In this document: positions 1-64,000 of the stretch, piece after piece | How positions within the stretch are numbered: position 1 is the stretch's first letter | Layout of the letters: every line of letters begins with the position of its first letter | DNA from: Enterobacteria phage T6 | Direction: 5' to 3' (one strand) | DNA length: 64,000 nt | Sequence record: MH550421 | Translations under genes and position numbers: made by a program | Notes under the pieces: model-generated | Seen by the model: only the letters and a program-made list of their open reading frames with translations | What the model was told of the DNA's origin: nothing | Database searches by the model: none

Positions 1-417
1 GTTTCACGGATATATTCCAATTTAACTGCAAGTTCTTGGCGAGCATCATCTAACTCAACTACTTTCTTGGCGATTTCAATTCGCATTTCAGCATAACCAT
101 CAGCTTTAGTAGTCAGCTGTTCAGCTGTTCGACGATATAGCAAACCTAGTTTAGCATGCATTGTTACATCTTGACCTTCGGAAAGAAGCTTGCGAATTTC
201 ACGCTCTTTTGATTCGGCCTGCTTATTCTTTTCGACAATAAGTTCACGAATACGCTTTTCTTCATTAATAGATTTAACAGAAGCAGTTTTTAGATCTTTA
301 ATCTTATCAAGTAGTTTTGCTGCCGCAGCAGTATACTGTTCTTCAACAGATAGATTTTTAGCCATAGCAGAACCAAGTTTAGTGCGAATAAACTCAACAA
401 TTTTCTTCAGTGTGTTC
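1..417 (-). CDS. hypothetical early protein, partial (3' end beyond window start)
   Basis: Minus-strand ATG at 415-417 behind AAGGAAAT RBS; frame open to window edge ([16 protein letters not shown]...); coiled-coil-like, Lys/Glu rich. Confidence 0.6.
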
Positions 418-446
418 ATAGTATTTCCTTAGGTTGGTATAATTAG

Positions 447-475
447 ATAATATCACGTTTTAATAGATTGTAAAC
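447..475 (-). promoter_or_regulatory. T4 early-type promoter (GTTTAC -35, TGa-TATTAT extended -10)
   Basis: Minus strand GTTTAC, 17-nt spacer, TGATATTAT, about 30 nt upstream of the ATG at 417. Confidence 0.45.
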
Positions 476-811
476 TTATTCTTCGTCTAGCTCATCGATA
501 AAGACGTCAATGGCCTCGATAACGGCATCATTGATAGCCAATAAAATAAAATCATCGTCAGTGCCTTTAGAAGATTCTAAAGCATTGATATATGCTTGGT
601 TAGCAAGTTCCCAAGCCTTTTTAAAATAAGGAGCTTCATCATCAGGGCCAACGAAACGTACACCTTCAAAGATACGGTTAGCATAATCCAATACCCATTG
701 TACAGGCATGTTTTGAGAACGTTCGTTAAACTCTTTAAATTCCTTAGATTCAAAAAGCTCTTCAGGATAATAATTTCGATTACAAAAAGCTTTACTAAAG
801 TTACGTTTCAT
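476..811 (-). CDS. hypothetical early protein (111 aa, acidic C-terminus)
   Basis: ORF 476..811 with GAGGAG RBS upstream of ATG; GTTTAC promoter upstream. Confidence 0.7.
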   Translation of the reverse strand: MKRNFSKAFCNRNYYPEELFESKEFKEFNERSQNMPVQWVLDYANRIFEGVRFVGPDDEAPYFKKAWELANQAYINALESSKGTDDDFILLAINDAVIEAIDVFIDELDEE

Positions 812-836
812 AATGTTCTCCTCAAATTATGGGCTC

Positions 837-866
837 ATAATATCTCAATCATGAGCCTATGTAAAC
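837..866 (-). promoter_or_regulatory. T4 early-type promoter
   Basis: Minus GTTTAC then ATATTAT -10; inverted repeat GGCTCAT/ATGAGCC flanks the -10. Confidence 0.45.
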
Positions 867-1130
867 TTATTTCATATTATTGAAATATTCTTCTGCGATT
901 TCGTCGTTATCATGGTAAACTTTAGAAGACAGTTTAACATAACTTTCAGCAGTGAACATGTTAATCACAACCTTTACAGTATACCACTGACCGTCTTCAT
1001 TGCCCATTACTGCATAAGTTTCAAACATCGGATGGTCAGGACCGATAACTTTAATATCATTCACGGTACGACCAAAATCTTCTGAAACACATTTCATAAA
1101 GAAGTTGAACAGTTCACCATAATTATCCAT
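867..1130 (-). CDS. hypothetical early protein (87 aa from ATG at 1130; track start 1142 is TTG)
   Basis: ORF with GGAGAATAAA RBS directly upstream of ATG at 1128-1130. Confidence 0.7.
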   Translation of the reverse strand: MDNYGELFNFFMKCVSEDFGRTVNDIKVIGPDHPMFETYAVMGNEDGQWYTVKVVINMFTAESYVKLSSKVYHDNDEIAEEYFNNMK

Positions 1131-1173
1131 TTTATTCTCCAAGTTGTTTTCTGTATCAGTAGTTGATAGTTGT

Positions 1174-1203
1174 ATAGTACCATGGAAGAACAGGGATGTA
1201 AAC
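1174..1203 (-). promoter_or_regulatory. T4 early-type promoter
   Basis: Minus GTTTAC, 18-nt spacer, TACTAT; A/T-rich upstream. Confidence 0.4.
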
Positions 1204-1335
1204 AGTTTTGTGAAAAAATTTTTAAAAAGTTTTGGGGAATTCTAGGGCGGGGAGGAGCAATTAAAAGATAGGATAATATATTATAAAGGGTATAAACTAA
1301 ATGATGCCTAGAGAGGTTTGGAAAGGCCTAGATAC

Positions 1336-1363
1336 CAAAAAGCCCCAACCTTTCGGTCGGGGC
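1336..1363 (-). terminator. intrinsic terminator ending the tRNA/stable-RNA transcription unit
   Basis: Minus-strand hairpin GCCCCGACC-GAAA-GGUUGGGGC followed by UUUUU. Confidence 0.6.
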
Positions 1364-1413
1364 TAAGCCTTGCGGCAACCTTGTCGGGGTTCCACCTGCT
1401 AAGGCAAGTGTTT

Positions 1414-1507
1414 GTACGAAACGCCGGGACTTGAACCCGGTTATTAAGTAGTTGACGCTACTCAATATTTTTAAAAGGCCATATCTCGACCATATCCGAA
1501 CGTTCCG
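1414..1507 (-). ncRNA. tRNA-like small stable RNA candidate
   Basis: Acceptor-like stem CGGAACG/CGUUUCG and T-arm CCGGG-UUCAAGU-CCCGG, but internal arms do not fold as a canonical tRNA by hand. Confidence 0.3.
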
Positions 1508-1680
1508 TCAAAAACGCTACTCGGCTTATGGCAAAGATATTTCCTCGAATCGATAATTCGGCGCGCCGTTTCTGCTGTGATGTAAGGGGATATTAACAAA
1601 ACATAAAGATTTATTAATGCCAGTCCTTACTCAGGGAACATCAGTCCGACGACTTACCGGTAGCGACCCGGTTTCTCATT

Positions 1681-1755
1681 TGGTATCCCGCCCTGGGATC
1701 GAACCAGGACCGCAAACTTAGAAGGATCGTATGCTATCCATTACACCAGCGGGAC
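1681..1755 (-). tRNA. tRNA-Arg (anticodon tentatively UCU), CCA encoded
   Basis: Acceptor GUCCCGC/GCGGGAU, T-arm CCUGG-UUCGAUC-CCAGG, 3' ACCA; anticodon loop CUUCUAA with one stem mismatch. Confidence 0.6.
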
Positions 1756-1760
1756 ATAAT

Positions 1761-2426
1761 TTAAAATTTCATTTTTCGACCTTTAAACCATCCTTCTGGA
1801 ATTGGATCAGTTTTCTTAATACGTTTAGAAACTTTTTCATCTAATGAATGAATCCACATCATACCAAATTGGGAATTCTTTTCACCTTTCTGGTGATTAT
1901 TTTTAGCGTGAATTTCTTTCATTTTATTAATAGTTTCAAGAGTATGATGCTTATTTAAAAATCTGCTATTATTTAAAAATTTTTCCTTGTATTCAGGAGT
2001 TGACCATAAACGTTTAAATACATTTGAACCATTTTGACGATATTTTTCTTGAAGTAAAATATCATTTTTAAAACGTGACTTAAACGATTTAGCTCCTTTT
2101 AAACTAGCGTCTTTCTTCTGATTTAGCATCTCAGGAATATTTATATGATCCCATCCACCTTCACCGCCAAGTTTTAAATTATACACATCTGGTCTATTTA
2201 AAAACTCTTCTGTGACAATATTTTTCTCGGCTTCAAGCATAGATTCTTTATCATCAAAATATTCTAATATTTCTTTAGAAAAATTTTCTATACCATACCT
2301 GTCTTGGGCTCTTTTTAATAATTTACCAGAACCCATATATCCATCATCTAAATTTTCGGTAGAATGCACACCAATATAAATTTTATTATTAATTTTATTT
2401 GTTATTTTATAAAGATAAAAATGCAT
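1761..2426 (-). CDS. segB: GIY-YIG homing endonuclease, SegB-like (221 aa from internal ATG)
   Basis: GIY-YIG motifs YLYKITN...KIYIGVH...GYMGSGK; sits inside the tRNA cluster; track ORF extends to 2534 across a tRNA, so the later ATG is preferred. Confidence 0.8.
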   Translation of the reverse strand: MHFYLYKITNKINNKIYIGVHSTENLDDGYMGSGKLLKRAQDRYGIENFSKEILEYFDDKESMLEAEKNIVTEEFLNRPDVYNLKLGGEGGWDHINIPEMLNQKKDASLKGAKSFKSRFKNDILLQEKYRQNGSNVFKRLWSTPEYKEKFLNNSRFLNKHHTLETINKMKEIHAKNNHQKGEKNSQFGMMWIHSLDEKVSKRIKKTDPIPEGWFKGRKMKF

Positions 2427-2472
2427 ATCAGTCCTTAATAAAGAACTGAGCGTCTCACGACGAGTCATAAAT

Positions 2473-2559
2473 TGGTGGGGAGTGGTGGAGTCGAACCACC
2501 CGAGTCGCAATGACAATGAATTTACAGTCCACACCGCTACCTCTACGGGATAACTCCCC
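2473..2559 (-). tRNA. tRNA-Tyr (GUA), type II with long variable arm
   Basis: Acceptor GGGGAGU/ACUCCCC, anticodon stem GUGGA/UUCAU, loop CUGUAAA, T-arm GGUGG-UUCGACU-CCACC, 3' ACCA. Confidence 0.7.
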
Positions 2560-2568
2560 TAATTAATT

Positions 2569-2645
2569 TGGTGACCCAGACCAGATTTGAACTGGTAACC
2601 TTTCCCTTATGAGGGGACTGCTGCTAACCATTGAGCTACAGGGCC
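2569..2645 (-). tRNA. tRNA with CAU anticodon (Ile2 or Met)
   Basis: Acceptor GGCCCUG/CUGGGUC with one U-U mismatch, loop CUCAUAA, T-arm ACCAG-UUCAAAU-CUGGU, 3' ACCA; D-arm imperfect in hand fold. Confidence 0.55.
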
Positions 2646-2646
2646 T

Positions 2647-2722
2647 TGGTGCTGATTGACGGAATCGAACCGCCGACATCCTCATTACAAGTGAGGTGCT
2701 CTACCTACTGAGCTACACGGAG
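2647..2722 (-). tRNA. tRNA-Thr (UGU)-like gene with non-pairing acceptor stem (possible pseudo or chimeric tRNA)
   Basis: Canonical D-arm GCUC/GAGC, anticodon arm CCUCA-CUUGUAA-UGAGG, T-arm GGCGG-UUCGAUU-CCGUC, 3' AAUCAGC-A-CCA, but 5' strand CUCCGUG pairs at only 3 of 7 positions. Confidence 0.5.
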
Positions 2723-2732
2723 TAGATTAAAT

Positions 2733-2806
<74 letters not shown>

Positions 2807-2811
2807 AAATT

Positions 2812-2898
2812 TGGTGCGAGAAGTGGGACTCGAACCCACAAGGAAATCATTCCGCAGCATTTTAAGTGCTGTGCCTTTACCAATTTGACCATTCTCGC
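2812..2898 (-). tRNA. tRNA-Leu (UAA), type II
   Basis: Acceptor GCGAGAA/UUCUCGC, anticodon arm CAGCA-CUUAAAA-UGCUG, variable arm GGAA/UUCC, T-arm GUGGG-UUCGAGU-CCCAC, 3' ACCA. Confidence 0.75.
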
Positions 2899-2899
2899 G

Positions 2900-2972
2900 C
2901 TGGGAATAAAGGACTCGAACCTTTGCATCTAGCAGTCAAAGTGCTATGCCTTACCAACTTGGCTAATTCCCA
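2900..2972 (-). tRNA. tRNA-Gln (UUG), CCA not encoded; abuts tRNA-Leu
   Basis: Acceptor UGGGAAU/AUUCCCA, anticodon arm UAGCA-CUUUGAC-UGCUA, T-arm AAAGG-UUCGAGU-CCUUU; one nt from the Leu 5' end, like a dimeric precursor. Confidence 0.7.
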
Positions 2973-3069
2973 ATTATTAACAAAGGCTCTCTAACAAGAA
3001 CCCTTGATGATAGAGGGTATTAATCAGTGCGGTATGAGTTAATAATAACAAATAATTCTTAAAGCATAT

Positions 3070-3357
3070 TTACCATTTATGATGATATGTATTTACGATA
3101 CATTCAAGACCCAAAGGATTCTTGAAAATATCATATTCAAGAGGACCTTTTTCTGTTTCAATAAAGAAATCAAAATTTACTGTATTAAATTTACGGTCTT
3201 CCTTCACTAATTTAACCTGAGAAGATGAACGGTCAATGTAAACCTTTTCAACTTCAAAACATGTTAAAATGCCATAATCATCAATCAAGGCTTTAGCTGC
3301 TTCTTGATCATATTTATATCCATTTTCAATGGATGATACTTTTGCATAAAGAATCAT
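3070..3357 (-). CDS. hypothetical early protein (95 aa)
   Basis: ORF 3070..3357 in a tightly packed minus-strand gene run. Confidence 0.65.
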   Translation of the reverse strand: MILYAKVSSIENGYKYDQEAAKALIDDYGILTCFEVEKVYIDRSSSQVKLVKEDRKFNTVNFDFFIETEKGPLEYDIFKNPLGLECIVNTYHHKW

Positions 3358-3359
3358 TA

Positions 3360-3770
3360 TCAGCCTCTATCAACGATAGTATGAGTATGGGCATTTACGA
3401 TTTGCCACCAGTCAAAGCGATTGGAACCATAATCTGGTTTATTTTCATTTTCTTTAATGATATCACGCAGTTTATCTTCTGTTTCAGCATACGCAATTAA
3501 ATCATCATATCCACCACAAGGGTAATAATTATCACCTGCGAATAAAAGAAAATTTACCTTAGATGGATTTACGTAATAATGGTCTTTAGGATATTTAGTT
3601 CCTCTCCAATCAGTTACTTCAACATAACGGTAAGAAAATCCATTTTTACTTTCAATCCAACTCCACGCTTCAAAAGGAGTATTAAAAACTTTATCAGGTA
3701 TTAAATTACCTTCAAAATGAGAAGGATTTGCATAATCCCCAGCATAAACATAGTATTCGTTAATACTCAT
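3360..3770 (-). CDS. hypothetical early protein (136 aa from ATG at 3770; track ORF to 3803)
   Basis: AAAGGTG RBS upstream of internal ATG (MSINEYYVYAGDY...); Tyr/Trp-rich. Confidence 0.65.
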   Translation of the reverse strand: MSINEYYVYAGDYANPSHFEGNLIPDKVFNTPFEAWSWIESKNGFSYRYVEVTDWRGTKYPKDHYYVNPSKVNFLLFAGDNYYPCGGYDDLIAYAETEDKLRDIIKENENKPDYGSNRFDWWQIVNAHTHTIVDRG

Positions 3771-3771
3771 T

Positions 3772-3957
3772 CTATTCACCTTTAGAAATTTTATCCATAA
3801 CAATAGCGATTAAACCAATTAAAAATGCTACTACAAGTGAAAACACATTTTCTGCTGTAGTCAATAATCCGCATATAAATCCAACAAACATTGAAAAACT
3901 AAAAGCGGAAGCAGAAATTGCAATAGCAACATTTCGAATTAATTCACAACGTTTCAT
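3772..3957 (-). CDS. small hydrophobic membrane protein (61 aa)
   Basis: ORF with GAGGAG RBS; sequence dominated by one hydrophobic helix (IAISASAFSFSMFVGFICGLLT). Confidence 0.6.
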   Translation of the reverse strand: MKRCELIRNVAIAISASAFSFSMFVGFICGLLTTAENVFSLVVAFLIGLIAIVMDKISKGE

Positions 3958-3985
3958 TTTATTCTCCTCAGTAGTTGATAGGGTA

Positions 3986-4015
3986 ATAATATCACTACCC
4001 TATCTAAAAGTAAAC
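3986..4015 (-). promoter_or_regulatory. T4 early-type promoter with inverted repeat flanking the -10
   Basis: Minus GTTTAC, 18-nt spacer, TGATATTAT; arms GATAGGG/CCCTATC flank the -10. Confidence 0.45.
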
Positions 4016-4249
4016 TTATTTTTTACGAAAAATTGATTTATTTTCTGCTGCCCATTTTTCAATAATTGCAGCAGGACCAGTAACAACAATTTTATCACCG
4101 TAATCTTCTGCGGCGAGTTGACCGAAATTATCTAATGCATCACGAAGAACTCCATGAGGCATTTCACCCATTTTATCTTTCTTGCCAGTGTAAATAAACT
4201 CAACTTTTACATCAGCAGTTTCAGCAATAAATTCTTGGTAAGTTTTCAT
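4016..4249 (-). CDS. internal-protein-like small protein with capsid-targeting leader MKTYQEFIAE (77 aa from second ATG)
   Basis: Starts MKTYQEFIAE, the leader shared by T4 internal proteins, ending in an I-x-E prohead-protease motif; GGAAAT RBS; early promoter upstream. Confidence 0.7.
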   Translation of the reverse strand: MKTYQEFIAETADVKVEFIYTGKKDKMGEMPHGVLRDALDNFGQLAAEDYGDKIVVTGPAAIIEKWAAENKSIFRKK

Positions 4250-4283
4250 TTTGATTTCCATTTGGTTTTGTTTTGATAGGGTA

Positions 4284-4313
4284 ATAGTATCACAACTAAA
4301 ACCCTATGTAAAC
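4284..4313 (-). promoter_or_regulatory. T4 early-type promoter with inverted repeat
   Basis: Minus GTTTAC, spacer, TGATACTAT; arms ATAGGGT/ACCCTAT flank the -10; 31-nt upstream block repeated at 4638-4668. Confidence 0.45.
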
Positions 4314-4325
4314 AACTTTGTGAAA

Positions 4326-4583
4326 TTATTTTAAATCTTCTAATCGTTTCTTCATCTTAGAACCATTTTTAGCAATTTCTCCTGCATCGGAGCATAATGC
4401 TAAAAGTGCTTTAACTTTAGTTTGGTCTCCTTTAAAAGATGAAGGATCGACCGCAGCAGCAAGTTCTTTAATACGAGAGAAAAGACGCTCAGCTTCAGCT
4501 AAAGCCATTCCAAGCTTTACTTCCATACCGTGGGAAGATTCAGTGATAGTAGTTTTTGTAGCAAACTCTTTGAAAGTTTTCAT
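4326..4583 (-). CDS. internal-protein-like small protein with leader MKTFKEFATK...ITE (85 aa)
   Basis: N-terminus resembles the capsid-targeting leader and contains an I-T-E cleavage motif; early promoter upstream. Confidence 0.65.
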   Translation of the reverse strand: MKTFKEFATKTTITESSHGMEVKLGMALAEAERLFSRIKELAAAVDPSSFKGDQTKVKALLALCSDAGEIAKNGSKMKKRLEDLK

Positions 4584-4613
4584 TTTATTTTCCTAATTAA
4601 TTTTGATGAGATA

Positions 4614-4643
4614 ATAGTATCACTACCTCATCAGCATGTAAAC
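4614..4643 (-). promoter_or_regulatory. T4 early-type promoter with inverted repeat
   Basis: Minus GTTTAC, spacer, TGATACTAT; arms TGATGAG/CTCATCA flank the -10. Confidence 0.45.
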
Positions 4644-4655
4644 AACTTTGTGAAA

Positions 4656-5352
<697 letters not shown>

Positions 5353-5353
<1 letters not shown>

Positions 5354-6078
5354 TATAGTACCTTTAGTGTATTTTTAATTTTAGAAAAAAGTTCTTCAAG
5401 AGAACCATCGTTTGTAATTACTAAATCGCCATCACGAATTGGCAATCCAGCTTCTGTAATATGTGTATCATTGGATTTTTGACCAGGACGAACTACATGA
5501 ATTACTGTAGCACCCATCGCCCTAGCCGCATCCATTTCATGATCTTGACGGGTATCAGGAACGATATAATAATCATAACCTGAGTTAAATTTATCAAGAT
5601 AATCTAAAGCAAATAATTTTACCCAGTACATGCGGTCGAAGTTATTAACAATCAAATCCGTACCTAGGGCTTGCATCAGACGACGGACTGACCATTGATC
5701 TTCAATATTATTTATAACGTCAATAATCTTGTTAAATGCTACGGAATTAACTGATTCTTGTCCTTCGTCATCAAAAACAAACACACCCTTAATTGGGCTT
5801 TTACCATTAAGATAGCAAAATGCTTGTTCCATAATCGTGATTACTTCTGATTTAGTCAGATTTAAATTAGTCTCACGATCATAGTCAATTCCTTCAAACT
5901 CTTTACGAGTTAAGCAAGGATAGTCAGTGTTTGCTGCAAATACGCCCCATGCATAAGCCAATGCATCTTTAATAGGACCAGCAAGTTGATATTTAACTGC
6001 AGAATAATTTTCCATGATAAAATCTGCAGTAGTATCTTTTCCACTACGCTTTACACCACTTAAAAAGATTAGTTTCAT
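5353..6078 (-). CDS. 1: gp1 deoxynucleoside monophosphate kinase
   Basis: 241 aa starting MKLIFLSGVKRSGKDT (P-loop); synteny 1-3-2-4. Confidence 0.9.
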
Positions 6079-6127
6079 ATGTTTCTCCTCAAATTTAGTT
6101 AAGATTATAACACATGAAACTGAAGCA

Positions 6128-6658
6128 TTAAACTTCTGCTATAATTTTGCCATCTTTTTCTACTTGAAAATACGTATAAGGAATCGTTGCTGTGCATACT
6201 AAAGCTGGGTCTGAATCTTCTGTGTAGCTAAATTCTACTTCAGACAGGTCAGAAACCCAGGGCTTATAAAAATTTATTGACATCACGATTTCAGTTTTAC
6301 TATTATCTAAAATGTAAAGCGTAATGTATTCAGGACCTGTTTTTTGGGCAGTATTTTCGCCTGTAAGATAGTTACTAGTTCCTAGCATCCATTCATACAT
6401 TCCTATCCACGACTTAAGCTCTTCATCAACTATAAATCTCACGATGAGTGGATCGTACTCAAATGTAACTCCTGGACGTTGTGCTCGGCCTAGTCCAAAC
6501 GGCCCAGTCACGGTATCGGTAACAGGTATTCTAATTCCCGGAATAGGAACTGACTGAGCATTTAAAGTAAAAGCGGATGTAGTATTACTATGTGGTATTG
6601 ATACTACAAAGTTAGTTGTATTTGCTTGGTTAAAAATTTGTTGCAGTGCTTGCGACAT
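6128..6658 (-). CDS. 3: gp3 tail completion / tube terminator protein
   Basis: 176 aa ORF at the T4 gene 3 position. Confidence 0.85.
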   Translation of the reverse strand: MSQALQQIFNQANTTNFVVSIPHSNTTSAFTLNAQSVPIPGIRIPVTDTVTGPFGLGRAQRPGVTFEYDPLIVRFIVDEELKSWIGMYEWMLGTSNYLTGENTAQKTGPEYITLYILDNSKTEIVMSINFYKPWVSDLSEVEFSYTEDSDPALVCTATIPYTYFQVEKDGKIIAEV

Positions 6659-6763
6659 ATATTCCTCATAATGCTTATAAATGTTGGTGGTATAATGGGT
6701 CTAAGTCCCTTCCATTCAATTCCAATTAGAACAAACAATAGAAAAGAATGGAAGATAATAGAA

Positions 6764-7588
6764 TTAGATATTTGACCAGACTTTGTTTGCAGAGAAACGT
6801 TTTCCTTTTGAAACGAACTGCTGAAGTGGCATTAACACAACGTTCGCCCAGTCTTTCGGGGCGATTTCAACAAGGCTACCCATAATATTACCGGGTATAT
6901 ATGCCTTAATCATTTGGTCTGCACCCCTAAATCCTTTCACTTGACTCCAATCAATTTTTAATTTCGTTTTATTAGTAATAGTAGGTGTATTTGAATATTG
7001 CTTTAAAAGCTCTTCTAGAAATTGCTGACGAGCTTTAGGTGGAATATAGTGCAAGTTCAATCCGTACATTAAATTATGTTTACCTAAACCAAGGTAAATT
7101 ATCAAAGGAAATTTATCCCAATAAGGAAGAGTTTCCTTGTGTTTAGCATCATAAGCAAAAGCATATATTCGTCCCGGCTGCGGGCGAACAACTTTATGTC
7201 CTTTTACTTGCTTAATAGTTTCAGCAAACCACTTTCTGGTTTTATTATTAATTGCTGCACCTTCATTACGAATTTTATCACGCAATGTTTGCCTGAATGA
7301 ATTTATCATAAGCAGTTGTCTTTCTTGCTTATTGAGTTTATTCATTGGTTTTGATTCAAGCTTTTGAATCTTTTCAGCCGTTTTAATTCCTGAAGCATAT
7401 TTTGACATTGCTGAAGTAAACGTAGAGTATTTGATTCCTCTTTCTTCGGCAAATTGCTTTCCTGTCATTCCTTTTGCTTTGGCCTTTTTGTATTCAAGAC
7501 CTATCTGAATCCATTTCTTTTCGTTTAATGATTGCTTAACCTTTGGAACTTGGGGAGTGCTTTCATTAATTATTTGAAAAATAGCCAT
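6764..7588 (-). CDS. 2: gp2 DNA end protector protein
   Basis: 274 aa basic protein at the T4 gene 2 position. Confidence 0.85.
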
Positions 7589-8040
7589 TATGCCCCCTTA
7601 AAGCCAAGAGCTCGTAATCCATCTTCTGTTAGAATTCTAAATTTTATTCCACGCTTTTCAGCTAAAGCTTGCGCTGCTTTCCATTTGTCAGTATTAACAG
7701 AATATGTATAAATTTCATTCATAAATCTTTTCTTCGCTGCAGTTGTTAGATGTGCTGGTTTAACTGGTGGTTGTGTTTCTTTTTTAGGTTTTATTTCAAT
7801 AAAAAATTCTTGTCCAGAAGAATCTTTCATCCAAATATCCATGAAGTATCTACGTTTTTTCCCTTCTGCATTACAAAAATAAGGAATTACTGCTGTTTCA
7901 CTACCCCATGCAATAATTTCTGGATTTTTATCTAACCATTCAAAAAAGAATTTTTCCCAATTTGATCTATACGTAATTTTTTTAGGGTCACCTCTATATT
8001 TTGATATATTTTTAGGAACCCATTTTCCAGAATATGCCAT
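7588..8040 (-). CDS. 4: gp4 head completion protein
   Basis: 150 aa; start-stop overlap with gene 2. Confidence 0.85.
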
Positions 8041-8051
8041 TGGATTCTCCT

Positions 8052-8059
8052 TATAAATA
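8052..8059 (+). promoter_or_regulatory. late promoter TATAAATA (gene 53)
   Basis: Exact TATAAATA about 30 nt upstream of the gene 53 ATG. Confidence 0.6.
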
Positions 8060-8066
8060 GATAATA

Positions 8067-8074
8067 TATTTATA
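8067..8074 (-). promoter_or_regulatory. late promoter TATAAATA (gene 4), divergent
   Basis: Plus-strand TATTTATA reads TATAAATA on the minus strand, about 27 nt upstream of gene 4 start. Confidence 0.5.
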
Positions 8075-8087
8075 AACAGGAGGGCCC

Positions 8088-8678
8088 ATGCTCTTTACAT
8101 TTTTTGATCCGATTGAATATGCGGCCAAAACGGTGAATAAAAACGCGCCGACTATTCCTATGACAGATATTTTTAGAAACTATAAAGACTATTTCAAACG
8201 TGCTCTTGCGGGATACCGCTTACGTACTTATTATATTAAAGGTTCACCACGCCCGGAAGAATTAGCAAATGCTATATATGGAAATCCGCAGTTGTATTGG
8301 GTTTTATTGATGTGTAATGATAATTATGATCCGTATTATGGATGGATTACTTCGCAAGAAGCTGCTTATCAAGCATCTATACAAAAATACAAAAACGTAG
8401 GTGGAGACCAAATAGTATATCATGTGAACGAGAACGGTGAAAAATTTTATAATTTAATATCATATGATGATAACCCATATGTTTGGTATGACAAAGGTGA
8501 TAAAGCTAGAAAATATCCTCAATATGAAGGAGCACTTGCTGCGGTCGATACGTATGAAGCTGCTGTTCTTGAAAATGAAAAACTTCGTCAAATAAAAATA
8601 ATAGCAAAATCAGACATTAATTCATTTATGAACGACCTTATACGTATAATGGAGAAATCTTATGGAAATGATAAGTAA
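8088..8678 (+). CDS. 53: gp53 baseplate wedge protein
   Basis: 196 aa; precedes and overlaps gene 5. Confidence 0.9.
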   Translation: MLFTFFDPIEYAAKTVNKNAPTIPMTDIFRNYKDYFKRALAGYRLRTYYIKGSPRPEELANAIYGNPQLYWVLLMCNDNYDPYYGWITSQEAAYQASIQKYKNVGGDQIVYHVNENGEKFYNLISYDDNPYVWYDKGDKARKYPQYEGALAAVDTYEAAVLENEKLRQIKIIAKSDINSFMNDLIRIMEKSYGNDK

Positions 8679-10392
8679 TAACCTCAATTGGTTTGTTGGT
8701 GTTGTTGAAGATAGAATGGACCCATTAAAATTAGGTCGTGTTCGTGTTCGTGTGGTTGGTCTGCATCCACCTCAAAGAGCACAAGGCGACGTAATGGGTA
8801 TTCCAACTGATAAATTACCATGGATGTCAGTTATTCAACCTATAACTTCTGCAGCAATGTCTGGAATTGGAGGCTCCGTTACTGGTCCGGTAGAAGGAAC
8901 TAGAGTTTATGGTCATTTTTTAGACAAATGGAAAACTAACGGAATTGTCCTTGGCACGTATGGTGGAATAGTTCGCGAAAAGCCTAATAGACTTGAAGGA
9001 TTTTCTGACCCGACTGGACAGTATCCTAGACGTCTAGGAAATGATACTAACGTATTAAACCAAGGCGGAGAAGTAGGATATGATTCGTCTTCTAATATTA
9101 TCCAAGACAGTAATCTAGATACTGCAATAAATCCTGATGATAGACCGTTATCAGAAATTCCAACTGATGATAATCCAAATATGTCAATGGCTGAAATGCT
9201 TCGCCGTGATGAAGGATTAAGACTAAAAGTTTATTGGGATACTGAAGGATATCCGACAATTGGTATTGGTCATCTTATCATGAAGCAACCAGTTCGTGAT
9301 ATGACCCAAATTAATAAAGTTTTATCAAAACAAGTTGGTCGTGAAATTACTGGAAACCCAGGTTCTATTACAATGGAAGAAGCGGTAGCTTTATTTGAAC
9401 GTGATTTGGCTGATATGCAACGGGACATTAAATCACATTCTAAAGTAGGACCAGTCTGGCAAGCTGTCAACCGTTCTCGTCAAATGGCGTTAGAAAATAT
9501 GGCATTTCAAATGGGTGTTGGCGGTGTAGCTAAATTTAACACAATGTTAACTGCTATGTTAGCAGGAGATTGGGAAAAAGCATATAAAGCTGGTCGTGAT
9601 TCATTGTGGTATCAACAAACAAAAGGCCGTGCATCCCGTGTTACCATGATTATTCTTACGGGAAATTTGGAATCATATGGTGTTGAAGTGAAAACCCCAG
9701 CTAGGTCTCTATCAGCAATGGCTGCTACTGTAGCTAAATCTTCTGACCCTGCTGATCCTCCTATTCCAAATGACTCGAGAATTTTATTCAAAGAACCAGT
9801 TTCTTCATATAAAGGTGAATATCCTTATGTGCATACAATGGAAACTGAAAGCGGACATATTCAGGAATTTGATGATACCCCTGGGCAAGAACGATATAGA
9901 CTAGTTCATCCGACTGGAACATATGAGGAAGTATCACCGTCAGGAAGAAGAACAAGAAAAACAGTCGATAATTTGTATGATATAACCAACGCTGATGGTA
10001 ATTTTTTGGTAGCTGGCGATAAAAAGACTAACGTCGGTGGATCAGAAATTTATTACAACATGGATAATCGTCTCCACCAAATAGATGGAAGCAATACAAT
10101 ATTTGTGCGTGGCGATGAAACTAAGACGGTTGAAGGTAATGGAACTATCCTAGTAAAAGGTAATGTTACTATTGTAGTTGAAGGTAATGCTGACATTACA
10201 GTTAAAGGAGATGCTACCACTTTAGTTGAAGGAAATCAGACTAATACAGTAAATGGAAATCTTTCTTGGAAAGTTGCCGGGACAGTTGATTGGGACGTTG
10301 GTGGTGATTGGACAGAAAAAATGGCATCTATGAGTTCTATTTCATCTGGTCAATACACAATTGATGGTAGCCGTATAGACGTAGGTTTATAA
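8662..10392 (+). CDS. 5: gp5 baseplate hub / cell-puncturing protein with lysozyme domain
   Basis: 576 aa starting MEMISNNLNWFVG; lysozyme-like centre; C-terminal VxGxxxxx beta-helix repeats. Confidence 0.95.
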   Translation: MEMISNNLNWFVGVVEDRMDPLKLGRVRVRVVGLHPPQRAQGDVMGIPTDKLPWMSVIQPITSAAMSGIGGSVTGPVEGTRVYGHFLDKWKTNGIVLGTYGGIVREKPNRLEGFSDPTGQYPRRLGNDTNVLNQGGEVGYDSSSNIIQDSNLDTAINPDDRPLSEIPTDDNPNMSMAEMLRRDEGLRLKVYWDTEGYPTIGIGHLIMKQPVRDMTQINKVLSKQVGREITGNPGSITMEEAVALFERDLADMQRDIKSHSKVGPVWQAVNRSRQMALENMAFQMGVGGVAKFNTMLTAMLAGDWEKAYKAGRDSLWYQQTKGRASRVTMIILTGNLESYGVEVKTPARSLSAMAATVAKSSDPADPPIPNDSRILFKEPVSSYKGEYPYVHTMETESGHIQEFDDTPGQERYRLVHPTGTYEEVSPSGRRTRKTVDNLYDITNADGNFLVAGDKKTNVGGSEIYYNMDNRLHQIDGSNTIFVRGDETKTVEGNGTILVKGNVTIVVEGNADITVKGDATTLVEGNQTNTVNGNLSWKVAGTVDWDVGGDWTEKMASMSSISSGQYTIDGSRIDVGL

Positions 10393-10395
10393 ATA
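10388..10395 (+). promoter_or_regulatory. late promoter TATAAATA upstream of segC-like gene
   Basis: Exact TATAAATA 17 nt before AGAGGTG RBS. Confidence 0.5.
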
Positions 10396-10411
10396 ATTCC
10401 AGAGGTGAATT

Positions 10412-11278
10412 ATGAAAAAATCTAACACAGTTCAATTTAGATACATATATAAAACAACCGTTACTAATCCGAAAGGATTAGTACGGGTTTATATTGGTAA
10501 ACATGAATCTAGATATTTTGATTTAGAAAATGATAAGTATAGAGGTTCCGGTGATTATATTAAAAAGATACGTAATAAACCTGGTTATAAAATAGATTTT
10601 GAAATAATTGAATTTGTTTCTACTTATGAAATTCTCAATTCAAGAGAAAGATATTGGATTTCGAAATATAAATCATCTGATATTCTATGTACCAATATAA
10701 AATCCGGCGGTGATGGTTTTTCATCTGAAGATTTGAAGAGAATGTGGTCTAATCCTGAATATAGGAAAGCTCAATTGAAGGCATTAGCTAAATCAACGTC
10801 AACTAAAGAATTTTCAGAGAAAATATCTAAAATAAACAAAGAAAGATGCGCATCGCCAGAATATCGAAAGAAAATGAGTAATGCGATGAAAACTGCTTTT
10901 GAAAATGATCCAACATTAAAAATTCGTATTTCTAATACCGTTAAATCTTTATGGAAATCCGATGAATATAGAAACAAATTAATCAATCATCCAGGAAAAA
11001 TAGAAGGAACGAAACAATCATGGAATGATCCTTTGATAAGAAAATCGAGATTAGATGCTAGAAATAAAAAACTAAGATCAGTTGAACCTTGGATTAGTAT
11101 AGAAAAAGTCAAAAAACTTTGGGAGGATTTGGGAAAACCACATCCACAGAAATACAAATGGTTTAGAGAAAAAGCAATTGAACACGACCTCCCGGATGTA
11201 AGTTATAACGCAATTTTAAAAGCGTTGAAAAAATGTGATTATAAATTTACATCATTAGAGAATTCAACAATTGGCTAA
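10412..11278 (+). CDS. segC: GIY-YIG homing endonuclease, Seg family (segC-like) with NUMOD-like repeats
   Basis: N-terminal YIYKTT...VYIGKH...RGSGDYIKK; three repeats (W/C)xxPEYR(K/N)K; strong RBS. Confidence 0.75.
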   Translation: MKKSNTVQFRYIYKTTVTNPKGLVRVYIGKHESRYFDLENDKYRGSGDYIKKIRNKPGYKIDFEIIEFVSTYEILNSRERYWISKYKSSDILCTNIKSGGDGFSSEDLKRMWSNPEYRKAQLKALAKSTSTKEFSEKISKINKERCASPEYRKKMSNAMKTAFENDPTLKIRISNTVKSLWKSDEYRNKLINHPGKIEGTKQSWNDPLIRKSRLDARNKKLRSVEPWISIEKVKKLWEDLGKPHPQKYKWFREKAIEHDLPDVSYNAILKALKKCDYKFTSLENSTIG

Positions 11279-11807
11279 TATACTTCCAATGAGCGCTGAT
11301 TTAGGAGAATCCATGGAAGGTTCTTCTATCGACGTCACCTTTACCGCTCAATTAGAAACAGGTGAAACGTTAGTATCTATAAATATAACTAGTTACGAAG
11401 AAACTCCTGGGGTTTTAGTAGAAGAAAATCGCTTATATGGAACATATGAATCTGTGTTTGGATTTGGAAATGACGCGTTGAAATATCGTTTAGGCGATGA
11501 ATTTAAAACTGCTGCTTCATGGGAAGAACTTCCCACTGATTCTGACACTCAGTTGTATTTGTGGAAAGCTCCTCAGAATCTCCAGAAGACATTCACTTAC
11601 GAAGTAACATTAATATATGACTACCAAGAACAAAGTGAATCTGGGGGTTCTGGCAGTAATTCTAGGTCATCTTCTGATACTACTGAACCAACGGATCCTC
11701 CTGCTCCAGTAAGAAAAACTCTCGTTAAAAATTATACTAAAACTATAGTTGGAAATTGGAGCCGTTGGGCTAATAAATTGAGAAGCTATGTGTATGAGAG
11801 GCCATAA
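11271..11807 (+). CDS. hypothetical protein (178 aa) with Ser/Gly-rich linker
   Basis: ORF between segC-like gene and 5.4; start may be an internal ATG. Confidence 0.6.
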
Positions 11808-12101
11808 ATGTCAGGATTAAGTTATGATAAGTGTGTTACTGCTGGACATGAAGCGTGGCCTCCAACAGTTGTGAATGCTACGCAAAGTAAAGTATTCACT
11901 GGAGGAATTGCTGTTCTAGTAGCAGGCGATCCAATTACAGAACATACAGAAATTAAAAAGCCATATGAAACACATGGCGGAGTGACACAACCTAGAACTT
12001 CTAAGGTATATGTCACTGGAAAGAAAGCTGTTCAAATGGCTGATCCAATATCATGCGGTGATACTGTGGCTCAGGCATCATCTAAAGTATTCATTAAATA
12101 G
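11808..12101 (+). CDS. 5.4: gp5.4 PAAR-repeat spike-tip protein
   Basis: 97 aa immediately upstream of gene 6. Confidence 0.85.
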
Positions 12102-12109
12102 GATTTAAA

Positions 12110-14092
12110 ATGGCAAATACCCCTGTAAATTATCAATTAACAAGAACAGCAAATGCTATTCCCGAGATATTCGTCGGGGGTACGTTTGCTGAAATAAAAC
12201 AAAACCTCATTGAATGGCTTAATGGCCAAAATGAATTTTTGGATTATGATTTTGAAGGCTCAAGATTAAACGTTCTGTGTGACCTTTTAGCTTATAATAC
12301 ATTGTACATTCAACAGTTTGGTAATGCTGCTGTGTATGAAAGCTTTATGCGTACTGCTAACTTACGAAGTTCAGTTGTTCAAGCTGCACAAGATAACGGA
12401 TATTTACCTACTTCAAAATCCGCTGCGCAGACCGAAATTATGTTAACATGCACTGACGCATTGAATAGGAATTACATTACAATTCCTCGCGGAACTCGCT
12501 TTTTAGCATATGCAAAAGATACTTCTGTTAATCCATATAACTTCGTTTCTACCGAAGACGTTATTGCTATTCGTGATAAAAATAACCAATATTTTCCGCG
12601 TTTAAAATTGGCCCAGGGACGTATAGTAAGAACTGAAATCATTTATGATAAATTAACACCTATTATCATTTATGATAAAAATATTGATAGAAACCAGGTT
12701 AAATTATATGTTGATGGAGCGGAATGGATTAACTGGACGAGAAAGTCAATGGTTCATGCTGGTTCAACATCAACGATTTATTATATGCGTGAAACTATTG
12801 ATGGAAACACTGAATTCTATTTTGGCGAAGGTGAAATTTCTGTTAATGCTTCTGAAGGAGCTTTGACCGCTAATTATATCGGAGGTCTTAAACCTACTCA
12901 GAACTCTACGATTGTTATTGAGTACATTAGTACTAATGGTGCTGACGCGAACGGAGCAGTCGGATTTTCATACGCAGATACATTAACAAATATAACTGTC
13001 ATCAATATTAATGAAAATCCAAACGGTGACCCAGATTTTGTTGGGGCAGATGGTGGCGGTGATCCAGAAGATATTGAGCGTATTCGCGAATTGGGTACTA
13101 TTAAACGCGAAACCCAACAACGATGCGTAACTGCGACTGACTATGATACATTCGTTTCAGAGAGATTCGGTTCTATTATTCAAGCTGTTCAGACTTTCAC
13201 TGATTCTACTAAACCTGGGTATGCATTTATTGCTGCTAAACCTAAATCAGGATTGTATTTAACTACTGTACAACGTGAAGATATTAAAAATTATCTCAAA
13301 GACTATAATTTAGCTCCTATTACGCCATCAATTATTTCTCCTAATTATCTTTTTATTAAGACTAATTTAAAAGTCACATATGCTTTAAATAAACTGCAAG
13401 AATCCGAGCAGTGGCTTGAAGGTCAAATAATTGATAAAATTGATCGCTATTATACCGAAGATGTAGAAATTTTTAACTCATCTTTCGCTAAATCTAAGAT
13501 GTTGACATACGTAGATGATGCAGATCATTCTGTCATTGGTTCATCAGCGACTATTCAAATGGTTCGTGAAGTACAAAACTTCTATAAAACGCCTGAAGCG
13601 GGTATTAAATACAATAATCAAATAAAAGATCGTTCTATGGAATCTAATACGTTTTCATTTAATTCTGGACGAAAGGTTGTAAATCCTGATACTGGTTTAG
13701 AAGAAGATGTATTATATGACGTTCGTATAGTATCAACAGACCGAGATTCTAAAGGAATTGGTAAAGTTATTATTGGTCCATTTGCTTCTGGCGATGTTAC
13801 AGAAAATGAAAACATTCAGCCGTATACAGGCAACGATTTTAACAAATTAGCAAATTCTGATGGACGCGACAAATACTATGTTATCGGTGAAATAAATTAT
13901 CCGGCTGACATGATTTATTGGAATATCGCTAAAATTAATTTAACATCTGAAAAATTTGAAGTTCAGACCATTGAATTATATTCTGACCCAACCGATGATG
14001 TTATCTTTACTCGCGACGGTTCACTGATTGTATTTGAAAATGATTTACGTCCGCAATACTTAACTATCGATTTGGAGCCTATATCACAATGA
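12110..14092 (+). CDS. 6: gp6 baseplate wedge protein
   Basis: 660 aa; synteny. Confidence 0.9.
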   Translation: MANTPVNYQLTRTANAIPEIFVGGTFAEIKQNLIEWLNGQNEFLDYDFEGSRLNVLCDLLAYNTLYIQQFGNAAVYESFMRTANLRSSVVQAAQDNGYLPTSKSAAQTEIMLTCTDALNRNYITIPRGTRFLAYAKDTSVNPYNFVSTEDVIAIRDKNNQYFPRLKLAQGRIVRTEIIYDKLTPIIIYDKNIDRNQVKLYVDGAEWINWTRKSMVHAGSTSTIYYMRETIDGNTEFYFGEGEISVNASEGALTANYIGGLKPTQNSTIVIEYISTNGADANGAVGFSYADTLTNITVININENPNGDPDFVGADGGGDPEDIERIRELGTIKRETQQRCVTATDYDTFVSERFGSIIQAVQTFTDSTKPGYAFIAAKPKSGLYLTTVQREDIKNYLKDYNLAPITPSIISPNYLFIKTNLKVTYALNKLQESEQWLEGQIIDKIDRYYTEDVEIFNSSFAKSKMLTYVDDADHSVIGSSATIQMVREVQNFYKTPEAGIKYNNQIKDRSMESNTFSFNSGRKVVNPDTGLEEDVLYDVRIVSTDRDSKGIGKVIIGPFASGDVTENENIQPYTGNDFNKLANSDGRDKYYVIGEINYPADMIYWNIAKINLTSEKFEVQTIELYSDPTDDVIFTRDGSLIVFENDLRPQYLTIDLEPISQ

Positions 14093-17000
14093 CAGTAAAA
14101 GCACCTTCAGTCACTAGTCTCAGAATTTCCAAGTTATCCGCAAATCAGGTGCAAGTACGCTGGGATGACGTTGGTGCTAATTTCTACTATTTTGTAGAAA
14201 TCGCTGAGACAAAAACAAACTCGGGGGAAAAACTCCCGAGTAATCAATATAAATGGATTAATTTAGGATATACAGCAAATAATAGTTTCTTTTTTGATGA
14301 TGCTGATCCATTAACAACATACATTATTAGAGTAGCCACAGCTGCGCAAGATTTTGAGCAGTCTGATTGGATTTATACTGAAGAGTTTGAAACTTTTGCT
14401 ACAAATGCTTATACATTTCAAAACATGATTGAAATGCAATTAGCCAATAAATTCATTCAGGAAAAATTTACTCTTAATAATTCTGATTATGTTAATTTTA
14501 ACAATGACACTATAATGGCTGCATTGATGAATGAATCATTTCAATTCAGCCCATCATATGTTGACGTTTCATCAATAAGTAATTTTATTATTGGTGAAAA
14601 TGAGTATCATGAAATACAGGGTTCTATTCAGCAAGTATGTAAGGATATTAACCGAGTTTATTTGATGGAATCAGAAGGGATTCTATACCTTTTCGAGCGT
14701 TATCAACCTGTAGTTAAAGTATCTAATGATAAAGGACAAACCTGGAAAGCTGTAAAGCTCTTCAATGACCGCGTAGGATATCCTTTATCTAAGACAGTAT
14801 ATTACCAATCTGCAAACACAACATACGTTCTAGGATACGACAAGATCTTCTATGGCCGTAAATCAACTGATGTTAGATGGTCAGCTGATGATGTCAGATT
14901 TAGTTCGCAGGATATAACATTTGCTAAACTTGGCGACCAATTACATCTAGGATTTGATGTAGAAATTTTTGCCACTTATGCGACTTTACCAGCGAATGTA
15001 TACCGCATTGCAGAAGCTATTACTTGCACCGATGATTACATTTACGTTGTCGCCAGAGACAAAGTTAGATACATAAAAACGAGTAATGCACCTATAGATT
15101 CGGATCCATTATCTCCAACATATTCGGAAAGACTTTTTGAACCTGATACTATGACTATAACCGGAAATCCTAAAGCAGTATGCTATAAAATGGATTCTAT
15201 CGGTGATAAAGTTTTTGCTCTTATTATTGGTGAAGTTGAAACATTAAATGCCAATCCGAGAACTTCAAAAATAATTGATTCTGCTGATAAAGGAATATAT
15301 GTTTTAAATCATGACGAAAAAACATGGAAAAGAGTTTTTGGCAACACTGAAGAAGAAAGAAGACGTATTCAACCCGGATATGCGAATATGTCAACTGACG
15401 GTAAATTAGTTTCTCTATCATCGAGTAATTTTAAATTTTTAAGTGATAACGTTGTTAATGACCCTGAAACTGCAGCAAAATATCAGTTAATCGGTGCTGT
15501 TAAATATGAATTTCCTCGTGAATGGTTAGCTGATAAGCATTATCATATGATGGCATTTATAGCGGATGAAAAATCTGATTGGGAGACTTTTACTCCTCAA
15601 CCAATGAAATACTACGCAGAACCGTTTTTTAACTGGTCTAAAAAATCTAACACACGCTGTTGGATAAACAACTCTAATAGAGCTGTAGTAGTTTATGCTG
15701 ATTTAAAATACACTAAAGTTATAGAAAATATTCCGGAAACATCACCAGATAGATTAGTTCATGAATACTGGGATGATGGTGATTGCACTATAGTAATGCC
15801 AAATGTTAAATTCACTGGATTTAAAAAATATGCATCAGGAATGCTTTTCTATAAAGCCTCTGGTGAAATAATTTCTTACTATGATTTTAACTATCGTGTG
15901 AGAGATACAGTAGAAATTATTTGGAAGCCGACTGGAGTATTTTTAAAAGCATTTTTACAAAACCAAGAGCATGAGACTCCTTGGTCACCAGAAGAAGAGC
16001 ATGGATTAGCTGATCCTGATTTAAGACCATTAATTGGCACAATGATGCCTGATTCTTATTTGTTGCAGGATTCGAATTTTGAGGCATTTTGCGAAGCATA
16101 TATTCAGTATCTTTCTGATGGATATGGAACTCAGTATAACAATTTACGAAATTTAATTCGTAACAAATATCCACGAGAAGAGCATGCATGGGAATATTTG
16201 TGGTCAGAGATATATAAAAGAAACATTTATTTAAATGCTGACAAACGCGATGCTGTTGCAAGATTTTTCGAATCACGTAGCTATGATTTTTATTCTACTA
16301 AAGGAATTGAAGCATCATACAAATTTCTTTTTAAAGTTCTTTATAATGAAGAGGTTGAAATTGAAATTGAATCTGGGGCTGGTACTGAATATGATATAAT
16401 CGTTCAATCTGATTCTTTGACCGAAGACTTAGTAGGACAAACGATTTATACAGCCACAGGAAGATGTAATGTTACTTATATAGAAAGAAGCTATTCTAAT
16501 GGTAAATTGCAATGGACCGTAACTATTCATAATCTTTTGGGAAGATTGATTGCCGGTCAAGAAGTTAAAGCAGAAAGACTTCCTAGTTTTGAAGGCGAAA
16601 TTATTCGTGGGGTTAAAGGAAAGGATTTGCTTCAAAATAATATAGACTATATTAATAGAAGTCGATCATATTATGTAATGAAAATTAAATCCAATTTACC
16701 TTCTTCCCGCTGGAAATCTGACGTTATTCGTTTTGTTCATCCAGTAGGATTTGGATTTATAGCAATTACCCTTTTAACGATGTTTATTAATGTTGGTTTA
16801 ACTCTTAAACATACAGAGACCATAATTAATAAATACAAAAACTATAAATGGGATTCTGGATTGCCTACTGAATATGCTGATAGAGTAGCTAAATTAACTC
16901 CAACCGGTGAAATTGAGCATGATTCAGTAACAGGCGAAGCAATTTATGAGCCTGGCCCAATGGCTGGCGTAGAATATCCTCTTCCTGATGACTATAATGC

Positions 17001-17187
17001 TGAAAATAACAATTCAATATTTCAAGGTCAATTGCCGTCTGAACGACGCAAATTAATGAGTCCTTTATTTGATGCATCTGGAACAACATTTGCACAATTT
17101 AGGGATTTAGTTAATAAACGTCTAAAAGATAATATAGGAAATCCAAGAGACCCTGAAAATCCAACACAGGTTAAAATAGATGAATGA
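14089..17187 (+). CDS. 7: gp7 baseplate wedge initiator
   Basis: 1032 aa; overlaps gene 6 stop and gene 8 start. Confidence 0.9.
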   Translation: MTVKAPSVTSLRISKLSANQVQVRWDDVGANFYYFVEIAETKTNSGEKLPSNQYKWINLGYTANNSFFFDDADPLTTYIIRVATAAQDFEQSDWIYTEEFETFATNAYTFQNMIEMQLANKFIQEKFTLNNSDYVNFNNDTIMAALMNESFQFSPSYVDVSSISNFIIGENEYHEIQGSIQQVCKDINRVYLMESEGILYLFERYQPVVKVSNDKGQTWKAVKLFNDRVGYPLSKTVYYQSANTTYVLGYDKIFYGRKSTDVRWSADDVRFSSQDITFAKLGDQLHLGFDVEIFATYATLPANVYRIAEAITCTDDYIYVVARDKVRYIKTSNAPIDSDPLSPTYSERLFEPDTMTITGNPKAVCYKMDSIGDKVFALIIGEVETLNANPRTSKIIDSADKGIYVLNHDEKTWKRVFGNTEEERRRIQPGYANMSTDGKLVSLSSSNFKFLSDNVVNDPETAAKYQLIGAVKYEFPREWLADKHYHMMAFIADEKSDWETFTPQPMKYYAEPFFNWSKKSNTRCWINNSNRAVVVYADLKYTKVIENIPETSPDRLVHEYWDDGDCTIVMPNVKFTGFKKYASGMLFYKASGEIISYYDFNYRVRDTVEIIWKPTGVFLKAFLQNQEHETPWSPEEEHGLADPDLRPLIGTMMPDSYLLQDSNFEAFCEAYIQYLSDGYGTQYNNLRNLIRNKYPREEHAWEYLWSEIYKRNIYLNADKRDAVARFFESRSYDFYSTKGIEASYKFLFKVLYNEEVEIEIESGAGTEYDIIVQSDSLTEDLVGQTIYTATGRCNVTYIERSYSNGKLQWTVTIHNLLGRLIAGQEVKAERLPSFEGEIIRGVKGKDLLQNNIDYINRSRSYYVMKIKSNLPSSRWKSDVIRFVHPVGFGFIAITLLTMFINVGLTLKHTETIINKYKNYKWDSGLPTEYADRVAKLTPTGEIEHDSVTGEAIYEPGPMAGVEYPLPDDYNAENNNSIFQGQLPSERRKLMSPLFDASGTTFAQFRDLVNKRLKDNIGNPRDPENPTQVKIDE

Positions 17188-18184
17188 TTCAAGTGTTATC
17201 TATCGTGCGATAGTTACTTCAAAATTTAGAACAGAAAAAATGTTGAATTTTTATAATTCAATTGGAAGTGGTCCGGATAAAAACACTATCTTTATCACAT
17301 TTGGAAGATCAGAACCGTGGTCATCAAATGAAAATGAGGTGGGCTTTGCTCCACCTTATCCTACCGATTCCGTATTAGGTGTAACTGACATGTGGACTCA
17401 TATGATGGGAACCGTGAAGGTTCTTCCATCTATGCTTGATGCAGTTATTCCTCGTAGAGATTGGGGAGATACTAGATATCCGGATCCATACACATTTAGA
17501 ATTAACGATATTGTAGTGTGTAACTCAGCTCCTTACAACGCTACTGAATCAGGCGCAGGCTGGTTAGTATATCGTTGTTTAGATGTTCCTGATACCGGAA
17601 TGTGCTCAATAGCATCTTTAACTGATAAGGATGAATGCCTTAAATTAGGCGGAAAATGGACACCTTCTGTTAGGTCAATGACTCCTCCTGAAGGTCGAGG
17701 AGATGCTGAAGGAACAATTGAACCTGGGGACGGGTATGTATGGGAATATCTTTTTGAGATTCCGCCTGATGTATCTATAAATAGATGCACGAATGAATAT
17801 ATCGTGGTTCCTTGGCCTGAGGAATTAAAAGAAGACCCGACTAGATGGGGATATGAAGATAATCTCACTTGGCAACAAGATGATTTTGGATTAATTTACC
17901 GTGTTAAGGCAAATACTATCCGTTTTAAAGCATATTTAGATTCAGTTTATTTTCCTGAGGCTGCATTGCCGGGAAATAAAGGATTTAGACAAATATCAAT
18001 AATCACGAATCCTCTTGAAGCTAAAGCTCATCCAAATGACCCAAACGTTAAAGCCGAAAAGGATTATTATGATCCGGAAGATTTAATGAGGCATTCGGGC
18101 GAAATGATTTATATGGAAAATAGGCCACCTATTATCATGGCAATGGATCAAACAGAAGAAATCAATATTCTGTTTACATTTTAA
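17180..18184 (+). CDS. 8: gp8 baseplate wedge protein
   Basis: 334 aa; synteny. Confidence 0.9.
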   Translation: MNDSSVIYRAIVTSKFRTEKMLNFYNSIGSGPDKNTIFITFGRSEPWSSNENEVGFAPPYPTDSVLGVTDMWTHMMGTVKVLPSMLDAVIPRRDWGDTRYPDPYTFRINDIVVCNSAPYNATESGAGWLVYRCLDVPDTGMCSIASLTDKDECLKLGGKWTPSVRSMTPPEGRGDAEGTIEPGDGYVWEYLFEIPPDVSINRCTNEYIVVPWPEELKEDPTRWGYEDNLTWQQDDFGLIYRVKANTIRFKAYLDSVYFPEAALPGNKGFRQISIITNPLEAKAHPNDPNVKAEKDYYDPEDLMRHSGEMIYMENRPPIIMAMDQTEEINILFTF

Positions 18185-18189
18185 CTTAA

Positions 18190-18214
18190 GGGAGCCCATG
18201 GGCTCCCTTTTTCT
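18190..18214 (+). terminator. intrinsic terminator after gene 8
   Basis: Hairpin GGGAGCCC-AUG-GGCUCCC followed by UUUUUC. Confidence 0.6.
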
Positions 18215-18215
18215 T

Positions 18216-18223
18216 TATAAATA
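18216..18223 (+). promoter_or_regulatory. late promoter TATAAATA (gene 9)
   Basis: Exact TATAAATA 25 nt upstream of gene 9 ATG. Confidence 0.6.
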
Positions 18224-18247
18224 CTATAAACTCATAAGGAAACCGCT

Positions 18248-19114
18248 ATGTTCATTCAAGAACCAAAGAAATTGATTGATACCGGCGAAATTGGTAACGC
18301 TTCTACTGGTGATATCTTATTCGACGGTGGTAATAAAATTAATAGTGATTTTAACGCAATTTATAATGCGTTTGGCGATCAACGTAAAATGGCAGTAGCA
18401 AATGGAACTGGAGCAGATGGCCAAATTATCCATGCTACTGGATATTATCAAAAACACTCTATTGCTGAGTATGCAACTCCAGTAAAAGTTGGCACTAGAC
18501 ATGATATTGATACCTCTACTGTAGGTGTTAAAGTTATCATTGAAAGAGGAGAACTTGGCGATTGTGTTGAATTCATTAACTCTAATGGATCAATATCAGT
18601 TACTAATCCTTTAACGATTCAGGCTATTGATTCAATTAAAGGTGTTTCAGGTAATTTGGTAGTAACTACTCCATATAGTAAAGTTACTTTACGCTGTATT
18701 TCATCTGATAATTCTACGTCGGTTTGGAATTATTCTATTGAAAGTATGTTTGGTCAAAAGGAATCACCGGTTGAAGGTACGTGGAATATTTCTACATCTG
18801 GATCAGTTGACATTCCATTGTTTCATCGCACTGAATATAACATGGCTAAATTGTTAGTTACGTGCCAATCGGTAGATGGAAGAAAAATTAAAACGGCAGA
18901 AATAAATATTCTTGTAGATACTGTTAATTCAGAGGTCATTTCTTCTGAATATGCTGTCATGCGAGTTGGGAATGAAACCGAAGAAGACGAAATCGCTAAT
19001 ATTGCATTTAGTATTAAAGAAAATTATGTAACGGCGACTATAAGTTCTTCAACTGTCGGTATGAGAGCAGCAGTTAAAGTTATCGCTACGCAGAAAATCG
19101 GGGTGGCTCAATAA
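18248..19114 (+). CDS. 9: gp9 baseplate wedge, long tail fibre socket
   Basis: 288 aa; synteny. Confidence 0.9.
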   Translation: MFIQEPKKLIDTGEIGNASTGDILFDGGNKINSDFNAIYNAFGDQRKMAVANGTGADGQIIHATGYYQKHSIAEYATPVKVGTRHDIDTSTVGVKVIIERGELGDCVEFINSNGSISVTNPLTIQAIDSIKGVSGNLVVTTPYSKVTLRCISSDNSTSVWNYSIESMFGQKESPVEGTWNISTSGSVDIPLFHRTEYNMAKLLVTCQSVDGRKIKTAEINILVDTVNSEVISSEYAVMRVGNETEEDEIANIAFSIKENYVTATISSSTVGMRAAVKVIATQKIGVAQ

Positions 19115-20922
19115 TGAAACAAAATATTAATATCGGTAATGTTGTTGATGATGGTACCGGTGACTACCTGCGTAAAGGTGGTATAAAAATAAATGAAAAC
19201 TTTGATGAGCTTTATTATGAGCTTGGTGATGGAGATGTTCCATATTCAGCCGGTGCCTGGAAAACTTATGATGCTTCAACTGGCCAAACATTAAAAGCTG
19301 AGTGGGGGAAATCATACGCTATTAATACCTCTTCTGGAAGAGTAACTATAAATCTTCCAAAAGGAACTGTCAATGATTACAACAAGGTAATTAGAGCTAG
19401 AGACGTATTTGCTACATGGAACGTCAACCCAGTTACATTAGTAGCTGCTTCCGGCGATACGATTAAAGGGTCTGCAGTACCAGTTGAAATTAATGTTCAA
19501 TTTAGCGATTTAGAGTTAGTTTATTGTGCTCCAGGACGTTGGGAATATGTCAAAAATAAGCAAATTGACAAAATTACCAGTTCAGACATTAGTAATGTAG
19601 CTCGTAAAGAATTTTTAGTCGAAGTCCAAGGACAAACAGACTTTTTAGATGTTTTCCGTGGAACTAGTTATAATGTAAATAACATCAGAGTAAAACATCG
19701 TGGTAACGAATTGTATTACGGCGATGTATTTAGCGAAAACAGCGATTTTGGCTCTCCGGGCGAAAATGAAGGAGAATTAGTTCCTCTTGATGGATTTAAT
19801 ATTCGATTAAGACAGCCTTGTAATATTGGTGATACTGTTCAAATTGAAACATTTATGGATGGCGTATCACAGTGGAGAAGTTCATATACAAGACGTCAAA
19901 TTAGATTGTTAGATTCAAAATTAACGTCAAAGACTTCTTTAGAAGGAAGCATTTACGTTACTGATTTATCAACAATGAAATCAATTCCGTTTTCAGCTTT
20001 TGGATTAATTCCAGGTGAACCTATTAATCCTAATTCTCTTGAGGTACGTTTTAATGGAATTTTACAAGAATTGGCTGGAACAGTTGGAATGCCATTATTT
20101 CATTGCGTTGGTGCCGATTCAGACGATGAAGTAGAATGCTCTGTTTTAGGTGGAACTTGGGAACAGTCTCATACAGACTATTCAGTTGAAACTGATGAAA
20201 ATGGCATACCGGAAACATTGCACTTCGATAGAGTATTTGAGCATGGCGATATTATCAATATCACCTGGTTTAATAATGATTTAGGTACATTATTAACAAA
20301 AGATGAGATTATTGATGAAACTGATAATCTCTATGTATCGCAAGGACCAGGAGTAGATATTTCCGGTGATGTAAATTTAACAGACTTCGATAAAATTGGT
20401 TGGCCAAATGTAGAAGCAGTTCAATCTTATCAACGTGAATTTAATGCTGTTTCAAATATCTTTGATACGATTTATCCTATTGGAACTATATATGAAAACG
20501 CTGTTAATCCAAATAACCCTGTTACATATATGGGATTCGGCTCATGGAAATTATTTGGGCAAGGAAAAGTTTTAGTTGGATGGAATGAAGATATTTCGGA
20601 CCCTAACTTTGCTCTAAATAACAACGATTTAGATTCGGGTGGAAATCCTTCGCACACTGCGGGCGGAACAGGTGGTTCTACTTCTGTTACATTGGAAAAT
20701 GCTAATCTTCCTGCAACTGAGACAGATGAAGAAGTTCTAATAGTTGATGAAAATGGATCAGTCATTGTTGGTGGATGTCAATACGATCCAGATGAATCTG
20801 GTCCAGTTTACACGAAATACCGTGAAGCTAAAGCATCTACTAACTCTACTCACACTCCGCCAACATCAATAACTAACATTCAACCGTATATTACAGTTTA
20901 TCGTTGGATAAGGATTGCATAA
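19114..20922 (+). CDS. 10: gp10 baseplate wedge / short tail fibre attachment
   Basis: 602 aa; synteny. Confidence 0.9.
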
Positions 20923-21581
20923 TGAGTTTACTTAATAATAAAGCGGGAGTCATTTCCCGCTTAGCCGATTTTCTTGGTTTTAGACCTAAAACTGGCGACA
21001 TCGATGTAATGAATCGTCAATCAGTTGGGTCAGTGACAATTTCTCAATTAGCTAAAGGATTTTATGAACCAAACGTAGAATCAGCTATTAATGATGTTCA
21101 TAATTTTTCTATAAAAGACGTTGGTACAATTATTACTAATAAAACTGGTGTTTCTCCTGAGGGCGTTTCTCAAACTGATTATTGGGCATTTTCAGGAACT
21201 GTGACAGATGATTCTCTTCCTCCTGGTTCTCCTGTTACTGTATTAGTATTTGGTCTTCCAGTTTCAGCAACAACCGGAATGACGGCAATTGAGTTTGTTG
21301 CAAAAGTTCGTGTTGCCCTTCAAGAAGCTATTGCGTCATTTACTGCTATCAACTCATATAAAGACCATCCAACAGATGGTAGTAAATTAGAAGTTACTTA
21401 TTTAGATAATCAAAAACATGTATTAAGCACATATTCTACATATGGAATAACTATTTCGCAGGAAATTATTTCTGAGTCTAAACCTGGCTATGGTACATGG
21501 AATTTATTAGGCGCACAAACTGTAACTTTAGATAATCAGCAGACTCCTACAGTATTTTATCATTTTGAGAGAACAGCATGA
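20922..21581 (+). CDS. 11: gp11 baseplate wedge / short-fibre attachment (219 aa from ATG at 20922)
   Basis: Starts [17 protein letters not shown]; TAATG overlap with gene 10 stop; track ORF extends upstream. Confidence 0.9.
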
Positions 21582-23161
21582 GTAATAATACATATCAACA
21601 CGTTTCTAATGAATCTCGCTATGTAAAATTTGATCCAACTGGTACAAATTTTCCGGCAGAGATTACTGATGTTCAGGCTGCTATAGCAGCCATTTCTCCT
21701 GCTGGTGTAAATGGAGTTCCTGACGCATCATCAACAACAAAGGGAATTTTATTTCTTGCCACTGAACAGGAAGTTATCGACGGAACTGATAATACCAAAG
21801 CAGTTACACCAGCAACGTTGGCAACAAGATTATCTTATCCAAACGCAACTGAAACTGTTTACGGATTAACAAGATATTCAACCAATGATGAAGCAATTGC
21901 CGGAGTTAATAATGAGTCTTCTATAACTCCTGCTAAATTTACTGTTGCCCTTAATAATGCCTTTGAAACTCGTGTTTCAACTGAATCATCAAATGGAGTT
22001 ATTAAAATTTCATCTCTACCGCAAGCATTAGCTGGCGCAGATGATACTACTGCGATGACTCCGTTAAAAACGCAGCAGTTAGCTATTAAATTAATTGCGC
22101 AAATCGCTCCTTCTGAAACCACAGCTACCGAATCGGACCAAGGCGTTGTTCAATTAGCGACAGTAGCTCAAGTTCGTCAAGGAACCTTAAGAGAAGGCTA
22201 TGCAATTTCTCCTTATACGTTAATGAATTCTACTGCTACTGAAGAATATAAAGGCGTAATTAAATTAGGAACACAATCAGAAGTTAACTCGAATAATGCT
22301 TCTGTTGCGGTTACTGGCGCAACTCTTAATGGTCGTGGTTCTACAACGTCAATGAGAGGCGTAGTTAAATTAACTACAACCGCCGGCTCACAGAGTGGAG
22401 GTGATGCTTCATCAGCACTAGCTTGGAATGCTGACGTTATCCACCAAAGAGGTGGTCAAACGATTAATGGAACACTTCGCATTAATAATACGCTCACAAT
22501 AGCTTCAGGCGGAGCAAATATTACCGGAACAGTTAACATGACTGGTGGTTATATTCAAGGTAAGCGTGTTGTAACGCAGAATGAAATAGATAGAACTATT
22601 CCTGTCGGAGCTATTATGATGTGGGCGGCTGATAGCCTTCCTAGTGATGCTTGGCGCTTCTGTCATGGCGGAACTGTTTCAGCATCAGATTGTCCATTAT
22701 ATGCTTCTAGAATTGGAACAAGATACGGCGGAAGTTCATCAAATCCTGGATTACCTGATATGCGTGGCCTTTTTGTTCGCGGCTCTGGTCGTGGCTCTCA
22801 CTTAACAAATCCAAATGTTAATGGTAATGACCAATTTGGTAAGCCTAGATTAGGTGTAGGTTGTACCGGTGGATATGTTGGCGAAGTGCAAAAACAGCAG
22901 ATGTCTTATCATAAACATGCTGGCGGATTTGGTGAGCATGATGATTCTGGAGCATTCGGTAATACCCGTAGATCAAATTTTGTTGGTACACGTAAAGGAC
23001 TTGACTGGGATAACCGTTCATACTTCACCAATGACGGATATGAAATTGACCCAGCATCACAACGAAATTCCAAATATACATTAAATCGTCCTGAATTAAT
23101 TGGAAATGAAACACGTCCATGGAACATTTCTTTAAACTACATAATTAAGGTAAAAGAATGA
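21578..23161 (+). CDS. 12: gp12 short tail fibre
   Basis: 527 aa; synteny. Confidence 0.9.
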
Positions 23162-24621
23162 CAGATATTGTACTGAATGACTTACCATTCGTTGACGGCC
23201 CTCCTGCAGAGGGCCAGAGCCGCATTTCCTGGATTAAAAACGGCGAAGAAATATTAGGAGCTGACACACAGTATGGAAGTGAAGGTTCAATGAATAGACC
23301 TACAGTTTCTGTACTAAGAAATGTTGAAGTTCTTGATAAAAACATTGGAATACTCAAAACATCTTTAGAATCCGCGAATAGTGATATTAAAACAATTCAG
23401 GGCATCTTAGATGTATCTGGTGATATTGAAGCTTTGGCCCAAATAAGTATCAATAAAAAGGATATTTCTGACCTTAAAACGCTAACCAGTGAACATACAG
23501 AAATATTAAATGGAACTAATAGTACAGTTGACAGCATTCTTGCTGATATTGGTCCATTTAACTCCGAGGCCAACTCTGTATACAGAACGATCAGAAATGA
23601 TTTACTGTGGATAAAGCGTGAACTTGGACAATATACAGGCCAAGATATTAATGGTCTTCCTGTTGTAGGAAATCCTAGCACAGGAATGAAGCATCGCATT
23701 ATTAATAATACTGATGTCATCACTTCACAGGGAATACGTTTAAGCGAATTAGAAACAAAATTTATTGAATCTGATGTAGGTTCTTTAACTATTGAAGTTG
23801 GTAATCTTCGCGAAGAGCTTGGACCTAAACCACCGTCATTTTCACAAAACATCTACAGTCGTTTAAATGAAATTGACACTAAACAGACAACAGTTGAGTC
23901 TGACATTAGTGCTATTAAGACCTCAATAGGATATCCAGGAAATAATTCGATTATTACGAGTGTTAATACAAACACTGATAATATTGCATCTATTAATTTA
24001 GAGCTAAATCAAAGTGGAGGTATTAAACAGCGTTTAACCGTTATTGAAACTTCTATTGGTTCAGATGATATTCCTTCGAGTATTAAAGGCCAAATCAAAG
24101 ATAATACAACTTCAATCGAAGCTCTAAATGGAATCGTCGGTGAAAACACTTCATCTGGTTTAAGAGCGAATGTTTCGTGGTTAAACCAAATTGTTGGAAC
24201 TGATTCTAGCGGTGGACAACCTTCTCCTCCTGGGTCTCTTTTAAACCGAGTTTCTACAATTGAAACTTCTGTTTCAGGTTTGAATAACGATGTTCAAAAC
24301 CTACAAGTAGAGATTGGTAATAACAGCACAGGAATTAAAGGGCAAGTTGTAGCGTTAAATACTTTAGTAAATGGAACTAATCCAAATGGTTCAACTGTTG
24401 AAGAACGTGGATTAACCAATTCAATAAAAGCTAACGAAACCAACATTGCATCAGTTACGCAAGAAGTGAATACAGCTAAAGGCAATATATCTTCTTTACA
24501 AGGCGATGTTCAAGCTCTCCAAGAAGCCGGTTATATTCCTGAAGCTCCAAGAGATGGGCAAGCTTACGTTCGTAAAGACGGCGAATGGGTATTGCTTTCT
24601 ACCTTTTTATCACCAGCATAA
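23158..24621 (+). CDS. wac: fibritin (whisker antigen control)
   Basis: 487 aa; heptad-rich coiled coil; C-terminal [27 protein letters not shown] foldon. Confidence 0.95.
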
Positions 24622-24623
24622 CA

Positions 24624-24641
24624 TGGGGCCGCAAGGCCCCA
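24624..24641 (+). terminator. GNRA-capped stem-loop between wac and 13
   Basis: UGGGGCC-GCAA-GGCCCCA hairpin; weak downstream U-tract. Confidence 0.35.
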
Positions 24642-24652
24642 AAGGATTTTAA

Positions 24653-27163
<2,511 letters not shown>

Positions 27164-27204
27164 TAAATATTATAAACTAATTAAAGCCCAGATTAGGAGA
27201 AATC

Positions 27205-30345
<3,141 letters not shown>

Positions 30346-30373
30346 TATTAAAGCATATTAAAGAGGATTAAAA

Positions 30374-32353
30374 ATGACTTTATTATCTCCGGGCATTGAG
30401 CTCAAAGAAACTACGGTTCAAAGCACCGTGGTTAATAACTCTACTGGTACAGCAGCTTTGGCCGGTAAATTCCAGTGGGGTCCTGCTTTTCAGATTAAAC
30501 AGGTTACAAATGAAGTAGATTTAGTTAATACTTTTGGTCAACCAACCGCTGAAACTGCTGACTATTTTATGTCTGCGATGAATTTCTTGCAGTACGGAAA
30601 TGACTTACGAGTAGTTCGTGCTGTTGATAGAGATACCGCTAAAAACTCATCGCCAATTGCTGGTAATATTGAATACACAATTTCTACCCCAGGTAGTAAC
30701 TATGCGGTTGGAGATAAAATCACGGTCAAATATGTTTCAGATGATATTGAAACTGAAGGTAAAATTACCGAAGTAGATGCTGATGGAAAAATTAAGAAAA
30801 TTAATATTCCTACCGCAAAAATTATCGCTAAAGCGAAAGAAGTCGGTGAATATCCAGCACTAGGTTCTAACTGGACTGCGGAAATTTCTTCGTCTTCCTC
30901 TGGTTTAGCTGCAGTAATAACTCTTGGAAAAATTATTACTGATTCTGGTATTTTATTAGCTGAAATTGAAAATGCTGAAACTGCTATGACAGCGGTTGAC
31001 TTTCAAGCAAATCTCGAAAAATACGGAATTCCAGGAGTAGTAGCTCTTTATCCAGGCGAATTAGGCGATAAAATTGAAATTGAAATCGTATCTAAAGCTG
31101 ACTATGCAAAAGGAGCTTCTGCATTACTCCCAATTTATCCAGGCGGTGGTACTCGTGCATCTACTGCTAAAGCAGTGTTTGGATATGGACCACAAACTGA
31201 TTCACAGTACGCTATTATAGTTCGTCGTAATGATGCTATTGTTCAAAGCGTTGTTCTTTCAACTAAGCGTGGTGAAAAAGATATTTACGATAGTAACATC
31301 TATATCGATGACTTTTTCGCAAAAGGCGGCTCAGAATATATTTTTGCAACTGCACAAAACTGGCCAGAAGGCTTCTCTGGAATTTTAACTCTGTCTGGTG
31401 GATTATCATCAAATGCTGAAGTAACAGCAGGAGATTTGATGGAAGCTTGGGACTTCTTTGCTGACCGTGAATCTGTTGATGTTCAGTTGTTTATTGCGGG
31501 TTCTTGTGCCGGTGAATCTTTAGAAACAGCATCTACTGTCCAAAAACACGTCGTTTCAATTGGGGATGCTCGCCAAGATTGCTTAGTATTGTGCTCACCA
31601 CCGCGTGAAACTGTAGTTGGAATTCCTGTAACTCGTGCAGTAGATAATTTAGTTAACTGGAGAACTGCGGCAGGTTCATACACTGATAATAACTTTAATA
31701 TCAGTTCAACCTATGCAGCAATCGATGGTAACTACAAATATCAGTATGACAAATATAATGATGTGAATCGTTGGGTTCCATTAGCAGCTGATATTGCTGG
31801 TTTATGCGCAAGAACTGATAACGTATCTCAGACTTGGATGTCTCCAGCTGGTTATAATCGTGGTCAGATTCTTAACGTTATTAAACTGGCTATTGAAACT
31901 CGCCAGGCTCAGCGCGACCGTTTATACCAAGAAGCTATCAACCCAGTAACTGGTACAGGTGGTGATGGTTACGTATTGTATGGTGATAAAACAGCTACTT
32001 CTGTTCCTTCTCCGTTTGATCGTATTAACGTTCGTCGTCTGTTTAATATGTTGAAAACGAATATCGGACGTAGTTCAAAATATCGTTTGTTCGAATTAAA
32101 TAACGCGTTTACTCGTTCATCATTCCGCACAGAAACTGCCCAGTACTTACAGGGAATTAAAGCTCTTGGTGGAATTTATGAATATCGTGTAGTTTGCGAT
32201 ACAACAAATAACACTCCGTCAGTAATTGATAGAAATGAGTTTGTTGCAACATTCTACATCCAACCGGCTCGTAGTATAAATTATATCCAACTTAATTTCG
32301 TCGCAACTGCTACTGGTGCAGATTTTGATGAGTTAACTGGTCTTGCAGGTTAA
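30374..32353 (+). CDS. 18: gp18 tail sheath protein
   Basis: 659 aa; synteny. Confidence 0.95.
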   Translation: MTLLSPGIELKETTVQSTVVNNSTGTAALAGKFQWGPAFQIKQVTNEVDLVNTFGQPTAETADYFMSAMNFLQYGNDLRVVRAVDRDTAKNSSPIAGNIEYTISTPGSNYAVGDKITVKYVSDDIETEGKITEVDADGKIKKINIPTAKIIAKAKEVGEYPALGSNWTAEISSSSSGLAAVITLGKIITDSGILLAEIENAETAMTAVDFQANLEKYGIPGVVALYPGELGDKIEIEIVSKADYAKGASALLPIYPGGGTRASTAKAVFGYGPQTDSQYAIIVRRNDAIVQSVVLSTKRGEKDIYDSNIYIDDFFAKGGSEYIFATAQNWPEGFSGILTLSGGLSSNAEVTAGDLMEAWDFFADRESVDVQLFIAGSCAGESLETASTVQKHVVSIGDARQDCLVLCSPPRETVVGIPVTRAVDNLVNWRTAAGSYTDNNFNISSTYAAIDGNYKYQYDKYNDVNRWVPLAADIAGLCARTDNVSQTWMSPAGYNRGQILNVIKLAIETRQAQRDRLYQEAINPVTGTGGDGYVLYGDKTATSVPSPFDRINVRRLFNMLKTNIGRSSKYRLFELNNAFTRSSFRTETAQYLQGIKALGGIYEYRVVCDTTNNTPSVIDRNEFVATFYIQPARSINYIQLNFVATATGADFDELTGLAG

Positions 32354-32998
32354 TTGATTATGGGGCTTCGGCCCCTATTCTCGAGGAAACAAGTGATTAT
32401 TTCTAAGTTTGTTACAATAAAACCAAGAAATCATTCAAAAATGTGGTCGACAATTCTGGGATATAAAGTATCATATCATGATACAGTATCTGTTCCAATA
32501 GAATTAATGCCAAAGAATAGTAATAAAATAGTTGACGCTAAATGTGATTTGTGTGGTACTAAATTTAGTAGAAGCATTCAGCTTTTAAATAGAACACCCA
32601 CACATGCATGTAGAAAATGTAGCATTAAACAAGTTGCTATCAAAAATTCGGAAGTTCAATCTGGAATAAGCAGACCATGGCAAAGAGGTGATAAACATCC
32701 TCGATGGACTGGTAAAAGAAAAGAGTTTGCATTATATGCTAGTAGAGTTCATTCTATAACTAAGTCAGCTAAAATAAGAAAAATCTGGTCAAAATGGCCG
32801 AATGCTGATAAAATAGGAGTGTGTGGCGTAGAAGGTGCTTACCAACTCGATCATAAAGTATCTATCAAATATGGATTTGATAATTTAATTCCGCCGGAAA
32901 TTATAGCAAGCGTAAAAAATTTAGAAATAATCACTTGGGAATCTAACCGAGAAAAGTCAAAAAGAAATAGCGTAGATCTTTGGGATTTACTAGAATGA
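32354..32998 (+). CDS. putative HNH / His-Me finger endonuclease inserted between 18 and 19
   Basis: Cys-rich segment CDLCGTKF...HACRKCS; C-terminal YQLDHKVSIKYGFDN...N resembles HNH core; true start may be internal. Confidence 0.55.
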   Translation: MIMGLRPLFSRKQVIISKFVTIKPRNHSKMWSTILGYKVSYHDTVSVPIELMPKNSNKIVDAKCDLCGTKFSRSIQLLNRTPTHACRKCSIKQVAIKNSEVQSGISRPWQRGDKHPRWTGKRKEFALYASRVHSITKSAKIRKIWSKWPNADKIGVCGVEGAYQLDHKVSIKYGFDNLIPPEIIASVKNLEIITWESNREKSKRNSVDLWDLLE

Positions 32999-33024
32999 TT
33001 CTAAAGGCCTGTTTCGGCAGGCCA

Positions 33025-33032
33025 TATAAATA
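33025..33032 (+). promoter_or_regulatory. late promoter TATAAATA
   Basis: Exact TATAAATA just after a GGCCUG/CAGGCC hairpin. Confidence 0.45.
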
Positions 33033-33083
33033 CACTATATCCTTAATTCTTTAATTCTATATGCCCTAGGTTAAACATAGGGA

Positions 33084-33091
33084 TATAAATA
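33084..33091 (+). promoter_or_regulatory. late promoter TATAAATA (gene 19)
   Basis: Exact TATAAATA 14 nt upstream of gene 19 ATG. Confidence 0.55.
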
Positions 33092-33105
33092 CTACAGAGG
33101 CTAAT

Positions 33106-33597
33106 ATGTTTGTAGATGATGTAACACGAGCGTTTGAATCTGGTGATTTTGCTCGACCTAACTTATTCCAAGTAGAAATTTCTTATCTTGGACAAAATTT
33201 TACGTTTCAATGTAAAGCCACTGCTTTACCAGCTGGTATTGTAGAAAAAATTCCAGTCGGATTCATGAACCGTAAAATTAACGTAGCAGGCGATCGTACA
33301 TTCGATGACTGGACTGTTACAGTAATGAACGATGAGGCACATGATGCTCGCCAGAAGTTTGTTGATTGGCAAAGCATTGCTGCTGGGCAAGGGAACGAAA
33401 TTACTGGTGGAAAACCAGCAGAATATAAAAAGAGCGCTGTTGTTCGCCAATATGCTCGTGACGCTAAAACTGTAACAAAAGAAGTCGAAATTAAAGGCCT
33501 GTGGCCTACTAACGTGGGTGAACTTCAATTAGATTGGGATTCAAACAATGAAATCCAAACATTTGAAGTAACTCTTGCTCTCGATTATTGGGAATAA
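33106..33597 (+). CDS. 19: gp19 tail tube protein
   Basis: 163 aa; synteny. Confidence 0.95.
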   Translation: MFVDDVTRAFESGDFARPNLFQVEISYLGQNFTFQCKATALPAGIVEKIPVGFMNRKINVAGDRTFDDWTVTVMNDEAHDARQKFVDWQSIAAGQGNEITGGKPAEYKKSAVVRQYARDAKTVTKEVEIKGLWPTNVGELQLDWDSNNEIQTFEVTLALDYWE

Positions 33598-33629
33598 AAT
33601 GAATGGGGAGAAATCCCCATCCTGCTTAA

Positions 33630-35254
<1,625 letters not shown>

Positions 35255-35255
<1 letters not shown>

Positions 35256-35512
35256 TGGAAGGTTTAATTGAAGCTATTAAATCAAACGACCTCGTAGCCG
35301 CTCGTAAATTCTTTGCTGAAGCCATGGCTGCAAGAACGATTGATTTAATTAAAGAAGAAAAAATCGCTATCGCTCGTAATTTCTTAATCGAAGGTGAAGA
35401 ACCTGATGATGAGGATGATGACGAAGACGAGGATGATGAAGATAGCGATGATAAAGACGACAAAAAAGACAAAGACTCTGACGAAGATGACGAAGACGAG
35501 GATGATGAATAA
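35255..35512 (+). CDS. 67: gp67 prohead core protein with poly-acidic C-terminal tail
   Basis: 85 aa; C-terminal about 40 residues almost entirely D/E. Confidence 0.85.
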
Positions 35513-35937
35513 TGCTTCTGATCCCTGAAACTCATGAATTAGTTCTCGAGAATGTCGAAGCACTTATTCCTGAAGCACAGGGTCGCTTTGACGAATTGTC
35601 TTCTGCTTTAAATAAAGACGATATAAATACAATTGTCGAGAATATGCTTGATGATGAAACTGATTTAGCGATTGCATTAGCTTCTATTAATGAAGATATG
35701 CCGCTAAATGAATTCATCGTTAAACATGTTTCTGCTCGTGGTGAAATTACACGTACTAAAGACCGCAAGACGCGTGAACGTAATGCATTTCAAACCACCG
35801 GGCTGTCTAAAGCAAAACGTAGACAAATTGCTCGCAAAGCTACCAAAACGAAGATTGCCAACCCAGCAGGTCAATCTCGTGCTCAGCGTAAGCGTAAAAA
35901 AGCTCTTAAACGCCGTAAAGCATTAGGATTAAGCTAA
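35512..35937 (+). CDS. 68: gp68 prohead core protein
   Basis: 141 aa; basic C-terminus; ATGA overlaps with 67 and 21. Confidence 0.85.
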
Positions 35938-36575
35938 TGAATGAACCCCAATTACTAATTGAAACTTGGGGTCAACCTGGCGAAATTATTGATGGCGTGC
36001 CAATGCTTGAATCTCATGATGGAAAAGACCTCGGTTTAAAACCTGGTTTATACATCGAAGGAATATTCATGCAAGCGGAAGTCGTCAATAGAAATAAACG
36101 TCTTTATCCAAAACGCATATTAGAAAAAGCGGTAAAAGACTATATCAATGAGCAAGTTTTAACTAAACAAGCTCTCGGAGAATTAAATCATCCTCCACGC
36201 GCTAATGTTGACCCGATGCAAGCCGCTATCATTATAGAAGATATGTGGTGGAAAGGAAATGACGTATACGGACGAGCTCGTGTTATTGAAGGTGACCACG
36301 GTCCTGGAGATAAATTAGCAGCTAATATTCGTGCCGGATGGATTCCAGGAGTTTCTTCTCGTGGATTAGGTTCATTGACTGACACAAATAAAGGTTATCG
36401 TATCGTAAACGAAGGATTCAAATTAACTGTAGGTGTTGATGCAGTATGGGGTCCAAGTGCTCCAGATGCATGGGTAACTCCTAAGGAAATTACCGAATCA
36501 CAGACGGCGGAAGCCGATACAAGTGCCGATGACGCCTATATGGCTCTCGCAGAGGCCATGAAAAAAGCGTTATAA
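35937..36575 (+). CDS. 21: gp21 prohead core scaffold / protease
   Basis: 212 aa; synteny 68-21-22-23. Confidence 0.9.
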   Translation: MNEPQLLIETWGQPGEIIDGVPMLESHDGKDLGLKPGLYIEGIFMQAEVVNRNKRLYPKRILEKAVKDYINEQVLTKQALGELNHPPRANVDPMQAAIIIEDMWWKGNDVYGRARVIEGDHGPGDKLAANIRAGWIPGVSSRGLGSLTDTNKGYRIVNEGFKLTVGVDAVWGPSAPDAWVTPKEITESQTAEADTSADDAYMALAEAMKKAL

Positions 36576-36578
36576 ATA
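36571..36578 (+). promoter_or_regulatory. late promoter TATAAATA (gene 22)
   Basis: Exact TATAAATA 27 nt upstream of gene 22 ATG. Confidence 0.55.
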
Positions 36579-36605
36579 TTATTATCTAAACAACAGGACT
36601 ACAAA

Positions 36606-37415
36606 ATGCTTAAAGAACAACTGATTGCTGAAGCGCAAAAAATTGATGCTTCCGTTGCTCTTGATAGTATTTTCGAATCAGTTAATATTTCTCCGGAAGC
36701 AAAAGAAACTTTCGGCACTGTATTCGAAGCTACCGTCAAGCAGCACGCCGTTAAATTAGCTGAATCTCATATCGCTAAAATTGCTGAAAAAGCAGAAGAA
36801 GAAGTAGAAAAAAATAAAGAAGAAGCCGAAGAAAAAGCTGAGAAGAAAATCGCTGAGCAAGCTTCTAAATTCATTGACCATCTTGCAAAAGAATGGCTCG
36901 CTGAAAATAAATTAGCAGTTGATAAAGGCATCAAAGCCGAACTGTTTGAATCCATGCTTGGTGGATTAAAAGAGCTCTTTGTTGAACACAACGTTGTTGT
37001 TCCAGAAGAATCAGTTGATGTTGTAGCTGAAATGGAAGAAGAGCTGCAAGAACATAAAGAAGAATCAGCTCGTCTGTTCGAAGAACTCAATATGCGCGAC
37101 GCATATATCAATTATGTGCAGCGTGAAGTGGCATTGAGCGAAAGTACTAAAGATCTGACTGAGTCTCAAAAAGAAAAAGTCTCTGCTCTGGTCGAAGGTA
37201 TGGATTATTCAGATGCATTCTCAAGTAAATTGAGTGCAATCGTAGAAATGGTGAAGAAATCTAATAAAGATGAAAGCACTATTACTGAGAGTATAAATAC
37301 TCCTGATACTGAAGCAGCCGGACTGAATTTCGTCACTGAAGCTGTAGAAGATAAAGCTGCACCTGGTGCAGAAGATATTGTAAGTGTATATGCGAAAGTC
37401 GCATCTCGTTTCTAA
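36606..37415 (+). CDS. 22: gp22 prohead core scaffold protein
   Basis: 269 aa; acidic helical protein. Confidence 0.9.
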   Translation: MLKEQLIAEAQKIDASVALDSIFESVNISPEAKETFGTVFEATVKQHAVKLAESHIAKIAEKAEEEVEKNKEEAEEKAEKKIAEQASKFIDHLAKEWLAENKLAVDKGIKAELFESMLGGLKELFVEHNVVVPEESVDVVAEMEEELQEHKEESARLFEELNMRDAYINYVQREVALSESTKDLTESQKEKVSALVEGMDYSDAFSSKLSAIVEMVKKSNKDESTITESINTPDTEAAGLNFVTEAVEDKAAPGAEDIVSVYAKVASRF

Positions 37416-37433
37416 TTTTAAAGGTTAACACAA

Positions 37434-38999
37434 ATGACTATCAAAACTAAAGCTGAACTTTTGAACAAATGGAAGCCATTACTGGAAGGTGAAGGTTTAC
37501 CGGAAATTGCTAATAGCAAACAAGCGATTATCGCTAAAATCTTTGAAAACCAGGAAAAAGATTTCCAGACAGCTCCGGAATATAAAGACGAAAAAATTGC
37601 TCAGGCATTCGGTTCTTTCTTAACAGAAGCTGAAATCGGTGGTGACCACGGTTACAATGCTACTAACATCGCTGCAGGTCAGACTTCTGGCGCAGTAACT
37701 CAGATTGGCCCAGCTGTTATGGGTATGGTACGTCGTGCTATTCCTAACCTGATTGCTTTCGATATTTGCGGTGTTCAGCCGATGAACAGCCCGACTGGCC
37801 AGGTATTCGCACTGCGCGCAGTATATGGTAAAGATCCAATCGCTTCCGGTGCTAAAGAAGCATTCCACCCAATGTATGGTCCAGATGCAATGTTCTCTGG
37901 TCAGGGTGCTGCTAAGAAATTCCCAGCTCTGGCTGCTAGCACACAAACCGTTGTAGGTGATATCTATACTCACTTCTTCCAGGAAACTGGTACTGTGTAT
38001 CTGCAAGCTTCCGCTTTAGTAACAATCGATGCTAGTGCTAACGATGCAACTAAATTAGATGCTGAAATTAAGAAACAAATGGAAGCTGGTGTACTGGTAG
38101 AAATCGCTGAAGGCATGGCTACTTCTATCGCTGAACTTCAGGAAGGTTTCAACGGTTCTACCGATAACCCATGGAATGAAATGGGCTTCCGTATCGATAA
38201 ACAAGTTATCGAAGCTAAATCTCGTCAGCTGAAAGCTGCTTACTCTATCGAATTAGCACAAGACCTCCGCGCTGTTCACGGTATGGATGCTGATGCTGAA
38301 CTGTCTGGTATTCTGGCTACAGAAATTATGCTGGAAATCAACCGCGAAGTTGTTGATTGGATTAACTACTCAGCTCAGGTTGGTAAATCTGGTATGACCC
38401 TGACTCCGGGTTCTAAAGCTGGTGTATTTGACTTCCAGGATCCAATCGATATTCGTGGTGCTCGCTGGGCAGGTGAATCCTTTAAAGCTCTGTTGTTCCA
38501 GATTGACAAAGAAGCAGTTGAAATTGCTCGTCAGACCGGTCGTGGTGAAGGTAACTTCATTATCGCTTCCCGTAACGTAGTTAACGTTCTGGCTTCAGTT
38601 GATACCGGCATTTCTTATGCTGCACAGGGTCTGGCTACCGGCTTTAACACTGATACTACCAAGTCAGTATTTGCTGGTGTTCTGGGTGGTAAATACCGCG
38701 TATATATCGACCAGTATGCTAAACAGGATTATTTCACTGTAGGTTATAAAGGTCCGAACGAAATGGATGCTGGTATTTACTACGCTCCATATGTAGCTCT
38801 GACTCCGCTGCGTGGTTCCGATCCGAAGAACTTCCAACCAGTAATGGGATTCAAAACTCGTTACGGTATCGGTATCAACCCATTTGCAGAATCCGCTGCT
38901 CAGGCTCCGGCTTCTCGCATCCAGAGCGGTATGCCTTCTATTCTGAATAGCCTTGGTAAAAACGCTTACTTTAGACGTGTATATGTTAAAGGTATCTAA
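37434..38999 (+). CDS. 23: gp23 major capsid protein
   Basis: 521 aa starting MTIKTKAELLNKWKPLLEGEGLPEIANSK; strongly biased codon use. Confidence 0.97.
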   Translation: MTIKTKAELLNKWKPLLEGEGLPEIANSKQAIIAKIFENQEKDFQTAPEYKDEKIAQAFGSFLTEAEIGGDHGYNATNIAAGQTSGAVTQIGPAVMGMVRRAIPNLIAFDICGVQPMNSPTGQVFALRAVYGKDPIASGAKEAFHPMYGPDAMFSGQGAAKKFPALAASTQTVVGDIYTHFFQETGTVYLQASALVTIDASANDATKLDAEIKKQMEAGVLVEIAEGMATSIAELQEGFNGSTDNPWNEMGFRIDKQVIEAKSRQLKAAYSIELAQDLRAVHGMDADAELSGILATEIMLEINREVVDWINYSAQVGKSGMTLTPGSKAGVFDFQDPIDIRGARWAGESFKALLFQIDKEAVEIARQTGRGEGNFIIASRNVVNVLASVDTGISYAAQGLATGFNTDTTKSVFAGVLGGKYRVYIDQYAKQDYFTVGYKGPNEMDAGIYYAPYVALTPLRGSDPKNFQPVMGFKTRYGIGINPFAESAAQAPASRIQSGMPSILNSLGKNAYFRRVYVKGI

Positions 39000-39025
39000 T
39001 CTCTAACAATAGAAACACAATTTTA

Positions 39026-39049
39026 GGGAACCTTCGGGTTCCCTTTTTC
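39026..39049 (+). terminator. intrinsic terminator after gene 23
   Basis: Hairpin GGGAACC-UUCG-GGUUCCC followed by UUUUUC. Confidence 0.7.
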
Positions 39050-39720
39050 TATTTTATACGATAGCAATCAGGCATATCATCCGCATTTATCCAATTGCGA
39101 ATAGTTTTAGGACTAACTTTAAAATGCTCCGCTGCGTAATCAGGATTATCAAATTTAACGCCCTTTATACATATTGGAATAAATTTTTTAATACCACCAA
39201 GTTTTTCAGAAATAGCTTTACGATGTGAAATCGATATAGGTTTGTTTTTTCGTGGATGAACATGTGTTTTATAATATTCATTGCGCCCTTTAACTCGCTT
39301 CGCAATAGTTTCATCAGATTGCTTAACGCCTGTTTTTGCCTTTGATATTTTTCGTTTAGCTTCCACAGTCATTCCTTCTTTTGTTCGTATTGATAACATA
39401 TTACGATATGAAGGATCTTGCAAATGAACTATAACTGGATTTCCTCTGCCACCAATAGCAGCATTATAGGTATCAGTTCTCATAACGAATTCCTCATTGA
39501 CTAGTAAAGCTTCCATTTTATACATCTCCTCAGATGAGGAGAAAGAATAAAGAATTTCTTTTTTAAAGTTATGAATACCATATTTTTTGATGGATTTTTT
39601 GATGTTTACGCCAGAACCCATATAACCATCGTTTTCGTCAAGAGTAGCATGAGCTCCGATGTAAATTTTTCCATTGATGATATTAGTAATTTGATATATT
39701 AAATATTTCATTTTAAACAT
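39049..39720 (-). CDS. segD: GIY-YIG homing endonuclease, SegD-like (223 aa from internal ATG)
   Basis: LIYQITNIINGKIYIGAH...GYMGSGVNIKK; between genes 23 and 24 as in T4. Confidence 0.8.
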   Translation of the reverse strand: MFKMKYLIYQITNIINGKIYIGAHATLDENDGYMGSGVNIKKSIKKYGIHNFKKEILYSFSSSEEMYKMEALLVNEEFVMRTDTYNAAIGGRGNPVIVHLQDPSYRNMLSIRTKEGMTVEAKRKISKAKTGVKQSDETIAKRVKGRNEYYKTHVHPRKNKPISISHRKAISEKLGGIKKFIPICIKGVKFDNPDYAAEHFKVSPKTIRNWINADDMPDCYRIK

Positions 39721-39775
39721 CACTCCGTTTGTATATGAATATAATATCATATTACTTTGGTCTTGTAAATAACTT

Positions 39776-39783
39776 TATAAATA
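39776..39783 (+). promoter_or_regulatory. late promoter TATAAATA (gene 24)
   Basis: Exact TATAAATA 27 nt upstream of gene 24 ATG. Confidence 0.55.
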
Positions 39784-39810
39784 GTATTATATTTCAACAA
39801 GGAAAATACA

Positions 39811-41094
39811 ATGGCTAAAATCAACGAACTTCTGCGCGAATCAACCACAACGAATAGCAACTCAATCGGTCGCCCAAATCTCGTTGCTTTGACTCGCGCT
39901 ACCACTAAATTAATATATTCTGACATTGTAGCAACGCAAAGAACTAATCAACCTGTTGCTGCTTTTTATGGTATCAAATACCTTAATCCAGATAACGAAT
40001 TTACATTTAAAACTGGTGCTACTTACGCTGGCGAAGCTGGATACGTAGACCGAGAACAAATCACAGAATTAACAGAAGAGTCTAAATTAACTCTCAATAA
40101 AGGCGATTTATTCAAATATAATAATATCGTTTATAAAGTATTAGAAAATACACCATTTGCTGATATTGAAGAAAGCGATTTAGAATTAGCTCTTCAAATT
40201 GCAATCGTTCTTTTAAAGGTTCGTCTATTTTCTGATGCTGCAGTAACAAGCAAATTTGAAAGCTCTGATAGTGAAATTGCGGATGCTAGATTCCAGATTA
40301 ATAAATGGCAAACCGCAGTTAAATCTCGTAAACTTAAAACTGGCATCACAGTTGAATTAGCACAAGATTTAGAAGCAAACGGATTCGATGCTCCTAATTT
40401 CTTGGAAGATTTGCTTGCAACTGAAATGGCGGATGAAATCAATAAAGATATTTTGCAGTCTTTGATTACAGTGTCAAAACGCTATAAAGTTACAGGAATT
40501 ACTGATACTGGATTCATTGATTTGAGTTATGCATCTGCACCTGAAGCTGGTCGTTCATTATACCGAATGGTATGCGAAATGGTTTCACATATCCAGAAAG
40601 AATCAACTTATACAGCAACGTTCTGTGTTGCTTCAGCTCGTGCCGCTGCGATTCTTGCTGCATCAGGTTGGTTAAAACATAAACCGGAAGATGATAAATA
40701 TCTTTCACAAAATGCCTACGGGTTCTTAGCTAATGGTTTACCGCTTTATTGCGATACCAACAGCCCATTAGATTATGTAATCGTTGGCGTAGTAGAAAAT
40801 ATCGGTGAAAAAGAAATTGTTGGATCAATTTTCTATGCTCCGTATACAGAAGGTCTTGACTTAGATGACCCTGAACATGTAGGTGCATTTAAAGTTGTAG
40901 TTGATCCAGAAAGTTTGCAGCCATCTATCGGTTTATTAGTTAGATATGCTTTATCTGCAAATCCTTACACTGTAGCAAAAGATGAAAAAGAAGCAAGAAT
41001 AATTGATGGTGGAGACATGGATAAAATGGCGGGTCGTTCAGATTTGTCTGTTTTATTAGGTGTTAAGCTACCAAAAATTATCATTGATGAATAA
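39811..41094 (+). CDS. 24: gp24 capsid vertex protein
   Basis: 427 aa; gp23-like fold signature region. Confidence 0.95.
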   Translation: MAKINELLRESTTTNSNSIGRPNLVALTRATTKLIYSDIVATQRTNQPVAAFYGIKYLNPDNEFTFKTGATYAGEAGYVDREQITELTEESKLTLNKGDLFKYNNIVYKVLENTPFADIEESDLELALQIAIVLLKVRLFSDAAVTSKFESSDSEIADARFQINKWQTAVKSRKLKTGITVELAQDLEANGFDAPNFLEDLLATEMADEINKDILQSLITVSKRYKVTGITDTGFIDLSYASAPEAGRSLYRMVCEMVSHIQKESTYTATFCVASARAAAILAASGWLKHKPEDDKYLSQNAYGFLANGLPLYCDTNSPLDYVIVGVVENIGEKEIVGSIFYAPYTEGLDLDDPEHVGAFKVVVDPESLQPSIGLLVRYALSANPYTVAKDEKEARIIDGGDMDKMAGRSDLSVLLGVKLPKIIIDE

Positions 41095-41100
41095 AACAAA

Positions 41101-41122
41101 GGGACCTTTCGGTCCCTTTTTA
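41101..41122. terminator. bidirectional intrinsic terminator between gene 24 and rnlB
   Basis: Hairpin GGGACC-UUUC-GGUCCC with T-runs on both sides. Confidence 0.6.
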
Positions 41123-41123
41123 T

Positions 41124-42128
41124 TTAACTTACCAATTCAATCCAAGCCGGACGAAGTACATCTTGTACCATTTTAACTAATTCCTTCTTAATCAAAGACG
41201 GATTATCCGCTTGAGTTAGAGTAATACCTTCACGAGAAGTTTCTTCCAAAATATCTTGAACAGTTAGTCCCATCACCTTTCCAAAATCCTTTGGACCAAT
41301 TTCGCCAATTTTAGAAATAACGTTATTTACTCGGTTCAGTGTAACGTAACAAGCTAAAATTCCAACCAATTTGTTATCAGCTTCTGACAGTTCAACTTTA
41401 GCTTTAATAGGCTTATCAGACTTTTTCTTTTCACTAAATTTAGAGTTCTTGCATTTGATGGCTACACGATTGCGATTAGGCAGCCAAGAAGGATAACAAG
41501 GTTTCAATACATATCCTTCAGCGGTAAATACTTCGCCTTTTGCTTCAGCATTCCAAACGCATTTATTTGCATCAACTAATCCAGCATGGTCTACCGTAAA
41601 ATTATAATCCTGTACGACAGAATCTAAATCATTTGGCAATTTAATCAGCTCTTCAAATTTACCGCGACCTAAAAGTGGAGCCATTTTAAATTTAAACGTA
41701 TTACAGAATGATTCCATCATATAATCATCGACATAAGTTACATCACCACTTTCTGTAGTAACAATAATGTCAAATACATAAAAATCTTTATCACCATAAT
41801 CGACATTCTTCTGAATGCCAGGTCCAGCGAATTCGCCAAAGACTTGATAAGATACAACCGCTGAAGTTTCCATAATATCTTGTACTGCTTTAATGGAATC
41901 AGCGTAATTCTTCAAAATAATTTCATACCCAAAGAAATCTTCAGCAGGAAGAATAGGACCAGTGCGTTTAGCACAAGTTACTTTATCACGCTCAATAATC
42001 AATGAGAAATTTGTGCCATGAATCTTTTCACGAGCTACCCATTCGCCGCCAGTCAATCCTAAACTGTAAAGTTTTTCAATAAATTTAGAGTTGTAATGAT
42101 TTTCAAGACTGCTATACTTTTTAAACAT
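41124..42128 (-). CDS. rnlB: RNA ligase 2
   Basis: 334 aa; lysine-nucleotidyltransferase motif EKIHGTN near N-terminus; position after gene 24. Confidence 0.9.
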
Positions 42129-42137
42129 AATTAATCC

Positions 42138-42416
42138 TCAAAATGTAATTTCTAACCAATCACCATCACGCTGATCACTATTAACTTTAAAGCTGAATCC
42201 TTCTTTTCTCAGCCAATCACCAATTTCTTCAGTAATCAATTTATCACGAGCAGTACAATAATAACTAAAATATGTTTTACCTTGTTCAGCTGCTTTATTA
42301 GCAAGTTCCGAAAAATCTTTAATAAAACACTCTAGCTTAAACTGTTTGCTTTTAAGTGCTTTTTCGCGTAATTGATTAGCAAAAGATTCATTTTCATAAA
42401 GATCATACTGTTCCAT
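42138..42416 (-). CDS. 24.2: hypothetical protein (gene 24.2 position)
   Basis: 92 aa ORF; synteny. Confidence 0.7.
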   Translation of the reverse strand: MEQYDLYENESFANQLREKALKSKQFKLECFIKDFSELANKAAEQGKTYFSYYCTARDKLITEEIGDWLRKEGFSFKVNSDQRDGDWLEITF

Positions 42417-42618
42417 TTTTCACCTTTTTATTAATATGTCTTTTTCTATAGACAACTTTTTCTCGAGTTTCAAATTTATTCTTAGCAGTCATAGCTCGAG
42501 CCCATAATACAGCCACTTCTTTTGCCTGTAAGTTTAATTCACGAGCAATTTCAATGAATGACTTTCCAGACTCATGAAGAGTAAACACCACAACCTCAGT
42601 TCTCATAATCAATCTCAT
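42403..42618 (-). CDS. 24.3: hypothetical small protein, possible HTH (gene 24.3 position)
   Basis: 71 aa; helix-turn-helix-like segment SFIEIARELNLQAKEVAVLWARAM. Confidence 0.65.
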   Translation of the reverse strand: MRLIMRTEVVVFTLHESGKSFIEIARELNLQAKEVAVLWARAMTAKNKFETREKVVYRKRHINKKVKNGTV

Positions 42619-42670
42619 GTTATCGAGTTGGTGCCATTATATACATCATTTTCTGATTGTGTTTTACGTG

Positions 42671-42702
42671 CTTTCAAAATGAAGAAAGGGGCCGAAGCCC
42701 CT
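42671..42702 (-). terminator. intrinsic terminator after hoc
   Basis: Minus-strand hairpin AGGGGC-UUCG-GCCCCU followed by UUCUUCAUUUUG. Confidence 0.6.
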
Positions 42703-42707
42703 TATGA

Positions 42708-43839
42708 TTATGGATAGGTATAGATGATACCAGTTTCTAAAGCAGTTTTATGAATGATGTATCCATTACGTGATTCTTGAACATCAACTTCTGGATAGTC
42801 TTTCATCATCTTCTGAAGAGTGTAACGATGCAGGTAGTATTTACTATCTGGATCTTCAGTTTTCCAATCTTTACCTTCTTCAGTCATTTTTTGAATTTCA
42901 TCCATAACCCACCAACCGCACCAGATGTAAGCTGAAGTACGATGTGGAAGAGGATGAACATAAGGTAATTCACCTTCTGGTTCTGGAGCAACTTTATCAG
43001 TTACCTGAACTTGACCTTCTGCTGTAATAGTTTTGCTATCATAATCAGTAGCAGTAACGACGGCAGTCACTTCAATAGTTTGACTTCCAATAGATGAGGT
43101 ATCAACGGTATATACATTAGTTGACCCTTCTACAGGAGAAGAATCTTTCTTCCATGAATACGCAATTTGCGCTTCTTCTGGAGCATCAGTAACATTAGCA
43201 GTAAATGTAGCCGAAGCATCTTGTTGAACGTTAATAGAAGGAGGAGTCAATGTAACCTGTGGATTCATTGTCTTCTTATTAACCGTTAATGATACTTCAT
43301 TAGAAGTAACTTCCTTTTCATTGTAATTTTCTGCAGTTACTTGGGCTACGCATTTAATTCTTTTTAACTCCACTTGTAGTTGGAGTGTAATTGAATGTAG
43401 CGGAAGTTGCTTCGTCCACAGGAGAACCGTCAACGTACCACTGATATGTGGCGTTTGCGCCCGATGGCTGCGAAGCTAAAGTAGCGGTAAATTCAACAGC
43501 TGTTCCGATTACTCCAGCATCAGGGCTACCAGGAGTTACGGCTAAAGTAGTTGTTTGTGTCTTATTTTGAACTGTGATAGTTGTACTAATTTCAGCTGTT
43601 TCGGGACTACTATCGGCAACTTGATTTGTTGCAACTACTTTAATAGTCTTTTGACCGGCAGGTCCTTTTAGTACATAACTAAAAGTTGCTGACGTTTCTT
43701 CCTGTGGAACATCGTCTACAGTCCAAGCATAGGTAATAGTTCCACCTCCAGTTTCACCACTGGGTGTAGCAGTAAACTGCTTAGTTTCATCAATAACCCC
43801 TGTTGGTGTTTTAGGAGTTATATCAACTGTAAAAGCCAT
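42708..43839 (-). pseudogene. hoc: hoc (Ig-like capsid decoration protein) split by +1 frameshift
   Basis: ORFs 43354..43839 and 42708..43433 are two frames of one Ig-repeat gene; frame changes at an A5 run near 43363-43367. Confidence 0.7.
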
Positions 43840-43848
43840 AAGTTATCC

Positions 43849-44529
43849 TTATTTTAATGTTACGAAAGAAGAATTACGTGTTTCACGAATTAGAACTGAT
43901 CCGTCGCGATTAATGTAATAAATTAAGCTAAATAAAGTTTGGTGTGCCGACGCATGTTCAAAACTAGTTGGTTGAGATTTCCAATCCGGAGTTTCAGCGA
44001 TCCATTGATAAATCCACCAAGGAACAGTGCAGAATCCTGGATTTTTTCCAATCAGCTGAAGATTCGGACTAAAGTTTTCCGGAAGAGTAAATACAGACGG
44101 CTTTTCAGATTCAATAATCTCAGCTACAGCCTGTTCGAATTTTTCTTCAACAAAAGGAGTATCTTCAATCAAAACTGAGGTATTTTCAGGAATTTTATCA
44201 GTTTCTACTACTTCAATTTTAATGTCAGATTTAATCGGAGAATCAATCAGAAGTGCTGCTTCTGGATTGACTTCTTCATCGTCATATTTTAATCCCTCTG
44301 CGGCATCAGCAGCATCAATTAAGTCTTTAATAGATAACCCATCAGTCTCTGGCATAGGTTCACTAGCGAGCTTCTGGAGGGCTTCTTCAATATCATTAAC
44401 GATATTATCAAAAGATTTATTCTTTTTGACCTTTATACCAAACTGTTCAGCATATTCAGCTAATTTAGCTTTAGCTTCTTTGTTATCATCAAGAGCCTTC
44501 AGCTCTGCAATATAATCTTTATCTATCAT
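43849..44529 (-). CDS. inh: Inh, inhibitor of prohead protease
   Basis: 226 aa at the position between hoc and segE. Confidence 0.8.
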   Translation of the reverse strand: MIDKDYIAELKALDDNKEAKAKLAEYAEQFGIKVKKNKSFDNIVNDIEEALQKLASEPMPETDGLSIKDLIDAADAAEGLKYDDEEVNPEAALLIDSPIKSDIKIEVVETDKIPENTSVLIEDTPFVEEKFEQAVAEIIESEKPSVFTLPENFSPNLQLIGKNPGFCTVPWWIYQWIAETPDWKSQPTSFEHASAHQTLFSLIYYINRDGSVLIRETRNSSFVTLK

Positions 44530-44542
44530 AATATTTCCTCAG

Positions 44543-44550
44543 TATAAATA
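44543..44550 (+). promoter_or_regulatory. late promoter TATAAATA upstream of segE-like gene
   Basis: Exact TATAAATA 28 nt upstream of segE ATG. Confidence 0.45.
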
Positions 44551-44578
44551 TAGATATATTTATTACTCGGAAAATAGT

Positions 44579-45196
44579 ATGTACCACTTTGTATATGAAA
44601 CAACAAATCTAATAAATGGTAAAAAGTATATAGGAAAGCACTCTACTGATGACTTGAATGATGGTTACCTTGGTTCCGGTAAGGCAATTCAGCAGGCTAT
44701 AAAGAAATATGGTGAAAACAATTTCTCTAGAACAATACTAAAAGAGTTTAAAACTTCCGAAGAAGCGTACATGTATGAAGAAGAAATTATAACTCCTGAA
44801 CTAATAAAAAGCAAAAATTATTATAATATGAAACCTGGCGGAATTGGTGGAATTGTTATGACTACAGAGGTTATAGCAAAGATGAAAGAATCTTCCGCTA
44901 AAAGATTTGAAAACTCACCGGGCACGGTATTAGGTAAAACTTGTTATACTAATGGAACTAAAAATATTTTTATTAAACCTGGAGAACTTGTTCCAGAAGG
45001 ATTTGTAAAAGGGATGGTTCATCCTAATAGAAAGTCCAGAAAAGGATGTAAAGTCAAACCGACTACCACAGGAACTTTTTGGGTCAATAATGGCGCAATA
45101 AATAAATTAATACAACCAGACGGTATTATTCCCGACGGATTTATTAAAGGTCGTCTCATGAAAAGAGATTCTAAAGGCAAATTTAGTAAGGCATAA
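44579..45196 (+). CDS. segE: GIY-YIG homing endonuclease, SegE-like
   Basis: 205 aa; FVYETTNLINGKKYIGKH...GYLGSGKAIQQ. Confidence 0.85.
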   Translation: MYHFVYETTNLINGKKYIGKHSTDDLNDGYLGSGKAIQQAIKKYGENNFSRTILKEFKTSEEAYMYEEEIITPELIKSKNYYNMKPGGIGGIVMTTEVIAKMKESSAKRFENSPGTVLGKTCYTNGTKNIFIKPGELVPEGFVKGMVHPNRKSRKGCKVKPTTTGTFWVNNGAINKLIQPDGIIPDGFIKGRLMKRDSKGKFSKA

Positions 45197-45198
45197 TT

Positions 45199-46706
45199 AT
45201 GGATATTAAAGTACATTTTCACGACTTCAGTCATGTACGCATCGATTGTGAAGAGAGCACGTTTCACGAATTAAGAGATTTCTTTTCGTTTGAGGCCGAT
45301 GGATATAGATTTAATCCTCGCTTCAGATGTGGCAACTGGGATGGACGAATCCGTCTTTTAGATTATAATCGACTTCTTCCATTCGGCTTAGTCGGGCAAA
45401 TTAAAAAGTTCTGTGATAACTTTGGCTATAAAGCCTGGATTGACCCACAAATTAACGAAAAAGAAGAATTATCAAGAAAAGATTTTGATGAATGGCTTTC
45501 TAAATTAGAAATCTATTCAGGAAATAAAAGAATTGAACCACACTGGTATCAAAAAGATGCAGTGTTCGAAGGATTAGTTAATCGTCGTAGAATTCTTAAT
45601 CTTCCAACATCTGCAGGTAAATCTTTAATTCAAGCTTTGCTTGCGCGGTATTATTTGGAAAATTATGAAGGTAAAATTCTTATCATTGTTCCAACAACTG
45701 CTCTGACAACTCAGATGGCTGATGACTTTGTTGACTATCGTTTATTCAGTCATGCAATGATAAAGAAAATCGGTGGCGGAGCATCAAAAGATGATAAATA
45801 TAAAAATGATGCACCAGTCGTTGTTGGTACATGGCAAACTGTAGTTAAACAACCGAAAGAATGGTTCTCACAGTTTGGAATGATGATGAATGATGAATGC
45901 CATCTTGCTACAGGAAAAAGTATTTCATCTATCATATCAGGATTAAATAATTGCATGTTTAAATTTGGTTTGTCTGGTTCATTACGTGATGGAAAAGCCA
46001 ATATCATGCAGTATGTTGGAATGTTTGGTGAAATATTTAAGCCAGTAACGACTTCTAAGTTAATGGAAGATGGACAAGTAACTGAGCTAAAAATTAATAG
46101 TATTTTTCTTCGCTATCCCGATGAGTTCACTACTAAATTAAAGGGAAAAACTTACCAAGAAGAAATAAAAATTATTACTGGGCTTAGTAAAAGAAATAAA
46201 TGGATCGCTAAATTAGCTATTAAGCTTGCGCAAAAAGATGAAAACGCTTTTGTCATGTTTAACATGTATCGCATGGTAAAGCTATTTTCGATTTAATTAA
46301 AAATGAATACGATAAAGTTTATTACGTATCAGGGGAAGTTGATACCGAAACCCGCAATATAATGAAAACCTTAGCTGAAAATGGTAAAGGAATAATTATA
46401 GTAGCTAGTTATGGTGTATTTTCTACTGGTATTTCAGTTAAAAATCTGCATCACGTTGTTTTAGCGCACGGTGTTAAATCAAAAATCATTGTATTACAAA
46501 CAATCGGTCGTGTATTACGTAAGCATGGTTCTAAAACAATCGCAACAGTCTGGGACCTCATAGATGACGCGGGCGTAGTTTCTAAATCAAAAACATCTTC
46601 TAAAAAATACTCGCATTTAAACTATCTTTTAAAACATGGAATTGATCGTATTCAGCGTTATGCTGATGAAAAGTTTAATTATGTGATGAAAGAGGTTAAA
46701 CTTTGA
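45199..46706 (+). pseudogene. uvsW: uvsW helicase split by -1 frameshift
   Basis: ORF 45199..46296 (helicase motif PTSAGKS) ends after frame change at TTTAAC near 46258-46263; downstream frame continues HVSHGKAIFDLIKNEYDKV... to 46706. Confidence 0.7.
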
Positions 46707-47395
46707 ATTATAAATTAATATATGATAATTTAATTAATAGAGCCCAGAATCGGGCTCGCCTTAATGAATACACTGAAACACATCATATAATTCCTAGATG
46801 TATGGGTGGTACAAATGATAAGTGTAATTTAGTAGAACTAACGGCTGAAGAACATTTTATAGCCCATAAACTTTTAGCTAAAATTCATCCAAACCATTAC
46901 GGTATAATTAAAGCTGTTATATGTATGGGGATGAATTCAAATACTCATGAAAGACACGTCAATAAATCTTACGCATGGGAACGTCGTAAAATGGCAGAAC
47001 TTCAATCCGGCGAAGGTAATCCATTTTACGGAAAACACCATACGGAAGAACATAAACAATATATGTCAAAACTCATGAAAAGTCGTCCAATTACATGGGG
47101 AAATAAAATTAGTAAAACTAAAAGAATGAACCCAACGAAATGGACTGAAGAAGCTAAAAGATTACATTCAATCAATCAATCGGGTAAAAATAACGGCATG
47201 TATGGAAGGAAACATTCCGCTAAATCTATTCAGAAAATTAAAGATAACATGCCAGATAATTCAGGAGCTAATAACCCAGCTGCTAAACCTATAGAAGTAA
47301 ATGGTGTTAAGTATAAATGTATGAAAGATGCTTCTAAAGCTACTGGATTATCAATGTACAAACTAAGAATACTTAGAAAAACAGTTAATTTATAA
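46703..47395 (+). CDS. freestanding HNH endonuclease, paralog of the 13/14 HNH; probable TTG start
   Basis: ETHHIIPRCMGGTNDKCNLVELTAEEHFIAH; N-terminus MNYKLIYDNLINR matches [13 protein letters not shown] at 25579; GAGG RBS before TTG. Confidence 0.75.
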   Translation: MNYKLIYDNLINRAQNRARLNEYTETHHIIPRCMGGTNDKCNLVELTAEEHFIAHKLLAKIHPNHYGIIKAVICMGMNSNTHERHVNKSYAWERRKMAELQSGEGNPFYGKHHTEEHKQYMSKLMKSRPITWGNKISKTKRMNPTKWTEEAKRLHSINQSGKNNGMYGRKHSAKSIQKIKDNMPDNSGANNPAAKPIEVNGVKYKCMKDASKATGLSMYKLRILRKTVNL

Positions 47396-47408
47396 GGGCT
47401 TCGGCCCT

Positions 47409-47651
47409 TTGGAGAAAAAGATGTTACTAGAATTTAAACAATTTCTTTATGAAGCTTCTATTGATGAATTTATGGGTAAAATTGCCTCTTGTCAAACATT
47501 AGAAGGTTTAGAAGAACTTGAAGCTTATTATAAGAAAAGAGTCAAAGAAACTGAATTAAAAGATACTGATGACATCTCTGTGAGAGATGCTTTGGCAGGA
47601 AAAAGAGCTGAATTAGAAGATTCAGACGATGAAGTAGAAGAAAGCTTTTAA
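47409..47651 (+). CDS. uvsW.1: small acidic helical protein (UvsW.1-like)
   Basis: 80 aa with RBS GGAGAAAAAG; position downstream of uvsW. Confidence 0.65.
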   Translation: MEKKMLLEFKQFLYEASIDEFMGKIASCQTLEGLEELEAYYKKRVKETELKDTDDISVRDALAGKRAELEDSDDEVEESF

Positions 47652-47703
47652 ATTAAAAAAGGCCCAACCAAAAAGGAAGGGCCAAAACTATAGACTAAAG
47701 GTC

Positions 47704-47877
47704 ACACTATAGCAAAAGTTGCGTTTCATTTAATTGTTCTTCCGAACTTTCTGAAACTGGTAGTTCTTTAATGTAATTATAGCAAGGCCCAGGATGTACA
47801 GGACCTTTGTCTGTTTCAACAACCAATGCAGAATCGATTGGAGTTTTACAGACAACACAAATCTTATCTGACATGAT
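47704..47877 (-). CDS. small Cys-containing protein (58 aa), uvsY.-2 position
   Basis: Minus ORF MSDKICVVCKTPIDS... with GAGGAG RBS; below the 60-aa track cutoff; late promoter upstream. Confidence 0.5.
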
Positions 47878-47899
47878 TGTCTCCTCTGAATTATATATC

Positions 47900-47907
47900 T
47901 ATTTATA
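47900..47907 (-). promoter_or_regulatory. late promoter TATAAATA (minus)
   Basis: Plus TATTTATA about 23 nt upstream of the 58-aa ORF start. Confidence 0.45.
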
Positions 47908-48127
47908 CAACTCTCATATGCATATCAATGCCCATATCTTTAGAATAAAAATATTCATCAAGATATCCGGCAAATTTTCCTTTAATATAAAGGACATCTT
48001 CACCACACGGGTGGTCGGCCAGGATACGAATATCCTGACGCTTAAGATTATGCTTTTTCATTAAGAATTGAATTTCCGTTTCAAATTCTTCTTCATAATT
48101 AAAAGCATCATCAATACTATATTTCAT
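47903..48127 (-). CDS. uvsY.-1: hypothetical protein (uvsY.-1 position)
   Basis: 74 aa; stop-start overlap with uvsY. Confidence 0.7.
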   Translation of the reverse strand: MKYSIDDAFNYEEEFETEIQFLMKKHNLKRQDIRILADHPCGEDVLYIKGKFAGYLDEYFYSKDMGIDMHMRVV

Positions 48128-48540
48128 TATTTTCCAGCCTCAAATGCCCGCATGTCTTGAATATGCTTAATAGCAAATCCACGTGATTTAATAGCATCAA
48201 GAGCTCCGCTACAGAAATCTAATAAAATCCCCCAATACTGTAACGAGGTATCAACCTTTAAAACATCCTTATCAGCTGATAGAACTGTCTTCATTTCTGA
48301 TTTCTCGTAACGATCCATACTAAATTCATCACCATCTCCTCGTCCCGAGTAGTAGTCTAATTTAGCTTTAAGAGCAACTTTTTTCTGTGCGTCAATTCTA
48401 AGCATTTCCTTTTTAATACTTGAATGCTTATTAAGCCATTTACTATATAACATCACATTATTAGCTGCTTCATACTGTAATTTAGTCGAATCTATAAACA
48501 CATCTTTCTTCAATTCTTCTTGAAGATCTTCTAATCTCAT
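48127..48540 (-). CDS. uvsY: UvsY recombination mediator
   Basis: 137 aa starting MRLEDLQEELKKDVFIDSTKLQYEAANNVMLYSKWLNK. Confidence 0.9.
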   Translation of the reverse strand: MRLEDLQEELKKDVFIDSTKLQYEAANNVMLYSKWLNKHSSIKKEMLRIDAQKKVALKAKLDYYSGRGDGDEFSMDRYEKSEMKTVLSADKDVLKVDTSLQYWGILLDFCSGALDAIKSRGFAIKHIQDMRAFEAGK

Positions 48541-48606
48541 ATTGTTCTCTATTCAATTGTTATTGGATGGACTTAGATTCATTATACCACGTTTTAACGT
48601 GAAGCA

Positions 48607-49005
48607 TTATACTCTATTACTGGAAGCCAGTTGCAGTTTTATCTGCTCAATATCATCGGGATTATCGATGACCGAAAAGCGTATTTCTACTATCAGAGTA
48701 TAATCATCATAAACGGGTATTACATTAACTGCTAATTTATCAATACGTGGCTCGTAGTTTCTTACTGCGCTTTCAATGTTACGCTCAACAGTATCAGCAG
48801 TAAGAGGAGTCATATTCTCAAAAAGTTGGTCAGATAAATCGCATCCAAATTCTGGGTCAAACGGCCTTGACCCTTTCCTGGTTGTAATAATTCCCAAAAG
48901 ACTGTTTTTAATTGACCTTAATCCAAGTGATCTGGAAACATCTTTGTTCCAATCCATTTTCATTTCCGGGTCAATGTCAGAATAAAGCTTATTAATATTT
49001 GCCAT
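48607..49005 (-). CDS. 25: gp25 baseplate wedge protein (lysozyme-fold)
   Basis: 132 aa; synteny uvsY-25-26. Confidence 0.9.
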   Translation of the reverse strand: MANINKLYSDIDPEMKMDWNKDVSRSLGLRSIKNSLLGIITTRKGSRPFDPEFGCDLSDQLFENMTPLTADTVERNIESAVRNYEPRIDKLAVNVIPVYDDYTLIVEIRFSVIDNPDDIEQIKLQLASSNRV

Positions 49006-49631
49006 TACAATAGCTCAAAGAATTCTTTGAGTCCTCTTATTACATGAGCGTGAGTTTTTCCACACTCTGGACACTTAATTGGAACAGCCAAATAAACAGT
49101 AGGCTTTAAAAGCATATCTTTTATAGCTACAATATCTGACTCTGTGATGATAGAGTATAAATCTTCCAATTCTTTTTCATTTAAGTCTTCAATTGGAATG
49201 CTTTCACCGTTAGCATGAATCGTTTCTATACATGATACTATCATGTGGGCTATATTTTTATCATCAAAAATTTTAGGGTAATGGAACTTAATTTTAATGT
49301 CACCCAGTGTATACCAGAGGTCTTCTGGTGCATCTATTTGTGTATGTAATAGATTTATATGGGTTGGTATTTCAGTTCCACAGGTGCACTTCCAGGAGTT
49401 TTCGTGATTAACTTCTCCAAGAGAATGCGCCCATAAATGAATCAACAGTAGTTCTGATTCTTGGCGGTTTAAATCTTTTGCATTTGTACAGTCTTTGATT
49501 AGCTTTTTAACGATCTCTTCTACTGAACCGTTCTTTTTAGCAGTAATAAGTTCTAGATATTCTTTAAGAGTAAATGCGCGGCAGTTGATTATTTTAGAAC
49601 CAACTCTCACATCAAATTTGTATTCATACAT
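49005..49631 (-). CDS. 26: gp26 baseplate hub subunit
   Basis: 208 aa; Cys/His-containing; synteny. Confidence 0.85.
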
Positions 49632-49652
49632 ATTTAGCTCCTTTATTTATCA

Positions 49653-49660
49653 TATTTATA
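49653..49660 (-). promoter_or_regulatory. late promoter TATAAATA (gene 26), divergent
   Basis: Plus TATTTATA about 22 nt upstream of gene 26 start. Confidence 0.5.
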
Positions 49661-49664
49661 AATA
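49657..49664 (+). promoter_or_regulatory. late promoter TATAAATA (gene 51)
   Basis: Exact TATAAATA 18 nt upstream of gene 51 ATG, overlapping the minus-strand promoter. Confidence 0.55.
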
Positions 49665-49681
49665 GAATAAAAGGAGCATCT

Positions 49682-50431
49682 ATGGCAAACATTATTCGTT
49701 GTAAATTACCAGATGGTGTTCATCGTTTTAAACCATTTACGGTAGAAGATTATCGAGATTTTTTGTTAGTTCGAAACGATATAGAACATCGGTCACCACA
49801 AGAACAAAAAGAAATAATTGCTGATTTAATTGCCGATTATTTTGGAGACTATCCGAAGACTTGGCAACCATTTATATTTTTGCAGGTATTTGTAGGGTCA
49901 ATAGGTAAAACTAAAGTACCTGTCACATTTGTATGTCCAAAATGTAAAAAAGAAAAGACAGTTCCATTTGAAATATATCAAAAAGAATTAAAGGAACCTG
50001 TTTTTGATGTAGCTAATGTTAAAATTAAATTAAAGTTTCCTTCTGAGTTTTATGAAAATAAAGCAAAGATGATTACTGAAAATATTCATTCTGTTCAAGT
50101 AGATGAAATATGGTATGATTGGAAGGAAATTAGTGAATCAAGCCAAATAGAACTTGTTGATGCCATCGAGATAGAAACATTAGAAAAAATTCTCGATGCA
50201 ATGAATCCTATTAATTTAACATTGCATATGTCATGTTGTAATAAGTATGTAAAAAAATACACTGATATAGTAGATGTGTTTAAGCTATTAGTTAACCCAG
50301 ATGAAATATTTACTTTTTATCAAATCAATCACACGCTCGTAAAAAGTAATTATAGCTTAAATTCAATAATGAAAATGATTCCTGCTGAGCGCGGATTCGT
50401 ATTAAAACTGATTGAGAAGGATAAACAATAA
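49682..50431 (+). CDS. 51: gp51 baseplate hub assembly catalyst
   Basis: 249 aa; synteny 26-51-27. Confidence 0.85.
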
Positions 50432-51603
50432 TGAGTATGTTGCAACGCCCAGGATATCCAAATCTCAGCGTTAAATTATTTGATAGCTACGACGCTTGGA
50501 GTAATAATAGATTTGTTGAATTAGCTGCTACTATTACCACATTAACTATGCGGGATTCTCTTTATGGCCGAAATGAAGGAATGCTGCAGTTTTATGATTC
50601 TAAAAATATCCATACAAAAATGGATGGAAATGAAATAATTCAGATTTCTGTAGCTAACGCAAACGATATTAATAATGTTAAAACACGAATTTATGGATGT
50701 AAGCATTTTTCCGTGTCAGTAGATTCAAAGGGTGATAACATCATTGCTATTGAATTGGGAACTATTCATTCTATAGAAAATCTTAAATTTGGCAGACCAT
50801 TTTTCCCTGATGCAGGTGAATCTATAAAAGAAATGCTTGGTGTCATTTATCAAGATCGCACATTATTAACTCCAGCAATAAATGCTATAAATGCTTATGT
50901 TCCTGATATTCCATGGACTAGCACATTTGAAAACTATTTGTCATATGTAAGAGAAGTTGCTCTAGCTGTAGGAAGTGACAAATTTGTATTTGTATGGCAA
51001 GACATCATGGGAGTTAACATGATGGACTATGATATGATGATAAATCAAGAACCATATCCAATGATTGTCGGTGAGCCATCTTTAATAGGTCAATTTGTCC
51101 AAGAATTAAAATATCCATTAGCATATGATTTCGTTTGGTTGACTAAATCGAATCCTCACAAACGTGACCCAATGAAAAACGCTACTATCTATGCTCATTC
51201 ATTTTTAGATTCTTCATTGCCAATGATTACTACAGGAAAGGGTGAAAACTCTATTGTAGTGTCAAGGTCAGGTGCTTATTCTGAAATGACTTATAGGAAT
51301 GGATATGAAGAAGCTATTCGTCTTCAAACTATGGCACAATATGACGGTTATGCTAAATGTTCTACTGTCGGTAATTTTAACTTGACTCCTGGTGTTAAAA
51401 TTATTTTTAATGATAGTAAAAACCAATTTAAAACAGAATTTTACGTTGATGAAGTTATCCATGAATTATCCAATAATAATTCAGTAACTCATCTATATAT
51501 GTTCACTAATGCAACGAAACTGGAAACAATAGACCCAGTTAAGGTTAAAAATGAATTTAAATCTGATACTACCACTGAAGAAAGTAGTTCTTCCAATAAG
51601 TAA
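50431..51603 (+). CDS. 27: gp27 baseplate hub subunit
   Basis: 390 aa; synteny. Confidence 0.9.
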
Positions 51604-52084
51604 TAAAGAAGTTTCTATTCCTAAAATGGGTCTTAAACATTATAACATTTTAAAAGATGTTAAAGGTCCTGATGAAAATTTAAAACTTCTTATTGATTCT
51701 ATTTGTCCGAATTTATCACCGGCAGAAGTTGATTTCGTTTCTATTCATTTATTGGAATTTAATGGAAAGATTAAATCTCGTAAAGAAATAGATGGCTATA
51801 CTTATGACATTAATGATGTTTATGTGTGCCAAAGATTAGAATTTCAATACCAAGGAAATACATTTTATTTTAGACCTCCTGGAAAATTTGAACAATTTTT
51901 AACGGTGAGCGATATGTTATCTAAATGCTTGCTTAAGGTCAACGATGAAGTTAAAGAAATTAATTTTCTTGAGATGCCAGCATTCGTTTTAAAATGGGCA
52001 AATGATATTTTTACAACTTTAGCAATTCCTGGCCCTAATGGTCCAATAACTGGAATTGGCAATATTATTGGATTATTTGAATGA
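51551..52084 (+). CDS. 28: gp28 baseplate hub distal subunit
   Basis: 177 aa; overlaps 3' end of gene 27. Confidence 0.8.
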
Positions 52085-53853
52085 AAAAGCCACAAGAAAT
52101 GCAAACGATGCGTAGAAAAGTTATTTCAGATAATAAACCAACACAGGAAGCGGCTAAATCCGCTTCTAACACTTTATCTGGACTTAACGATATATCTACG
52201 AAATTGGATGATGCTCAAGCTGCTTCTGAATTAATAGCTCAAACTGTCGAAGAAAAATCGAATGAAATAGTTGGAGCAATTGGTAACGTAGAAAGCGCAG
52301 TGAGTGATACTACTGCCGGTTCTGAGTTAATTGCTGAAACTGTCGAAATTGGCAACAATATTAATAAAGAAATTGGTGAATCACTCGGAAGCAAATTAGA
52401 TAAATTAACAAGTTTACTAGAGCAAAAAATTCAGACAGCTGGAATTCAACAGACTGGAACTAGTTTAGCCACAGTTGAAAGCGCTATTCCTGTTAAAGTC
52501 GTTGAGGATGATACTGCTGAATCTGTGGGTCCTTTATTACCGACTCCTGAAGCAGTTAATAATGATCCTGACGCTGATTTTTTCCCTACCCCTCAGCCAG
52601 TTGAGCCAAAGCAAGAATCACCAGAAGAAAAACAGAAAAAAGAAGCATTTAACTTAAAATTATCTCAAGCTTTAGATAAATTAACAAAGACAGTTGATTT
52701 TGGATTTAAGAAATCCATTTCAATTAGTGATAAAATATCAAGCATGTTATTTAAGTACACCATCAGTGCTGCTATTGAAGCTGCTAAAATGACTGCAATG
52801 ATATTGGCTGTTGTTGTTGGAATAGATCTGCTGATGGTTCATTTTAAATACTGGTCAGATAAATTTTCAAAAGCCTGGGATTTGTTTAATACTGACTTTA
52901 CTAAATTCTCTAGCGAAACCGGAACATGGGGTCCTTTATTGCAGAGCATCTTTGATTCTATTGATAAAATTAAACAACTTTGGGAAGCGGGAGATTGGGG
53001 TGGATTGACAGCAGCTATTGTTGAAGGACTCGGAAGTGTTCTTTTTAATTTAGGTGAACTTATTCAATTAGGTATGGCTAAATTATCTGCAGCAATTCTT
53101 CGAGTCATTCCTGGTATGAAGGATACTGCTGATGAAGTAGAAGGAAGAGCATTAGAAAATTTCCAAAATTCTACTGGAGCATCTCTCAATAAAGAAGACC
53201 AGGAAAAAGTTGCAAATTATCAAGATAAACGAATGAATGGAGACCTTGGTCCGATAGCAAAAGGATTAGATAAAATTGCTAATTGGAAAACTCGTGCATC
53301 TAATTGGATTCGTGGGGTTGATAATAAAGAAGCACTAACTACCGACGAAGAACGTGCAGCAGAAGAAGAAAAATTAAAGCAGCTTTCACCTGAAGAAAGA
53401 AAAAATGCTTTAATGAAGGCTAATGAAGCCCGTGCCGCAATGATTCGCTTTGAAAAATATGCTGATTCAGCTGATATGAGTAAAGACTCAACGGTTAAAT
53501 CAGTTGAAGCTGCCTATGAAGACCTTAAAAAACGGATGGATGACCCGGATTTAAATAATTCACCGGCAGTTAAAAAAGAACTTGCTGCTAGATTTTCTAA
53601 AATTGATGCTACTTATCAAGAGCTCAAGAAAAATCAGCCTAATGCCAAACCTGAAACTTCTGCTAAATCACCAGAAGCAAAACAAGTCCAGGTAATAGAA
53701 AAGAATAAAGCACAGCAAGCTCCTGTTCAACAAGCATCTCCTTCGATCAATAATACTAATAATGTTATTAAGAAAAATACTGTCGTTCATAATATGACAC
53801 CCGTAACGAGCACGACTGCTCCTGGTGTATTTGATGCGACTGGAGTTAATTAA
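52081..53853 (+). CDS. 29: gp29 baseplate hub / tail length determinator
   Basis: 590 aa; long helical regions and a hydrophobic segment. Confidence 0.9.
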   Translation: MKKPQEMQTMRRKVISDNKPTQEAAKSASNTLSGLNDISTKLDDAQAASELIAQTVEEKSNEIVGAIGNVESAVSDTTAGSELIAETVEIGNNINKEIGESLGSKLDKLTSLLEQKIQTAGIQQTGTSLATVESAIPVKVVEDDTAESVGPLLPTPEAVNNDPDADFFPTPQPVEPKQESPEEKQKKEAFNLKLSQALDKLTKTVDFGFKKSISISDKISSMLFKYTISAAIEAAKMTAMILAVVVGIDLLMVHFKYWSDKFSKAWDLFNTDFTKFSSETGTWGPLLQSIFDSIDKIKQLWEAGDWGGLTAAIVEGLGSVLFNLGELIQLGMAKLSAAILRVIPGMKDTADEVEGRALENFQNSTGASLNKEDQEKVANYQDKRMNGDLGPIAKGLDKIANWKTRASNWIRGVDNKEALTTDEERAAEEEKLKQLSPEERKNALMKANEARAAMIRFEKYADSADMSKDSTVKSVEAAYEDLKKRMDDPDLNNSPAVKKELAARFSKIDATYQELKKNQPNAKPETSAKSPEAKQVQVIEKNKAQQAPVQQASPSINNTNNVIKKNTVVHNMTPVTSTTAPGVFDATGVN

Positions 53854-53861
53854 GGAATAAT

Positions 53862-54956
53862 ATGGCAATTGTTAAAGAAATAACTGCTGATTTAATTAAA
53901 AAGTCCGGCGAGAAAATTTCAGCCGGACAGAGTACTAAATCAGAAGTAGGAACTAAAACATACACAGCCCAGTTTCCAACTGGGCGTGCTAGTGGTAATG
54001 ACACTACAGGGGACTTCCAGGTAACAGATCTGTATAAGAATGGATTATTATTTACTGCATACAATATGTCATCTAGGGATTCTGGAAGTCTTAGATCGAT
54101 GAGATCTAACTACTCTTCTTCATCTTCGAGTATTTTACGTACAGCCAGAAACACTATTAGTAGTACAGTATCAAAACTATCAAATGGATTAATATCAAAT
54201 AATAATTCAGGAACAATAAGTAAAGCTCCTATCGCAAACATTCTTTTACCGAGATCTAAATCTGATGTTGATACATCATCACACAGATTTAATGATGTTC
54301 AAGAAAGCCTTATCAGTAGAGGCGGAGGTACTGCTACTGGTGTGCTAAGTAATATTGCTTCAACCGCAGTATTTGGGGCGCTGGAAAGTATAACACAAGG
54401 TATAATGGCTGATAATAATGAACAGATTTATACGACAGCCAGAAGTATGTATGGTGGTGCTGAAAATAGAACTAAAGTGTTTACATGGGATTTGACTCCA
54501 CGTTCAACAGAAGATTTAATGGCTATTATTAATATCTATCAATATTTTAACTATTTTTCTTATGGTAAAACGGGTAAATCTCAATATGCTGCTGAAATAA
54601 AGGGGTATTTAGATGATTGGTATCGTTCTACGTTAATTGAACCTTTATCTCCGGAAGACGCAGCTAAAAATAAAACACTATTTGAGAAAATGACATCGAG
54701 TTTAACTAACGTTCTAGTAGTTTCAAACCCGACAGTTTGGATGGTGAAAAACTTTGGCGCAACATCTAAATTTGATGGAAAAACGGAAATATTTGGTCCA
54801 TGTCAAATACAGAGCATTAGATTTGATAAAACACCTAATGGTAACTTTAACGGATTAGCTATTGCTCCAAACCTCCCTAGTACATTTACTCTCGAGATTA
54901 CTATGAGAGAAATTATCACGTTAAACCGTGCTTCTTTATATGCGGGGACTTTTTAA
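53862..54956 (+). CDS. 48: gp48 baseplate tail-tube junction protein
   Basis: 364 aa; synteny 29-48-54. Confidence 0.9.
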   Translation: MAIVKEITADLIKKSGEKISAGQSTKSEVGTKTYTAQFPTGRASGNDTTGDFQVTDLYKNGLLFTAYNMSSRDSGSLRSMRSNYSSSSSSILRTARNTISSTVSKLSNGLISNNNSGTISKAPIANILLPRSKSDVDTSSHRFNDVQESLISRGGGTATGVLSNIASTAVFGALESITQGIMADNNEQIYTTARSMYGGAENRTKVFTWDLTPRSTEDLMAIINIYQYFNYFSYGKTGKSQYAAEIKGYLDDWYRSTLIEPLSPEDAAKNKTLFEKMTSSLTNVLVVSNPTVWMVKNFGATSKFDGKTEIFGPCQIQSIRFDKTPNGNFNGLAIAPNLPSTFTLEITMREIITLNRASLYAGTF

Positions 54957-55921
54957 TGTATTCTTTAGAGGAATTTAATAATCAAGCAATAAACGCAGAT
55001 TTTCAACGTAATAATATGTTTAGCTGCGTTTTTGCAACAACTCCATCAACTAAAAGCTCTTCGTTGATAAGTTCAATTAGCAACTTTTCTTATAATAACT
55101 TGGGCCTAAATTCAGATTGGCTAGGATTAACTCAAGGTGATATTAATCAGGGAATTACCACGCTAATTACAGCTGGCACACAAAAACTGATAAGAAAATC
55201 AGGGGTTAGTAAATATCTTATTGGTGCCATGAGTCAACGTACAGTTCAAAGTTTATTAGGCTCATTTACAGTTGGTACATATTTAATTGACTTCTTTAAC
55301 ATGGCATATAACTCATCTGGATTGATGATATACTCTGTAAAAATGCCAGAGAATAGATTATCCTATGAAACTGACTGGAACTATAATTCTCCTAATATTC
55401 GTATAACTGGAAGAGAATTAGACCCTTTGGTTATTTCATTTAGAATGGATTCAGAAGCTTGTAACTATCGTGCAATGCAAGACTGGGTTAACTCTGTTCA
55501 AGACCCAGTAACTGGATTACGTGCTTTGCCACAAGATGTCGAGGCAGATATTCAGGTTAATCTTCATTCTCGTAATGGATTGCCTCATACTGCGGTGATG
55601 TTCACCGGATGCATTCCAGTGTCAGTGAGCGCTCCTGAGTTATCATATGATGGAGATAACCAAATAACTACATTTGATGTTACTTTTGCGTATAGAGTCA
55701 TGCAGGCTGGAGCAGTTGATAGACAAGCTGCGCTTGAATGGCTTGAATCTGCTGCTATAAATGGTATTCAAAGCGTTCTCGGAAATAGTGGAGGTGTTAC
55801 TGGACTATCTAATTCGCTTTCACGACTTAGTAGACTAGGAGGAACCGCAGGAAGCATTTCAAACATTAATACTATGACAGGAATTGTCAATTCGCAGAGT
55901 AAAATATTAGGAGCAATATAA
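54956..55921 (+). CDS. 54: gp54 baseplate tail-tube initiator
   Basis: 321 aa; synteny. Confidence 0.9.
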   Translation: MYSLEEFNNQAINADFQRNNMFSCVFATTPSTKSSSLISSISNFSYNNLGLNSDWLGLTQGDINQGITTLITAGTQKLIRKSGVSKYLIGAMSQRTVQSLLGSFTVGTYLIDFFNMAYNSSGLMIYSVKMPENRLSYETDWNYNSPNIRITGRELDPLVISFRMDSEACNYRAMQDWVNSVQDPVTGLRALPQDVEADIQVNLHSRNGLPHTAVMFTGCIPVSVSAPELSYDGDNQITTFDVTFAYRVMQAGAVDRQAALEWLESAAINGIQSVLGNSGGVTGLSNSLSRLSRLGGTAGSISNINTMTGIVNSQSKILGAI

Positions 55922-55924
55922 CAA

Positions 55925-55950
55925 TGGGGACCGAAAGGTCCCCATATTTT
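55925..55950. terminator. terminator hairpin between gene 54 and alt.-3
   Basis: UGGGGACC-GAAA-GGUCCCCA followed by AUAUUUUUA. Confidence 0.55.
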
Positions 55951-56240
55951 TATTTACGGAATGAAATGAAAGCAGAAACTGAAGCAACTAAACTGTCTTC
56001 AATATAAACTTCAATTTTTACCGGAGCTTCTGACTCAAATTTACCTGTTACTACACCCTGAAAAATACTTTCAGTTTGTTCTGGCTTTGAAAAATTTTCA
56101 GAAGGAAAAATTCCGAACTTTTTATCTGTTCCAAAAATTTTAATAAATTCATCGTAAACTGCTTCATTAAAAGCATTATCAGCAGGAATAACGCCTTCAA
56201 CTACAAGTTCTTGACCTAAAAAGCGCAAAGAAGATTTCAT
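55950..56240 (-). CDS. alt.-3: hypothetical protein (alt.-3 position)
   Basis: 96 aa ORF downstream of the alt paralogs. Confidence 0.65.
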   Translation of the reverse strand: MKSSLRFLGQELVVEGVIPADNAFNEAVYDEFIKIFGTDKKFGIFPSENFSKPEQTESIFQGVVTGKFESEAPVKIEVYIEDSLVASVSAFISFRK

Positions 56241-56300
56241 TTTGTGTTCCTCATGTTATGTCAGTAAGACTATTATAACACAACATAAGGAACTTGTAAA

Positions 56301-58358
56301 CTACATTTTGAACTTTTTAGACATTCCGTTGATGTTAACCAAAGAAGCTAAGATTTGAGAAACTTCGTTTTCCTCTTCTTTTGATTCTTCTACAAGGAAT
56401 TGATTAAATCCAGTCATTGGACGAACTTCACCAGTTTCCATTAGATGGTCTCCATCATATACTGATTCTTCTAATTGTTCAGAAGGAGGAACGATTGTAC
56501 CTTCGATTAGATACTTGTTATAAGCAGTTTCTTTCATAAAGTACGTACTTACTTTATTAATCTTCAGTAAAATTCCACGCGGTAGAATAACTTCAGCTTC
56601 TGATGGAAATCCTGTTAAATGACCTGGAACGATAACTTTGATTCGCTCAGCTCCTTTAATTACCATACCCACGCTAGTTTCAGCATCTTCATTAGCATAT
56701 GTAGAATGACTACCCATATGCATCAAATCTTCTGCATCAACAGAACCTTCTCCTTCGCCAGAAAATACTTCACCGGAATCATCTAGAGCCATATAGTTTT
56801 TACCATGCTCACCGAAGATATTCGGTTTAAGCGATGTAGATACGAAGTTCTTGAAATAGAACATTTTGTTTTCAATGTTATGACGCAAAGTTTTAAAGGT
56901 AACTTCTTGTCCACGATAAAGCGTAGTTCCTGGAGGAAGAACTGAACCTTTAGCGAATGCAGAATCCAACGTCTCGATGTGCTTAATGGCACGTTCCATA
57001 TATTCTTCACGGGTAGAATCTGGTTTACCCAAAAGGAACGAGTTCATTTCAACATATGAATCTGCACAATAATCTTCAATTACATCAGATTCAGCTTGAG
57101 TTAATCCTTTTGGAGTTACTTCAGTACTTGCATATTCATACGCCTGAGCAGCAGATTCATTAATCAATTTATAAATGCCATTCATTACAAATTGAATAAT
57201 AGCTGTCTTTTCATCTGGCGTGGCTTTAGAACCTTTAACTAAATCATTAATAATTTTCTTAATAACATCAAAGCTATTAGAAATATTAATGTCAGCAAGA
57301 TCGCTTAAAATTTTATCAGTTTTATAATCAAAGAATTCTTTATTCTTTAAATATTCTTGAGAACCTTGATATGTTATATCGCTCTGCAGCTTGATAGATG
57401 GATCACGTAAACGCGCATGGGCCAATGCGATATGATTTCGGAAGTTTTCTAGTTCATAATCGCTAGATTTAAAACGAGAAGCACTCCTCATACCACCGAT
57501 AGCTCCTTTGCCGAAGTTTGAACCAATCTGGATAACGCCAGAGTTCATCGGACCTTCTGCTTTATATACCGGAACTTTAGATTCAAACTCTTGATATTTC
57601 TTGGCAGCGAAGCTATCACCCTGAAGTGAAGCATCAACAGTAGAATATTGAGCTTGTGCTGCTAATCGACGACTAATTTTAGTTTTCTGAATAACAGCTT
57701 GGTCCGTGCGCTTATCATTTTCTAAAGCAATAGAAGCAGCAACAGCGACAGCTTTAGGAACAGCATTACCTGTTTTAACGTCTACATAAACATCACCAAC
57801 CTTTGATTCAACTTTTGTGAATAACTCAGTTGAAATAGGAGGTACACCTGGAATGTCTTCTAAATTGGCATTTTTACGGTAAACCATAATATATGCGTAC
57901 TTTTTATCATAATCCCAGATTTCCTTTAAAAGAACATATCGACCTGCTCCTTTAATACGTACTAAACGGTCAGCAATAACTTGCATTTGACGAGCAGCGC
58001 CATTTGTTTTACTTTTTAGTACGCGGAATAAGCATGCGTCGATTTTATACTGTTTCATTGTTTGAAGAGCAGTATCAAAAACAGCATTAATGACGCCAAT
58101 TGGATTTCCACCCAAGTTTTTAAGCTTGACTAACGATAATTTCTCGTTGACACCTATCATTACGATATGCATCATTTTATCGCCTGGCTTAACGTTTTTA
58201 TTTGTATCACCGCCAGAGGTGTATGTACAAAATCTAAATCCAGGAAGCACACTTTCTTCGCCGGCTTGAATAGCAAAAATTTGTGGTATTTTATGCTTAG
58301 GATTTAAGTTAACAACCGGCGCCGAAGCGCCGTCAAATAATTCTGTAATAAGTTCCAT
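56301..58358 (-). CDS. Alt-family ADP-ribosyltransferase paralog (685 aa)
   Basis: N-terminus MELITELFD and first about 200 aa parallel the neighbouring alt; C-terminal Arg-STS-ExE motifs YRGQEV...FVSTSL...EAEVILPRG. Confidence 0.85.
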   Translation of the reverse strand: MELITELFDGASAPVVNLNPKHKIPQIFAIQAGEESVLPGFRFCTYTSGGDTNKNVKPGDKMMHIVMIGVNEKLSLVKLKNLGGNPIGVINAVFDTALQTMKQYKIDACLFRVLKSKTNGAARQMQVIADRLVRIKGAGRYVLLKEIWDYDKKYAYIMVYRKNANLEDIPGVPPISTELFTKVESKVGDVYVDVKTGNAVPKAVAVAASIALENDKRTDQAVIQKTKISRRLAAQAQYSTVDASLQGDSFAAKKYQEFESKVPVYKAEGPMNSGVIQIGSNFGKGAIGGMRSASRFKSSDYELENFRNHIALAHARLRDPSIKLQSDITYQGSQEYLKNKEFFDYKTDKILSDLADINISNSFDVIKKIINDLVKGSKATPDEKTAIIQFVMNGIYKLINESAAQAYEYASTEVTPKGLTQAESDVIEDYCADSYVEMNSFLLGKPDSTREEYMERAIKHIETLDSAFAKGSVLPPGTTLYRGQEVTFKTLRHNIENKMFYFKNFVSTSLKPNIFGEHGKNYMALDDSGEVFSGEGEGSVDAEDLMHMGSHSTYANEDAETSVGMVIKGAERIKVIVPGHLTGFPSEAEVILPRGILLKINKVSTYFMKETAYNKYLIEGTIVPPSEQLEESVYDGDHLMETGEVRPMTGFNQFLVEESKEEENEVSQILASLVNINGMSKKFKM

Positions 58359-58361
58359 GAT

Positions 58362-60458
58362 TTATCCTTGAACGAACTTGTAAGGCATGTTTGTAATATC
58401 TATGCAAGACGCAATAATTCCAAGAGATGATTCTACTTTCTGTTTAACATTTGATGAAACAAATGATGCAAAGTCAACTCTGTCTTCTATTTCAATATCA
58501 CCTGTCATTGCAACTACTTCACCGGTTTCCATTAAACAGTCTCCGTCATAGATTACCGATTCGGTGAGTTCTTCTGTGGTCATAACTTCAGCTTGAATGA
58601 GTTTTGTATTGTTAGATGTTGTTCCATCATTATTAGAAGCATCAGTTATTTTATTAACTTTGACCATTAATCCGCGCGGTAGAATAACTTCAGCTTCTGT
58701 TGCTATTCCGAGACTTCCTGGATATACAACATTAACTTTATGAGCTCCATCAATTGCCCATCCTATTTGAACTTTAACGTATTCAGGATTTTCTTTATAC
58801 GCTCTTATTTCGTTTGGATTAATAGTTATTCCTTCTTCATTTTTATCAACTGTTAATTCATTGCGAGCTTCTGGTTCTAAAAGACCAATACCAGCATGTG
58901 TAATTCCAAAACGTCCAAAAATGATAGGAGTTAAAGAAGTAGATACAAAATTTCTGAAATAGAATACTTTATTTTTAACTAGCGCTTCGTATATAGGAGC
59001 AGTCATACTTTGAGCACGATAAACTGTAATGCCTTCCGGTATGCGGTCACCATTTTCAAAAGCTGAATCTAAATTATTTATAGCAGATTCAATTTCTTTT
59101 TCACTCATTACATCATATCGTTCTGGATTGTAACGACCTAAAAGAAGATTATTAATGTCTGTATATCCTGAACCACAATACTCTCTAATACCGCGCTTTT
59201 GCGATGGAGTATATTTAGAACCATCACGGGCAATAGTAATATCAATCATTGGGCCTGCACCAATTCCAGAAAAACTATAAATCATTCGTTTGAGGAATTT
59301 AGTTTTTGCTGCATTCCAGGCATTTTTAGTTATTTCTCCCCAGACTTCATCTGGTTGCCCTTTACGAGTTTTATTATGTTTATCAAGCCAATTATCTTTA
59401 TATTCTTCAAAGAATTGATTGACAGCTGCTGCGTATTTCTCTAAACATTTTATTGAAGTAGTTGGTTCATTTTTGATCGCATTAAGAATTACATCTTTAA
59501 TTTTTTCGGAAACTTCATTAACCTCACTTTTTGAAAAGAATTTATAGTCATAGTGAAGTTCATTCGCAGTTCCTTCGGCAATAATTTTTGCTGCCTTAGT
59601 TTTAGAAGCTAATGAATTAATTCCAAGCTTCATTTCTTCTGCTTCGGGAATTAAAGGAGCAGTAGCAGGTTTATTGAAATTAGCTGCGGTAGATTCATAC
59701 TTCTGGAATAATTCACTTTCAAATCTAGAAGATTCCAATGACTGACTTTGTGCAATTGCTCTACGGGAAATTTTAACTTTAACGATTACAGCTTGGTCAG
59801 AACGTTTATCATTTTCTTGTGCAATAGATGCTGCAATTGCCTCATTTTTAGTTACTTGAGCTCCAGTATCTTTATTGATATAAACATCACCGACCTTCGA
59901 TTCAACCTTAGTAAAGAGCTCGGTACTAATTTCCGGAACTCCTGGAATGTCTTCTAGTGATACATTTTTGCGATGTATAAGAATATATGCATACTTTTTA
60001 TCATAATCCCAGAGTTCCTTAAGAAGGACGTATCTTCCACCTGAACGACTACGGATAAGTCTATCAGCAATAACTTGAATTTGTCGAGCTTGGCCAGCAG
60101 TTTTAGACTTAAGAATACGAAGCATGCAGGCATCAATTTTATACTGACGCATTGTTTGCATTGCAACAGTAAAAACTGAATTGATATAATTAATTGGGCT
60201 TGGTCCAAGACCTTTTAATTTAGCAATTGAACCTTTAGCAGTTAATGTAAAAGGAACAATATGCATCATTTTATCGCCCATTTTTAAATCGCGATTAGTA
60301 TCACCTCCGGATGTATAGGTACATAAACGAAAGCCTGGTTGTTCAATTGCATCATCAACATGAACTGAAAAAATTTGCGGTATTTTCTTCTTTGGATTTA
60401 AGTTTGTAATTGGAAGAGTAGTATCTTCGTCAAATAATTCTGTAATGAGTTCCATCAT
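58362..60458 (-). CDS. alt: Alt ADP-ribosyltransferase (698 aa)
   Basis: MMELITELFD...; C-terminal YRAQSM...FVSTSLTP...EAEVILPRG; position next to ligase gene 30. Confidence 0.9.
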   Translation of the reverse strand: MMELITELFDEDTTLPITNLNPKKKIPQIFSVHVDDAIEQPGFRLCTYTSGGDTNRDLKMGDKMMHIVPFTLTAKGSIAKLKGLGPSPINYINSVFTVAMQTMRQYKIDACMLRILKSKTAGQARQIQVIADRLIRSRSGGRYVLLKELWDYDKKYAYILIHRKNVSLEDIPGVPEISTELFTKVESKVGDVYINKDTGAQVTKNEAIAASIAQENDKRSDQAVIVKVKISRRAIAQSQSLESSRFESELFQKYESTAANFNKPATAPLIPEAEEMKLGINSLASKTKAAKIIAEGTANELHYDYKFFSKSEVNEVSEKIKDVILNAIKNEPTTSIKCLEKYAAAVNQFFEEYKDNWLDKHNKTRKGQPDEVWGEITKNAWNAAKTKFLKRMIYSFSGIGAGPMIDITIARDGSKYTPSQKRGIREYCGSGYTDINNLLLGRYNPERYDVMSEKEIESAINNLDSAFENGDRIPEGITVYRAQSMTAPIYEALVKNKVFYFRNFVSTSLTPIIFGRFGITHAGIGLLEPEARNELTVDKNEEGITINPNEIRAYKENPEYVKVQIGWAIDGAHKVNVVYPGSLGIATEAEVILPRGLMVKVNKITDASNNDGTTSNNTKLIQAEVMTTEELTESVIYDGDCLMETGEVVAMTGDIEIEDRVDFASFVSSNVKQKVESSLGIIASCIDITNMPYKFVQG

Positions 60459-60478
60459 ATCCTCTCTAGTGTTTATTC

Positions 60479-60486
60479 TATTTATA
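60479..60486 (-). promoter_or_regulatory. late promoter TATAAATA (alt)
   Basis: Plus TATTTATA about 21 nt upstream of alt start. Confidence 0.5.
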
Positions 60487-60488
60487 AA

Positions 60489-60506
60489 ATTAAAGGCCCG
60501 AAGGCC
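60489..60506 (-). terminator. terminator-like hairpin upstream of alt
   Basis: Minus AAAGGCC-UUCG-GGCCUUU followed by U-rich run. Confidence 0.5.
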
Positions 60507-60507
60507 T

Positions 60508-60696
60508 TTAATAATCTAGTGGTAAGAGAGTACGGTATATTTCAAACTTTGGACCTTTTTCATAGGCATCAAATGTTTCTGTAAATTTATTATAAGCATA
60601 TGCATCTACAAATTCGAGAACGACTTGTGATACAGAAGTAGAAACATCTCCACCTTCTTTTTGAGCTACGACAACTGTTTCTAAGTAAGCTTTCAT
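60508..60696 (-). CDS. hypothetical small protein (62 aa)
   Basis: ORF overlapping ligase stop (ATGA). Confidence 0.6.
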   Translation of the reverse strand: MKAYLETVVVAQKEGGDVSTSVSQVVLEFVDAYAYNKFTETFDAYEKGPKFEIYRTLLPLDY

Positions 60697-62156
60697 AGAC
60701 CAGTTACCTCATGAAAATCACCAAATACATCTTCGAATGTATTAGCTTTAGTTTTATCTTCACGCAAACGAATCGCAATTGGAAGAAATAATTTAACGTA
60801 ATCAGTGCGGCCATCAGATTTTAACCAACCGTTGCATTCGCACTCTAGAATTTTTCCAATATAATAATTTTGGTTTTCCATAATGCGAGTACGGTCAAGT
60901 TCATGTGATTTTACGCCGGCTTTATCTTTTAAGCCTGAACCAGCATTTACCTTAATTTTTCCACACTCTGACTCAAGAATAAATCCACCTGCTTTAGTAG
61001 GGTCTTTACGGTGAGGATAAATTCCTACAATTTTTAAATCAACATCAATTACTTCTTTAAATTTATAGAGATTTTTCGAACGAGCATTTTCCCATAATCC
61101 ATCGATATTTTTGAGAATAATACCTTCAAGACCTTGGTCAATATACTTTTTATAAATTACCTTAGCTTCATCTAGGTTATTTACTACCTGGTTTTCAATT
61201 AAAATTACTTTATCATAGCCTGATGTCATTTGTTCTAATTTAGAAAAACGTACATCATATTTCAAGCGAAATGCTGGAAGACCGTATACTTCTACCAACG
61301 GGACATAATCCCAGACCTGAAACTTCATGCATTGTGCTTCTTTTTCAGAAATGGTTCCCTTTAAAGATTTATTGGCGATGCCATTAGATGCAGTACGTGA
61401 TTCAGCTACTTCTGTGAAGTCTTTAACTTTACTGTTTTCAGGATGAGCATCAAAAAGAAAATCTAGGCCTTCTGGCTCCTTTTTAACTTGCTCATGGTAT
61501 ACCAATTCGCCATCAATTAACACGCCTTCTGGATGAATCTGGCGAGCTTCAGCGGTCATTTTGATTAACTCTTCTTTAAGAAGATCTAATCCTAGATATT
61601 CATTACCAGCTCGTGATAAAAGACGAACATCATCTAATTCATCACCTCTGACTTCAGCAAAGCACCGAGCCCCATCAGCTTTTAACTGGGCAAAGGCTGG
61701 AAATTTAATATTCTTATTAATGCCTTTTTCATCATAAGAACTTGCAAGCATTTGAGGTTGTTCAGGAATTAAACCTGGCCAAACTTTGTTTGCAATAGAT
61801 ACCGAAGCACCGCATTCAAGGTCTCGCATCATCACTCGACGCAAAACTTCAACATCATCTTTTTTACCATCGGTGATGTATCCAGTTAATTCCTCAATTG
61901 CCGCATTTCCAGTCAATTTCCGAGTAGCTAACGTGAATTCAATGAAGTCAAGCATATCAGTAAGAGTCAACATTCCAAAACTCTGGGTAGCAATACCAGG
62001 TTTAGGCCATTTCTTGATATAATACTGTAACCCACGAGAATAAGTCAGACGATATACCCGTTTAAGCAATTCATTATCTTTATTCTTTTCAAGAATTGCT
62101 TGTTTTTGTTTAGTTGAACCAATAGATGCTATTTCGTTCAGAATTTTAAGAATCAT
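60693..62156 (-). CDS. 30: gp30 ATP-dependent DNA ligase
   Basis: 487 aa starting MILKILNEIASIGSTKQKQAILEKNKDNELLKRVYRLTY; adenylation Lys in FAQLKADGARC. Confidence 0.95.
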   Translation of the reverse strand: MILKILNEIASIGSTKQKQAILEKNKDNELLKRVYRLTYSRGLQYYIKKWPKPGIATQSFGMLTLTDMLDFIEFTLATRKLTGNAAIEELTGYITDGKKDDVEVLRRVMMRDLECGASVSIANKVWPGLIPEQPQMLASSYDEKGINKNIKFPAFAQLKADGARCFAEVRGDELDDVRLLSRAGNEYLGLDLLKEELIKMTAEARQIHPEGVLIDGELVYHEQVKKEPEGLDFLFDAHPENSKVKDFTEVAESRTASNGIANKSLKGTISEKEAQCMKFQVWDYVPLVEVYGLPAFRLKYDVRFSKLEQMTSGYDKVILIENQVVNNLDEAKVIYKKYIDQGLEGIILKNIDGLWENARSKNLYKFKEVIDVDLKIVGIYPHRKDPTKAGGFILESECGKIKVNAGSGLKDKAGVKSHELDRTRIMENQNYYIGKILECECNGWLKSDGRTDYVKLFLPIAIRLREDKTKANTFEDVFGDFHEVTGL

Positions 62157-62422
62157 TATTCATCCTTTAGAGTTTGGTTTACAGCTCTATTATAAATCAA
62201 TTCATCATTAAGCTCAGTCAAAGACCTGTGGTACGTGGTTCTAACTTTATTTCCTTGCATCCAGTGCTTGACGTAAATGAAACCTTGCTCTACACATTTT
62301 TTAAAAATTCGTTCGTCTTTTTGAGCTCGGAATTCTGGATTGCATCTAAAAAATTGATTTACGTGACCGTAATCACGTGTAGTATTACCTTCATTTTCAT
62401 AAATAGTGTGAACGACAAACAT
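62156..62422 (-). CDS. 30.1: hypothetical protein (30.1 position)
   Basis: 88 aa; ATGA overlap with ligase start. Confidence 0.7.
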   Translation of the reverse strand: MFVVHTIYENEGNTTRDYGHVNQFFRCNPEFRAQKDERIFKKCVEQGFIYVKHWMQGNKVRTTYHRSLTELNDELIYNRAVNQTLKDE

Positions 62423-63267
62423 TAGAATGCTCCTTGGAAAATATTATCACCACAAGTAGGTCTATTATACAAATACTCTATGCCACCGGGTTTAATATAG
62501 TTCCATGTCTGAAACGGATGCGTCTGATATGGATGATATGGATGATATAGATTATAAGGATTAAATCCAGGAGTTCTCCAGGTAGTGTTCCAAGGAAAAG
62601 AATCGTTTTTAATCATCTTTTCAATTACATCTTTTATAGCTTTTTCACTATCAAAACTTTCTTTATTTTCCTTTGGTGAAAAAAGCTTATTCTCTACATC
62701 ATTCCATGTATAAACTCGCTGAGCAGTTTTTGGAATATTGTCACGCTCCCCTCGAGCCATCCAATAAACAGGAACACTTAATATTTCACTCGCATGATCG
62801 CAGTGGTGAGCGAGATCGTCGATATAACAAATTACGTTATATTTCTCTTTTGCCTTTTTGAACAACTCTTCTTTTGAAGAATCGTGACCACACATCATTA
62901 CTTCTGAGAAGGCACCAGGAAAAAGAGCATTCAAATTAAATTGACGATTCAACAGAGCGTCAATAGAATCACCCAATGCTGTAACAGCTACAAAATTATA
63001 ATATTCTTTTAATTTGTTAATTACACACAGAGCATCTTTGTATGGAGACAAGTAACGAATAAAATCTGAACGATTGTATTTTTCAATTAACTTGACGCCA
63101 AGTTCTTCATCACAATTAAAGAGTTTACCTGGAGAAATAAATTTCTCATCTTGGATCATTTTTAAAATATGTTCTAACGGAAGATTATATTTCTGAGCAA
63201 AATAAGGAAGGCCTGATTGCCAGCTTAAACATACTCCATCAATATCAGTTAAAATAGTAGGCTTCAT
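62422..63267 (-). CDS. 30.2: HAD-like hydrolase candidate (30.2 position)
   Basis: 281 aa; N-terminal LTDIDGVC resembles HAD motif I; C-terminal Tyr/Pro-rich HPYHPY tract. Confidence 0.7.
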   Translation of the reverse strand: MKPTILTDIDGVCLSWQSGLPYFAQKYNLPLEHILKMIQDEKFISPGKLFNCDEELGVKLIEKYNRSDFIRYLSPYKDALCVINKLKEYYNFVAVTALGDSIDALLNRQFNLNALFPGAFSEVMMCGHDSSKEELFKKAKEKYNVICYIDDLAHHCDHASEILSVPVYWMARGERDNIPKTAQRVYTWNDVENKLFSPKENKESFDSEKAIKDVIEKMIKNDSFPWNTTWRTPGFNPYNLYHPYHPYQTHPFQTWNYIKPGGIEYLYNRPTCGDNIFQGAF

Positions 63268-63728
63268 AGAGAGTCTCTTAATAGGTTTAACACATCAATA
63301 AATTCAGCTTCGGTTAGTATTGTATCATCTTTTGTTAGACCACTAGCCATGCTGTGCTTCAAAACTTTTCCTTTCGAGGCTTGTAATGCATCACGAAAGC
63401 CCTTGTTTTGGATCGCTGCTTCAAAATATGCATTTGTGTATAATTCTTTCCACGCCGGGGAATATCTTGAAAATGGAACTCCAAGCCAGAAGAGGGTCCC
63501 ACGGTCCTGAGCTCTAGCATAAGACCTTCCAGCTTGTTGAGCGGCAAGCCCGGATAACCCAAATATACGACGTTGTTGTTCAACATTTTTCACCTTGCAC
63601 CCTTGAAGGAATCCTTCTAGACCTCCAAATTGAATACCATCCATAACGAAAGGCCAATGGGCGAAATTACTTAATGCACATGATGGCCACCTAAAATTAC
63701 TTCTAATCTCTAACTCAGACATTTTCAA
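63264..63728 (-). CDS. 30.3: NADAR/YbiA-like domain protein (30.3 position)
   Basis: 154 aa; LSNFAHWPFVMDGIQFGGLEGFLQGCKV resembles the YbiA/NADAR core FSNFA.WP...G..F...EH.FQ..K. Confidence 0.7.
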   Translation of the reverse strand: MKMSELEIRSNFRWPSCALSNFAHWPFVMDGIQFGGLEGFLQGCKVKNVEQQRRIFGLSGLAAQQAGRSYARAQDRGTLFWLGVPFSRYSPAWKELYTNAYFEAAIQNKGFRDALQASKGKVLKHSMASGLTKDDTILTEAEFIDVLNLLRDSL

Positions 63729-63921
63729 TGCTTATAATTTCAACATCAGCCCAATGACCATAGCAAGGAAGACGAAATTCAACTGGCCAGTTAGGGTCCT
63801 TTTCTAATATAATAGACTTAACTTGTGGTTCTTCGTGTTCATCAGTATATGGATTTTTATCTGTTACTTTATATGTGACCTTAATGTACTGAATTCCAAA
63901 AATCTTATTAATTATATTCAT
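63715..63921 (-). CDS. hypothetical small protein
   Basis: 68 aa ORF overlapping 30.3 start. Confidence 0.55.
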   Translation of the reverse strand: MNIINKIFGIQYIKVTYKVTDKNPYTDEHEEPQVKSIILEKDPNWPVEFRLPCYGHWADVEIISIENV

Positions 63922-64000
63922 ACTAATTCCTTTAATCCGTAAATAGGAGATAATTCATCACCCATACGAAGGTCTTCATTTCCATCTACCCAGGAAACAA
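63919..64000 (-). CDS. hypothetical protein, partial (5' end beyond window end)
   Basis: Open minus-strand frame from window edge to TGA at 63919-63921 overlapping the next ATG. Confidence 0.4.

Follow-up and report, generated by a model that had tools for sequence, protein, structure and literature searches.

A Pro::Thr hybrid tRNA gene, very probably a pseudogene, at a repeat-bounded deletion in the tRNA cluster of bacteriophage T6

Introduction

The tRNA cluster of Enterobacteria phage T6 contains a tRNA-Thr(UGU)-like gene whose 5′ acceptor strand does not pair with its own 3′ strand. This raises the questions of how the gene acquired a foreign end and whether it can still give rise to a tRNA. 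The initial annotation placed it at 2647-2722, which is exact, and read the misfit as a recombination junction with a swapped 5′ end leaving a non-functional or chimeric tRNA. Alignment to Yersinia phage PST and to T4 bears out the junction, identifying a tRNA-Pro 5′ strand and a 165-bp deletion; the chimera is evident from that alignment, and neither a covariance model nor an MFE fold gives it an acceptor stem. The window analysed is a stretch of 64,000 nucleotides of T6 DNA (MH550421). Its positions 1600-3100 match AP018814.1 65595-67095 (T6) at 100%, and positions in AP018814 are converted into window positions by subtracting 63995.

The hybrid gene and its surroundings

The gene (2647..2722, minus strand; 76 nt with encoded CCA) is very probably a Pro::Thr hybrid tRNA pseudogene in which nt 1-7 of tRNA-Pro are joined to nt 8-76 of tRNA-Thr, as judged from Rfam, alignment, folding and acceptor pairing. 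Its RNA, read from the minus strand, is CUCCGUG-UA-GCUC-AGUAGGUA-GAGC-A-CCUCA-CUUGUAA-UGAGG-AUGUC-GGCGG-UUCGAUU-CCGUC-AAUCAGC-A-CCA. The 5′ acceptor strand CTCCGTG (2716..2722, minus strand) is identical to tRNA-Pro nt 1-7 of PST and T4, is preceded by the same 10-nt Gly-Pro intergenic spacer (2723..2732, minus strand; kept intact upstream of the hybrid in alignment to PST and T4) and is the sole tRNA-Pro-unique sequence left in T6. The following nine nucleotides, TAGCTCAGT (2707..2715, minus strand), form the crossover microhomology and occupy positions 8-16 of both tRNA-Pro and tRNA-Thr. The rest, nt 17-76 (2647..2706, minus strand), is identical to tRNA-Thr(UGU) of PST and T4 and comprises the remaining D arm, anticodon arm, variable loop, T arm, the 3′ acceptor strand AATCAGC, the discriminator A and CCA. 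Within it a motif scan locates the T-stem/loop motif GGTTCGATTCC (2661..2671, minus strand), which matches the published SegB core GGTTCRANTCC (PMC2330249). AP018814 labels the hybrid as tRNA-Thr at 66642-66716 (window 2647-2721).

All neighbouring genes of the cluster lie on the minus strand. Upstream of the hybrid are tRNA-Gln (2899-2972), tRNA-Leu (2812-2898) and, as its immediate neighbour, tRNA-Gly(UCC) (2733..2806; ARAGORN, Rfam), after which Pro, Ser and Thr come next in intact relatives. Downstream, 1 nt away, lies tRNA-Ile with the anticodon CAU (2569..2645; ARAGORN, which calls it Met, and Rfam), followed by tRNA-Tyr (2473-2559), segB (1761..2426; 221 aa) and tRNA-Arg (1681-1755). 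The endonuclease that the initial annotation called SegB-like is a true SegB, with a GIY-YIG domain found by domain search, identity to PST segB and ~95% nucleotide identity to T4 segB. It does not, however, adjoin the hybrid, as had been supposed; tRNA-Ile(CAU) and tRNA-Tyr stand between them over ~220 nt. AP018814 names this gene (65756-66421) a 'serine recombinase', and the RefSeq copy mends the name and keeps the hybrid as tRNA-Thr. A mechanical list of open reading frames starts segB from a GTG at 2534 (1761-2534, 257 aa) and so runs it into tRNA-Tyr; the plausible start is the annotated ATG at 2426, from which the protein has the 221 aa of its T4 and PST counterparts.

Several other features of the cluster can be recorded here. 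In the acceptor stem of tRNA-Ile(CAU) (2569-2645), U6 and U67 are mismatched and G2 and U71 form a wobble pair; the T4 gene, which is named Ile, is identical over the aligned region, so these irregularities are conserved and do not represent damage. tRNA-Tyr(GUA), between tRNA-Ile and segB, is present in T6 and PST and absent from T4 and Escherichia phage CJY920. Its T6 and PST versions differ by two SNPs, one of them a G/A in the variable arm, and the T stem is fully Watson-Crick in T6 (GGTGG/CCACC), whereas PST has CCATC and thus one G·U pair. tRNA-Tyr is the target of Septu (PMC13096335). The sequence downstream of tRNA-Arg (~1412-1680) has its homologues in the stable RNAs of T4, rnaD (species 2) and rnaC (species 1), and scores below the gathering threshold of every Rfam family. 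In AR1-type Tequatroviruses (AR1 AP011113, RB18, ECML-134, NiC89, ESH35) a 651-nt GIY-YIG 'segD/segB-like' ORF lies between tRNA-Gly and tRNA-Ser. At the AR1 locus (AP011113) it runs from 478 to 1128, exactly in the tRNA-Pro slot, and tRNA-Pro is unannotated; the Pro slot is therefore a landing or replacement site for a homing endonuclease in another lineage.

A 165-bp deletion between D-arm repeats

PST is 99.7% identical to T6 across the region, matching it in two pieces with 165 extra bases. The gene order is Gly-Pro-Ser-Thr-Ile in both PST and T4, and an ancestor of T6 had the usual T-even order Gln-Leu-Gly-Pro-Ser-Thr-Ile, still kept in PST. On the sense strand T6 follows PST without a break through tRNA-Gly, the 10-nt spacer and nt 1-7 of tRNA-Pro, and the alignment resumes at position 8 of tRNA-Thr. 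The 165 bp missing from T6 run from position 8 of tRNA-Pro to its end and on through the spacer, the whole of tRNA-Ser, the next spacer and nt 1-7 of tRNA-Thr.

The two parents can be written as CTCCGTG-TAGCTCAGT-TTGGTAGAGC for tRNA-Pro and GCTGATT-TAGCTCAGT-AGGTAGAGC for tRNA-Thr. Both carry TAGCTCAGT, and the crossover therefore lies somewhere inside 2707-2715. This repeat is part of a wider D-arm homology in which 17 of 19 positions match when it is extended through GGTAGAGC, and at the D arm an 18-nt stretch of T6 (window 2698-2715) is covered by both BLAST segments of PST. Alignment with undeleted relatives shows the event to be a loss of 165 bp between the two direct TAGCTCAGT repeats, which took away tRNA-Ser and most of tRNA-Pro.

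Authenticity and distribution of the junction

A 40-nt junction query, unable to seed on intact genomes, was searched against ~50,700 phage records, ~540 of which carry the interval. It matched only T6, with its RefSeq copy, and CJY920. Contigs encoding the exact T6 SegB protein were found in eight places. Six of the eight have intact Pro and Thr 5′ ends; the other two are AP018814 itself and a Logan assembly of a separate run, SRR12606221, which is 100% identical to the window over 1626 nt, junction included. The presence of the junction in a separate run means that it is no assembly artefact and is a reproducible property of sequenced T6.

Assemblies can collapse at repeats, and a sequencing or assembly error in the AP018814 record would leave a junction of this kind. 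The repeat is, however, just 9 nt long, the independent run gives the same 1626 nt at 100% identity, the same junction is present in CJY920, and the locus has been amplified, cut and mapped against AP018814 with no discrepancy reported (PMC13096335). An artefact is thus exceedingly improbable.

Other hybrids that might form within the cluster were sought as predicted Pro::Ile (9 nt), Pro::Ser (13 nt) and Gly::Thr (9 nt) junctions; built from PST-type sequences, these gave no match in ~50,000 phage records. A hybrid-specific 38-mer was likewise without a match in metagenome and genome collections, where the intact control itself was found in just 1 and 4 contigs, too few for the absence to carry weight. 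An exact-pattern match in IMG/VR was rejected as a junction; it comes from an unrelated phage, whose ordinary tRNA-Pro(UGG) has the first 26 nt in common. A 427-nt Gly-Thr interval in BYEP02 was considered as a reciprocal duplication and rejected as well, Gly, Pro, Ser and Thr being intact there with longer spacers only.

Loss of the acceptor stem

In the hybrid the 5′ strand of tRNA-Pro now faces the 3′ strand of tRNA-Thr and the acceptor stem is lost as a result. CUCCGUG pairs with AAUCAGC at only three of seven positions, as the initial annotation had counted, through one Watson-Crick pair (U-A) and two G·U pairs with four mismatches (pattern x g x x g W x). Such pairing is at chance level, since 42% of random 7-mers from the window form at least three pairs with AAUCAGC. 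All other tRNAs of the cluster have 6-7 of 7 acceptor pairs, and in the parent genes tRNA-Pro and tRNA-Thr the own 5′ and 3′ strands pair at all seven positions. The remainder of the molecule is canonical as described, with D arm, anticodon arm, T arm and 3′ CCA intact. Alignment to the T4 tRNA-Thr (T4t003) gives 100% identity over nt 8-76 and a difference in nt 1-7 alone, where the hybrid has CUCCGUG and the functional tRNA-Thr of the relatives has GCUGAUU; the hybrid is consequently left without the acceptor stem of its T4 counterpart.

Gene finding and folding agree with this picture. ARAGORN called six tRNAs in the window, the hybrid at 2647-2722 not among them. The Rfam tRNA model RF00005 gives the hybrid a local match over positions 8-63 only, with no paired acceptor stem, at 49.4 bits, compared with positions 1-71 and 75.4 bits for the intact tRNA-Thr of PST. 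The MFE fold also lacks an acceptor stem and contains a shifted 4-bp helix of G5-U8 with G71-C74, into which the discriminator base and the leading C of CCA are drawn. The folding z-score is -0.7 for the hybrid versus -2.6 for the intact gene. Folding of the hybrid together with the upstream spacer and the 3′ CCA of tRNA-Gly yielded no other acceptor partner for AAUCAGC. The acceptor-stem identity pairs of ThrRS are G1-C72 and C2-G71; at these positions the hybrid has C1·C72 and U2·G71, and its anticodon is mismatched to its Pro-derived end.

Substrate recognition by RNase P depends on the acceptor stem stacked on the T stem, and disruption of stems in T4 and other pre-tRNAs leads to less cleavage and less mature tRNA (PMC11143913). 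In T4, tRNA-Ile and tRNA-Thr share one dimeric precursor (PMC11143913). Being without an acceptor stem, the hybrid is predicted to be a poor substrate for RNase P, to lack the first two ThrRS acceptor pairs and to yield no chargeable mature tRNA. The release of tRNA-Ile by RNase P at its own 5′ end, 1 nt downstream, should be unaffected. With high confidence, T6 is predicted to have no functional phage tRNA-Pro, tRNA-Ser or tRNA-Thr, and the hybrid is judged to be a pseudogene.

The hybrid might still be a working RNA, either as a tRNA that tolerates a defective acceptor stem or as a tRNA-like decoy or processing signal. Nothing is wrong with its D, anticodon and T arms or its CCA, it is co-transcribed with tRNA-Ile, and its Thr-derived 69 nt are unaltered both between T6 and PST and between CJY920 and Shigella phage SP21535. 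An absence of decay is nevertheless expected for a recent event, the local divergence between T6 and PST being below 1%. The chance-level acceptor pairing, two leading base pairs and a position 72 unlike those of either parent, a fold no better than that of shuffled sequence and the requirement of RNase P for the acceptor/T-stem stack (PMC11143913) make a surviving function very unlikely. The hybrid has been co-expressed as a control, 'tRNA-Thr from T6', without remark and with no assay of its function (PMC13096335).

Probable recurrence of the deletion in CJY920

CJY920 carries a junction identical to that of T6, leaves the same gap in ARAGORN calls and gives a similarly truncated Rfam match (47.5 bits). 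Its record is marked UNVERIFIED and has apparent 1-nt frameshifts in segB. The haplotype differs from that of T6 in having no tRNA-Tyr, a T4-type spacer and a different tRNA-Arg. Both CJY920 (~1575-1590 of its locus) and its nearest relative, SP21535, have ATATCA and not ACCA after the Thr 3′ strand, which means that CCA is not encoded in this lineage. In SP21535, Pro-Ser-Thr are intact.

A four-way alignment of the homologous flanks groups T6 with PST and CJY920 with SP21535 at six of six informative SNPs and one indel, and none of the seven supports T6 with CJY920. From the flanking sequence, independent recurrence in T6 and CJY920 is suggested as the simpler reading. A deletion shared by descent, or a deleted allele passed on horizontally, would account for the identity of the two junctions; T-even phages readily recombine with one another, and tRNA genes next to segB are co-converted when it homes (PMC2330249). 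Each phage already sides with its own intact sister, however, at the closest informative sites, located 10 nt upstream of the repeat on one side and 37 nt downstream on the other, and any transferred tract would need to be shorter than ~60 bp, which makes a common origin of the two alleles improbable.

SegB as a candidate cause of the deletion

The repeat-bounded deletion can be read from the alignment; its initiating cause we infer. SegB has a 27-bp site with the core GGTTCRANTCC, which corresponds to the TΨC stem-loop, and its cuts fall close to the 3′ ends of tRNA genes (PMC2330249). Sites have been mapped in tRNA-Pro and tRNA-Ser of T2L; in T4 the tRNA-Ser site was mapped directly and the tRNA-Pro site was inferred from sequence identity (PMC2330249). 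The core motif GGTTCAAATCC is found in both tRNA-Pro and tRNA-Ser of PST, so that SegB sites lie between the D-arm repeats of this undeleted relative.

SegB also acts on the present T6 cluster. SITE-seq on T6 DNA gave reproducible SegB cuts in the phage's own Arg, Tyr, Gly, Leu and Gln tRNA genes, and one SegB peak falls in the T-loop of the hybrid at AP018814 66662-66665, or window 2667-2670 (Supplementary Data 1, PMC13096335). The microhomology-mediated tandem amplification of the tRNA-Tyr/segB unit in T6 needs catalytically active SegB, UvsX and UvsY (PMC13096335). Both deletion-bearing phages carry segB, as against ~125-182 of the ~540 cluster-bearing records (~23-34%), and the chance of both events falling in segB+ backgrounds is ~0.05-0.11.

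In the mechanism proposed, SegB would break both strands between the repeats, within the T-arm/3′ region of either tRNA-Pro or tRNA-Ser; resection followed by annealing or invasion at the D-arm repeats would then produce the 165-bp deletion. On this circumstantial evidence, a SegB break with repeat annealing or invasion is regarded, with modest confidence, as the most likely trigger. The same deletion could have formed without SegB, by replication slippage or by illegitimate or unequal recombination at the 9-nt D-arm repeats, and this is a realistic alternative that falls somewhat short of probable. The crossover lies in two direct copies of a 9-mer that match perfectly and are only 165 bp apart, and no nuclease cut is marked in the sequence. 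T4-type and other T-even phages undergo spontaneous deletions between short direct repeats, for which no nuclease is needed. Pointing back to SegB are the position of its sites between the repeats, the occurrence of the deletion twice, each time in a segB+ genome, and the fact that a selected rearrangement at the T6 locus did not appear in segB-deletion or catalytic-dead phage (PMC13096335).

Longer repeats exist in the cluster, of 13 nt between the Ser and Pro T arms and of 11 nt between Leu and Gln, and no hybrids were detected from them; repeat length alone therefore does not explain the site of the deletion. With two events only, the site preference may be chance.

A stronger version of the SegB mechanism holds that SegB erodes its own tRNA array, self-cleavage in the T arms of tRNA-Pro and tRNA-Ser repeatedly triggering the 165-bp deletion in independent segB+ lineages, with the loss of two self-sites perhaps being favoured. 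Among the self-sites of T4, only at the tRNA-Ser site was cleavage given individual mention and mapped in vitro (PMC2330249). If this doubtful proposal were true, the deletion would be a self-immunisation by target loss at the price of three tRNAs.

Relation to known systems and significance

In 1984 McClain and Foss reportedly obtained laboratory isolates of T4 with hybrid tRNA genes, which had arisen where short homologies in the cluster recombined. These genes resemble the T6 gene in combining the 5′ part of one T-even cluster tRNA gene with the 3′ part of another. In contrast to those isolates, the T6 hybrid stands in a reference phage as its resident allele and has been met again in a wild isolate, and it is predicted to be non-functional because its junction splits the acceptor stem. 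The rearrangement of the T6 tRNA region reported by Chihara et al. 2026 (PMC13096335) concerns the same phage and locus and likewise involves nuclease sites in tRNA T arms and microhomology junctions. Its product is, however, a 718-bp tRNA-Tyr/segB unit amplified in tandem under selection by Septu, whereas the hybrid is a deletion fixed in the stock, in which the role of SegB is circumstantial. Other phage and bacterial tRNA pseudogenes and truncated tRNA genes share with the hybrid a partial covariance match, the lack of an acceptor stem and a place inside a tRNA array; the T6 case differs in that both parents and the crossover are known to the nucleotide, since near-identical undeleted relatives exist. 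No description of the T6 hybrid was found in a search of the full-text literature, the 1978 T-even tRNA catalogue being outside its reach. Deletions between short repeats and tRNA pseudogenes are both ordinary, and the T6 hybrid is a fresh, nucleotide-resolved case.

For the T6 reference genome (AP018814 / NC_054907), which lists a very probably dead tRNA-Thr, the finding calls for a correction of the annotation. A T6 predicted to be without the phage tRNA-Pro, tRNA-Ser and tRNA-Thr of T4 and PST also bears on work in which this phage is used to study phage tRNAs and tRNA-targeting defence. The junction, seen twice on different haplotypes that are both segB+, may serve as a readout of a homing endonuclease destabilising its own neighbourhood; PCR products of 244 bp versus 409 bp would distinguish the alleles and offer a possible measure of the collateral damage done by SegB. 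More broadly, the locus illustrates in nature the way in which microhomology between the conserved arms of tRNAs can cost a phage tRNA array its genes.

Follow-up and report, generated by a model that had tools for sequence, protein, structure and literature searches.

Phage T6 is a classical T-even reference phage that is now widely used in work on anti-phage defence and in phage engineering. In the stretch of its genome that was analysed here (64,000 nucleotides of sequence record MH550421, referred to below as the window), the gene for the capsid decoration protein Hoc (highly immunogenic outer capsid protein), an Ig-domain fibre that stands in the middle of every gp23 hexamer, is represented by two open reading frames. 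The question is whether T6 carries a real lesion in hoc or a base was added in sequencing and, if the lesion is real, whether the phage still decorates its capsid.

The 5′ ORF lies on the minus strand at 43354–43839. It starts with the ATG at 43839, which has an AAGGA Shine-Dalgarno sequence ahead of it in the minus-strand reading, and it encodes 161 residues: Ig-like domain 1, about two-thirds of domain 2, and a final KN that is out of frame. Its C-terminus reads ...NYTPTTSGVKKN, and the TAA stop codon is at 43354–43356. The remainder of hoc, from K159 to P376 and the stop codon, occupies the +1 frame at 42708–43364 (minus strand) and encodes the remaining part of Ig domain 2 together with domain 3 and the capsid-binding domain. 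The ORF in this frame spans 42708–43433, carries ...LKRIKCVAQVTA..., and reaches the normal Hoc C-terminus, ...GIIYTYP. An upstream ORF ending in YTPTTSGVKKN and its continuation in the +1 frame are thus seen on the minus strand, as the initial annotation had described. In a tblastn search, residues 1–160 of T4 Hoc align at 43839–43360 (79% identity, frame −2) and residues 158–376 at 43367–42711 (89.5% identity, frame −3). Because the two segments match in two frames, the ORFs are two parts of one gene, and the ORF listing and the tblastn alignment agree that hoc is split by a one-base insertion at an A-run.

When one base is removed, a Hoc protein of 376 aa is obtained that aligns over its full length with the T4 Hoc chains of the PDB (5vf3_Z, E = 1.5e-210). 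Of residues 1–280, 229 are identical between the repaired T6 Hoc and T4 Hoc. The Ig-like domains were detected by the Pfam PKD model at threshold and by I-set and Ig_3 below threshold. The coding sequence of the capsid-binding domain (residues 281–376; 42711–42998, minus strand) is intact and out of frame with the start codon, and a terminator-like intrinsic hairpin (AAGGGGCTTCGGCCCCTT followed by a T-run; 42686–42703, minus strand) lies directly past the hoc stop codon. The surroundings are those of T4, with the gene order rnlB-24.2-24.3-hoc-inh-segE-uvsW. T4 proteins map on the minus strand as rnlB (41127–42128), 24.2, 24.3, hoc (42711–43839), and inh (43852–44529). T6 hoc has no single uninterrupted frame that links the Ig domains to the binding domain. 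Since the stop follows codon 161 and the remainder is in the +1 frame, the T6 locus is a hoc pseudogene or null allele, and not a functional hoc.

The split is already visible in public annotation, but we found no paper noting it in the literature searched. The deposited T6 record annotates two adjacent Hoc coding sequences (BBF63597 and BBF63596), and RefSeq NC_054907.1 has two "Hoc-like head decoration" entries at the same place. The 161-aa product is BBF63597.1/YP_010067326.1 in the T6 record. The two coding sequences would be better annotated by RefSeq as one pseudogene. Outside hoc, the DDBJ T6 record AP018814.1 has many clearly mistaken product names, among them "baseplate wedge subunit" for RNA ligase 2, "tail tape measure protein" for SegE, "baseplate hub subunit and tail lysozyme" for gp24, and "aerobic NDP reductase large subunit" for gp13.

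The frame switch occurs at GGAGTTAAAAAGAATTAAATG, in which the TT is at 43366–43367 and the A5 run at 43361–43365. This TTAAAAA (43361–43367, minus strand), inside GGAGTTAAAAAGAATT, is one base longer than the site in every in-frame relative, and the insertion falls in hoc codons 158–160 (GGA GTT AAA AAG AAT TAA). The site had been recognized correctly beforehand, although its coordinates (43363–43367) were about 2 nt off. In-frame relatives read GTA AAA AGA, GTT AAA AGA, or GTT AAA AAA ATT at this position. T4 and most relatives have GGAGT-AAAAAGAATT (GTA AAA AGA), that is, five As in frame, and an exact 36-mer of this form is present in 208 phage records. A minority of the relatives have GGAGTTAAAAGAATT, and others have GGAGTTAAAAAAATT with an A7 run. 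The expectation that four As in place of five would give a readthrough protein of about 376 aa holds for the length, since removal of one base gives 376 aa. However, T4 itself has A5 in frame; therefore, the extra base of T6 may be a T or an A, and the change is described just as well by T to TT as by A4 to A5. A 37-mer across the T6 site was found, among 50,697 phage records, only in the two T6 records, and this allele was absent from IMG/VR, the JGI metagenomes, and the GTDB genomes.

A homopolymer miscall that added a base to a truly intact T6 hoc would produce the same split. The site is a short homopolymer junction, and a second single-base indel is present in the window, in uvsW; both points would suit such an error. 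However, the insertion is reproduced in three T6 sources. Across hoc, the window is 100% identical to the T6 record AP018814.1/NC_054907.1. Only three differences from AP018814.1 were found over the 64 kb of the window: the SNPs G>A at 20810 (gp10 codon 566) and A>G at 32835, and the loss of one base at 46261 in uvsW. In codon 566, the window reads TAC (Tyr566 of gp10) like T4, and the record has TGC (Cys), which is the derived state. The T4-like base in the window and the derived base in the record indicate that the window is an independent T6 sequence; the idea that it is the deposited record with edits planted in it was rejected on this ground. The third source, the Logan assembly of SRR24085887, contains the exact 161-aa product and the same GGAGTTAAAAAGAATT, with one unrelated mismatch. 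In addition, homopolymer miscalls typically need a longer run than TT+A5, and no intact Hoc of the T6 type was found: the exact repaired protein (376 aa) was absent from a collection of about 15 billion proteins, and none of the retrieved intact Hoc proteins was more than 95% identical to it (best, 95%). Because AP018814.1, the window, and SRR24085887 have the insertion in common, it is real and not a homopolymer error, and a miscall at this site is scarcely credible. Other T6 stocks might be intact, since the three sources possibly belong to one laboratory lineage.

The Logan contig of T6 has a C>T change (L009 position 914, corresponding to window position 42934) that would replace Ser with Leu in HRTSAYIW, in the presumably untranslated capsid-binding part. 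Drift in a dead ORF could account for this change, as could a read error.

The deletion in uvsW changes TTTAAACATG to TTTAACATG (plus strand, ORF 45199–46296) and truncates the UvsW helicase at 365 aa. The truncated product had no match in protein records. Neither the deposited T6 record nor T4 has this deletion, which occurs in the window only. Either the T6 stock behind the window carries it as a private variant, or the window sequence is wrong at this base. A second frameshift in an A-run, which had been cited as a possible sign of systematic homopolymer error, is thus present in the window at 46261, but it is private to it. Since the uvsW indel is restricted to the window and the hoc insertion is present in all sources, the two have separate causes, and no common systematic error is indicated. 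The absence of the deletion from the deposited T6 record and T4 makes it uninformative on the hoc site. With three T6 sources in agreement and the uvsW indel confined to one, the suspicion that systematic error split hoc finds no support. Independently of this deletion, a 230-aa ORF for an HNH/NUMOD3 homing endonuclease (46703–47395, plus strand) breaks T6 uvsW after about residue 502, in the window and in the record alike, and the 80-aa ORF that follows (47409–47651, plus strand) matches the C-terminal part of T4 UvsW, residues 494–587. The T6 UvsW helicase is therefore encoded in two pieces.

Several other differences from T4 were observed in the window. Extra ORFs are located on the plus strand at approximately 10412–11278 (between genes 5 and 5.1), 25580–26392 (13/14), and 32393–32998 (18/19), and these could be mobile insertions of the endonuclease type. 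Counterparts of T4 segC and 5.3 are missing from the T4 position, and segC matches only paralogous seg genes elsewhere. Two tandem full-length paralogues of the ADP-ribosyltransferase gene alt are present at 56310–58358 and 58365–60455 (minus strand), with 41% and 70% identity to T4 Alt; at this position T4 has alt and the small remnants alt.-1 and alt.-2. An apparent truncation of gene 67, suggested by the tblastn alignment, was rejected because the difference consists of two in-frame insertions in the acidic repeat.

The neighbourhood of the insertion is a mosaic of two hoc haplotypes, with a breakpoint at 43300–43485 (minus strand). On the 5′ side, T6 resembles phages F1 and FN. Over hoc nt 355–474, it has 0–2 mismatches per 60 nt against F1 and 7–19 against other references. 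Over hoc nt 475–534, it has 13 mismatches against F1 and only three against the IMG/VR locus L010, which has the T4-type site; this 3′ side is of the AENYNEKE type, as in L010. The switch is sharp, at hoc nt 475–480. F1-specific bases extend up to the second T of GTT, and L010-specific bases begin with the G that follows the A-run, which places the crossover within the A-run itself. T6 hoc thus consists of a left arm of the F1 type (...GGAGTT, A7 type) and a right arm of the T4/L010 type (AAAAAGAATT...). A crossover in register would yield the in-frame A4 form that is known in other phages, and T6 has one A more. In one possible route, a crossover or heteroduplex between the two haplotypes would have been resolved one base out of register in the A-run. 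In another, an in-register recombinant would have slipped later from A4 to A5 during replication. The lesion most likely arose in one of these two ways, by out-of-register recombination or by later slippage. The repaired T6 Hoc has no private residue in comparison with 81 intact homologues of 376 aa, and the frameshift is its sole lesion. Therefore, the lesion is recent.

Hoc consists of three Ig-like domains and a C-terminal capsid-binding domain, residues 281–376 (PMC10385173). The latter contacts gp23* through Y293, H295, Y304, W306, W309, W310, Q354, and Y360, and contains the conserved motif ESRNG at 355–359 (PMC10385173). In T6, 93 of the 96 residues of this domain are identical to those of T4, and all 13 of these contact and motif residues are kept. 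However, the whole domain is encoded past the break, in a frame other than that of the only credible start. Translation from the normal hoc start would end after 161 residues, and the product, which stops inside Ig domain 2, is predicted to be unable to bind the capsid. The T4 mutant HAP1, which has an ochre codon at residue 166, has a capsid without Hoc (PMC10580926). With the binding domain out of frame, and with a stop only six codons later sufficient to remove Hoc from HAP1 capsids, T6 is most likely a natural Hoc-null phage, and its virions would be expected to carry no Hoc or almost none. Searches of the literature returned no virion protein, proteomics, or cryo-EM data on Hoc in T6. Null mutations in hoc do not affect phage production, infectivity, or viability (PMC3012670), and T6 is viable because Hoc is dispensable. 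The lost binding domain, HAP1, and the viable null mutants together bear out the early suggestion that a natural null was plausible.

Some Hoc could still be made if ribosomes slipped by +1 on GUU-AAA-A, which would produce exact wild-type Hoc and partial decoration of the capsid. The tRNA-Lys would re-pair perfectly from AAA to AAA, with AGA as the next codon, and a Shine-Dalgarno-like GGAG is found 2 nt upstream, a placement that we take to resemble the prfB arrangement. However, GGAG is part of the conserved Ser-Gly-Val coding sequence and is found in intact genes too. The 0-frame codon in the A site is AAG, an ordinary codon that is neither a stop nor slow or rare, and five As in a row are too few for transcriptional slippage. 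Recoding would require an intact downstream ORF that keeps all capsid-contact residues, as is the case in T6, but a recent lesion explains this equally well. Programmed frameshifting is recognized by a conserved split together with a slippery site. Here, the split is not conserved: the 37-mer occurs in T6 alone, the ORF is continuous in all close relatives, and the best 120 homologues are nearly all full-length, in size classes of four, five, or six domains. Leaky recoding of T6 hoc is therefore improbable.

The 3′ ORF might also be translated alone, for example from the ATG at M191, to give a protein of 186 aa that binds the capsid. Such a product would consist of Ig domain 3 and the capsid-binding domain, its ORF is intact, and other phages have naturally short Hoc proteins in which the binding domain is joined to one or two Ig domains (PMC10385173). 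Nevertheless, the signals for its expression are poor. The GTG start annotated in the record, at 43373, has no Shine-Dalgarno sequence; the first in-frame ATG, M191 (KKTMNPQ), is preceded only by AAGAAG with a 3-nt spacer; and the ATG directly past the stop is in the wrong frame. The late-promoter consensus TATAAATA was not found inside hoc, which also speaks against separate expression, as does the Ser-to-Leu change that the Logan T6 source already has in the 3′ part. We consider a separately made short Hoc highly improbable. The best overall explanation, to which we assign a probability of roughly 0.78, is that hoc contains a real and recent +1-nt insertion and that T6 capsids are free of Hoc or nearly so.

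Split hoc genes are not restricted to T6. In an even sample of 60 from 658 related records, about six have a split hoc annotation (about 10%). Several of the lesions fall in the codons of the same strand motif, TSGVK(K/R)IKC. In T2 (at least seven records), A7 became A6 at exactly the T6 position. Phage FN has A8 in place of A7, its near-identical sibling F1 has A7 (genomes of 168,411 and 168,410 nt, respectively), and NHEP10 also has A8; the products of FN and NHEP10 have the same TTSGVKKN end as that of T6. In PM107, PM108, 101117BS1, and UPWr_E2, A7 became A6 in the paralogous motif of the second (extra) Ig domain of the five-domain form. In Bas39 (FriedrichMiescher), annotated as "Hoc part 1/part 2", G4 became G5 in AGTGGGGGTTAA, 5 nt upstream of the A-run. 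Lesions at other places in the gene were found in L029, JK42, OE5505, and G29, and T2 has two more. When only lesions found without site-specific queries are counted and T6 is left out, 5 of 11 fall in about 1% of hoc (P about 6e-8 under a uniform model). The site is a recurrent slippage hot spot, and homopolymer slippage is the obvious cause. The motif codons hold runs of A4–A7 and G4 and are a general weak point of hoc, at which independent +1 and −1 slippage alleles have inactivated the gene elsewhere. Some of the A6 and A8 alleles (FN, NHEP10, and the PM107 group) could be homopolymer sequencing errors. The lesions of T2, T6, and Bas39 are well supported; in T2, the hoc tract length was six in 2238 of 2238 reads, with no variant, according to one tabulated row of a deep-sequencing supplement (bioRxiv 10.1101/2025.10.21.683753). 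The 186-aa "Hoc fragment" of REP4, one of a group that resembled a further class of lesion, is only the end of a linear record.

In environmental sequences, only 1 of 21 hoc loci in IMG/VR is frame-broken and the other 20 are not, numbers that are too few for an estimate of frequency. Pattern scans of IMG/VR and metagenomes yielded four contigs of the poly(A) form, all of which have the in-frame A7 and an intact gene. The relatives with A7 include F1, L012, and L041–L044.

Hoc also varies in length. Among close relatives, proteins of 376, 472, 568, and 664 aa differ by steps of about 96 aa, which fits one Ig domain per step, and in-frame domain-deletion variants of 283, 292, and 341 aa were observed (length variation set: L032 (slur03), L013, and P0001–P0038). 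This variation suggests that the Ig-domain repeats often recombine unequally.

Contingency loci are homopolymers of at least 6 bp with reversible frameshifts and have been described in T2, T4, and T6 (Gomez, Barrick & Waters, bioRxiv 10.1101/2025.10.21.683753). The A6 tract of T2 hoc is among the simple sequence repeats listed in that study. The A and G runs of TSGVK(K/R)IKC might act as a phase-variation switch by which tequatroviruses turn the display of Hoc, their immunodominant and mucus-adhering fibre, off and on, a proposal that we regard as unlikely on present evidence. If it were true, selection would favour OFF alleles outside the gut, for instance when phages are propagated in the laboratory; T6 would be a recombinant locked in the OFF state, and T2 an older, decayed OFF allele. 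Tract lengths corresponding to ON and OFF states are found in close relatives and not in T6: A7 in F1 against A8 in FN, and A6 in T2 and the PM107 group. The T6 run is an A5 interrupted by G, shorter than the A7 of the relatives. The idea of a contingency locus thus fits relatives of the A7 type but not T6 itself.

Null alleles of hoc that are natural or arose spontaneously are already known, for instance in T2 and HAP1. What is new is that an artefact in T6 is now very unlikely, that its lesion lies at a recombination junction, and that the hot spot is common to T2, T6, and field isolates. If T6 lacks Hoc like T2, T4 has the only decorated capsid of the three. Such a loss would bear on how these phages compare in immunogenicity, mucus adherence (the BAM model), aggregation, and capsid display. 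With about one-tenth of the sequenced relatives having a split hoc, most often within these few nucleotides, the gene offers a simple and testable case of the recurrent loss of a decoration protein by slippage. A study from 2026 chose KMB99_gp220, the 3′ fragment, as the "Hoc-like" insertion site of T6 and did not mention that it is a fragment (PMC13532311); this status matters for engineering that is driven by annotation.

Compared with the contingency loci, T6 hoc shares the mechanism, polymerase slippage in a homopolymer that switches a gene off or on. Its A5, however, is below the 6-bp threshold, and it is not in the T6 table of the preprint.

HAP1 (T4 delta-Hoc; C496T, Q166*) is the closest functional parallel, since its stop lies within six codons of that of T6 and in the same strand of Ig domain 2. 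HAP1 is viable and has a capsid without Hoc (PMC10580926), whereas the state of the T6 virion is predicted from the sequence. The two also differ in origin: HAP1 is a spontaneous substitution that was selected in the laboratory from T4, and the T6 allele is a +1 frameshift in the standard genome sequence.

T2 (NC_054931, KMC23_gp228/gp229; AP018813, LC348380, MH751506, PV958097, SV76) is likewise a classical T-even phage with a broken hoc, and one of its lesions is a single-base change of an A-run (A7 to A6) at the nucleotide position of the T6 insertion. However, T2 hoc carries three lesions that break the frame (−11, −1, and −2 nt) and is therefore an older, decayed pseudogene, whereas T6 hoc has a single lesion and no decay. 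To our knowledge, T2 capsids lack Hoc.

In the field isolates FN, NHEP10, the PM107 group, and Bas39, as in T6, an A or G run of TSGVK(K/R)IKC has gained or lost one base. Their lesions lie in uninterrupted A7 or G4 runs, whereas the run in T6 is interrupted (AAAAAGAA) and is located at a recombination junction.

Follow-up and report, generated by a model that had tools for sequence, protein, structure and literature searches.

UvsW of phage T4 is the closest described counterpart of the protein considered here. It is an SF2 helicase (PDB 2OCA and 1RIF) with the domain set UvsW_N, ResIII/DEAD, and Helicase_C. Knock-outs of T4 uvsW are viable, are hypersensitive to hydroxyurea and damage, and suppress the DNA-arrest phenotype of recombination mutants, and dar and uvsW are alleles (PMC3016281). 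The first-pass annotation of the DNA studied here had described a uvsW null as viable in T4 with recombination and repair phenotypes. The same gene has been hit in phage T6 itself. According to a preprint by Loeff et al., T6 (DSM 4622) escapers from the Shedu defence system carry uvsW frameshift or nonsense (premature-stop) mutations together with further scattered mutations (bioRxiv 10.1101/2023.08.10.552762). Furthermore, the genuine divergence among T4 stocks was reported to include one-base frameshifts in auxiliary genes (PMC8573959).

In this work, the uvsW locus of T6 was analysed in a stretch of 64,000 nucleotides of the sequence record MH550421 (positions 64001-128000), hereafter called the window. 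Published position 110260 of MH550421 corresponds to position 46260 of the window, and all coordinates below are those of the window unless the record is named.

The interrupted uvsW reading frame and its surroundings

The uvsW gene occupies 45199-46706 on the plus strand and is interrupted by one missing A. Direct reading of the sequence gives TTTAAC at 46258-46263 (+), where the comparators have TTTAAAC; codon 355 thereby becomes AAC in place of AAA (Lys), and reading continues out of frame. The 5' frame (45199-46296, +) encodes 365 aa, namely native residues 1-354 and 11 out-of-frame residues (NMYRMVKLFSI) before a TAA stop, and the ORF list gives its C-terminal end as KDENAFVMFNMYRMVKLFSI followed by the stop. 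This product is identical in sequence to the GenBank protein AXN58216.1, 'helicase [Enterobacteria phage T6]'. In the -1 frame, translation gives a TAA at 46260-46262 and then an open frame from 46263, which begins with HVSHGKAIFDLIKNEYDKVYYVSGEVDTETRNIMKTLAENGKG and ends with the stop at 46704-46706. This 3' part (46263-46706, +) encodes native residues 356-502 and the stop, so that the C-terminal region and the greater part of motor domain 2 lie here. The two frames overlap by 33 nt (46263-46296), and the earliest in-frame start of the downstream frame is an ATG at 46362, which gives 114 aa. The frame break had been correctly observed, and chance is no issue since the sequence was read directly. 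Both the ORF list and the translation confirm that the N-terminal ORF stops and that the C-terminal helicase continues in the -1 frame to 46706. The proposed one-base deletion in TTTAAC also stands, with exactly one gap relative to the T6 genome AP018814. On the other hand, two details need adjustment. Restoring one A does produce a single continuous frame, although the T6 protein is then 502 aa long and not about 503; and an A is indeed missing, but the supposed 'A-run' is merely AAA shortened to AA.

The restored 502-aa protein has Pfam matches to UvsW_N (residues 2-82), ResIII/DEAD (113-260), and Helicase_C (338-442), which is the same domain set as in T4 UvsW, and it aligns to residues 1-502 of 2OCA with a handful of substitutions. 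The 365-aa ORF retains UvsW_N (E = 7.8e-43), ResIII (E = 8.7e-17), and DEAD (E = 7.7e-13), and the N-terminal part of T6 UvsW matches the corresponding residues of both 2OCA and 1RIF. No Pfam match to Helicase_C was obtained in the 365-aa ORF; this domain sits in the -1 frame. Native residues 355-502, including almost all of the Helicase_C region (338-442), are lost from the 365-aa product, and the 114-aa C-terminal fragment reaches 20.2 bits for Helicase_C against a Pfam cut-off of 23.5. Unlike in T4, the frame in the window is broken at codon 355; it takes one additional A, which AP018814 has, to bring motor domains 1 and 2 together in one polypeptide. Because an SF2 helicase requires both motor domains within one polypeptide, the 365-aa fragment is predicted to be helicase-dead. 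It would keep the N-terminal DNA-binding domain and motor domain 1, and it could not function as a helicase. A genuine deletion would remove the second motor domain in its entirety and make the allele a null.

The surroundings of uvsW are largely those of T4. Annotations and Pfam matches on the neighbouring ORFs give the gene order inh, segE, uvsW, uvsW.1, uvsY.-2 in both T6 and T4. The inh gene (43849-44529, -) belongs to this T-even neighbour set, and directly upstream of uvsW stands a gene for a segE-type GIY-YIG homing endonuclease (44579-45196, +; Pfam SegE_GIY-YIG and GIY-YIG), which equals T4 segE in position and length. Unlike T4, T6 has a gene inserted between uvsW and uvsW.1, which encodes an HNH/NUMOD3 homing endonuclease of 230 aa (46703-47395, +; Pfam NUMOD3 and a weak HNH match) and has the annotation of a homing endonuclease in AP018814, too. 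The gene starts with a TTG that overlaps the stop codon of uvsW. The similarity between T6 and T4 ends 15 nt before the end of uvsW, where the last codons read KEVKL in T6 and KTVNL in T4, and therefore the endonuclease insertion has changed the last uvsW codons. The uvsW.1 gene (47409-47651, +), which encodes the small partner protein of UvsW, is intact (Pfam UvsW-1, E = 1.7e-30). As a separate matter of annotation history, uvsW was annotated as 587 aa and fused with uvsW.1 in the old T4 reference AF158101 (2001-3764), and the T4 resequencing table corrects codon 503 for a frameshift and a stop. The sister phage thus had a sequence error of its own at this locus, a historical one that is already known.

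Occurrence of the deletion in T6 sequences and related phages

When all 64,000 bases were compared with AP018814, an independent genome of T6, three differences emerged, namely two substitutions and one gap. The gap is the one in uvsW (TGTCATGTTT-AACATG in the window, TGTCATGTTTAAACATG in AP018814). AP018814 encodes an uninterrupted 502-aa UvsW, and in an assembly look-up the intact T6 protein was found on AP018814 only. A further T6 sequence is that of T6-Hancock, a T6 stock of 1972 which was sequenced by Subedi and Barr and whose variants were tabulated against MH550421 (PMC8573959). One row of this table reads '110260 ins T>TA', frameshift_variant c.1064dupA p.Asn355fs, uvsW, helicase (PMC8573959), and therefore a second independent T6 also has the extra A. 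A fixed T6 pseudogene or null allele is thus not reproduced in the independent T6 sequences, with AP018814 intact and T6-Hancock carrying the extra A.

The related phages agree with these two sequences. Among the full-gene matches listed from the phage collection, all 60 of 60 span the query plus one base. A 121-base probe matched 499 records with a top identity of 99.2% and none at 100%, and the full-length rows sampled across this ranking span 122 bases without exception (59/59). In IMG/VR, neither the 37-mer nor the 19-mer of the deletion allele gave a match, and the intact 20-mer is present there on two contigs; the deletion-allele 19-mer had no match in the GTDB genomes either. Four metagenome matches of this 19-mer were set aside as chance, their flanks being unrelated. 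No other assembly on record encodes the 365-aa or the 114-aa fragment. The possibility that AP018814 and not the window is in error was rejected, since the extra A is shared by T6-Hancock and all relatives listed. Judging from these comparisons, the uvsW deletion is derived and private to MH550421, and it is absent from the two other T6 sequences and from all related records examined. Under every reading, the break is no property of phage T6. The finding is already known, since GenBank annotates the CDS in its truncated form and a published supplementary table lists the variant.

The only substitutions between MH550421 and AP018814 in the 64 kb are at 20810 (A/G, gene 10) and 32835 (G/A). Neither is listed for T6-Hancock, and therefore both are private to AP018814; the T6 stocks from the three sources are otherwise nearly identical across the window. 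Position 32835 falls within a 214-aa ORF (32354-32998, +), which follows the gene for the tail sheath protein gp18 (30374-32353) and precedes the next gene of the tail. This ORF has no Pfam match, contains Cys-X2-Cys pairs, and is labelled 'putative head morphogenesis protein' in AP018814; its sequence features suggest that it may be a mobile endonuclease-like insert.

Another broken frame in the window is that of hoc, the gene for the head outer capsid protein (42708-43839, -), whose coding sequence is divided between a 161-aa ORF and a second ORF that overlaps it. At the break, near 43355-43365, an A-run contains an additional G: T6 reads GTTAAAAAGAATTAA, whereas vB_EcoM_F1, in which hoc is intact, reads GTTAAAAAAATTAAA. 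MH550421 and AP018814 have this frameshift in identical form, and the T6-Hancock variant table has no entry for it. Being shared by the T6 sequences, it appears to be genuine and a reproducible feature of T6. The breaks in hoc and uvsW are alike in that each is a one-base frameshift in a dispensable T-even gene, but that of hoc is reproducible across the T6 sequences and that of uvsW is not.

Private states of MH550421 and the origin of the missing base

The 16 published T6-Hancock variant rows were classified with AP018814 as a third sequence. The cumulative offsets of 6, 5, 4, 5, 7, 8, and 9 reproduce the 9-bp length difference of both records, and the predicted amino-acid changes equal those of the published table; the mapping of the rows is therefore sound. 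In 15 of the 16 rows, AP018814 has the T6-Hancock state, which makes MH550421 the outlier, and row 84408 is the sole row private to T6-Hancock. As reconstructed from the variant table and AP018814, the states private to MH550421 include four isolated transitions, the uvsW deletion, and a number of further lesions. Gene 59 would have an extra G after codon 5, with an altered start, and seven substitutions within 70 bp at its 3' end, by which the stop codon is removed. An extra G in gene 52 would cut the gp52 topoisomerase from 442 to 383 aa, and an extra C in ac would cause a frameshift altering the end of the 51-aa Ac protein. By the same reconstruction, arn.1 has an extra TC, not present in T4 either, which gives an arn.1 fusion, and e.3 has a 4-base complex change. 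These anomalies lie outside the window, at about 62773, 147709-148384, 161017, 163394, and 164706 of MH550421. The patch of seven substitutions in gene 59 was found in none of 491 related records. Its origin by recombination or contamination with another T-even phage was rejected, as the best of the 491 records differs at 7/7 positions. Two signs of an artefact, namely privacy to one record and other non-reproducible anomalies that break ORFs, were thus found, the states outside the window being reconstructed indirectly.

Before the origin of the missing A is considered, it has to be asked whether the break could be bypassed in the phage. Full-length UvsW might be produced from both frames via programmed or leaky -1 ribosomal frameshifting or via transcriptional slippage. 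Within the overlap, G-GTA-AAG (46275-46281) might permit a slip of tRNA-Lys from AAG to AAA, giving a full-length product in which six residues are substituted; such slippage would amount to trace leakiness at most. However, no in-phase slippery heptamer X XXY YYZ is present in 46248-46296, the single A-AAG being a one-tRNA slip site only, and there is no long A/T run for polymerase slippage. The two-frame arrangement is absent from the relatives, with a single frame in 60/60 listed full-gene matches and 59/59 sampled 121-base matches, so nothing is conserved that could serve recoding, which we regard as extremely improbable. Split genes do occur in T-even phages, and this general precedent, together with the open C-terminal ORF, is what would favour an active helicase formed from the 365-aa N-terminal fragment and a separately translated 114-aa C-terminal fragment (ATG 46362). 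On the other hand, no Shine-Dalgarno-like motif was found upstream of 46362, and a start at this site would leave out about one third of the Helicase_C region at its N-terminal side (native residues 355-388). The 114-aa fragment also stays below the Pfam cut-off (20.2 vs 23.5 bits), and such an arrangement was found in no relative; its likelihood is close to nil. Recoding and split-gene expression are therefore rejected, given that there is no slippery heptamer, Shine-Dalgarno sequence, or conservation, and even when taken jointly they are very improbable. The sole live explanations are the two that the first-pass annotation had offered, a uvsW null and a homopolymer error, although the word 'homopolymer' is a weak label for a run of three A's.

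We prefer the latter in a broader form and think that, on balance, the missing A is probably an error of the MH550421 record (base-calling, assembly, or consensus) and not of the phage. It would mean that T6 proper carries an intact, ordinary uvsW from which the MH550421 consensus dropped one A. The deletion is private to one record, and this record appears unreliable at other sites as well, with non-reproducible, ORF-breaking anomalies grouped at 147.7-148.4 kb and at 161.0-164.7 kb. The affected runs are one to three bases long, whereas a spectrum of replication slippage would favour long runs. Regional clusters and short runs together make local sequence-quality problems look likelier than a slippage spectrum. 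Moreover, the genuine T6 frameshift in hoc recurs in independent T6 sequences, and the uvsW frameshift does not. Several points speak against an error of the record, however. The uvsW site is outside both anomaly clusters, and the local sequence looks clean, with no further MH550421-private difference within the 64-kb window. None of the 392 homopolymer runs of at least five bases in the window differ, so MH550421 is not full of homopolymer errors. The record is reportedly Illumina-based (PMC8573959), and a consensus indel in AAA is unusual for that technology. In addition, uvsW is dispensable and its loss is selectable, and the MH550421 states outside the window were reconstructed indirectly, from the published variant table and AP018814.

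The clean sequence around uvsW, where 64 kb contain no MH550421-private change besides the deletion and 0/392 long runs are affected, is in turn an argument that the deletion is a true mutation private to the sequenced T6 stock. We consider such a uvsW-null lineage with a helicase-dead 365-aa fragment a serious possibility, while leaning against it. A stock of this kind would replicate by the late R-loop/origin-type mode and not by the normal recombination-dependent one, like the T4 uvsW (dar) mutants. Its allele would be of the same kind as the T4 nulls, with helicase function lost in a dispensable late gene, and the phenotypes to be expected are sensitivity to hydroxyurea and UV, reduced recombination, and suppression of DNA arrest (PMC3016281). 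A stock mutation would agree with the viability of the T4 uvsW knock-outs (PMC3016281), with the one-base frameshifts in auxiliary genes seen in T4 stock divergence, and with the isolated transitions in MH550421, which resemble real divergence. The gene 59 lesion of MH550421, too, belongs to the class of defects suppressed by dar/uvsW loss. The Shedu escapers indicate that uvsW-null T6 readily arises and is selectable (bioRxiv 10.1101/2023.08.10.552762). However, these escapers were deliberately selected from DSM 4622; its wild type is Shedu-sensitive and its escapers are uvsW-mutated, which implies functional uvsW there, and nothing ties MH550421 to such a selection. The deletion is also absent from both other T6 sequences, and its companion anomalies are artefact-like (regional clusters, seven unique substitutions in 70 bp, a truncated gp52). 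Finally, AAA is a poor target for slippage in a gene that holds 15 runs of 5-6 bases.

A more far-reaching version of the stock mutation can be proposed, which we put forward tentatively and regard as rather unlikely. The MH550421 stock would really be uvsW-null (dar-type), perhaps after selection for suppression of the gene 59 lesion that it carries, or after growth on a host with a defence that senses DNA ends, for example Shedu. The other private lesions (genes 59, 52, ac, arn.1) would then reflect genome instability after the loss of UvsW. If this were true, users of the MH550421 stock or reference would have a recombination-defective, Shedu-insensitive 'wild type'.

MH550421 as a reference for phage T6

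Papers on phage defence and comparative papers refer to MH550421 for the genome of T6, and in its deposited form this record encodes a truncated UvsW. The loss of UvsW alters the replication mode, repair, and the sensitivity to at least one defence system, Shedu; therefore, users of the record should know that the other T6 sequences carry an intact gene. No new biology is indicated, and the importance of the finding is practical and not conceptual: MH550421 should be used with caution as a reference, and AP018814/NC_054907 is the safer T6 reference at the uvsW locus.

Follow-up and report, generated by a model that had tools for sequence, protein, structure and literature searches.

The Alt protein is a textbook example of a phage enzyme that is delivered together with the DNA and reprograms the host before phage genes are read, and to our knowledge all Alt biochemistry derives from T4. 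The stretch of Enterobacteria phage T6 analysed here (64,000 nucleotides of record MH550421, referred to as the window) carries two adjacent Alt-type genes, and the question raised by this locus is whether one particle brings two such enzymes into the cell and, if so, whether they act on the same host proteins. We consider it probable that these are two co-transcribed late genes in tandem, each encoding a modular arginine-type mono-ADP-ribosyltransferase that is packaged and injected, most likely with different targets.

The intact pair in T6 is real, and the presence of two annotated genes is already known and not new: RefSeq names both "Alt-like", and T6 alt has also been deposited separately (X69894). 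The pair is flanked by gene 30/alt.1 on one side and alt.-3/gene 54 on the other and is encoded on the strand that does not carry the baseplate genes, a layout that is identical in T4, RB32, IME341, 31.2 and CF1. Both open reading frames had been correctly placed by an earlier sequence-only reading of the window, the sole amendment being the alt start, which is set at the second ATG (60455, not 60458), 5 nt after GAGG. This is the start used in RefSeq and in T4; it yields 697 aa from MELITE, and with it both proteins begin, as that reading had stated, with MELITELFD. Concerning function, the second enzyme (685 aa) is apparently unexplored, and a literature search found no virion proteomics, enzyme assay or functional work for it.

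Table 1. Features of the alt locus of T6 (positions in the window)
Feature	Position	Strand	Remarks
alt	58362..60455	minus	697 aa; T6-type allele; packaged Alt ADP-ribosyltransferase
Mechanical ORF of alt	58362..60458	minus	698 aa, begins MMELITE
Second full-length Alt paralogue	56301..58358	minus	685 aa; orthologue of RB32 alt.-2
N-terminal module, second copy	57654..58358	minus	aa 1-235; alpha/beta domain; contains M-E-L-I-T-E6/L
Middle module, second copy	57129..57653	minus	aa 236-410; predicted all-helical, pLDDT ~78-91
ADP-ribosyltransferase domain, second copy	56493..57128	minus	aa 411-622
Alt catalytic motifs	R480 in 59021-59010; S-T-S 58943-58935; E-A-E 58697-58689	minus	
Second-copy catalytic motifs	R482 in 56918-56907; S507-T-S509 56840-56832; E587-A-E589 56600-56592	minus	
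I-T-E6 of Alt	60446-60438	minus	
L-T-E632 of Alt	58568-58560	minus	aligns with T4 LTE-619
L629-E-E631 of second copy	56466..56474	minus	aligns with T4 Alt L-T-E619, the C-terminal gp21 site
Late promoter motif TATAAATA, T4-type	60479..60486	minus	24 nt upstream of alt start
Hairpin AAAGGCC-TTCG-GGCCTTT	60492..60509	minus	after alt.1 stop codon, read from sequence
Left 9-bp direct repeat CTAAAAAGT	58011..58019	minus	codon 114 of second copy; T4 deletion end point
Right 9-bp direct repeat CTAAAAAGT	56312..56320	minus	codon 680 of second copy

That these are two full-length genes of the Alt family, as previously proposed, is confirmed by family profiles and by fold. Both proteins match phrog_802 from end to end (E=1.3e-272 for Alt and E=3.3e-255 for the second copy) and contain PF03496 (129.1 and 70.4 bits, with a Pfam cut-off of 23.4), their relatives in a large protein database carry PF03496 and PF26846, and alignment shows both to be collinear with T4 Alt over the full length, N-terminal region included. 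Both are modelled as C3/VIP2/Vis-type ADP-ribosyltransferases, and the catalytic domain matches solved members of the R-S-E clade structurally; by sequence, no chain in the PDB matched the 685-aa protein at E<=0.01, and neither T6 protein was matched by any NCBIfam model. The Arg / STS / ExE signature, which had been noticed in both proteins, reads Y-R480-A-Q, S505-T-S507 and E587-A-E589 in Alt and Y-R482-G-Q, S507-T-S509 and E587-A-E589 in the second copy, and the Arg, S-T-S and E-x-E columns are all invariant in alignments of 32 and 29 sequences. The Pfam score of the second copy is about half that of Alt, an observation that we counted against our main explanation.

Over the full length the two proteins are 40% identical (BLASTP, E=3e-157), with 68% identity over residues 1-235, about 17% over residues 236-410, 35-37% in the catalytic domain and 41-45% in the C-terminal tail. 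The close similarity described for the first 200 or so residues therefore stands. So does the claim that the middles are unrelated in sequence, because residues ~236-410 compared alone gave nothing significant in BLASTP (best E=11), and hhalign, run between the profiles of their orthologue groups, gave a probability of 0.6% over 18 boundary columns. Nor can the loop that connects S-T-S to E-x-E be aligned (a window of 3% identity). Despite the lack of detectable sequence similarity, the predicted structure of both middles is helical, and we take that of the second copy to be a putative target-recognition or adaptor module; on middle-module function, Pfam and PHROGs return only the Alt family for the whole protein. 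When the second-copy middle alone was searched with a full HMMER pass against a library of 1.84 billion representatives clustered at 50% identity, the one match was a 1,147-aa repeat protein, which was uninformative as a clue, as the similarity is confined to a motif of about 25 aa (G-L-x-x-A-x-R-F-x-x-x-D-Y-x-L-Q-N-F); with clustering at this level the orthologues of the second copy evidently stand under a representative with a different middle. As the paralogues differ in the middle and in the loop that precedes E-x-E, their host targets are most likely different. The catalytic domains, only about 35% identical, also back a different specificity.

Concerning the age of the duplication, the downstream copy of T6 is nearest to the downstream copy of Dhakavirus (46-48% identity in the middle, 54-55% in the catalytic domain and 66% in the C tail), and the upstream copy is nearest to its Dhakavirus counterpart (64-65% in the middle, 95% in the catalytic domain), while the N-terminal modules of T6 and Dhakavirus cluster by genome and not by copy. 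Judged by these affinities, the second copy is an old paralogue common to T6 and Dhakavirus. The alt locus is modular, combining a genome-specific N-terminal module with exchangeable middle and catalytic cassettes. Recent gene conversion was considered as the cause of the alike N-terminal modules and rejected, since their synonymous sites are saturated (dS 1.75).

Selection on the second copy was evaluated against RB32, whose alt.-2 (YP_803136) is the same gene, at the same position and of the same length, with 99.1% protein identity. The two differ by 42 synonymous and 6 non-synonymous changes (dN/dS 0.037; 0.032 for alt in the same comparison), and dN/dS is low in each module, the middle having 1 non-synonymous versus 16 synonymous differences (dN/dS 0.015). 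These values bear directly on the possibility that the second copy serves as a back-up of Alt, redundant with it, or raises its dosage, and is directed at the same host targets (known Alt substrates include RNA polymerase alpha Arg265), its divergent middle being a neutral spacer. The shared architecture, catalytic residues, N-terminal module and processing motifs would suit such a copy, as would the good growth of T4 without it and the fact that Alt itself is non-essential (PMC9026906). However, a middle under purifying selection of this strength, and at least 90% identical in 401 records, is not what a neutral spacer would show; the two types of middle were already distinct before the Tequatrovirus/Dhakavirus split and have remained so, and the catalytic domains and the loop before E-x-E have diverged as described above. 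A back-up role is, on balance, unlikely.

Expression signals were then read from the sequence around both genes. The TATAAATA motif upstream of alt, a predicted T4-type late promoter, sits immediately after the terminator hairpin of alt.1; counting the consensus motif alone, 23 matches of this type occur in the 64-kb window versus 9.6 expected. The hairpin itself was not picked up by a simple terminator scan; the corresponding site in phage fPS-90 carries a terminator annotation. Such a terminator would shield the alt operon from early transcription coming from upstream. The ATG of the second copy follows the alt stop codon at 4 nt and is preceded, at 6-7 nt, by AAGGA as ribosome-binding site, and the terminator scan found no minus-strand terminator after alt before 55924-55945. 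From this arrangement the second gene is probably translationally coupled to alt and shares its predicted late promoter.

T4 Alt is cut by the prohead protease gp21 at ITE-6 and LTE-619, and its short propeptides have been described solely as possible targeting or tethering elements (PMC5694885); about 40 copies of the protein are found per head (PMC5694885; PMC9026906). In T6 the candidate gp21 motifs are ITE at residues 4-6 in both proteins, LTE at 630-632 in Alt and LEE at 629-631 in the second copy. The I-T-E motif, which the sequence-only reading had considered consistent with prohead-protease processing, is the same site that is cut in T4 Alt (PMC5694885). The P1 glutamate columns (E6; E631/E632) are invariant in both T6 protein groups, and in the structure model of the second copy confidence drops from E631 on. 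A conserved L-M-E/T-G-E had been considered as the C-terminal cleavage site and was dropped in favour of the one corresponding to the mapped T4 LTE-619 site. Phage fD1 carries an orthologue that shares 98.5% identity with the second copy; as the fD1 virion proteome lists many non-structural proteins too, presence in that dataset would be weak evidence of packaging (PMC8309999).

The low dN/dS (0.037), the shared predicted late promoter and the conservation of both gp21 motifs suggest that the second protein is a late product which is processed and packaged and, once injected, acts on a set of targets of its own; its N-terminal module would then be a module for incorporation into the prohead core. 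It might instead be made and left unpackaged, acting late in the cell or having a non-enzymatic role, for example structural or scaffold-associated; ModA and ModB of T4 are cytoplasmic, so that packaging is not universal among phage ADP-ribosyltransferases. But the second copy has kept the entire N-terminal module and both gp21 motifs with their invariant P1 glutamates, and it appears to be coupled to alt behind a predicted late promoter, features for which an unpackaged late enzyme has no obvious need, while the invariant catalytic residues argue against a role without enzymatic activity. We regard this possibility as very improbable.

The mechanism that we propose for two packaged and injected transferases starts from a four-part architecture. 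Each protein consists of a short predicted propeptide at the N-terminus, ending at I-T-E6, and behind it an alpha/beta domain (about 230 aa) that is nearly identical in the paralogues of one genome; a helical middle of about 175 aa, wholly different between paralogues; a catalytic domain of the C3/VIP2-like type that carries the Arg, S-T-S and E-x-E motifs and again differs in the loop before E-x-E; and a flexible predicted C-terminal propeptide beginning after the conserved L-x-E. Both proteins would be synthesized late from the TATAAATA promoter, enter the prohead core via their common N-terminal module and be trimmed by gp21 at either end; they would then be retained in the head, injected along with the DNA, and ADP-ribosylate host proteins on arginine ahead of any phage gene expression. 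Going farther, it is possible to hypothesize, with a confidence that falls slightly short of even, that injection of two distinct arginine ADP-ribosyltransferases is the rule among T-even phages, with T4 as the atypical case, that the Alt.-2 middle reaches targets missed by Alt, possibly in host takeover or counter-defence, and that the alt locus is a cassette system in which a genome-specific packaging module is combined with effector modules moving between alleles and genera.

How widespread the pair is was evaluated across phage records. The statement in the sequence-only reading that the second copy is fragmented in T4 proved right: T4 has only the alt.-1/alt.-2 remnant and does not carry the same intact pair. 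The rarity of the intact pair that was implied there is wrong, since an intact second copy at >=90% identity is present in about 400 phage records, T2 and RB32 among them, versus about 91 records, T4 included, with the T4-type deletion. The intact pair is thus the majority state in the genus (about four fifths of close relatives), T4 and not T6 being the exception, and it is also found in other genera. T4 and about 90 other records lost the second copy through an out-of-frame 1,699-bp deletion between the CTAAAAAGT repeats plus a 1-nt frameshift: removing these 1,699 bp from the T6 sequence recreates T4 alt.-1/alt.-2, with 347 of 359 positions identical and one 1-nt gap. Broken downstream copies also occur in Moonvirus CF1 (two separate ORFs) and in Krischvirus GEC-3S (only a fragment of 274 aa). 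Because about 91 records lack the gene and the CF1 and GEC-3S copies are broken, the second gene is dispensable in at least some conditions. These repeated losses would fit a duplicate that is decaying towards a pseudogene, the state seen in T4, and whose intactness in T6 is incidental, but a dN/dS equal to that of alt, a 685-aa frame intact at >=95% identity in 396 records and orthologues kept across genera leave this reading close to refuted, and we give it hardly any credence.

T4 alt.-1 and alt.-2 (NP_049810 and NP_049809) match the first 116 codons of the second copy in T6 with about 97% DNA identity; the T4 record calls them "a duplication of the first part of gene alt", and they are better described as the leftover of a full-length paralogue. 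The note "apparent insertion in alt.-2" in RB32 measures that gene against T4, while our data show the reverse, T4 being deleted. The RB32 gene has more than 400 Tequatrovirus orthologues, T2 included, under the RefSeq name "Alt-like RNA polymerase ADP-ribosyltransferase", and alt.-2 is mentioned in one sentence by Nolan et al. 2006 (PMC1524935).

T4 Alt (gpAlt, NP_049811), a head-packaged NAD+:arginine ADP-ribosyltransferase injected with the DNA, resembles the T6 pair in its four-part architecture, locus, catalytic residues and ITE-6 and L-x-E motifs. Its N-terminal 238 aa are 99.6% identical to those of T6 Alt, whereas identity is 32% in the middle and 66% in the catalytic domain, both with saturated synonymous sites and lying between near-identical flanks; compared with the 685-aa copy, identity is about 40% overall and the middle is unrelated. 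Because of this internal divergence, the targets of T4 Alt are not simply transferable to either T6 protein.

It should be noted that T4, the source of the knowledge on Alt, is a deletion variant at the alt locus, and that about four fifths of its sequenced relatives, T2 and T6 included, keep a strongly conserved second Alt-type enzyme whose putative target-binding region is completely different from that of Alt. Since T4 lacks this enzyme and the T6 Alt cassette differs, the substrate lists of T4 Alt may not fit other phages, and they may misdescribe the first seconds of infection by T2 and T6 and by most T4-like phages used in therapy or found in the environment. The paralogues and the T4 deletion together offer a natural experiment on target choice by injected ADP-ribosyltransferases and on a possible anti-defence role of the second enzyme.

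In other genera, two full-length Alt genes stand in tandem at the same locus in Dhakavirus (IME341/JS10) and in the Aeromonas phages 31.2 and 44RR, and Nolan et al. 2006 (PMC1524935) noted such pairs. In its middle, catalytic and C-terminal parts, the downstream gene of Dhakavirus is orthologous to the second copy of T6; the Aeromonas pair has no clear one-to-one correspondence with either T6 copy. With bacterial C3/VIP2/iota-type toxins (Vis, C3bot, CDTa, VIP2 and Certhrax), sequence identity is just 13-25%; these toxins have neither the N-terminal nor the helical module of the phage proteins and reach their target cells by secretion or through a binary-toxin pore, not from a capsid. T4 ModA and ModB are, like Alt, phage-encoded R-S-E ADP-ribosyltransferases that reprogram the host, but they are early, unpackaged proteins of about 200 aa, encoded at another locus and without the N-terminal or middle module.

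The window is phage T6: over the 4.85 kb from 55900 to 60750 it matches each of the two T6 genome records with 100% identity. Both alt genes lie on the minus strand and are read leftward, and beyond alt.-3 the baseplate genes 48 and 54 run rightward. In the upstream gene GAGG is better spaced for the second ATG, at 60455, than for the first; RefSeq and T4 both use this second start, and the protein is then 697 aa long and, like the second copy, begins with MELITE. RefSeq names both genes 'Alt-like RNA polymerase ADP-ribosyltransferase'.

Features of the alt region of phage T6
Feature	Position	Strand	Remarks
DNA ligase (gene 30)	60693-62156		flanks the alt pair on the alt.1 side
alt.1	60508-60696	-	small ORF, 62 aa, between gene 30 and alt
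upstream alt ORF	58362-60458	-	698 aa from the first ATG
N-terminal module of alt	59742-60455	-	
internal part of alt, putatively replaced	58560-59740	-	T6 vs T4 and Dhakavirus IME341
second copy ORF	56301-58358	-	685 aa, start MELITE
N-terminal module of second copy	57654-58358	-	
9-bp direct repeat CTAAAAAGT, codon 114 of second copy	58011-58019	-	T4 deletion end point
9-bp direct repeat CTAAAAAGT, codon 680 of second copy	56312-56320	-	T4 deletion end point
sigma-70-type promoter TTTACA-17-TATAAT with TG	56272-56300	-	best of that type in the region
alt.-3	55950-56240	-	96 aa, family DUF5498; flanks the alt pair on the side away from gene 30
hairpin, 9-bp stem, ATGGGGACC...GGTCCCCAT, T-runs on both sides	55924-55945	both	between converging genes 54 and alt.-3

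The sequence-only reading had described two proteins with similar beginnings, unrelated central regions and a common catalytic signature, and the comparison confirmed it on each point. Over their full length Alt and the second copy are 40% identical (E=3e-157): identity reaches 67-68% over residues 1-235, falls to about 17% over residues 236-410, and is 41-45% in the tail. The middles compared alone gave a best E-value of 11, which is not significant, and a profile-profile comparison of the orthologue groups gave a probability of 0.6%, over 18 boundary columns. Both proteins match Pfam PF03496 well above threshold and the Alt PHROG end to end, and both contain the Arg / S-T-S / E-x-E signature, whose residues do not vary across alignments of 32 and 29 relatives. 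Orthologous to RB32 alt.-2, the second gene belongs fully to the Alt family by everything that can be tested on a sequence.

The earlier reading also took this copy to be fragmented in T4, and that is correct: all that T4 has between alt and alt.-3 are two small ORFs, alt.-1 and alt.-2, entered in its record as a duplicate of the first part of alt. Aligned to T6, they cover the second copy's codons 1-116 and lack one base of an A-run near codon 54, and beyond codon 116 the T4 sequence jumps to the final codons of the same gene. When the 1,699 bp between the two copies of CTAAAAAGT are removed in silico, the product agrees with T4 at 347 of 359 positions and needs one gap of 1 nt; alt.-1 and alt.-2 are therefore the remnant of a full-length paralogue and not a partial duplication. 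Only 91 records give an unbroken match to a 131-nt probe spanning the deletion junction.

The intact pair, as found in T6, is the norm in the genus. Some form of Alt homologue is present in roughly 1,200 Straboviridae records. At least 80% of the whole stretch is present at high identity in 356 phage records; the 685-aa protein is encoded at 95% identity or more in 396, and its middle module is found at 90% or more in 401, including T2, RB32, RB3 and many Shigella, Yersinia and Serratia isolates. The T6-type middle of Alt occurs at 90% or more in 312 records, and T6 alt is also a stand-alone deposit (X69894). Full-length tandem pairs are present in Dhakavirus (IME341) and Aeromonas phage 31.2 too, and such paralogues were already remarked on by Nolan et al. 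2006 (PMC1524935). The pair is real and was correctly interpreted, and, being annotated in T6 and common in the genus, it was already known; in the literature we found a passing mention of the second gene and nothing more. With T4, all Alt biochemistry comes from a phage that lacks an enzyme probably injected by most of its relatives.

Strong constraint acts on the second copy. Between T6 and RB32 it has 42 synonymous changes and 6 that are non-synonymous; its dN/dS of 0.037 is on a level with the 0.032 of alt, and the ratio is low in every module, the middle having 0.015. Elsewhere, the downstream copy of Moonvirus CF1 is divided into two overlapping ORFs (locus 3501-5623), by frameshift or sequencing error, and that of Krischvirus GEC-3S (locus 5053-5877) is cut to a fragment of 274 aa, ahead of which a promoter is annotated. 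These two cases indicate that the second copy decayed independently in several lineages.

Amino acid identity by module between copies of the tandem pairs
Comparison	N-terminal	Middle	Catalytic
T6 upstream vs T6 downstream	67-68%	about 17%	35-37%
Dhakavirus upstream vs downstream	67%	14-17%	33-43%
Aeromonas 31.2 upstream vs downstream	56-58%	17-24%	34-35%
T6 upstream vs Dhakavirus upstream	45-47%	64-65%	95%
T6 downstream vs Dhakavirus downstream	44-45%	46-48%	54-55%

The N-terminal module (about 235 aa) is 56-68% identical between paralogues of one genome and 33-46% across genera, a pattern examined by comparing T6 with Dhakavirus IME341, Moonvirus CF1 and locus L005, and the tails of the T6 and Dhakavirus downstream copies are 66% identical. 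The N-terminal module therefore groups by genome, and the middle, catalytic domain and tail group by position, from which it follows that the two effector types predate the split of these genera. That the N-terminal module tracks its own phage is as expected if it had to fit that phage's prohead core, and our guess is that the two co-evolve. Recent gene conversion of the T6 N-terminal modules was ruled out, their synonymous sites being saturated (dS 1.75).

Exchange of the internal part is also suggested within alt itself, T6 Alt being a mosaic when set against T4 Alt. The two proteins are nearly identical in their N-terminal 238 aa and in their last 65 aa (dS 0.09 and 0.07), whereas the middle and the catalytic domain share 32% and 66% of their amino acids, with synonymous sites saturated. 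The T6 catalytic domain is instead 95% identical in amino acids and 89.6% in DNA to that of the Dhakavirus upstream copy (dS 0.51), inside saturated flanks. A saturated interior between near-identical flanks, together with the Dhakavirus match, points to replacement of an effector cassette within the gene and to exchange between genera. For the middle of the second copy, the only match among 1.84 billion representative proteins was a 1,147-aa repeat protein, for which Pfam gives no meaningful annotation. The matching stretch covers residues 280-306 (about 57441-57521, minus strand), and the repeat protein has the motif G-L-x-x-A-x-R-F-x-x-x-D-Y-x-L-Q-N-F at least eight times.

Concerning expression, a hairpin 3' of the alt.1 stop codon is directly followed by the T4 late-promoter motif TATAAATA, 24 nt upstream of the alt start. 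The second gene starts 4 nt past the alt stop with its own AAGGA, and no minus-strand terminator was seen ahead of the hairpin between gene 54 and alt.-3. This hairpin looks like a bidirectional terminator, and no terminator-like site lies nearer to the two genes on their downstream side; in fPS-90 the same site carries a terminator annotation on each strand. Given the late motif, the 4-nt gap and the uninterrupted path, one late transcript probably carries both genes, which would be in keeping with head proteins. Within the coding region of alt, about 720 nt upstream of the second-copy start, there is another exact TATAAATA (59075-59082, minus strand), which may have arisen by chance or be an internal late promoter driving the second gene alone.

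T4 Alt is a component of the prohead core; a head contains about 40 copies, which are injected along with the DNA (PMC9026906), and the prohead protease cuts Alt at ITE-6 and LTE-619 to give a 68-kDa form (PMC5694885). Both sites are conserved in the T6 proteins. The I-T-E motif singled out by the earlier reading occupies residues 4-6 in each and aligns with the site mapped in T4 Alt; the C-terminal motif is LTE at 630-632 in T6 Alt and LEE at 629-631 in the second copy. The glutamates of both motifs are invariant columns of the alignments, and in the predicted structures of both proteins disorder begins exactly past the C-terminal motif. With these sites and a likely late transcript, we think that the second protein would be packaged, processed and injected in the manner of Alt. 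Our literature search returned no virion proteomics or assay of the 685-aa protein, one candidate dataset not being readable. It probably modifies arginines, since it has E-x-E and not Q-x-E, and most likely would act on host proteins other than those of Alt, because neither its helical middle nor the loop ahead of E-x-E is related to its counterpart in Alt.

The genes on either side deserve a mention. The sigma-70-type promoter immediately past the second-copy stop codon lies ahead of alt.-3, which for this reason is probably both an early gene in its own right and the tail of the late transcript; extensions at the C terminus of its product, Alt.-3, allow T4 to escape from the CmdTAC defence system (PMC11618068). 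The small gene alt.1 is called 'siderophore-interacting protein' in the T6 RefSeq record, a name that looks like an annotation carry-over; its product matches Pfam PF24647 ('Phage blade protein') over its whole length, as well as a PHROG without an assigned function.

Follow-up and report, generated by a model that had tools for sequence, protein, structure and literature searches.

The locus considered here raises the question of what a short open reading frame, lying near the DNA ligase gene and two Alt-like ADP-ribosyltransferase genes of Enterobacteria phage T6, does for the phage, and whether its neighbours take part in the same task. The initial annotation, made from the letters of the window (the whole stretch of 64,000 nucleotides from sequence record MH550421), had read LSNFAHWPFVMDGIQFGGLEGFLQGCKV in the frame at 63264-63728 as resembling the conserved core of YbiA/NADAR N-glycosidases. 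Window positions 62100-64000 are 100% identical at the DNA level to Enterobacteria phage T6 (AP018814 / NC_054907), and the genes that enter the argument are as follows.

63264..63722, minus strand: adfN (orthologue of T4 gene 30.3), a stand-alone NADAR-domain protein of 152 aa and predicted guanine-ADP-ribose DNA glycohydrolase, assigned from the ORF, the identity to T4, PF08010, AF2 and Foldseek.
62422..63267, minus strand: gene 30.2, 281 aa, beginning MKPTILTDIDGV, with a HAD core (residues ~1-197) and a disordered tail, assigned from motifs, AF2 and Foldseek.
62156-62422, minus strand: gp30.1, 88 aa, with a DUF3045 match (E=2.8e-64).
60693-62156, minus strand: DNA ligase (gene 30), downstream of adfN and 30.2 on the same strand.
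58362-60458, minus strand: ligase-proximal Alt-like ADP-ribosyltransferase gene, downstream on the same strand.
56301-58358, minus strand: distal Alt-like ADP-ribosyltransferase gene, downstream on the same strand.

The longest ORF for adfN runs on the minus strand from a TTG at 63728 to the stop at 63264 (154 aa), but this TTG, which adds two residues, is probably not the start used. The true start is likely the ATG two codons downstream at 63722, giving 152 aa; it is the annotated start in both the T6 RefSeq entry (YP_010067350, 459 nt) and T4 (NP_049816), and gene 30.4, which lies upstream, ends with a stop codon that overlaps this ATG. At the other end, the TGA of adfN (63264-63266, minus strand) shares an ATGA overlap with the ATG of the 281-aa gene 30.2 in T6 as well as in T4, and one-base overlaps then join 30.2 to 30.1 and 30.1 to the ligase gene. 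The gene is part of a tightly packed early-region gene string, whose order 30.4-30.3-30.2-30.1-30(ligase)-alt.1-alt is common to T6, T4 and RB69. A promoter and terminator consensus scan of 60400-64000 returned 13 promoter-like sites where 12.8 are expected, and it placed no terminator on the strand of the genes; because the scan is at background, the timing of expression rests on the gene packing and on the literature.

A second frame is present inside adfN. A 75-aa ORF beginning with ATG (63359-63586, minus strand) corresponds to T4 30.3', which is annotated as 'internal translation'. The frame is open in 16 of 16 close relatives (74-75 aa, or 53 aa where it starts at an internal ATG), with AdfN identities down to ~81-84%, and is missing from distant relatives, in which the longest alternative-frame ORF has a median length of 32 aa.

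At the protein level, T6 AdfN is identical to T4 gp30.3 at 150 of 152 residues, and the only differences, Q22H and I125M, both fall at positions that vary within the family (57-sequence alignment). The match to PF08010 (Phage_30_3) passes the gathering threshold by a wide distance, scoring 233.5 bits (cut-off 36) with E=7.7e-70 and covering profile positions 1-138 of 138, and tblastn matches to gp30.3 occur in 1510 phage records, far beyond chance. In PHROGs, the protein matches phrog_652 (unknown function) and, weakly, phrog_1017 (E=0.009).

These matches place the protein within a phage family; its relation to NADAR proteins is less direct. A Pfam scan of T6 AdfN alone at E<=1 gave no match to NADAR PF08719 and, besides PF08010, only a spurious DUF724; an NCBIfam scan gave no match, and a phmmer search against PDB sequences returned only a chance match, 3rjz, at E=0.62. 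The direct PF08719 match is missing because Pfam splits the phage clade off as a family of its own, PF08010, so that the case for placing T6 AdfN in the NADAR superfamily is built on profile, transitive and structural evidence. For the first two, we gathered 104 relatives and aligned the 57 full-length ones. The profile of these 57 sequences, when searched against PDB sequences, had E. coli YbiA (2b3w) as its top match, at E=0.0049 and across the SNF...E...Q..K motif; 8 of the 57 relatives individually match PF08719 (best E=1.5e-7), and several gp30.3 relatives carry the JGI names YbiA or DUF1768. Thus, of the NADAR profile relationship proposed at the outset, the part concerning the T6 protein by itself did not hold at E<=1, while the link through its relatives and through the family profile did; in terms of curated profiles, the connection to PF08719 is a transitive one.

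For the structural evidence, an AF2 model built on the 57-sequence alignment had a pLDDT of 92.7 and a pTM of 0.88, with the expected helices and short strand pairs. When this model was compared with the PDB by Foldseek, the top three matches were the only three NADAR structures there, namely YbiA 2b3w (the best match, E=3.8e-5, TM 0.70), 8bau (a Phytophthora NADAR with ADP-ribose) and 8bat (the DarG1-type NADAR of Geobacter lovleyi), and all matches below them had a probability of 0.10 or less. The elements of the protein on which the assignment depends can be located on the DNA as follows.

63591..63674, minus strand: NADAR active-site motif, residues L17-V44 (SNF...EGFxQxxK), sequence LSNFAHWPFVMDGIQFGGLEGFLQGCKV, from the alignment and a profile match to YbiA residues 29-82.
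63615-63617, minus strand: codon GAA of E36, invariant in 57 relatives.
63594-63596, minus strand: codon AAG of K43, at least 90% conserved in 57 relatives.
63354..63356, minus strand: codon CAC of H123, on the last beta-strand (predicted 120-123), invariant in 57 sequences, from the alignment and AF2.
63267..63311, minus strand: C-terminal alpha-helix, residues 138-152 (138-151 in the AF2 model).

In published NADARs, the N-terminal motif carries a catalytic Glu and Lys (E43 in Pn; E88 and K95 in EcC7; PMC11543638), and the last strand supplies a third catalytic residue, which differs between the groups: Glu for YbiA, Asp for DarG1-type proteins and His for phage NADARs (PMC11543638, PMC11125620). 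The AdfN stretch containing E36 and K43 aligns to the YbiA segment SNFA...SEHYFQAQK, and S18, N19, F20, E36, G37, F38, Q40 and H123 are invariant in the 57 relatives. The catalytic residues are conserved in the alignment, with E36 invariant and K43 at least 90% conserved. H123, in place of the Glu of YbiA-type or the Asp of DarG1-type proteins, is a signature of the phage gp30.3 clade. From the fold, the catalytic residues and the transitive profile link, T6 AdfN is a member of the NADAR superfamily, and the resemblance of the frame at 63264-63728 to the YbiA/NADAR core, first noticed in the letters, is real.

Membership of the superfamily leaves room for more than one substrate. The best single match in the PDB, by structure and by sequence, is E. 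coli YbiA, as would be expected if AdfN had the housekeeping role described for YbiA of bacteria and plants, that of an N-glycosidase for intermediates of the riboflavin pathway. However, the Glu on the last strand that defines YbiA is replaced here by an invariant His, the published phylogeny places the gp30.3 clade nearest to the DarG1-type antitoxins, and the phenotype of the T4 and T2 deletions is specific to DarTG1 (PMC11825919). We give this housekeeping role next to no probability.

The function itself has been addressed by experiments on close orthologues. NADARs reverse guanine-N2 ADP-ribosylation (Schuller et al. 2023, PMC11543638). Johannesman et al. 2025 traced the DarTG1 resistance of the T-even phages to gene 30.3, which they renamed adfN for anti-DarT factor NADAR (PMC11825919). 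AdfN is necessary and sufficient for this resistance (PMC11825919; PMC11125620): T4 and T2 no longer form plaques on DarTG1 hosts once adfN is deleted, and adfN supplied in trans rescues RB69, whose own allele is frameshifted and non-functional (PMC11825919). In a T4 transposon screen, insertions in 30.3 were likewise lost on DarTG1 hosts, making 30.3 conditionally essential (preprint 10.1101/2025.11.20.689424). Biochemically, purified AdfN strips ADP-ribose from DNA (PMC11825919), and purified T4 gp30.3 is a hydrolase of G-ADPr DNA that leaves T-ADPr DNA untouched (Toxins 2024, PMC11125620), while T4 NADAR also leaves C-ADPr in place when it removes G-ADPr (PMC12945103). E36A, K43A and an RB69-type C-terminal truncation each impair T4 AdfN, and the C-terminal helix is needed for full activity (PMC11825919); the RB69 product stops at residue 137, whereas in T6 and T4 the product is of full length and retains the helix.

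The Methods of PMC11125620 describe the T4 NADAR construct as 'gp30.3; residues 1-208', compared with 152 aa for T4 and T6 gp30.3. The figure may be a tag-inclusive count or refer to a different accession; some family members have 201 aa.

Both the removal of ADP-ribose from guanine in DNA and the use of this reaction as a counter-defence against a DNA-ADP-ribosylating toxin, as the initial annotation had suggested, are thus borne out by experiment for the 99%-identical T4 orthologue, which counters DarT1 (PMC11825919, PMC11125620). We consider it highly probable that the T6 gene is AdfN, a minimal stand-alone NADAR that reverses the guanine ADP-ribosylation of phage DNA by DarT1. That the T6 allele, with Q22H and I125M, does the same job as T4 AdfN is what its sequence predicts. 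T6 was included in the published phage panel and is fully resistant to DarTG1, which is correlative support, since the deletions and complementations were carried out on T4 and T2 rather than on T6 (PMC11825919), and T6 might also carry the other factor, AdfA.

The course of events would then be as follows. The host DarT1 toxin would ADP-ribosylate the N2 of guanines in the replicating phage DNA, and AdfN would hydrolyse the N-glycosidic ribose-guanine bond, as demonstrated for the T4 protein. By analogy with 8bau, E36 and K43 may contact the distal ribose and the diphosphate, and E36, K43 and H123 together would hold and activate the distal ribose, with H123 as a putative stand-in for the third catalytic carboxylate. 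Release of ADP-ribose would leave the bases unmodified and allow phage replication to go on. T4 AdfN works fully only during T-even infection: it gives no rescue from DarT1 in uninfected E. coli, and its rescue of phages outside the T-even group is partial (PMC11825919, PMC11125620). The in vivo mechanism is therefore incomplete and needs a T-even factor or context; according to PMC11825919, such a factor is probably required.

Since the function of T6 AdfN is already published through its T4 and T2 orthologues, the gene itself adds nothing new. The raw-sequence reading of the NADAR motif matched a function established by experiments in 2024-2025, and it is useful as a positive control.

The neighbourhood of adfN could point to a different substrate. 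With two Alt-like ADP-ribosyltransferase genes in its own early gene string, AdfN might mainly process soluble ADP-ribose derivatives or NAD-derived immune signals, or reverse the ADP-ribosylation of protein or RNA by Alt, ModA and ModB, in which case its proximity to alt would be meaningful. To evaluate the linkage, we have compared 80 viral contigs encoding gp30.3-type proteins, to which the reference loci of T6 and T4 were added, making 82 loci. Within 10 kb of gp30.3, 22 of the 82 have the ligase and 20 have Alt (18 of 80 when the references are left out), essentially those of T4-proper lineages; no conserved neighbour family was found in the remaining ~60 loci. The closeness of adfN to Alt and ligase is therefore lineage-specific synteny, and the meaning that had been implied for it is not supported. 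Besides the confinement of the Alt link to T4-proper lineages (within 10 kb in 18 of 80 contig loci, with no neighbour kept elsewhere), the 99%-identical T4 protein shows G-ADPr DNA hydrolysis and a DarTG1-specific phenotype (PMC11825919, PMC11125620), and there are no reports of activity on protein-ADPr or on soluble substrates. A main role away from DNA is, in our judgement, very unlikely.

The Alt genes themselves differ between the two phages. T6 has two full-length tandem Alt-like genes, of which the ligase-proximal one is 70% and the distal one 41% identical to T4 Alt; T4 has a single alt and the short remnants alt.-1 and alt.-2, annotated as an old partial duplication. As for gp30.1, it is kept beside the ligase in T4-proper lineages.

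The immediate neighbour, gp30.2, deserves separate attention, since a HAD-like motif had been noted in this 281-aa product. This reading is supported. T6 gp30.2 is 98% identical to T4 gp30.2, and among 40 relatives D8, D10, K132, D150 and D151 are invariant and T96 is at least 90% conserved, giving the HAD motifs I (DxD), II (Thr), III (Lys) and IV (DD). AF2 modelled the core (residues 1-197) mostly with pLDDT >90 and left the tail disordered. Foldseek gave 106 PDB matches at E<=1e-3, and the 50 listed consist of proteins with the HAD fold and of enzymes engineered on HAD scaffolds; among the matches listed, the best target-normalised TM values, 0.64-0.71, belong to the deoxyribonucleotidases 3bwv, 2jao, 2i7d and 4yih. 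The family profile also matched mouse 5'(3')-deoxyribonucleotidase 2jao weakly (E=0.06). A search for a curated HAD profile in Pfam and NCBIfam gave no match, and in PHROGs the protein falls into phrog_420 (unknown function), with a weak match to a PNK phrog (E=0.0026). The conserved motifs and the modelled fold support gp30.2 as a HAD-superfamily hydrolase resembling the 5'(3')-deoxyribonucleotidases, with the activity putative. Our literature search for gp30.2 found no paper, and with ~1,400 phage records this is a widespread T4-like HAD hydrolase.

The tail of gp30.2 (residues ~200-281; 62422-62670, minus strand) has a pLDDT <50 and is rich in Pro, Trp and Tyr. Its terminal motif G-I-E-Y-L-x-x-(Q/R)-P-T returns in divergent homologues, although the rest of their tails cannot be aligned; in other homologues the tail ends in ...LRAYY... 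or ...LLNKVxANDS..., and many are tailless (196-220 aa). This pattern suggests exchangeable docking peptides.

The two adjacent genes could be envisaged as a two-enzyme counter-defence module, in which gp30.2 is the missing T-even factor or dephosphorylates the reaction product; as a HAD phosphatase with a disordered tail bearing conserved motifs, it would, for example, recruit AdfN to phage DNA or process what AdfN releases. The ATGA translational coupling of 30.3 and 30.2 in T6 and T4 fits such a module, as do the probable requirement for a T-even factor (PMC11825919) and the presence of both genes in RB69, where AdfN in trans fully works. Moreover, when we searched 50,697 phage records by tblastn for co-occurrence at the genome level, gp30.3-like genes were present in 1510 and gp30.2-like genes in 1438, with near-identical genus distributions. 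This similarity arises because both are common Straboviridae genes and is confounded by phylogeny, hence it is no evidence of coupling. At the same time, no more than 22 of the 82 loci have gp30.2 and gp30.3 within 10 kb of each other, and in other T4-like genera the distance between the two genes is larger, ~59 kb in Klebsiella phage Mineola and ~96 kb in KVP40. The T4 DarTG1 transposon screen reports only 30.3/adfN and never mentions 30.2 (10.1101/2025.11.20.689424), and ~200 other T-even genes fit the description of the missing factor equally well. We regard the module as extremely unlikely. The broader idea of a small nucleotide-processing cluster was also rejected as unsupported: the 30.2/30.3/ligase/Alt arrangement is T4-proper synteny, with adjacency limited to those lineages and no neighbour kept in the ~60 distant loci, and it is not a conserved linkage across the 82 loci.

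The current records describe this region in other terms. The product name of adfN in T6 RefSeq (NC_054907) is 'prohead core protein', a label that needs correcting. When compared with the T4 names, further T6 RefSeq/GenBank labels differ as well: the 62-aa alt.1 is a 'siderophore-interacting protein', the 95-aa 30.6 a 'terminase large subunit', 30.7 a 'head vertex protein' and 31.1 a 'tail fiber protein'. The annotation looks like a set of product names inherited from mislabelled phages, and sources of this kind are cited in the notes of the T6 record. Among the GenBank phages, one whose protein is 100% identical to AdfN already has the label 'NADAR domain containing protein', beside a 'putative phosphatase'.

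It is instructive to compare the two proteins with known systems. Like the 5'(3')-deoxyribonucleotidases (cdN/mdN; 2jao, 2i7d, 3bwv), gp30.2 has a HAD Rossmannoid core with a helical cap and the DxD, Thr, Lys and DD motifs, but the identity is only 13-19% and gp30.2 adds a disordered C-terminal tail of ~80 residues.

For AdfN, the closest system is T4 AdfN (NP_049816), which has the same length, the same flanking genes (30.4 upstream, 30.2 downstream), E36, K43 and H123, and the C-terminal helix, with 150 of 152 residues identical; what sets the two apart is Q22H and I125M in T6, and the activity data come from the T4 allele. YbiA (2b3w; PF08719) matches best by structure (TM 0.70) and is alone among PDB sequences in matching the family profile significantly; it shares the SNF...E..F/YxQ..K motif and also has G-ADPr hydrolase activity in vitro (PMC11125620). 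However, it is only ~17% identical, has Glu where the phage clade has His, and belongs to a Pfam family separate from the phage PF08010; in addition, YbiA removes C-ADPr, which T4 NADAR does not (PMC12945103), and has a housekeeping/riboflavin role.

The DarG1 antitoxins (E. coli C7; Geobacter lovleyi 8bat) share with AdfN the fold (Foldseek probability 0.98), as well as the reaction, the guanine specificity and the equivalent catalytic Glu and Lys (PMC11543638). In contrast to AdfN, DarG1 has an N-terminal extension, carries Asp instead of His on the last strand, and rescues uninfected cells from DarT1, which T4 AdfN does not; it also has a partner toxin gene, while AdfN, encoded by a lytic phage, is an orphan. 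Finally, AdfN(Bas32) and AdfN(Bas60), phage NADARs from T5-like and Vequintavirinae phages, use the same chemistry against DarTG1 (PMC11825919), but they belong to other NADAR clades, were independently acquired, and are active without T-even infection.
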